From an uncultured virus (IMG/VR IMGVR_UViG_3300006120_000020) (Duplodnaviria > Heunggongvirae > Uroviricota > Caudoviricetes), in IMG/VR virus record IMGVR_UViG_3300006120_000020: DNA of 20,000 nt, one strand, 5' to 3'. Below the pieces are notes generated by a model that saw nothing but the letters and a program-made list of their open reading frames with translations, was not told the DNA's origin and made no database searches. Both the position numbers and the translations under genes were made by a program. Below are positions 1 to 20,000 of this stretch, piece after piece (the first letter of the stretch is position 1; the number at the start of each line of letters is the position of its first letter).

Positions 1-8
1 ACCGTCTT

Positions 9-24
9 GTTGTTTTTTTACAAC
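9..24. promoter_or_regulatory. GTTG-N8-CAAC palindrome (copy 1), putative regulator binding site
   Basis: GTTG tttttta CAAC-type palindrome with GTTG at 9-12 and CAAC at 21-24. Same geometry as the copy at 863-878, which lies just upstream of a sigma70 -35. Confidence 0.4.
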
Positions 25-25
25 T

Positions 26-101
26 TGGAGTAGGCAACAGGAGTCGAACCTGCATATACTGAGTTTGCAATCCAGTCCCTAGCCATTCGGGTCATGCCTA
101 C
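26..101 (-). tRNA. tRNA-Cys(GCA)
   Basis: Minus strand: acceptor GTAGGCA/TGCCTAC, U73, encoded CCA, anticodon loop TTGCAAA, T-arm GCAGG-TTCGACT-CCTGT. Anticodon stem imperfect (CTGGA/CTCAG). Confidence 0.9.
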
Positions 102-334
102 ACTAACTTTTTCCTTGAACTACGGTGTGTTTCATCACGCCTCATAGTCCAATCGTATGTTCCACCATCCGGTAGAACTTTGTTTTCTACTGCATCAACA
201 CCAAACTTACCCACAATTTCCGTGGTTCCATCGGTGATGGTTACAAATTCGTTTGTTTCATTGGTTGCAAACTTCATTGCTTCATCCAATGTTTTGAAAA
301 AACAATCACGATCACTCAAATAAACTTTCCACAT
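98..334 (-). CDS. hypothetical protein (78 aa) embedded in the tRNA array
   Basis: ATG at 334 with GAAAG/GTGAG upstream. Its TAG stop is nt 2-4 of tRNA-Cys. Confidence 0.75.
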   Translation of the reverse strand: MWKVYLSDRDCFFKTLDEAMKFATNETNEFVTITDGTTEIVGKFGVDAVENKVLPDGGTYDWTMRRDETHRSSRKKLV

Positions 335-349
335 AATCTCACTTTCATT

Positions 350-441
350 TGGTACCTCGGGAAGGAATCGAACCTTCTCAAGAACGCTAATCTGGCGCTA
401 AAAGTCTTATAAGGACTCTCTGACTACCAAGCCACCGAGGC
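350..441 (-). tRNA. atypical tRNA-Ile(TAT) with long variable arm and non-canonical D arm
   Basis: Acceptor GCCTCGG/CCGAGGT, A73, CCA. Anticodon arm GAGTC-CTTATAA-GACTT. 24-nt variable region containing hairpin AGCGC-CAGATTA-GCGTT. T-arm GAAGG-TTCGATT-CCTTC. Confidence 0.8.
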
Positions 442-444
442 ATT

Positions 445-536
445 TGGTGGTGAGTGTGGGATTTGAACCCACGGTGCATATTTCTACACACAACAACTTA
501 GCAGGTTGCCGATTTAAACCGCTCATCCAACTCACC
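445..536 (-). tRNA. tRNA-Ser(GCT)
   Basis: Acceptor GGTGAGT/ACTCACC, anticodon arm GCAAC-CTGCTAA-GTTGT, long variable arm, T-arm GTGGG-TTCAAAT-CCCAC, A73, CCA. Confidence 0.93.
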
Positions 537-542
537 GTTGTT

Positions 543-634
543 TGGTGGAAGCGGTGAGATTCGAACTCACGGACCCATTCCTGAGCCGGCAGTTTTCAAG
601 ACTGCTGCCATAAACCAGACTCGACCACGCTTCC
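543..634 (-). tRNA. tRNA-Ser(TGA)
   Basis: Acceptor GGAAGCG/CGCTTCC, anticodon arm GCAGT-CTTGAAA-ACTGC, long variable arm, T-arm GTGAG-TTCGAAT-CTCAC, A73, CCA. Confidence 0.95.
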
Positions 635-710
635 ATATAGAAACACACTAACGGACCGTAATAGACAATCCTCTCCACCGTAAAAGACAGCAGAGTAATG
701 TGTTTTTATA
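635..710 (-). ncRNA. candidate structured RNA (three-way junction) filling the tRNA-Gln/tRNA-Ser spacer
   Basis: Basal stem ATATAAAAACACATTA/TAGTGTGTTTCTATAT encloses two hairpins, CTCTGCTGT-CTTTT-ACGGTGGAG and GGATTGT-CTATT-ACGGTCC. The hairpins share a 13-nt repeat (655-667, 677-689). Confidence 0.6.
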
Positions 711-786
711 TGGCACCCCGTATTGGATTCGAACCAATGATACCGATTTCAAAGACCGGTGCCTTAGACCACTAGGCGAACAGGGA
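711..786 (-). tRNA. tRNA-Gln(TTG)
   Basis: Acceptor TCCCTGT/ACGGGGT (U1.U72 mismatch), G73, CCA. Anticodon arm CCGGT-CTTTGAA-ATCGG. T-arm ATTGG-TTCGAAT-CCAAT. Confidence 0.93.
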
Positions 787-808
787 ACAATTTTTTGACT
801 CTACAAAT

Positions 809-820
809 TTTTAAAGAACA
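809..820 (-). promoter_or_regulatory. boxA-like Nus antitermination site
   Basis: TGTTCTTTAAAA versus rrn boxA TGCTCTTTAACA (10/12). Lies between the promoter and the first tRNA. Confidence 0.65.
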
Positions 821-827
821 TGTGTGT

Positions 828-855
828 ATTGTATCAGAACCGAGATTCTTGTCAA
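828..855 (-). promoter_or_regulatory. sigma70-type promoter P2 for the tRNA array
   Basis: TTGACA (855-850), 16-nt spacer ending TGA (extended -10 TGn), TACAAT (833-828). Confidence 0.75.
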
Positions 856-860
856 TACAC

Positions 861-880
861 TTGTTGTTTCAAAACAACAA
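861..880. promoter_or_regulatory. palindrome TTGTTGTTT-CA-AAACAACAA (GTTG-N8-CAAC, copy 2)
   Basis: Perfect 9-bp inverted arms 5 nt upstream of the P2 -35 box. Related copy at 9-24. Confidence 0.5.
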
Positions 881-882
881 AC

Positions 883-917
883 AAAAAACCCTAGTAGATT
901 TCTCTGACTAGGGTTTT
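883..917 (-). terminator. intrinsic terminator / attenuator hairpin upstream of the tRNA array
   Basis: AAAACCCTAGT-C-AGA-GAAA-TCT-ACTAGGGTTTTTT: 7+3 bp stem with a GNRA loop, followed by U6 and GUUUG. Confidence 0.85.
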
Positions 918-944
918 GCGTTTGGTATCTTTTTTAGAACTTTG

Positions 945-1070
945 TTATTCGTCCCATCCCTCTACACAAAACCCACCTTTTTGAATCGCCCATGAGCTAT
1001 CACCACAATTATTTGTAACTGTGCGATACTCTGGTTGCAACGAAAAGGGTTTATGGGATATGAGAGACAC
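945..1070 (-). CDS. 41-aa putative attenuator leader peptide MSLISHKPFSLQPEYRTVTNNCGDSSWAIQKGGFCVEGWDE
   Basis: GTG start with AGAAAG 7 nt upstream, TAA at 947-945, own promoter at 1104-1132, terminator about 30 nt downstream. Too short for the ORF track. Confidence 0.7.
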   Translation of the reverse strand: MSLISHKPFSLQPEYRTVTNNCGDSSWAIQKGGFCVEGWDE

Positions 1071-1103
1071 GAATTTTCTTTCTAAAAATTTTTCAATGTT
1101 TGT

Positions 1104-1132
1104 ATTATATAGGAACTTTTGAGCCTTGGCAA
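1104..1132 (-). promoter_or_regulatory. sigma70-type promoter P1 for the leader ORF
   Basis: TTGCCA (1132-1127), 17-nt spacer, TATAAT (1109-1104). A late-promoter-like AATAAATA also occurs at 1154-1147. Confidence 0.8.
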
Positions 1133-1157
1133 CAACTATTTTGGTATATTTATTAAA

Positions 1158-1919
1158 TTATTTTCTTTCGATATCTTCTTCATCACATTCAAGACCATAT
1201 TGTATCTCTACAATCTTGCAAGGATGATCGAATGGATTAGTTAGTTGGTGCCATGAACCTACAGGCACTTTGTATTCATCGTGTTTGTTTAACAACAGAG
1301 GAGGTAATGCATAACCACCATTCATCATACTATTCACAACACAACAACCTTCACTAACGATCCAATACTCAGCACGATGTGAATGTCTTTGCATACTCAA
1401 AGATTTGCCAGGTTCTACAGTCAACTCTTTGACTTTCATTCCAGGTACTTCATGTAGAACACGATAGTAACCCCAAGCTCTGTCAGTCTTTGGTGCTTTC
1501 CATTCTTTTAGAATCCATGAAGAAGAATTTTTCTTATTCTCACCACCTACACCAAAAACAAATTCAAGGTTGTCATCTACAACATCCATTTCTGGAATAT
1601 TTGATTGTGTTCTATCACCACCGTTTGCAAAAATAATTCTTGCATCTGGCCAGATTTCTCTTACTTTTAAAATTGCAGCTCTGCTTGAATTGTCATCATC
1701 GTTATATGTGATAACTGCATCAAGGATTGAAAGGTGTTCTATGATTGTTTTGCGTTCATTCAAAGGCATAAACGCACGACCTTTTTTGCGTTCTAACCAT
1801 GCATCACTATTCAAACCAACAATCAATAAGTCGCCGAGTTTTGCGGCTTCTTTAAAATATTGAATGTGACCTGAATGTAGAGGATCAAATCCTCCTGTCA
1901 CTAACACAATCTTCTGCAT
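1158..1919 (-). CDS. cytidylyltransferase-family nucleotidyltransferase (RfaE-II/TagD-like) fused to a mannose-6-phosphate isomerase type II C-terminal cupin
   Basis: N-terminal GGFDPLHSGH (HxGH), VGLNSD, FANGGDR, KKNSSS. C-terminal RAWGYY, LSMQRHSHRAEYW, HQLTN, IVEIQYG...EEDIER. Confidence 0.85.
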   Translation of the reverse strand: MQKIVLVTGGFDPLHSGHIQYFKEAAKLGDLLIVGLNSDAWLERKKGRAFMPLNERKTIIEHLSILDAVITYNDDDNSSRAAILKVREIWPDARIIFANGGDRTQSNIPEMDVVDDNLEFVFGVGGENKKNSSSWILKEWKAPKTDRAWGYYRVLHEVPGMKVKELTVEPGKSLSMQRHSHRAEYWIVSEGCCVVNSMMNGGYALPPLLLNKHDEYKVPVGSWHQLTNPFDHPCKIVEIQYGLECDEEDIERK

Positions 1920-2421
1920 AACGTTTCCATCCTAAAGGTATCTTTTCAATTGGAGAGTCTGGATTGGCAATACCTTCAAAGACTTCCCACAATTTTTCTT
2001 TCACCACAAATTTGTTAAGTAGGCCTACTGCCATACCATAAGCTTCAATTTCCCACGGTTGACTGTAGTAATCTACATCATCAGATATATATTCACCTTT
2101 CCATCTGGTTAGGCGTTCGTTGGTTTCACTGTAAGCATACTGTTTGACATGCACCATTTCATGTGCAATGGTTTCCAAGATTTCTCTTGCACCGATATTT
2201 GGATTTACTTCTACCAAAAATTCTCTGGCTTTACCAGAGTATGTGTATTCCTCAACAGATGCGTATCCACAAACCTCAAGTGATTTATCAAACTTGATGG
2301 TTAAGTGTATGTTTTCCAACATATTTTTAGTCATTAGTTCTTCTGCAAAGAAGTGTGTTGCACGCTTCACAAAAGGACGAAATCTTTCTTTATCGGGACA
2401 TTTTATGATACTTAGTTGCAT
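1885..2421 (-). CDS. zincin-like metallopeptidase domain protein
   Basis: TIAHEMVHVKQ (HExxH) and downstream PWEIEAY. ATG at 2421 follows a GGAGA RBS; the ORF track starts at TTG 2433. Confidence 0.75.
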   Translation of the reverse strand: MQLSIIKCPDKERFRPFVKRATHFFAEELMTKNMLENIHLTIKFDKSLEVCGYASVEEYTYSGKAREFLVEVNPNIGAREILETIAHEMVHVKQYAYSETNERLTRWKGEYISDDVDYYSQPWEIEAYGMAVGLLNKFVVKEKLWEVFEGIANPDSPIEKIPLGWKRYAEDCVSDRRI

Positions 2422-2452
2422 CAGTTTCTCCAAGGAGTTGTCCTCGACCTAT

Positions 2453-2887
2453 TTATCGAATCTGCTCTACCTTAACTCCGGCTTTTTCAAGGAATAAAAT
2501 TCCACTATCATTCCGGTAAGCATCACGATAGAACACGTTACTGATGCCACTCTGATATACCAACTTGGCACAGTCCAAACAAGGAGCGTGGGTAACGAAC
2601 ATAGTAGCGCCATCACCAGATTCGGTCGATTTAGCCAACTTTGCAATCGCATTTGTTTCAGCATGTAAAACCTCAGCTTTAGTTACCAGTTCTGTTATTT
2701 TTGTTTGTTCATTAGTGAATTCAAACTCGCAATTATTGTTCCAACCGGATGGCATTCCGTTATAACCAATACTTATGATACGGTCATCTTTGACAATAAT
2801 GGCACCAACATGAAGTCGTCTGGCAGAAGACAATCCTGCGAAAGTCTCTGCCACCCTCATATACGCATTACGAAACTTTTCTTTCAT
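2453..2887 (-). CDS. cd: dCMP deaminase
   Basis: VGAIIV, GYNG, HAETNAI and PCLDC zinc-deaminase motifs. Confidence 0.92.
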   Translation of the reverse strand: MKEKFRNAYMRVAETFAGLSSARRLHVGAIIVKDDRIISIGYNGMPSGWNNNCEFEFTNEQTKITELVTKAEVLHAETNAIAKLAKSTESGDGATMFVTHAPCLDCAKLVYQSGISNVFYRDAYRNDSGILFLEKAGVKVEQIR

Positions 2888-3015
2888 TCCATCAACACAT
2901 AATCATTTTTAGAAACACCACATTCTGGACAGTTGACTTCATCAGGAAGACTCAACCAGTCTGCTTCAGACAATTGGTGGCCACAAACTACACAAACGTA
3001 AATTCTTTCGCTCAT
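2884..3015 (-). CDS. minimal rubredoxin (43 aa) MSERIYVCVVCGHQLSEADWLSLPDEVNCPECGVSKNDYVLME
   Basis: CxxCG...W..LPD...CPxCG..K..Y pattern. ATGA overlaps with both the rubrerythrin stop and the cd start. Not in the ORF track. Confidence 0.88.
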   Translation of the reverse strand: MSERIYVCVVCGHQLSEADWLSLPDEVNCPECGVSKNDYVLME

Positions 3016-3461
3016 TTCATTTCTCCTAGTTTAACTTGATATGCTTCTGCATGACGTTTTTCAACTTTAGCCAATGCAGCAAAACGTTTCTCAGCCATCT
3101 CTAGAACTTTCTTGAATTGTTCCGCATGTTGTTGAGACTCGTCAACCTGTTCTTGGAATTCTGTTACTGCACGATGACCTTCTTGTTGTGCATCGGTAAC
3201 AAAACCAGGATACATGGTTGTGAATTCATGTGTCTCACCTTCAATGGCAAGTTCTAAGCATTTCTTAGTTGTTGGTTTACCAATTAGTAACTCTAAATGA
3301 CCCCATGCATGGAGAATTTCTTGGTCAGCAGTGTGTTCGAAGTGTTTTGCAACTTCTTCAAAGCCTTCTGCACGAGCCAACTTAGCAAAATAACGGTACT
3401 TGATGTGAGCCATTGATTCGCCTGCCAATGCACTCTCAAGATTTTTCATTGTAACTGACAT
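3012..3461 (-). CDS. rubrerythrin (ferritin-like di-iron domain, no fused rubredoxin domain)
   Basis: NLESALAGESMA..KY.YFA..A..EG, ExxH (EILH), GETHE...MYP, second ExxH-like motifs. Confidence 0.9.
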   Translation of the reverse strand: MSVTMKNLESALAGESMAHIKYRYFAKLARAEGFEEVAKHFEHTADQEILHAWGHLELLIGKPTTKKCLELAIEGETHEFTTMYPGFVTDAQQEGHRAVTEFQEQVDESQQHAEQFKKVLEMAEKRFAALAKVEKRHAEAYQVKLGEMK

Positions 3462-3503
3462 ATTTTTCCTTTATAAAGTTTAGCAATCAAATAATTACTT
3501 ATG

Positions 3504-3571
3504 ATAGTATATCACTATTTTCATCAAAAGTCTAATTGTTATTTTTAATCGTGGTGATAGTGTCGTTACTT
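3504..3571 (-). promoter_or_regulatory. sigma70-type promoter of rubrerythrin-rubredoxin with OxyR-like boxes
   Basis: TAGACT (3534-3529), 17-nt spacer, TGA-TATACT (3511-3506). ATTG-N7-TAAT-N7-ATAG-N7-ACTT (3535-3571) abuts the -35. ATAG-N7-CTAT at 3504-3518. Confidence 0.55.
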
Positions 3572-3753
3572 TGGGTAATTTTTGATTCTTCCGGTACCGA
3601 TGGTGGGTACTCTAAGAACTTAAACATCTGAATTGGCTTCCAGTATCGGTGTATGATGTTGTTAATTACTACAACAGTAGATACAAAAATAATAAGAGAT
3701 AACCCAGTCAAAATACTACCTGCAAGCACTTCTGCTGCTACATCCATATCCAT
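3532..3753 (-). CDS. hypothetical single-pass membrane protein (73 aa)
   Basis: ATG at 3753 after GAAGGAG; hydrophobic stretch VLAGSILTGLSLIIFVSTVVVI. The ORF-track start at 3783 lies inside the tRNA. Confidence 0.75.
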   Translation of the reverse strand: MDMDVAAEVLAGSILTGLSLIIFVSTVVVINNIIHRYWKPIQMFKFLEYPPSVPEESKITQSNDTITTIKNNN

Positions 3754-3771
3754 AATATACTCCTTCAAAAA

Positions 3772-3838
<67 letters not shown>

Positions 3839-3848
<10 letters not shown>

Positions 3849-4426
3849 AATAATGATTTAAAAATTTGTTGTTGTAAAGATACCGCCTTATCAACAAACG
3901 CAAGATTATCAAAGTACTTATCATCAAAGTAGGATTGAATTTTACCTTTTGTTGCCTGAATAGTGGCTTCTTTTTCACCTTGTGCAATCGTTACAACAGT
4001 CATGCCATTTTTCTTGGCGATGTGTTGCATTACCTTATTATCTGATAGGCATTGAGTGAATAGAGTCTTTGCGCCTTTAGACATTGCCCATGTTGCACCA
4101 CGAATGAATAACTCTTGGCCTAGACCTTGGCCACGAAATTCTGGTGAAACGGTGAATCCCATTTCAGCAGAATAATCACCATCTTTGCTTAGTGGATAAA
4201 AAGTAACATGAACAGAGCCAACAACCCCAGCGTTTTCGTGTTCAACAATAAACCACATGTTCTTGAAACCAAATTCATCAAAGGCCTTATCTAAGTAGTC
4301 AATTATATTAGCATCGGATGCAGCATAACCAAACCTCAGATAACGGTCATGACCAACAATATCTTCTAGAAAATGGTCGTATAACCGGTTCGCATCTTCT
4401 TCGGTTGCAATTTTACGTGGAATCAT
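3839..4426 (-). CDS. GNAT family N-acetyltransferase
   Basis: DRYLRFG, AEMGFTVSPEFRGQGLG (acetyl-CoA motif A), CLSDNKVMQHIAKKNG (motif B). Confidence 0.88.
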
Positions 4427-4611
4427 TTCACTCTTTCCAAAGAATCTTTACGCATCCAATGTGATACTTGTGTCAGTTCTTGTGAAGGTTCACGTTTACA
4501 GACAGACAAAAACTCCACACCATCAATTTCTTGGGTTGGCCAGTGTTTGAATGTGTACACAATTTCTCTTGAAGAAACCACTCGCATTTTAATAAAGTCT
4601 AATTTTTTCAT
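4423..4611 (-). CDS. hypothetical protein (62 aa)
   Basis: ATG at 4611 with GGTGA RBS just downstream of a consensus promoter. ATGA overlap with the GNAT gene. Confidence 0.75.
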   Translation of the reverse strand: MKKLDFIKMRVVSSREIVYTFKHWPTQEIDGVEFLSVCKREPSQELTQVSHWMRKDSLERVK

Positions 4612-4620
4612 AATATCACC

Positions 4621-4649
4621 ATTATACATGAAAAAAAAGGGTCTGTCAA
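4621..4649 (-). promoter_or_regulatory. consensus sigma70 promoter
   Basis: TTGACA (4649-4644), 17-nt spacer, TATAAT (4626-4621). Confidence 0.9.
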
Positions 4650-4658
4650 GACCCTTTT
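4631..4658 (-). terminator. intrinsic terminator of hsp20
   Basis: AAAAGGGTC-TTGACA-GACCC-TTTTTTTT immediately after the hsp20 stop. Confidence 0.85.
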
Positions 4659-4662
4659 CTTA

Positions 4663-5088
4663 TTACTCTTTAGAGAATAGGGGAATCTTTTTGATGGCGT
4701 CTTGCATCTTTACCATATTAGACAAACCTATCTTCAACATACCGTTTACCAATTCGGCATTTTCAATTTCTACCTTATCGGCAATAGTGAATTCATGTGT
4801 GAAGTTTCGGTTAGCAATTCCTTTGTAGATGAAAGTATCTGGTTCATCCTCTTTAGCGTTGCCTTTAACGACAAGCTTGTTACCTTCTAGAGTAACTTCA
4901 ATATCTTGTTTACCAAAACCAGCAACAGCCATTTCAATGACGTATTCGTTTTCGGACAACTGTTTGATATTGTATGGAGGGAATGCCGCTTTCTGTAGTT
5001 TTTTTGAAGCCTTTTCAAGTTCTTCAAAAACATCGGTGAAACCGATTGTGAAAGGGTCGAAGCGATGGAAGTTGAACATGTCGTTCAT
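4663..5088 (-). CDS. hsp20: small heat shock protein Hsp20 (IbpA-like)
   Basis: FPPYNI, YVIEMAVAGF, YKGIANRNF, A.LVNGMLKI alpha-crystallin motifs. Follows regA as in T4-like cyanophages. Confidence 0.93.
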   Translation of the reverse strand: MNDMFNFHRFDPFTIGFTDVFEELEKASKKLQKAAFPPYNIKQLSENEYVIEMAVAGFGKQDIEVTLEGNKLVVKGNAKEDEPDTFIYKGIANRNFTHEFTIADKVEIENAELVNGMLKIGLSNMVKMQDAIKKIPLFSKE

Positions 5089-5094
5089 AGTTTT

Positions 5095-5111
5095 CTCCTT
5101 AAATAAGCAAG
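5095..5111 (-). promoter_or_regulatory. ROSE-like RNA thermometer hairpin occluding the hsp20 Shine-Dalgarno
   Basis: CUUGCUU-AUUU-AAGGAG: the U(U/C)GCU motif with bulged G pairs with the SD AGGAG. Confidence 0.7.
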
Positions 5112-5121
5112 TTAAATTTTT

Positions 5122-5235
5122 GATACCCCGAAGGCATATCGTTGGTGCTGGTTACGTTTTCCAGCGGTGATGACGTACACCCGTTTTAATACGCTCCTAA
5201 GGTAGGTGGAGCACCTTTTTCCCATCCCGATGGGA
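5122..5235 (-). ncRNA. GC-rich structured 5' leader of hsp20 (multibranch element plus flanking hairpins)
   Basis: Hairpin TCCCAT/ATGGGA (5235-5220). GGTG..CACC-closed multiloop (5215-5144) with three hairpins. C(UUCG)G hairpin (5140-5122). Confidence 0.55.
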
Positions 5236-5247
5236 CTGAGATACAAT

Positions 5248-5255
5248 TATTTATA
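5248..5255 (-). promoter_or_regulatory. T4-type late (gp55) promoter TATAAATA
   Basis: Exact TATAAATA overlapping the regA stop codon, upstream of the hsp20 leader. Confidence 0.7.
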
Positions 5256-5658
5256 CAGCTTTCGTCTTATTTCCGATGTTATATTTCGGTACTAATTGCC
5301 ATTCACCTTTCTCTTTATGAGACAAGATTTTCACCTGTGACAAGAAAATTGGTTCTGGTGTTTTGGTTGAATCTTTATTTACCAAAGCAATCAAGCCCCA
5401 GTCTTGCAACAAGTTTGCAATAGCGTTTCTACGAGACAAATCATTATCTGTAATGTCTGTTGGTTTTCCGTCAAGTGCAAACAACTCTTTGAAATGCACG
5501 ATGTAGTACTTACCTTGCTTGTGTAGAATGTGGCAAGATTGGTACAAGGTTTTATCTTTTTTGGAAGCTACACCAATTCGAGTTAGTGTCTCTCTTACTT
5601 TTAGGAAATCATCTTTCTCATTCAGTGTAACTTCAATTAAACTGGAAATATCTTTCAT
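5251..5658 (-). CDS. regA: translational repressor RegA
   Basis: DDFLKVRETLTRIGVAS, LYQSCHILHKQGKYYIVHFKELFALDG. Confidence 0.97.
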   Translation of the reverse strand: MKDISSLIEVTLNEKDDFLKVRETLTRIGVASKKDKTLYQSCHILHKQGKYYIVHFKELFALDGKPTDITDNDLSRRNAIANLLQDWGLIALVNKDSTKTPEPIFLSQVKILSHKEKGEWQLVPKYNIGNKTKAV

Positions 5659-6041
5659 TTCACTCCGCCTTTATCTGTTTTTATTCTTATTTCAGCGATT
5701 TGTTCTTTAGTCAGAATAGCCAAGGCTTCTTTGGCTCTTTGGTTATTGTAACCAAAGTATTCTTTGACGCAATCAATATCTTTATCTGCCGATGGTTTCT
5801 GCCATGGTTGGAACTTACGTTTCATCGGCCTAATACTATTTAGAAGATAATGATATTGCATATCCTTATCCATGGATGGATGTTGGTTCAAATCATTGAC
5901 ATACAACACACAGTCCATATGATAAGACAAAGCACGATTCACCACAAAAGGAACGTAGTCTTTGTAATCTGAATCTTCAGGAAAGACTGACTTACCTTTT
6001 GTAAGAATTGACGGAATGATTTCTTTGAATAGGTCTAACAT
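5655..6041 (-). CDS. 62: clamp loader small subunit gp62
   Basis: YVPFVVNRALS, MQYHYLLNSIRP.KRKF..W, VKEYFGY...AKEAL.IL. Lies between gp44 and regA. Alternative GTG start at 6044. Confidence 0.93.
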   Translation of the reverse strand: MLDLFKEIIPSILTKGKSVFPEDSDYKDYVPFVVNRALSYHMDCVLYVNDLNQHPSMDKDMQYHYLLNSIRPMKRKFQPWQKPSADKDIDCVKEYFGYNNQRAKEALAILTKEQIAEIRIKTDKGGVK

Positions 6042-6973
6042 CACTTGAACTCACATTCAACCATAATTTCGGTCAAACATGCGATCAAGTTGATTTCGTG
6101 GTCAGCCACAAATGCAGCTTGATACTGATATTTGGCGAGGATTAGAACCAGTTGTGGTACAGAATTAGGTGACAACTTCTCATACAAACCGTCATACAGA
6201 GTACGGAAGATTCGTGATGGATCATTGTCTAGGTTGTTTGTAACCCATTTACGAGCAGATGCAAAGTCTTTACTAGAAAGAGCTTTAACAAGGTCTGCTA
6301 CCTGCACATCGGCAACTGATGCAAGAATACCTTTGTCAATTGTGCCGCCAATACTATACCGCTGAAGCTCGTTAAGAATACGGCGATTATCAGGAAAATA
6401 TTTCGTGATAACTGCTGCAACGACATCCTTCTCATATGTCACTCCTTCTGACGTAAGAATACTTTCAACTCGTTTGAAAAACTGTGTGGCCATCTTGGCT
6501 TTAGAACCGTTAGGTTTAAAGTCAATCACGGCACAACGAGAATGTAATGCATCAAGAATACGGTTCTTGAAGTTACAAGTAAAGATAAAGGAACAATTGT
6601 CAGAGACGTTTTCGATAATACCACGCAAAGCTTTTTGTGCATCTGGTGTTAGATTATCTGCCTCATCGATGATGACAACTTTACGACCACCGGACAAACT
6701 CATTGAGGTCGCATAGTTCTTGACTTGGTTCTGCATGGTTGCGATACCACGGTCATCTGAACCGTTAATAACTAGATAGTCACAACCTACTTCTTCACAC
6801 AATGCTTTTGCAATGGTGGTTTTACCAACACCTGCGGTGCCAGCCAACAATAGGTTAGGAATTTGTTTGTGATTTACGTATTCTTGAAATGTATCTTTGA
6901 TACGGTCAGGAAGAATACAATCTTCAACTTTATGTGGACGATACTTCTCTACCCACAACATGTGTTCGCTCAT
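6041..6973 (-). CDS. 44: clamp loader large subunit gp44 (AAA+)
   Basis: LWVEKYRP, Walker A GTAGVGKT, Walker B IIDEAD, SRC motif. Confidence 0.97.
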   Translation of the reverse strand: MSEHMLWVEKYRPHKVEDCILPDRIKDTFQEYVNHKQIPNLLLAGTAGVGKTTIAKALCEEVGCDYLVINGSDDRGIATMQNQVKNYATSMSLSGGRKVVIIDEADNLTPDAQKALRGIIENVSDNCSFIFTCNFKNRILDALHSRCAVIDFKPNGSKAKMATQFFKRVESILTSEGVTYEKDVVAAVITKYFPDNRRILNELQRYSIGGTIDKGILASVADVQVADLVKALSSKDFASARKWVTNNLDNDPSRIFRTLYDGLYEKLSPNSVPQLVLILAKYQYQAAFVADHEINLIACLTEIMVECEFK

Positions 6974-7005
6974 TCAAATTCTCCATAATATAAAAATGTA
7001 TTGTA

Positions 7006-7347
7006 TCAGACTTTACGCCAAATGTCATTCTCTTTGACGTAAAGTTTACCGTCAGGACCAGGTACAATATTGACCTTCACTTCCTTTTTGGTACCTTCTA
7101 CATATTCTTCACCGAAACCAACAATATTGTATTGACTCCAAGATTGTACAGGTTTTGGTGTACCGTATGTTGCCATCAATTGCAACACAGGTTTACCTTC
7201 GAGTTGTTTTTCCAACTCTTTGGTGGGTAACTCATCTTCTTTGTAGACAATACGTTCTTTTACCTCAGCATAACCTTTGGCGCCAGCGGCCACTAGGCCA
7301 ATAAGACCTAGTGACTTAGCGAACTGTCTACGACCCACCAGGCTCAT
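7006..7347 (-). CDS. hypothetical protein with twin-arginine (Tat)-like signal peptide
   Basis: N-terminus MSLVGRRQFAKSLGLIGLVAAGAKGYA-E: RRxF motif, h-region, GYA cleavage-like site. Confidence 0.65.
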   Translation of the reverse strand: MSLVGRRQFAKSLGLIGLVAAGAKGYAEVKERIVYKEDELPTKELEKQLEGKPVLQLMATYGTPKPVQSWSQYNIVGFGEEYVEGTKKEVKVNIVPGPDGKLYVKENDIWRKV

Positions 7348-7619
7348 TTGACTTCCAACATGGATTCAAACAACGCCTCAAACTCTTTAGATTCAGCAAC
7401 TTCTGTTTGGAAGTTATTGTTGAACTGAACCTTTGCCATGCGTTTGATAATCTTTTTAGGGACTTTCAATTCTTCGTTGGCAACATTAACAATATCTTTC
7501 ACGGCTTCATTGTTAGCTTTATTGCGGTTCATATGAACCACCATTTCATCAACGTAACCTTTTAACTCTTTCAATTGTTTCTCATCAAAAGAACCAAATA
7601 ATGTATTTACTTTAGTCAT
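7344..7619 (-). CDS. dsbA: T4 DsbA-like double-stranded DNA-binding protein (not the disulfide oxidase)
   Basis: 91-aa helical protein. NEAVKDI...A.EELKV..K.I.RM......N.F..E..E...FE.LF pattern matches T4 DsbA/GapR-like proteins. Confidence 0.7.
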   Translation of the reverse strand: MTKVNTLFGSFDEKQLKELKGYVDEMVVHMNRNKANNEAVKDIVNVANEELKVPKKIIKRMAKVQFNNNFQTEVAESKEFEALFESMLEVK

Positions 7620-7795
7620 TGTTCAATCATCCCCACAACTTCAATGTCAGTTTCTTTGACAATAATTTGTCCGTTAATCAAATTAATCGCAGTCTTGCCT
7701 TGATTCTCACCATCTGGTGCAATGAAGACTGCAACAACATATTCAGGGTTCAAAGCAACTTTGTTGCCAGTTACGATATCGGTTACCCAAATCAT
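7616..7795 (-). CDS. 59-aa FlbD/SwrD-like small protein MIWVTDIVTGNKVALNPEYVVAVFIAPDGENQGKTAINLINGQIIVKETDIEVVGMIEQ
   Basis: Fills the gp45-dsbA gap exactly (TAATG and ATGA overlaps). MI.VT...G...LN...V......T.I.L.NG..IVKE...EV pattern recalls FlbD. Not in the ORF track. Confidence 0.75.
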   Translation of the reverse strand: MIWVTDIVTGNKVALNPEYVVAVFIAPDGENQGKTAINLINGQIIVKETDIEVVGMIEQ

Positions 7796-8490
7796 TATGC
7801 GCCTACTTTCTTATCTTCAAAAGTTGAGTATTTCTTTTCCATGGCCATGAAATATTGAATATCAACTTTGTTGTTTTTAAACGATGCAAGACCTTTTGCA
7901 GAGGACTGCAATCTATATTCACCTGGAATCATCTTCATGTTATCAACACTAAAGACAAAGGAGAATTCTTTACCTGTAGTGTTCTCACCCAACTCAATAG
8001 AGTTAATGTGTGCAGAGTCGTCAGCAGGATCACATGCGGTCAACAAGACTTTGGTGTTGTCTTTGTTTGTTTCAACAGCGATGTGTGTAGACTTCAATAC
8101 AGAAGCAGACTTCAAAATAGAAGCCAAGTCTGTATCCAAAATCAAAATATCAAGTTCAACAGAAGGCAATGTCAATTCTTTCTCTGGTGGAAGAACACAA
8201 TTAGAACGCTCTGTTTTGCGGTAATTTGTTTTAGAACGACCTGCTTTGAAGATAATGTCTTTATCTGTCAATTGAATTTCTGTGTCTTTGTTCAAGTTGT
8301 AAACAACCAAGAACTGATTCAAATCAACTACACAAAAATCGGCATCAAACTCATCACCCAAAGTAGCTGTGGCCAAAAGACCTTTACCTGGAGAAATAGT
8401 TTTTAGGGTCTTACCCTTTTTAAATTCGAGATTACTATTGATCGATGCAAAGTTTTGCAACACGGTCAATGTTTCGCTGGACAATTTCAT
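7795..8490 (-). CDS. 45: DNA polymerase sliding clamp gp45
   Basis: MKLSSETLTVLQNFASINSNL.FKKG, DLNQFL, NMKMIPGEY, YFMAME. Position in the 46-45-44-62-regA module. Confidence 0.93.
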   Translation of the reverse strand: MKLSSETLTVLQNFASINSNLEFKKGKTLKTISPGKGLLATATLGDEFDADFCVVDLNQFLVVYNLNKDTEIQLTDKDIIFKAGRSKTNYRKTERSNCVLPPEKELTLPSVELDILILDTDLASILKSASVLKSTHIAVETNKDNTKVLLTACDPADDSAHINSIELGENTTGKEFSFVFSVDNMKMIPGEYRLQSSAKGLASFKNNKVDIQYFMAMEKKYSTFEDKKVGA

Positions 8491-8500
8491 AATATACTCC

Positions 8501-9151
8501 TTATTTCAATTCACTCATTATACCTGATCCGTATGAAAAAGCAATACGTCTAATCAAGTTATCTTTCAAGTCTTCCATAGTACCTGAGTTTTGGATAGTA
8601 TAATCAATTTGACCACCAATCCAACGCCATTCAGATTCATGTATGCCAGATTGTTCTAGCATGTATTGTTCTTCTTTGTGGCCACCATGATTTGCGGTAG
8701 CTGCAATAGAATACCAATGAGGTCTTACACCACGCTCAATTTCAATCGTGATACCATTCATTGAATGAACAAATTCAATTTCATTTTGAAAACGAACATC
8801 AGTGATAACATAGTGCGTATCAGGATTTTGTTCAATATATCTTTTCAACTTGATAACCCAAAAGTCTTCATGAAATACATCACGACCAACTTCTGTACCC
8901 ATCAACTGTAGTGCAAGTCGAGGTGTAAATGGCTTACCCAATTCTTTAGACCAGAATTCGTCAGGTACTTCACGCCATTCACGTGACTGTTGAGTGTCAC
9001 CTTCTAACAAATGACGAGGCCAACCAAACATTTCAGCGGCCACATCTTTGACACCCTTTGCAAAAGACACAGGAGTAAATCCCATGTCTTTCAAGAGGTC
9101 GCCTGCGGTACCTTTACCTGAACCAATAAATCCAAGTAAGCCAATAATCAT
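8501..9151 (-). CDS. 1: deoxynucleoside monophosphate kinase (gp1-like)
   Basis: IIGLLGFIGSGKGT P-loop, TPRLALQLMGTE, VITDVRFQNE, HESE. Confidence 0.92.
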   Translation of the reverse strand: MIIGLLGFIGSGKGTAGDLLKDMGFTPVSFAKGVKDVAAEMFGWPRHLLEGDTQQSREWREVPDEFWSKELGKPFTPRLALQLMGTEVGRDVFHEDFWVIKLKRYIEQNPDTHYVITDVRFQNEIEFVHSMNGITIEIERGVRPHWYSIAATANHGGHKEEQYMLEQSGIHESEWRWIGGQIDYTIQNSGTMEDLKDNLIRRIAFSYGSGIMSELK

Positions 9152-9969
9152 TACATTTCTCCAACGTAATTTGCGATAGATGGCATATCACCTTTGAAGT
9201 GATAAGTACCCAAGTGTTCAGTTCTCATCCATGGACACAACCAAATTTGTCCACCGATCTTACGATACATTTGGCAGAACATATAATCTTCTGACAAGTA
9301 ACGATCTGAACCACCACCAGTGATAGAATCTTTGCTATCAATCACGGTGTCGAAGAACGCATGAATATAACGTGAACCATCAAAGTTGGCTTGACCAACG
9401 TGATCTGGTTTATAACGAATCATTGGGTAAGCTTCTTCCATTTTCTGGAACACTTCACGCTTAACCATCATGAAACCGGTACCAATTTCAAGAACTTCAA
9501 GAGGTTCTGAAACATTGAATTTCTCTGTACCCTTAACTGGGTTGAAAACGAAGTCACCAGTCAATTGACCAAGTGCTTCTAGTGGCAAATCTGGGTTGCG
9601 CTTAAGAGCGGCTTGAATAGATTTCCATTTGATTGCTTTCTTTGGATATGGTCCGCCGATAACATCTTTATCCAACGCCAACATTGCAATAACGTCTTGT
9701 GGTTGGAAGTTAATATCTGAGTCCAAGAACAACATGTGTGTACAGTCTGAACGATGGATAAATTCATCGACCAAATAGTTACGAGCACGAGTAATCAAAG
9801 ATTCATTGAATAGGAAAGAAAACTTGATACTGATGCCGTATTGCATACAAAGGCCTTGCAAGTCTAAGCAAGCTTTCATATACAAACCGTGGTTCATACC
9901 ACCATACATTGGTGTAGCCACAAATAGGCTTTTCTTTTGTAAGTCTTCTCTTTTAATTGAAATTTCCAT
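9151..9969 (-). CDS. GT-A fold glycosyltransferase-like protein
   Basis: ATPMYGG, ESLITRARN, THMLFLDSDI (DxD), GTGFMMVKR, YLSEDYMFC. Confidence 0.75.
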   Translation of the reverse strand: MEISIKREDLQKKSLFVATPMYGGMNHGLYMKACLDLQGLCMQYGISIKFSFLFNESLITRARNYLVDEFIHRSDCTHMLFLDSDINFQPQDVIAMLALDKDVIGGPYPKKAIKWKSIQAALKRNPDLPLEALGQLTGDFVFNPVKGTEKFNVSEPLEVLEIGTGFMMVKREVFQKMEEAYPMIRYKPDHVGQANFDGSRYIHAFFDTVIDSKDSITGGGSDRYLSEDYMFCQMYRKIGGQIWLCPWMRTEHLGTYHFKGDMPSIANYVGEM

Positions 9970-9990
9970 TTGGACTCCGTAATGGTAAAG

Positions 9991-10013
9991 AAAAAAGGGG
10001 GACTTGCCCCCTT
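9991..10013 (-). terminator. intrinsic terminator
   Basis: AAGGGGG-CAAGT-CCCCC-TTTTTT right after the HTH gene stop. Confidence 0.85.
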
Positions 10014-10016
10014 AGA

Positions 10017-10286
10017 TTAAGCTGCCAAAGAGTAACCAGCTTGCAATGCTGCTTTCACTAGAGCTTTAGTTGGTTTGCCAAGACGATAAACTTGGGCTTT
10101 GCTGCCGTCATTCTTAGTAACGGTGTTTGTGTAGATCACATGACCTTCTTGACGAAGTTCATCAATACGTGCAGAAACGTTTGTAACGCCGAACAATTTA
10201 CGACCTTGTGCAACGGAGAAGGTGTTGTAACCTTCTGTTTTGCTCAAGTAGTTCAACATTTTAGCTTTTGCGGACAATTTAGACAT
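10017..10286 (-). CDS. winged helix-turn-helix DNA-binding protein (89 aa)
   Basis: FSVAQGRKLFGVTNVSARIDELRQEGHVIYTN...YRLG. ATG at 10286 after AGGAGA. Monocistronic unit with its own promoter and terminator. Confidence 0.8.
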   Translation of the reverse strand: MSKLSAKAKMLNYLSKTEGYNTFSVAQGRKLFGVTNVSARIDELRQEGHVIYTNTVTKNDGSKAQVYRLGKPTKALVKAALQAGYSLAA

Positions 10287-10341
10287 AATATCTCCTAATA
10301 ACAAAGTTTAACAAAAAATCTTGCAGATTGCAAGTATCAGT

Positions 10342-10370
10342 ATCATATCATTATATATGATGTTTGTCAA
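10342..10370 (-). promoter_or_regulatory. sigma70-type promoter of the HTH gene
   Basis: TTGACA (10370-10365), 17-nt spacer ending TGA, TATGAT (10347-10342). Confidence 0.85.
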
Positions 10371-10392
10371 GAATCCTAATGGCATACTTGAC

Positions 10393-11661
10393 TTATCTGC
10401 CAACTTGTGGCAAATACTTTGACTTGGTTTCTTCCCAAGACAAATAGATTAGGTCATCATAGAAAAGTGTTTCATATGAAACGTTATTTTTCTTTTGAAG
10501 TTGCCTAATACGGCCTTTGGCATATTTGGTTTTCCAAATATTTGTCAAAGCCTCAACACTGGTATCAAATGATTTTACCAGTGATTCTTCCGTAATTTCT
10601 TTACGGAGGAATTCGGGTGTGTTATTGTATAGTGGCGAAAAGTAAATGCCACGTTGGTGAGCACACTTCACCAATTCTTTTGGTATCTTCAACTTACTGT
10701 ATGCAAAGTGTAGTGTACGATTTTTATGGTCACGTTTGTATGGTAAGCCATTTGGTTTCTTGGCTTCCCACCATTCAAAGTAATGGCGGGTATGATTCTC
10801 TTTTACCCAATCGTATATTGTGTTGAGTAAATTACGGCTAGGGTCAAAAGCGACTGAGCCCGAACTGAATCCCATTTTAGTCCAATGTTCGAGACCATCA
10901 TACTGTGATAACCCGCCGGACTTTGCCATGCCATATAGAGAAGTAGTTGTAACGCCAACAAGAATGTCACCATATTGTCTTTTCCAATCTTCTTGAACTG
11001 TGTCAGATAGACACAAAAGTGCCAACAATTTACCACCCATATAATTAAAACCGAGTGGTTGCAAAGGAACAATCGTAGAACCGATTGCTGTGTGATTAAT
11101 CATGTTACCTTGTGTCTTCACTTCTTTAGGCCAACCAATAAACTTATCACGTGGAGTTAAGTCTAGGAAGTCAGAAGAAATACAAATGACACCAAGATAC
11201 TTACCTGTGACTTCATCTGTCACGGTGTAGTATAGGTTGCGTCCAATGTTAGAATTATTCTTCATTGTAGACGAGAATGTGCGTAGTGTGTTCCAACGGT
11301 CTGCCAACGGACCATTAGAAAGAACCATTTTAGGTTTTAATTTATCAAAATCATCCGGTGTTTCTGGCATCCAAAGATTTGATTTGATAGACTCAATATC
11401 TTTTTTCTGTTTTGGATTTATAAGCTGAAACTCATCATCACCAAATAAAACAGAAACTTCTTTGGTAGGAAACTTTTCGTGTACCTCACACCATTTCTGG
11501 TACAAGGTATACTCACGAACATCCATCTGTGACTTGATTGTTAAGTCTGCAATCAAATCTTCACGAAGTTTTTCGGTATCAATGTGTGTAAAACTAGAAG
11601 GATCGTTTTGATCCTTCCAGTTACTCCACTGTTCTTCAATATCAGGAATGTTTTTTGCCAT
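10393..11661 (-). CDS. DUF4338 / DruA-like protein (422 aa)
   Basis: GRNLYY.V.D..TGKYLGVI.ISS, RDKFIGW, GGKLLALL, VTTTSLYG...SQYDGL, GFSSG motifs recalled from DUF4338/DruA. ATG at 11661. Confidence 0.7.
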   Translation of the reverse strand: MAKNIPDIEEQWSNWKDQNDPSSFTHIDTEKLREDLIADLTIKSQMDVREYTLYQKWCEVHEKFPTKEVSVLFGDDEFQLINPKQKKDIESIKSNLWMPETPDDFDKLKPKMVLSNGPLADRWNTLRTFSSTMKNNSNIGRNLYYTVTDEVTGKYLGVICISSDFLDLTPRDKFIGWPKEVKTQGNMINHTAIGSTIVPLQPLGFNYMGGKLLALLCLSDTVQEDWKRQYGDILVGVTTTSLYGMAKSGGLSQYDGLEHWTKMGFSSGSVAFDPSRNLLNTIYDWVKENHTRHYFEWWEAKKPNGLPYKRDHKNRTLHFAYSKLKIPKELVKCAHQRGIYFSPLYNNTPEFLRKEITEESLVKSFDTSVEALTNIWKTKYAKGRIRQLQKKNNVSYETLFYDDLIYLSWEETKSKYLPQVGR

Positions 11662-12295
11662 GGGCTTTTGTAATTTTTTCTGCGGCTTTCTCAGCACGTT
11701 TAATCAGTGTTTTAATCTTGTTACGTTTTTTCAAAGCCATTTGCAATGCAAGTGGTTTCGCACGTGAAGTATACACGATTCCGTCCATGTGGTCAAGCTC
11801 ATGCAAGAAACATCTTGCACTTAAGCCAACATAGTGTGCCTCTTTTTTGTTACCGTTGAAGTCTTGGTATTCAACCCAAATCTCTTTAGGACGAGTCACC
11901 TTGAGTTCCATCATCGGGAATGATAGACATGCTTCACCCATGTGAGTTTCACCTTCAGTTTTAACAACCTTAGGATTATAAAATGCCACATATTCTGTAC
12001 CAGCACCCATTACAAACATGCGATGACGGAATCCACATTGATTTGCAGACAAGCCGTAACCACGATTTTTGATACAGGTTTCTACCATTGACGATGCAAA
12101 GTCGGCTGGATTGATTGTTGCATTATCAAAATCAAATTCAGGCAATACTTCTCGCAAGATAGGATCATCTTCTGAAACCAAATCGAATGTCTCGATGTGG
12201 TGTTGTACCAGTTGTGATTGTTTTTCCGTGTCGATAATAATGGTATCATCATCACGCAACACATCCTTCAACTCCAAATTTACTTTTTCAACCAT
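11642..12295 (-). CDS. def: peptide deformylase
   Basis: GYGLSANQ, EACLS (EGCLS variant), HELDH. ATG at 12295 after AAGGAGA. Confidence 0.92.
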   Translation of the reverse strand: MVEKVNLELKDVLRDDDTIIIDTEKQSQLVQHHIETFDLVSEDDPILREVLPEFDFDNATINPADFASSMVETCIKNRGYGLSANQCGFRHRMFVMGAGTEYVAFYNPKVVKTEGETHMGEACLSFPMMELKVTRPKEIWVEYQDFNGNKKEAHYVGLSARCFLHELDHMDGIVYTSRAKPLALQMALKKRNKIKTLIKRAEKAAEKITKAHGKKHS

Positions 12296-12305
12296 AATTT
12301 TCTCC

Positions 12306-13439
12306 TTATAGGTCTTCTTCACCGATATCAAAATAACTATTCAATGATTGATTTGTTAAGAATGAATCATCGATGTTTTGATCTGTTTTACCGATAACAA
12401 TTAACTTTTCCATGTTATCGCATACTGTTTCGATATTTGATGGAACATAACCATACAGCTTTACACGGTCTTCATTAGATGATTTACCAGAATAGTAAAC
12501 GCTACCCAACATTTCCATGTAATAGTACCAATTGTTTTTAAATTTCAGTACTGCTTCCAAATAACACTTCTGTAAATCACGACCGTTCAATTTACTGACA
12601 TATGCAACCAAACGAACTTCTTTGTTTGGTTTCTGTTGTGCCAGAGCTGCAGCGGCAAAAACTGCTTTCACCGGAGATGATGCTGCATATGGAAGATAAA
12701 CAACTTTATCTGTCTCGATATAGTTGTGAGCTTTCAACCATGTGTTTACTTCTGAAACATTTGACCATGCAACTGGCAATAGTTTAGATGTTTGAATGGC
12801 ATTGTTTTGGTGAAAAATTTGATAAGTCAAAGCAGTTCTACGTTGTGGAGAAAACTTGCCTTTGTTACCACAAACCTTATCAATGAAATTTGAAATTGCT
12901 TCAACTTCTAATTCTAGAGTACCTTGGTCGATCATTCTCTGTGCAAGAGATAGAATGTCGATTTCTTTTAGTAGACCAGCTGGTGGACGATCTTCGCCTG
13001 CGTTTGTTCGATTACCAAAAACGTCTGCTTCAGATTCATCAATATCAATGACAGCACAGATACGGTTCTTAACTTTCTTTTCGTGTAGAATTTTGTCTTT
13101 TGTACGACCATCAACCAACAAGAATTTTCCTGGATGATCTGGACAAGGACGGAGAAAGATAGGCTTTTCGTATAGACGGAATCCGTTTTCTAAGATATCA
13201 TATCTCAGTTCGTCATACTTTTCATTCTTACCTTCAGCACGAACTGATTGAGAACTTCCATAACCATCACGAATGATTAGATGTTCTTCGATCAATTGAA
13301 GTCCATGGAACTCCAATGATTCGAATTCTTCGTTTGTGTAGAATTGCGGAAAAGCTTCGGCACGTAAGAAAGCTTTTGCTGTTTCCAAGTTTGCATCTGT
13401 GAACTCTGTATTGAGTTTAATTGTAACGATAGTTTGCAT
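12306..13439 (-). CDS. hypothetical protein (377 aa) with ParB/Sulfiredoxin-like N-terminal domain
   Basis: ELRYDILENGF....PIFL........FLLVDGRTK pattern. ATG at 13439 after AAGGAAA. Confidence 0.55.
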   Translation of the reverse strand: MQTIVTIKLNTEFTDANLETAKAFLRAEAFPQFYTNEEFESLEFHGLQLIEEHLIIRDGYGSSQSVRAEGKNEKYDELRYDILENGFRLYEKPIFLRPCPDHPGKFLLVDGRTKDKILHEKKVKNRICAVIDIDESEADVFGNRTNAGEDRPPAGLLKEIDILSLAQRMIDQGTLELEVEAISNFIDKVCGNKGKFSPQRRTALTYQIFHQNNAIQTSKLLPVAWSNVSEVNTWLKAHNYIETDKVVYLPYAASSPVKAVFAAAALAQQKPNKEVRLVAYVSKLNGRDLQKCYLEAVLKFKNNWYYYMEMLGSVYYSGKSSNEDRVKLYGYVPSNIETVCDNMEKLIVIGKTDQNIDDSFLTNQSLNSYFDIGEEDL

Positions 13440-13494
13440 TTCAAATTTCCTTTTTAAGGGTTGTGTGGGTTTATTCACACGGGGTTTACAGGGA

Positions 13495-15210
13495 TTATTT
13501 GACCACTTGACTGAAGTTGTTTTTCTTCTCAAATCGTATTACCGATCTGAATTTGTCAAATAGCTGGTCGCCTTTGTGAGAAATCACAAAGACATTGGTA
13601 TCATGTCCCATTTCATGAATCAATTTCAAAAATTCTTCTGTACCTACAGTATCTAGGCTTGAATCAAATACTTCGTCTAGAATCAGTAGGTTGGTACTTA
13701 CACTATTCTTCAACTTGGCAATTTGGCGCCATGTAAATAATAATGCAAGGTCAATACGCATCTTTTCTCCTTCGGAAAAATTAGCGTAAGAAAACTCGTC
13801 ACGATGGCGGCTCTTAATTGTTTCATCAAAGTTCTCATCGATATTAAAGTTAACAAAGAAGTCCATTGCCTTCAAATACTTGTTAATGAGTTTGTTCATT
13901 ATAGGCAGGTATTGTTTAATGATTCTGGTTTTGATACCACCATCTTTCAACAATGTGCCTGCAAACTCCATGTATTGTTTTTCTTTCAATAGAGTTTCAT
14001 ATTCTTTTCTGCTTGCAACCAATTCAGCTTTCAGTTGATTCAACTTCTCGTTGTCATCTTCCGAGTTCTGTGACTTGGTATTCAACTCACCAATTTCTTT
14101 CAACAACTTACTAATGTACTTGTTAATTGCATTGATGTTTGTGTTGTGTTTCATCACCTCTTGTTGATGAGCTGTAATCTTCTGGAGAGTTTCCTGAATA
14201 GTCTGTAACTGAGAGGATAACTTACTAATGTGGCTTTCAACCTTCGACAACGCAGTTTCAACCTCACTCTTAACATCGACAATTCTTTCCAACTGAGAAG
14301 ATTTGAATTCGCTTGGGATGCTCTGCTTGCACGTTGGGCAGTTGTCATTCTCATGATAAAATGTTTCGTCCTTCTTCAATCTTTTTAATCTTGTTTCCAG
14401 CTTAGATTCAAGTTGTAAAAACTCTTTAGACTTAGTTTCAAACTTACTCTTATCTGCAACCCTAGACTGCATTGCATCGATGTGTTTCTGTATTAGGTTT
14501 ACATCACGAGTAATCTTGGCAACCTGTGTCTTTGATTCTTCAATTTCTTCCTGTTTACGGTCAATCTCAGCCTGATTGTTCTTACGATGTTCTTCAATAT
14601 TTTGCAATTGAAGATTAATCTTTTCTTGTGCCAAACTAATATCGTACTTGATCTTAGTCAGGTTCTCTTTGTTCAATGAGTATTTTTCTTTTAGAATACC
14701 ATTCATCGTAGAAAAGATTTGAATGTCTAAAAGGTCTTCGATGATTGCTCTACGATCAGCAGGTGATAATTGCATGAACGGAACAAAAGAAGCTGAACCA
14801 AGAATAACAACCTGCGTGAAAGACTTGTAATTCAACTTGAGAATTTGTTTCTCTAACACTTCTTGGTAGTCTTTTGCGGCTGCATCTTGATTCAGCAAAA
14901 TACCGTCACAATGGATTTCAAACACATTTGGTTTAATACCACGAGCAACTTTATATTTCTTTTTACCAATAGTGAACTCAACTTCAACCAAACCTTTTTG
15001 ATTGTTGATAGAGTTCAGAAGGTTTGGTTTGTTAATTTTACGAAACGGTTTACCGAAAAGACCAAAGCACAAAGCGTCAAGAATGGTGGACTTGCCTGCA
15101 CCATTATGACCAATAATCAATGTGTTCGGTGACTTGTCCAGCCGAATTTCGGTGAACGAGTTGCCGGTGGAAAGAATATTTTTCCAACGAACTGTTTCAA
15201 ATAAAATCAT
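13495..15210 (-). CDS. 46: recombination endonuclease ATPase subunit gp46 (Rad50/SbcC-like)
   Basis: GHNGAGKST, zinc hook CPTC, FSEGEK signature, LILDEVFDSSLD, VISH. Confidence 0.97.
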   Translation of the reverse strand: MILFETVRWKNILSTGNSFTEIRLDKSPNTLIIGHNGAGKSTILDALCFGLFGKPFRKINKPNLLNSINNQKGLVEVEFTIGKKKYKVARGIKPNVFEIHCDGILLNQDAAAKDYQEVLEKQILKLNYKSFTQVVILGSASFVPFMQLSPADRRAIIEDLLDIQIFSTMNGILKEKYSLNKENLTKIKYDISLAQEKINLQLQNIEEHRKNNQAEIDRKQEEIEESKTQVAKITRDVNLIQKHIDAMQSRVADKSKFETKSKEFLQLESKLETRLKRLKKDETFYHENDNCPTCKQSIPSEFKSSQLERIVDVKSEVETALSKVESHISKLSSQLQTIQETLQKITAHQQEVMKHNTNINAINKYISKLLKEIGELNTKSQNSEDDNEKLNQLKAELVASRKEYETLLKEKQYMEFAGTLLKDGGIKTRIIKQYLPIMNKLINKYLKAMDFFVNFNIDENFDETIKSRHRDEFSYANFSEGEKMRIDLALLFTWRQIAKLKNSVSTNLLILDEVFDSSLDTVGTEEFLKLIHEMGHDTNVFVISHKGDQLFDKFRSVIRFEKKNNFSQVVK

Positions 15211-16283
15211 ACTTTATCTTGACTCAATGCCTCTACGTAGAGTTCTTTCAATATTTTTTTCAATGTACTGTTGTCTATATTTTCATTCTCAACAGAGTCC
15301 ACAAACTTGTTTAGAATAGTCAAAGTATCTTCAGCTTGGTCGATTGTATCATCTTCTACACCTTCTGTCAAGTCTGTAAAGTCCTCAACAATGGTAATGT
15401 CCACAGGATTAACCTGGTAAAGATTCTCAATCATGCGGTCAAACAGATATGGATTAGTTTTGTTAACTACCACAACTTTAACGTATGTGTTGGTATGTTT
15501 GCTTAGGTCTTTATTGGTAATTTCTTGGATAGATTCCACTTTATCATCGTAGATTATCCTATGAAACATCCTGTTAGTATTCTGAATGAATTCAAGACTA
15601 TGGCTATCCAAATCGAAAATATGAAACCCACGGTCATCATTGTAGTCCTGCCAAGTAAGTTCATAGGGGTTACCCAAATAATATATGTCACTAGCGTTAG
15701 ACTTGTGGTGATAATGACCACTAAAAGTATGAGTGAACTTGTTGAACAAAGCACGATCTAGTCCTTCTTCCGATTGCATACCACGATACATTGCGAACCC
15801 AGCAATCTCAAAATGCCCACAACAAATACTAGCTTCAGTGTCTTTTAATGTGTCCATTGAGTCTTGATAATTTTCAGGACAAATCCATGGCATCATGCAA
15901 ACAGGATATCTTTTGGCACCCAAATAGATTGTTTTTGGATGGTGAATAACATTGATGTTATCATACTCTTGTAACAATAGTTTAACAGAATTCACCGAAT
16001 TGGTGTTCTTAAAGTATGTGTCATGGTTACCAGCCAACATGTGTACTTTGATACCTAACACATGAAGTCGGTCAAAGAACATCTGTTTGGCACGTTTCAA
16101 CGTAAAGAAGTTGACATACTTTCTACGGTCAAACGTATCACCAAGAATTAATACCGTGTCAATATTTTCCCTCTCTAATGTGGGAAAAAATATGTCGAGA
16201 TAAAACTTCTCGTAGTAGTCAAGAATCTGTGGTGAATCGTTGCGAGCACCAAAGTGCTGATCTGTAATTAAGGCTATTTTCAT
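15207..16283 (-). CDS. 47: recombination endonuclease nuclease subunit gp47 (Mre11/SbcD-like)
   Basis: DQHFG, GDTFD, GNHD, GHFE, SGHYH phosphoesterase motifs. Alternative GTG start at 16307. Confidence 0.96.
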   Translation of the reverse strand: MKIALITDQHFGARNDSPQILDYYEKFYLDIFFPTLERENIDTVLILGDTFDRRKYVNFFTLKRAKQMFFDRLHVLGIKVHMLAGNHDTYFKNTNSVNSVKLLLQEYDNINVIHHPKTIYLGAKRYPVCMMPWICPENYQDSMDTLKDTEASICCGHFEIAGFAMYRGMQSEEGLDRALFNKFTHTFSGHYHHKSNASDIYYLGNPYELTWQDYNDDRGFHIFDLDSHSLEFIQNTNRMFHRIIYDDKVESIQEITNKDLSKHTNTYVKVVVVNKTNPYLFDRMIENLYQVNPVDITIVEDFTDLTEGVEDDTIDQAEDTLTILNKFVDSVENENIDNSTLKKILKELYVEALSQDKV

Positions 16284-16316
16284 TTTTCGATTGTGCAGTT
16301 TTTGCACATTGTACTA

Positions 16317-16847
16317 CTAATCCAAAAAATTTTCAATACCCTTGGGCTTCTTTGCCGGTTTCTTTTTCTTGTTTTTCGTTTCTTCAAATGTCTCAATGAA
16401 GTCGGCAATATTATCGTACAACTGGAACTGCATGGTATTACCATCAGAATCCATCATTTCATATTCATCTAAAATACCAAACTGTTCTGTGGCTTTGTAT
16501 TTGACGTATAGTTGTTTCTTTTCTTTGCCAATTCTACGGAGAAATGCGTAGTAGATAATCTGTGTGAAGTATGCAAATGGGTTCTTTGATTTTGCTGGAT
16601 CAAAGTTATTGAAGTACATAAGACAGTTTTCGATACCATCACCTATCATGTCTTCCCTATGTGGGTAGTTTATGAAGTTTGGTTTGTGTGACAAGCCTTC
16701 TGCAATCTTCATCCAACATTCACCAATATAATTTGGTATTTCGGGTGTAGGTTTATTCGATTCACTGGCAATCTTACATTTCTCTTTGTAATCTGTAAGT
16801 GCCTTCAAGAAATCGGCGTTGTTTATATAATGTTTAGTTTTACTCAT
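16317..16847 (-). CDS. 55: sigma factor for late transcription gp55
   Basis: HYINNADFL, YIGECWMKIAEGLSHKPNFINY, DMIGDGIENC, NPFAYFTQIIYYAFLRRI.KEKKQ. Confidence 0.96.
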   Translation of the reverse strand: MSKTKHYINNADFLKALTDYKEKCKIASESNKPTPEIPNYIGECWMKIAEGLSHKPNFINYPHREDMIGDGIENCLMYFNNFDPAKSKNPFAYFTQIIYYAFLRRIGKEKKQLYVKYKATEQFGILDEYEMMDSDGNTMQFQLYDNIADFIETFEETKNKKKKPAKKPKGIENFLD

Positions 16848-16870
16848 TTCAAATATACCATAAAAAGTTG

Positions 16871-16899
16871 TTGACAAAAGGCTTGACAAGTGATACAGT
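16871..16899 (+). promoter_or_regulatory. candidate antisense sigma70 promoter in the gp55 upstream region
   Basis: TTGACA (16871-16876), 17-nt spacer ending TGA, TACAGT (16894-16899). Second TTGACA at 16883-16888. Confidence 0.5.
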
Positions 16900-16926
16900 C
16901 TCGGTGTTCCCTATAATAAAATTATA

Positions 16927-17301
16927 TTAATGGACCACTTGATTATTATTTAATTTCATGGATTCCATAATCTCCATAATTTCTTGGTCATTTAATTGGT
17001 CCAAATCATTTTTAGCTTCCATTAAGGATTTAATTTTTTGTACAGCATTAATATAATATTCCTTAAATTCATCTTCCGGTTCCAACATGGTAAGGACCGA
17101 ATCTGGATGTAACATAGCCTCATTCTTTTTAATCAGTTGAATTGGCAACCAATGTGCAAGTTGCAATACACCTTGAGGTTCGTTGTTTCTAAAGTTGATA
17201 TGTACCAACATTGGTTCAGAGATGCAGATACCATATTCTGTGTTTACACTTCCCACCAAATCGTCTCCATTCTTAAGTCTTACAATTTTAATATTGTTCA
17301 T
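16927..17301 (-). CDS. conserved T4-like hypothetical protein (Sm-like beta N-terminus) between uvsW and gp55
   Basis: IKIVRLKNGDDLVG...I..P......L..W.P pattern. ATGA overlap with uvsW. Confidence 0.75.
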   Translation of the reverse strand: MNNIKIVRLKNGDDLVGSVNTEYGICISEPMLVHINFRNNEPQGVLQLAHWLPIQLIKKNEAMLHPDSVLTMLEPEDEFKEYYINAVQKIKSLMEAKNDLDQLNDQEIMEIMESMKLNNNQVVH

Positions 17302-18791
17302 TTCTTAACTCCTATTTTATAGATTCTATATGGAAACTTTTCTTGGTTATAGATATCAGTTCTTTCAATGAAGTGTTTCAAAGTAAAGTTTAAGTGTTTT
17401 TTGTGTCTGAGGTCGTCTGCGATATCGTAGAGGGTAGCTCTGTCTTTTCCTTCTCCTTTTCTGAGTCCTCGGCCGATAGATTGGAGATTCCGAACACGAG
17501 ACTTAGAAGGTGAAGCAAATATGATGTTATGTAAATTGCGAATATTAATCCCAGTACTAAAAGTACCATATGAAGCCACAATGATTGCATCGTTTTCTTC
17601 CTCCACTATTCGTCTAATATCTTCTCTTTCGGTTACATCAACATCACCATGAACAAAAAACACTTTTCTATTGCCAAGATTCTTAGTGTCCTTTATCATA
17701 TTATAAAGGATTTGTCCATGTTTTTCAACCATTTGATACAGAATCAGTGTATTTTTGTTTAAAGATACCGCAAGATTACGAATAAATTTGTTTCTGTTCT
17801 CGTTTGAAATAAGAAATTCAATTTCTTCCTGGTATGTATAATCTCTGGCCAACTCGCAAATTTCATTATCATACTTCAATAGTAAGCATTTGATTTCAAA
17901 ATCTGCAACCTTGTTGGTGTCAATCAGTTCTCTTGTGGTGATAACTTGTTTCACAGGACCAAACAGACCCTCAAGAACAAGTTTGTGTGTCTTGGTGCCG
18001 TCTAAAGTACCTGTTAGGCCAATACGATACTTGGTGTTGATACAAGAAGTTAATATGGTGGTCAAAGATTGTGCTTTAAATAGATGCGCTTCATCACCAA
18101 TCACAAAATCAAACTGTGCGAAGTATTCTTTGTCCATCTTATACAAAGACTGCCACGTAGAAATGGTTACAGCTTTGTTTGTTGATTTTTCTTTGCCTTG
18201 ATAAATTCGATGCACATTCTCTGGTACATCAAAGTCGTTGTTAGATGAGTAGTCTGCAAAGTCAGAGTATAACTGTTCAACCAAAGATGTTGTAGGAACA
18301 ATAATCAGTCCTTTCAAGCCTTGATAGTCTAACAGTTGACGTATAATCATATAGATGATTAAGGACTTACCTGATGACGTTGGAGACAACAACAATCTTC
18401 TGTGTGATTGCATAGCATCAACGAACGCACTCAACTGGTGTTCATGCACATCCAGTTTTTTACCTTTAGAATGTAAATTTAATTCTTCTGCAAACTTCTT
18501 TGCGTGATACATCGAGAACTCCGACTCAACATCGGTGTTACCTGTATCGACTGTGTAACCACGGTCTTTTGCAAATTCTAAAATGTAATCTAGTAGACCA
18601 AGATAAATTTGACTTGTTGTTAAATTGAACAGTCTAATCTTGCCGTCCCATATACGATTCCTGAACGCAGGAACGAATTGATGACCAGGGACAAAGAATG
18701 TGAAGTACTCTGATAATTCTTTCGCCACATGTCGTTCACACTCGACCTTGGCGTATACTTGATTATCTTTACTTAATATGATATCAGACAT
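17298..18791 (-). CDS. uvsW: DNA helicase UvsW (SF2)
   Basis: WDGKIRLF, SPTSSGKS, DEAH, GLTGT, FSTGINI, QSIGRGLR. Confidence 0.96.
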   Translation of the reverse strand: MSDIILSKDNQVYAKVECERHVAKELSEYFTFFVPGHQFVPAFRNRIWDGKIRLFNLTTSQIYLGLLDYILEFAKDRGYTVDTGNTDVESEFSMYHAKKFAEELNLHSKGKKLDVHEHQLSAFVDAMQSHRRLLLSPTSSGKSLIIYMIIRQLLDYQGLKGLIIVPTTSLVEQLYSDFADYSSNNDFDVPENVHRIYQGKEKSTNKAVTISTWQSLYKMDKEYFAQFDFVIGDEAHLFKAQSLTTILTSCINTKYRIGLTGTLDGTKTHKLVLEGLFGPVKQVITTRELIDTNKVADFEIKCLLLKYDNEICELARDYTYQEEIEFLISNENRNKFIRNLAVSLNKNTLILYQMVEKHGQILYNMIKDTKNLGNRKVFFVHGDVDVTEREDIRRIVEEENDAIIVASYGTFSTGINIRNLHNIIFASPSKSRVRNLQSIGRGLRKGEGKDRATLYDIADDLRHKKHLNFTLKHFIERTDIYNQEKFPYRIYKIGVKK

Positions 18792-18954
18792 AGCCTTCAC
18801 TTCTTAAATAGTAATATAGTGACAGACACACAAGATATAAAACCACATAAAACAATGCTTTAGCTCTAAACATTGTTGAGGCAAACAACATTCCTAATAT
18901 AAACGAAAGTAGGTTTAATGTGTGTACTGAAACTGAAAATAAATTATTGTCCAC
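18784..18954 (-). CDS. 56-aa two-TM membrane protein MDNNLFSVSVHTLNLLSFILGMLFASTMFRAKALFYVVLYLVCLSLYYYLRSEGYV
   Basis: GTG start 10 nt after GGAG. Overlaps the uvsY end and uvsW start, filling the gap. Two hydrophobic segments joined by RAK. Not in the ORF track. Confidence 0.65.
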   Translation of the reverse strand: MDNNLFSVSVHTLNLLSFILGMLFASTMFRAKALFYVVLYLVCLSLYYYLRSEGYV

Positions 18955-19378
18955 CTATAAATTTCTCCCAAGAAATAAAATCTCTTAGTTGCCATGTACG
19001 TTGTTTCAGTTCATTCATAATAGATTCAATGACTGATACACATTCTTCATGGTACACTTTCTTTTCCAGTAACTTGATAAGGTCTGCATCAGCCTCAAGA
19101 TAACTGGCCATATCAGACTTCAGTACAAACTGAAACGGTTCCCAACCGTATTGATCCAGTTCTTCCTGTGATAGTTTGCCTGTATAGTATTCCATTTTGA
19201 TCTTACGCATACGTAGATAATCAAAGTTTGCCTTCTTTACGGCAATCTTATGCTTGGTCAAAATGGTGAGATATTTGTTGTGGTACTTTGGAATTTTCAG
19301 TAGTTCTTTACCAGGCTCGGTCTGGTCAATATCTGAATCTGATTCCCAGTATTTTAAAATCTGTTCTAAATTTTCCAT
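18944..19378 (-). CDS. uvsY: recombination mediator UvsY
   Basis: W..DS.ID, KIPKYHNKYL, EYYTGK, PF..VLKSD...YLEAD.DL, R.WQLRDFISWEKF..G. Upstream of uvsW. Confidence 0.92.
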   Translation of the reverse strand: MENLEQILKYWESDSDIDQTEPGKELLKIPKYHNKYLTILTKHKIAVKKANFDYLRMRKIKMEYYTGKLSQEELDQYGWEPFQFVLKSDMASYLEADADLIKLLEKKVYHEECVSVIESIMNELKQRTWQLRDFISWEKFIGGQ

Positions 19379-19409
19379 AATAAAATCAATAAGTTAACAC
19401 TAAAAAAAC

Positions 19410-19438
19410 ATAATAACATAAACGATGTTAGAAAGCAA
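19410..19438 (-). promoter_or_regulatory. sigma70-type promoter of uvsY-uvsW
   Basis: TTGCTT (19438-19433), 17-nt spacer ending TGT (TGn), TATTAT (19415-19410). Confidence 0.6.
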
Positions 19439-19452
19439 GCCTTATGTTAGAA

Positions 19453-19971
19453 CTATGCCGAAACATAATCGTAGTATTCAAACATGAATGATGCATCACC
19501 AACAATTACAGTTTCAGAGCCTTCTGTAACATCAAATTTAATGTCAGAAAGTGAAATTGGGAATGTATTGTAGAAGTTAAAACGACCAATCGGATTGTTC
19601 AAATTAGATAACACGATAAGTGTGGCATCAGAGTAGTTAGATGTGTTTATAGTTTGTTGTTGTGTCAGTCTGTTTCGTTCACTAAACCCTGTTGGAGCCG
19701 CAAAAGAACGCATCCATTGGTGCAGATTCATCCAAGAACTCAAGTCACCATTCACGTTAAACGTAATTCTCAATGGGTTGTATGCAATCTTTGTGCTTGC
19801 CAAAGGTATGTCTAGAAAAGGAGTGTTCAGAGTGGCATTACCTGTACTAATACCAGGTAAATCCACAGACTGGCAAAAATATTGTGTATCTGGTATTCTA
19901 CTGAACGACAAAAGAAACTTTGACGGCTGTAAATAACCAGTATTTTCTGGTGTTCTGTCTAATGCTGACAT
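19453..19971 (-). CDS. 3: tail tube terminator / tail completion protein gp3
   Basis: N..YLQP..F......P...YFCQ.V.LPGIS, SDATL..L..NN, FP.SLS...FD motifs. gp3-uvsY-uvsW synteny. Confidence 0.8.
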   Translation of the reverse strand: MSALDRTPENTGYLQPSKFLLSFSRIPDTQYFCQSVDLPGISTGNATLNTPFLDIPLASTKIAYNPLRITFNVNGDLSSWMNLHQWMRSFAAPTGFSERNRLTQQQTINTSNYSDATLIVLSNLNNPIGRFNFYNTFPISLSDIKFDVTEGSETVIVGDASFMFEYYDYVSA

Positions 19972-20000
19972 TCAATTCTCCTTATTCAATATTTAGGAAG

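What the first reader, a model, noticed from the sequence alone, without database searches (positions are those of the whole stretch)
883..1132. Candidate pan-codon attenuator: a leader peptide that samples nearly the whole genetic code, placed ahead of the phage tRNA array
SEEN: promoter TTGCCA-17-TATAAT, then AGAAAG RBS, then a 41-codon ORF, then a strong terminator (883-917), then boxA and the tRNA array. The first 29 codons are GTG TCT CTC ATA TCC CAT AAA CCC TTT TCG TTG CAA CCA GAG TAT CGC ACA GTT ACA AAT AAT TGT GGT GAT AGC TCA TGG GCG ATT. That is 27 distinct codons (only ACA and AAT repeat), all 19 non-Met amino acids by codon 28, and five different Ser codons. Each downstream tRNA in the window has a cognate codon here (CAA, TCA, AGC, ATA, TGT). 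Mutually exclusive pairings are present. Antiterminator 2:3: GGGUUUUGUGU (974-964, codons 33-36) pairs over 11 bp with ACGCAAAACCC (921-911), the terminator's 5' arm. Protector 1:2: AUUCGU (1074-1069)/ACGAAU (952-947), AUCCC (1059-1055)/GGGAU (960-956), AAACCC (1052-1047)/GGGUUU (974-969). ESTABLISHED: this is the trp/his ribosome-stalling attenuator layout, but those leaders repeat codons for one or a few amino acids. Anti-phage anticodon nucleases (PrrC, RloC, PARIS AriB, retron PtuAB) destroy host tRNAs, and phage tRNAs can rescue infection. INFERENCE: loss of almost any charged tRNA stalls the ribosome in codons 2-29, blocks 1:2, allows 2:3, and turns on read-through into replacement tRNAs. 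This would be an inducible sensor of tRNA-pool integrity, and I know of no described phage system like it. CAVEAT: a second promoter (828-855) lies downstream of the terminator, so attenuation may boost rather than solely gate the array.
Basis: partly seen in the sequence, partly recalled or inferred. Interest (0 to 1): 0.93.

Follow-up and report, generated by a model that had tools for sequence, protein, structure and literature searches.

The report
All-amino-acid leader attenuator before phage tRNAs
A family of uncultured T4-like phages places a short translated leader containing nearly every amino acid, with a switchable terminator, in front of their large tRNA gene arrays, which looks like a feedback sensor of overall tRNA supply.

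Summary
Comparison with relatives shows the region is a conserved module. I found 34 distinct versions in uncultured T4-like phage contigs, always at the head of a 22-28 gene tRNA array. Each has a near-consensus promoter (P1), a 33-45 codon ORF, an intrinsic terminator and a boxA-like element. The ORF's last codons pair with the terminator's 5' arm. This antiterminator covaries as well as the terminator does: 6 of 11 pairs change on both sides, and 0 of 500 shuffles reach the observed score. RNAalifold also picks it as the consensus helix. The peptides are only about 25% identical per column, yet 27 of 34 contain all 20 amino acids. The chance of that is 0.03-1% per same-length window of this phage's proteins. 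In 7 of 34 versions no second promoter separates the terminator from the tRNAs. In 25 of 34 the ATG lies 3-7 nt (6-7 in 24) after the -10, so the mRNA is probably leaderless. The best reading is a ribosome-mediated attenuator that reads overall aminoacyl-tRNA supply. This is inferred, because no expression data could be obtained. "Pan-amino-acid" is better supported than "pan-codon". The protector hairpin is lineage-specific. The link to anticodon nucleases is untested.

The parts
1104..1132 (-). Promoter P1 (-35 TTGCCA at 1132-1127, 17-nt spacer, -10 TATAAT at 1109-1104), preceded by an A/T-rich stretch
   Evidence: 11/12. It is conserved in relatives, with CTATATAAT nearly invariant in alignment A2. 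P1 scores 10-12 of 12 in 30 of 34 versions.
1078..1083 (-). Weak Shine-Dalgarno-like AGAAAG, part of a ~26-nt insertion that carries the GTG start in the window's subgroup
   Evidence: The insertion is present in 8 of 34 versions. The other versions start at an ATG 3-7 nt after the -10.
945..1070 (-). Leader ORF: 41 codons plus stop, GTG start. It holds all 19 non-Met amino acids in codons 2-28.
   Evidence: It is conserved in frame in 34 of 34 versions. It has no Pfam, NCBIfam or PHROG match and no protein homologue.
931..1088 (-). Long imperfect hairpin of the untranslated leader (the 'protector'; its 5' strand includes AAACCC at 1052-1047, which pairs with segment 2)
   Evidence: -50.7 kcal/mol, z = -5.5. 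Only 6 of 24 versions have a protector strong enough to hold the predicted antiterminator probability below 0.5.
964..974 (-). Segment 2 (GGGUUUUGUGU, codons 33-36), the 5' strand of the antiterminator
   Evidence: It tracks the core of the terminator's 3' arm in every lineage.
911..921 (-). Segment 3 (ACGCAAAACCC): 4 nt upstream of the terminator plus the first 7 nt of its 5' arm. It pairs either with segment 2 or with the 3' arm.
   Evidence: 90.9% of cells paired, 6 of 11 pairs changed on both sides, 0 of 500 shuffles as high.
883..917 (-). Intrinsic terminator: 11-bp stem, 11-nt loop, T-run
   Evidence: -16.9 kcal/mol; 88.2% of cells paired, 6 of 11 pairs changed on both sides.
861..880 (-). 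Small hairpin TTGTTG-N8-CAACAA just upstream of P2
   Evidence: A GTTGT..ACAAC hairpin precedes the P2-type promoters in the relatives and inside the arrays. Its function is unknown.
828..855 (-). Promoter P2 (TTGACA-16-TACAAT with a TG extension)
   Evidence: A promoter scoring >=10/12 is present at this place in 27 of 34 versions and absent in 7 of 34.
797..820 (-). boxA-like element TGTTCTTTAAAAATTTGTAGAGTC
   Evidence: It is conserved exactly in relatives and repeated inside the arrays. The same 20-mer lies in the 16S-23S spacers of Burkholderiales rRNA operons.
711..786 (-). tRNA-Gln(UUG), the first gene of the array. The array continues at 634..26 in the window and beyond it: 28 tRNAs in the genome, 27 of them downstream of the leader.

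Best explanation
This is a ribosome-mediated transcription attenuator that sits at the head of the phage's tRNA gene array and reads how fast a ribosome can translate a leader containing every amino acid. P1 fires and the leader ORF is translated as it emerges. In most relatives the mRNA appears to be leaderless; in the window a weak SD and a GTG are used. If the ribosome reaches the last codons or the stop in time, it covers segment 2. Segment 3 then pairs with segment 4, and transcription stops at 883-917. If the ribosome is delayed anywhere earlier in the ORF, segment 2 pairs with segment 3 before segment 4 is made. RNA polymerase then reads on through the boxA-like site into the tRNA genes. 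The leader holds each amino acid about once or twice, so shortage of almost any aminoacyl-tRNA would slow the ribosome. The circuit would therefore act as negative feedback between overall tRNA supply and transcription of a near-complete phage tRNA set. What is shown: the parts, their conservation, covariation of both alternative helices, conservation of the all-20 composition, and the direct terminator-to-tRNA junction in some relatives. What is inferred: translation of the ORF, the direction of the switch, and what it senses.
For: (1) The module is conserved in 34 distinct versions, all at the start of tRNA arrays and downstream of different genes. (2) The ORF stays open in the same frame in 34 of 34 versions despite indels and about 25% mean column identity. 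pN/pS is mostly 0.1-0.8 in 17 close pairs, with outliers of 0, 2.27 and one pair with no synonymous change. (3) For the antiterminator, 90.9% of cells pair, 6 of 11 pairs change on both sides, 0 of 500 shuffles reach the score, and slid controls pair at 27-58%. RNAalifold run on the whole 312-column alignment returns this helix alone. The segment 2:3 duplex is -12 to -22 kcal/mol and beats >=98% of codon shuffles in 31 of 34 versions. Segment 2 tracks the terminator arm across lineages: GGGUUUU, GGGUCUU, AGAGGUU, GGGGUUU, GAGGUUU. (4) The terminator covaries too. (5) In footprint-constrained folding of the nascent RNA, a ribosome on segment 2 through the stop abolishes the antiterminator in 24 of 24 versions. 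A ribosome further upstream allows it in most. (6) 27 of 34 leaders contain all 20 amino acids, 5 contain 19, one contains 18 and one contains 16. P(all 20) is 3e-4 to 1e-2 per same-length window of this phage's proteins. It is 0.2-6% even when residues are drawn from the leaders' own pooled composition, and about 1-2% for nucleotide shuffles. (7) Singleton amino acids move rather than vanish between close relatives: Thr and Pro between L054 and L056, Cys between L070 and L105. There is one loss, Val in L092. (8) 7 of 34 versions, from two lineages, have only 23-24 nt and no promoter between terminator and boxA/tRNA-Gln. (9) The arrays cover 19-20 amino acids in the leader-bearing genomes G000, G001, G002 and G004.
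Against: At equilibrium the terminator always wins in folding, so the switch has to be kinetic. 27 of 34 versions, including the window, have a strong P2 after the terminator, so attenuation can only add to P2 there. In the strict sensing zone, only 4 of 24 leaders hold all 20 amino acids; Gly, Val and Cys often sit only in the segment-2 codons, where a stall should favour termination. GGG-UUU-UGU-GUA itself supplies four amino acids, including rare Cys, 'for free'. One good module (L128) has only 16 amino acids. One relative lineage has lost the ORF yet keeps a 22-tRNA array. A conditional test that fixes residues shared with the nearest other cluster gives only modest support for selection on completeness: per-lineage P is 0.02-0.9, and my hand Fisher combination over 8 clusters gives about 0.01 from tests that are not independent. 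An invariant Trp and a near-invariant His suggest some peptide- or codon-specific role as well.
Confidence: 0.6

Rival explanations
1. It is a leader-peptide attenuator, but it does not sense the aminoacyl-tRNA pool amino acid by amino acid. It reports only whether transcription and translation are coupled (general translation capacity, ribosome availability, stage of infection), or it responds to one specific feature such as the invariant Trp codon or a nascent-peptide arrest. On this reading the flat amino-acid composition is a side effect.
For: Without a ribosome the antiterminator is predicted to form in 18 of 24 versions, so the simplest rule is 'no timely ribosome means read-through'. 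Trp is the only invariant residue and His is nearly so. Sensing-zone coverage is incomplete in 20 of 24 leaders. Known leader-ORF attenuators that respond to general ribosome stalling exist: bmrCD PMC4191407 and vmlR PMC9226507 (abstracts seen).
Against: It gives no reason why 27 of 34 highly diverged leaders keep all 20 amino acids, when 0.03-6% is expected under every null tried. It also does not explain why singleton residues relocate rather than disappear.
Confidence: 0.22
2. The ORF is an ordinary small early phage gene with its own promoter and terminator, encoding a functional micro-protein. The tRNA array is driven by P2. The segment 2:3 pairing serves mRNA stability or translation control, not read-through.
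For: pN/pS below 1 in most close pairs. There are conserved residues: W, H, and an S-W...G-Y/F-C pattern. P2 is present in 27 of 34 versions. T4-like phages carry many small early genes (general knowledge).
Against: An alternative helix that competes with the terminator's 5' arm covaries as strongly as the terminator. 7 of 34 versions have no P2, so the tRNAs lie directly behind the terminator. The module is always at an array head whatever the upstream gene. There is no family match in Pfam, NCBIfam or PHROGs and no homologue among called proteins. Mean column identity is only 25%.
Confidence: 0.1
3. It is a chance ORF in a spacer between the terminator of the upstream operon and the tRNA promoter. 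The codon diversity is a post-hoc pick.
For: Genome-wide, about 0.2 such ORFs are expected by chance under the Markov null (1.6e-4 x 1,326 ORFs).
Against: The ORF, its frame, P1 at a fixed distance, and both helices are conserved in 34 versions across deep divergence.
Confidence: 0.02

Closest known systems
Classical leader-peptide transcription attenuators of amino-acid operons (trp, his, leu, thr, ilv, pheA; theory in PMC1183508, abstract seen)
   Same: A short leader ORF, an intrinsic terminator, and an antiterminator that competes for the terminator's 5' arm. A ribosome at the ORF end masks segment 2. The window also has a 1:2 protector hairpin.
   Different: There are no runs of regulatory codons for one amino acid; instead every amino acid occurs about once or twice. 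The regulated genes are tRNA genes of a phage, not biosynthetic or aaRS genes. The protector is weak in most relatives. The start is mostly leaderless.
Leader-ORF attenuators that sense general ribosome stalling by antibiotics (bmrB-bmrCD PMC4191407; vmlR PMC9226507; msrD bioRxiv 10.1101/2021.11.29.470318; abstracts seen)
   Same: The leader ORF has no single-amino-acid bias. Stalling anywhere upstream favours the antiterminator and read-through.
   Different: Those control resistance factors in bacteria and respond to drugs. Here the target is a tRNA array and the leader composition is all-inclusive and conserved as such.
Leaderless short-ORF attenuators in mycobacteria (polycysteine ORFs, bioRxiv 10.1101/834739; abstract seen)
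   Same: A regulatory short ORF that begins at the 5' end of the transcript. In 25 of 34 versions the ATG lies 3-7 nt (6-7 in 24 of them) after the -10.
   Different: Those carry cysteine codon runs and sense cysteine. The window itself is not leaderless (GTG with an SD-like insert). The leaderless start is inferred here from spacing only.
rrn-type boxA (Nus-factor) antitermination sites
   Same: The 20-24 nt element after P2 is letter-for-letter the element found between the spacer tRNAs and 23S rRNA in rRNA operons of four Burkholderiales genomes. It resembles the E. coli boxA consensus (the consensus is recalled from memory, not from a call).
   Different: It is used by a phage in front of, and repeatedly inside, a tRNA array. 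Its function was not tested.

Membership tests
Ribosome-mediated (leader-peptide) transcription attenuator | Short translated ORF directly upstream of an intrinsic terminator, inside the 5' region of the regulated transcript | tested here: met
   The ORF ends 20-40 nt before the terminator's 5' arm in 34 of 34 versions. It is conserved in frame. Translation itself has not been shown.
Ribosome-mediated (leader-peptide) transcription attenuator | Mutually exclusive antiterminator and terminator helices that share one strand | tested here: met
   each helix has 6 of 11 pairs with changes on both sides, and 0 of 500 shuffles reach the observed score. RNAalifold picks the antiterminator.
Ribosome-mediated (leader-peptide) transcription attenuator | A ribosome at the end of the leader masks the antiterminator strand | tested here: met
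   Segment 2 lies in the last codons, and the stop follows it by 0-6 codons. Footprint modelling gives P(2:3) = 0 in 24 of 24 versions. This is a model, not a measurement.
Ribosome-mediated (leader-peptide) transcription attenuator | Protector/pause hairpin 1:2 that gives termination without translation | tested here: inconclusive
   It is strong in the window (z = -5.5; P(2:3) = 0.02 without a ribosome). P(2:3) is below 0.5 in only 6 of 24 versions.
Ribosome-mediated (leader-peptide) transcription attenuator | Clustered regulatory codons for the amino acid whose pathway is controlled | tested here: not met
   There are no codon runs. The leaders hold 16-20 different amino acids in 33-45 codons.
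Ribosome-mediated (leader-peptide) transcription attenuator | Read-through rises when the cognate charged tRNA is scarce | not testable with these tools
T-box or other RNA-only riboswitch in Rfam | Match to a curated covariance model | tested here: not met
   only tRNAs and sub-threshold chance hits in window 1-4000.
Leaderless short-ORF attenuators | Start codon at the transcript's 5' end | tested here: inconclusive
   The ATG lies 3-7 nt (6-7 in 24) after the -10 hexamer in 25 of 34 versions, but not in the window (33 nt, SD-like insert). No transcription start site has been mapped.
rrn boxA antitermination site | Sequence identity with the boxA region of host rRNA operons, located downstream of the promoter | tested here: met
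   the exact 20-mer occurs in 5 rrn spacers of 4 Burkholderiales genomes, 170-240 nt before the 23S rRNA. Nus-factor binding was not tested.

The most novel reading that the evidence does not exclude
The leader is a sensor of tRNA-pool integrity. When a host defence (anticodon nucleases such as PrrC, RloC, PARIS AriB, retron-associated or Schlafen-type nucleases) or host shut-off depletes any tRNA species, ribosomes stall in the all-amino-acid leader. P1 transcription then floods through the attenuator and the boxA site into a near-complete set of replacement tRNAs. This would be an inducible counter-defence circuit encoded entirely in about 250 nt of RNA logic.
Probability: 0.2. Interest if true: 0.95.

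Novelty: new variant of a known kind. Interest (0 to 1): 0.85.

Why it matters
Phage tRNA arrays are now viewed as codon-usage compensation and as a counter to tRNA-cleaving defences (PMC10264068, PMC11464382, PMC11555353; abstracts seen). How their expression is controlled is essentially unknown. Five full-text searches found no described attenuator in front of phage tRNA genes and no leader peptide built to contain all amino acids. If the reading holds, it extends the textbook attenuation principle from sensing one amino acid to sensing the sum of all of them. It would also give a compact natural reporter of global translation-elongation capacity. It makes the question of when a phage needs its own tRNAs directly testable with a 250-nt reporter. 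The relatives that lack P2 provide a clean construct for that test.

Tried and rejected
(1) Synteny through the upstream gene. 22 loci encode relatives of the 253-aa cytidylyltransferase-like protein, but only the one near-identical contig has tRNAs beside it. This route gave no homologous leaders. (2) Protein-level searches with the 41-aa peptide found nothing: tblastn against cultured phages gave only E >= 6; the word-indexed protein search gave no candidate; PHROGs, Pfam and NCBIfam gave no family. (3) blastn of the module against 50,697 cultured-phage records found no match. One search hit only tRNA genes. (4) Equilibrium folding of the full leader plus terminator with ribosome footprints is uninformative, because the local terminator hairpin wins thermodynamically nearly everywhere. 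I replaced it with folding of the nascent RNA that ends at segment 3. (5) The 34-sequence MAFFT alignment A5 put segment 2 of several lineages in different columns, so I did not count pairs on it. Column-based counts rest on the 24-sequence alignment A1. All 34 were tested one by one by duplex folding against codon shuffles. (6) Rows dropped. L115 was excluded: start 46 nt after a -10-like hexamer, a different terminator, duplex only -9.8 kcal/mol, 16 amino acids. L149 was excluded: start uncertain, and the ORF may be the end of a longer gene; it had all 20 amino acids, so dropping it does not favour my reading. L107 was excluded because its leader is cut by the contig end. L030/L089 has the module, but my terminator finder missed it; its peptide is identical to that of L072 and is not counted twice. 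(7) I did not test whether leader codons are preferentially those read by the phage's own tRNAs. The arrays cover nearly all codons and the host is unknown, so the test has no power. (9) psbA is absent from the genome, so I do not adopt the cyanophage label suggested by the clamp-loader match (about 60% identity).
Full report
WHAT THE WINDOW IS. The window is the minus strand of a 166.6-kb, 98%-complete uncultured virus record. It carries T4-type replication and recombination genes: clamp loader, SbcCD-like nuclease, helicase and dCMP deaminase. The clamp loader is about 60% identical to those of Synechococcus myoviruses. The genome has no psbA. The module has no alignable counterpart in 50,697 cultured-phage records. 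GC content is 35-42%.

CHECK OF THE OBSERVATION.
- P1 is TTGCCA-17-TATAAT at 1132..1104, and P2 is TTGACA-16-TACAAT at 855..828.
- AGAAAG lies 7 nt before a GTG, and the 41-codon ORF runs 1070..945.
- The terminator at 917..883 has an 11-bp stem and a T-run. The simple scan missed it because its loop is 11 nt.
- The codon list is exact: 27 distinct codons in the first 29, and all 19 non-Met amino acids by codon 28.
- Only 0.09% of 43,303 29-codon windows in this genome's long ORFs reach 27 distinct codons.
- Of 1,326 small ORFs in the genome, this is the only one with >=27 codons and >=19 amino acids. The Markov-random frequency is 1.6e-4.
- The 11-bp pairing of 974-964 with 921-911 exists.
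- The three short 'protector' pairings are parts of one long hairpin formed by the whole untranslated leader: -50.7 kcal/mol, z = -5.5.

Taken alone, a post-hoc statistic in one sequence is weak evidence. The case rests on relatives.

FINDING RELATIVES. The upstream gene was no guide: only 1 of its 22 related loci has tRNAs next to it. Patterns from the tRNA-Gln gene and from the conserved element between P2 and the first tRNA were more useful. They brought in 128 loci (5, 22, 29 and 72). In the first round there were 55 oriented contexts, 43 of them distinct, and these gave 24 distinct modules including the window. In the second round there were 73 contexts, 54 distinct. 16 of the 54 were internal array promoters with a tRNA just upstream. 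23 were flagged as modules, 11 already known and 12 new. I dropped L115 and L149 as doubtful; L149 had all 20 amino acids. This left 34 distinct modules. One lineage (L041/42/47) keeps the -10 of P1 abutting the terminator but has lost the ORF.

ANATOMY OF THE FAMILY. All 34 share the same order: A/T-rich stretch, P1, ORF of 33-45 codons, 20-40 nt of spacer, terminator, then the boxA-like element and a tRNA (usually tRNA-Gln). P1 scores 10-12 of 12 in 30 of 34.
- In 25 of 34 the ATG lies 3-7 nt after the -10 hexamer (6-7 nt in 24 of them). That is where transcription should start, so the leader mRNA is probably leaderless.
- The window belongs to a subgroup of 8 in which a ~26-nt insertion provides AGAAAG/GAAAG plus a new start.
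- The genes upstream of the module differ between phages. The module therefore travels with the array, not with the upstream operon.
- In 27 of 34 a P2-type promoter (>=10/12) lies between terminator and boxA.
- In 7 of 34 (two lineages, L054/56/65/77 and L090/139/146) only 23-24 nt lie there, and no promoter-like site is found. There the first tRNAs can be reached only through the terminator.

THE TWO COMPETING HELICES. On the 24-sequence alignment A1, the proposed antiterminator pairs in 90.9% of cells. 6 of its 11 pairs change on both sides, and 0 of 500 shuffles are as high. Sliding one strand by 1-3 columns drops pairing to 27-58%. The terminator gives 88.2% and 6 of 11. RNAalifold, given the whole 312-column region with no hint, returns the antiterminator as its only consensus helix.

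Sequence by sequence, the best duplex between the ORF and the terminator's 5' arm always lies in the last codons. It is -12 to -22 kcal/mol and beats >=98% of codon-shuffled ORFs in 31 of 34 (the other three score 0.027, 0.030 and 0.067).

The core of segment 2 changes together with the terminator arms: GGGUUUU, GGGUCUU (at the cost of Phe to Ser), AGAGGUU, AAGGGUU, GGGGUUU, GAGGUUU. This is hard to explain for a plain gene followed by its terminator.

HOW THE SWITCH SHOULD WORK. With the full terminator present, equilibrium folding always prefers it. As in trp, the decision must therefore be kinetic. I folded the nascent RNA ending at segment 3 with a 29-nt footprint placed at each A-site codon.
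- A ribosome on segment 2 or at the stop removes the antiterminator in 24 of 24.
- A ribosome further upstream leaves it at probability 0.6-0.99 in most.
- Without any ribosome the window forms the protector hairpin, giving P(2:3) = 0.02. In 18 of 24 relatives, however, the antiterminator forms anyway (P >= 0.5).

The family rule is therefore that termination needs a ribosome that reaches the ORF end in time. The window's subgroup has added a trp-like 1:2 protector. These are model results, not measurements.

THE ALL-AMINO-ACID PROPERTY. The peptides share one invariant Trp, a near-invariant His, and 25% mean column identity. Nevertheless 27 of 34 contain all 20 amino acids (counting the initiator Met), 5 contain 19, one contains 18 and one (L128) contains 16.

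In same-length windows of this phage's own proteins, P(all 20) is 3e-4 (33 aa) to 1e-2 (46 aa). 4 of 927 small ORFs reach it, among them the leader itself. More generous nulls still give low values: drawing from the leaders' own flat pooled composition gives 0.2-6%, and shuffling each ORF's nucleotides gives about 1-2%.

Shared ancestry inflates raw counts, so I also fixed every residue shared with the nearest other cluster and redrew only the rest. Per-lineage P is then 0.02-0.9. My hand Fisher combination over 8 clusters gives about 0.01, from tests that are not independent. Between close relatives, amino acids present once tend to move rather than vanish: Thr and Pro between L054 and L056, and Cys between L070 and L105. 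There is one loss, Val in L092.

Three limits apply. In the strict zone where a stall leaves segment 2 free, coverage is 15-20 amino acids, and complete in only 4 of 24. Gly, Val and Cys are often supplied only by the segment-2 codons. Even so, these zones are far more diverse than protein windows of the same length, for example 19 of 31 at P = 3e-3. Second, synonymous diversity is also above expectation, at 749 against 672 +/- 9 distinct codons. But leader GC3 is 0.40 against 0.31 for the genome, and hairpin constraints could cause that. 'Pan-amino-acid' is therefore the defensible claim and 'pan-codon' is not yet. Third, pN/pS in 17 close pairs is mostly 0.1-0.8, with outliers. That fits a translated ORF under moderate constraint.

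WHAT IS REGULATED. The genome has 28 tRNA genes for 19 amino acids (none for Ala), and 27 of them lie downstream of the leader. Three other leader-bearing genomes have 26-27 tRNAs for 19-20 amino acids. The ORF-less relative has 22 tRNAs for 17 amino acids. A leader holding every amino acid thus precedes a tRNA set for nearly every amino acid. The simplest logic is negative feedback: slow decoding of any codon class delays the ribosome, the antiterminator forms, and more array transcripts are made. I could not test whether the trigger in nature is codon-usage mismatch with a GC-rich host, host shut-off, or tRNA-cleaving defences.

THE boxA-LIKE ELEMENT AND A HOST HINT. The element after P2 is conserved exactly and recurs with P2-type promoters inside the arrays. 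Its 20-mer occurs in 7 places among 185,579 species' genomes. Five of the seven are in the 16S-23S spacers of four Burkholderiales-type Betaproteobacteria, after two tRNA genes and 170-240 nt before the 23S rRNA. That is the position of the rrn spacer antitermination site. A GC-rich host would also make sense of an AT-rich phage carrying a full tRNA set. The host assignment is inference.

COMPARISON WITH WHAT IS KNOWN. The layout is that of leader-peptide attenuators. Two of their defining features fail: there are no clustered regulatory codons, and the target is not an amino-acid pathway. The closest functional analogues are leader ORFs that sense general ribosome stalling by antibiotics (PMC4191407, PMC9226507) and leaderless short-ORF attenuators in mycobacteria (bioRxiv 10.1101/834739). 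For all of these I saw abstracts only. Five full-text searches found no attenuator described in front of phage tRNA genes, and no leader peptide noted for containing all amino acids. Subscription-only literature was not searchable. Rfam has no matching family.

VERDICT. The attenuator reading is strongly supported by comparative evidence; I put about 0.85 on 'it is a ribosome-mediated attenuator'. The claim that it integrates the supply of all aminoacyl-tRNAs is well motivated but unproven, at about 0.6 for the full statement. The anti-defence role is open, at about 0.2. It is a new variant of a known kind of regulator, in a new place, with an unusual and testable design principle.

Noticed in passing
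window 797-820 (-); L157, L158, L160, L161, L162: The boxA-like element after P2 is identical over 20-24 nt to an element in the 16S-23S spacer of rRNA operons of Curvibacter, Leptothrix, Caldimonas and an uncultured betaproteobacterium. This suggests mimicry of the host rrn antitermination site and a Burkholderiales host.
   Followed up: partly
window 861-880 (-); also before internal promoters, e.g. L032, L036, L044, L046: A small hairpin (GTTGT/TTGTTG, loop, ACAAC/CAACAA) sits just upstream of the -35 of every P2-type promoter, both at the array head and inside the arrays. It may be a protein-binding or processing site; its function is unknown.
   Followed up: no
L002 4905-5068 (= own genome just beyond the window's low end): The P2 + boxA-like unit is repeated inside the tRNA array at 78-80% identity, so the array is cut into several promoter-boxA-tRNA blocks. 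Relatives show the same arrangement.
   Followed up: partly
window 350-441 (-): ARAGORN calls a 92-nt 'tRNA-Ile(UAU)' with its anticodon at position 31. It scores only 31.2 bits against the Rfam tRNA model, just above the threshold. The same odd 90-92 nt gene is kept in four related genomes. It may be a type-II-like or otherwise unusual tRNA.
   Followed up: no
L041, L042, L047 (= L121, L125, L140): In one related lineage the leader ORF is gone. The CCTATATAAT of P1 runs almost directly into the terminator, and P2, boxA and a 22-tRNA array (17 amino acids) remain. This is a natural attenuator-less control.
   Followed up: partly
window 98-334 (-): A 78-aa ORF lies between tRNA genes inside the array and has no PHROG match. 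Its C-terminal half is conserved in related arrays (L032, L036).
   Followed up: no
window 986-1000 (-), alignments A2 and A4: The leader has one invariant Trp codon. A separate invariant TAT lies about 13 codons upstream, in TATCGC/TATTGC. In several relatives the Trp codon is part of a local hairpin. This may be a pause hairpin or a peptide-specific feature.
   Followed up: no
window 1158-1919 (-): The gene just upstream (253 aa) has an N-terminal cytidylyl/adenylyl-transferase-like part. In this phage it sits between the metalloprotease-like gene and the array. In most relatives the metalloprotease-like gene abuts P1 directly.
   Followed up: no
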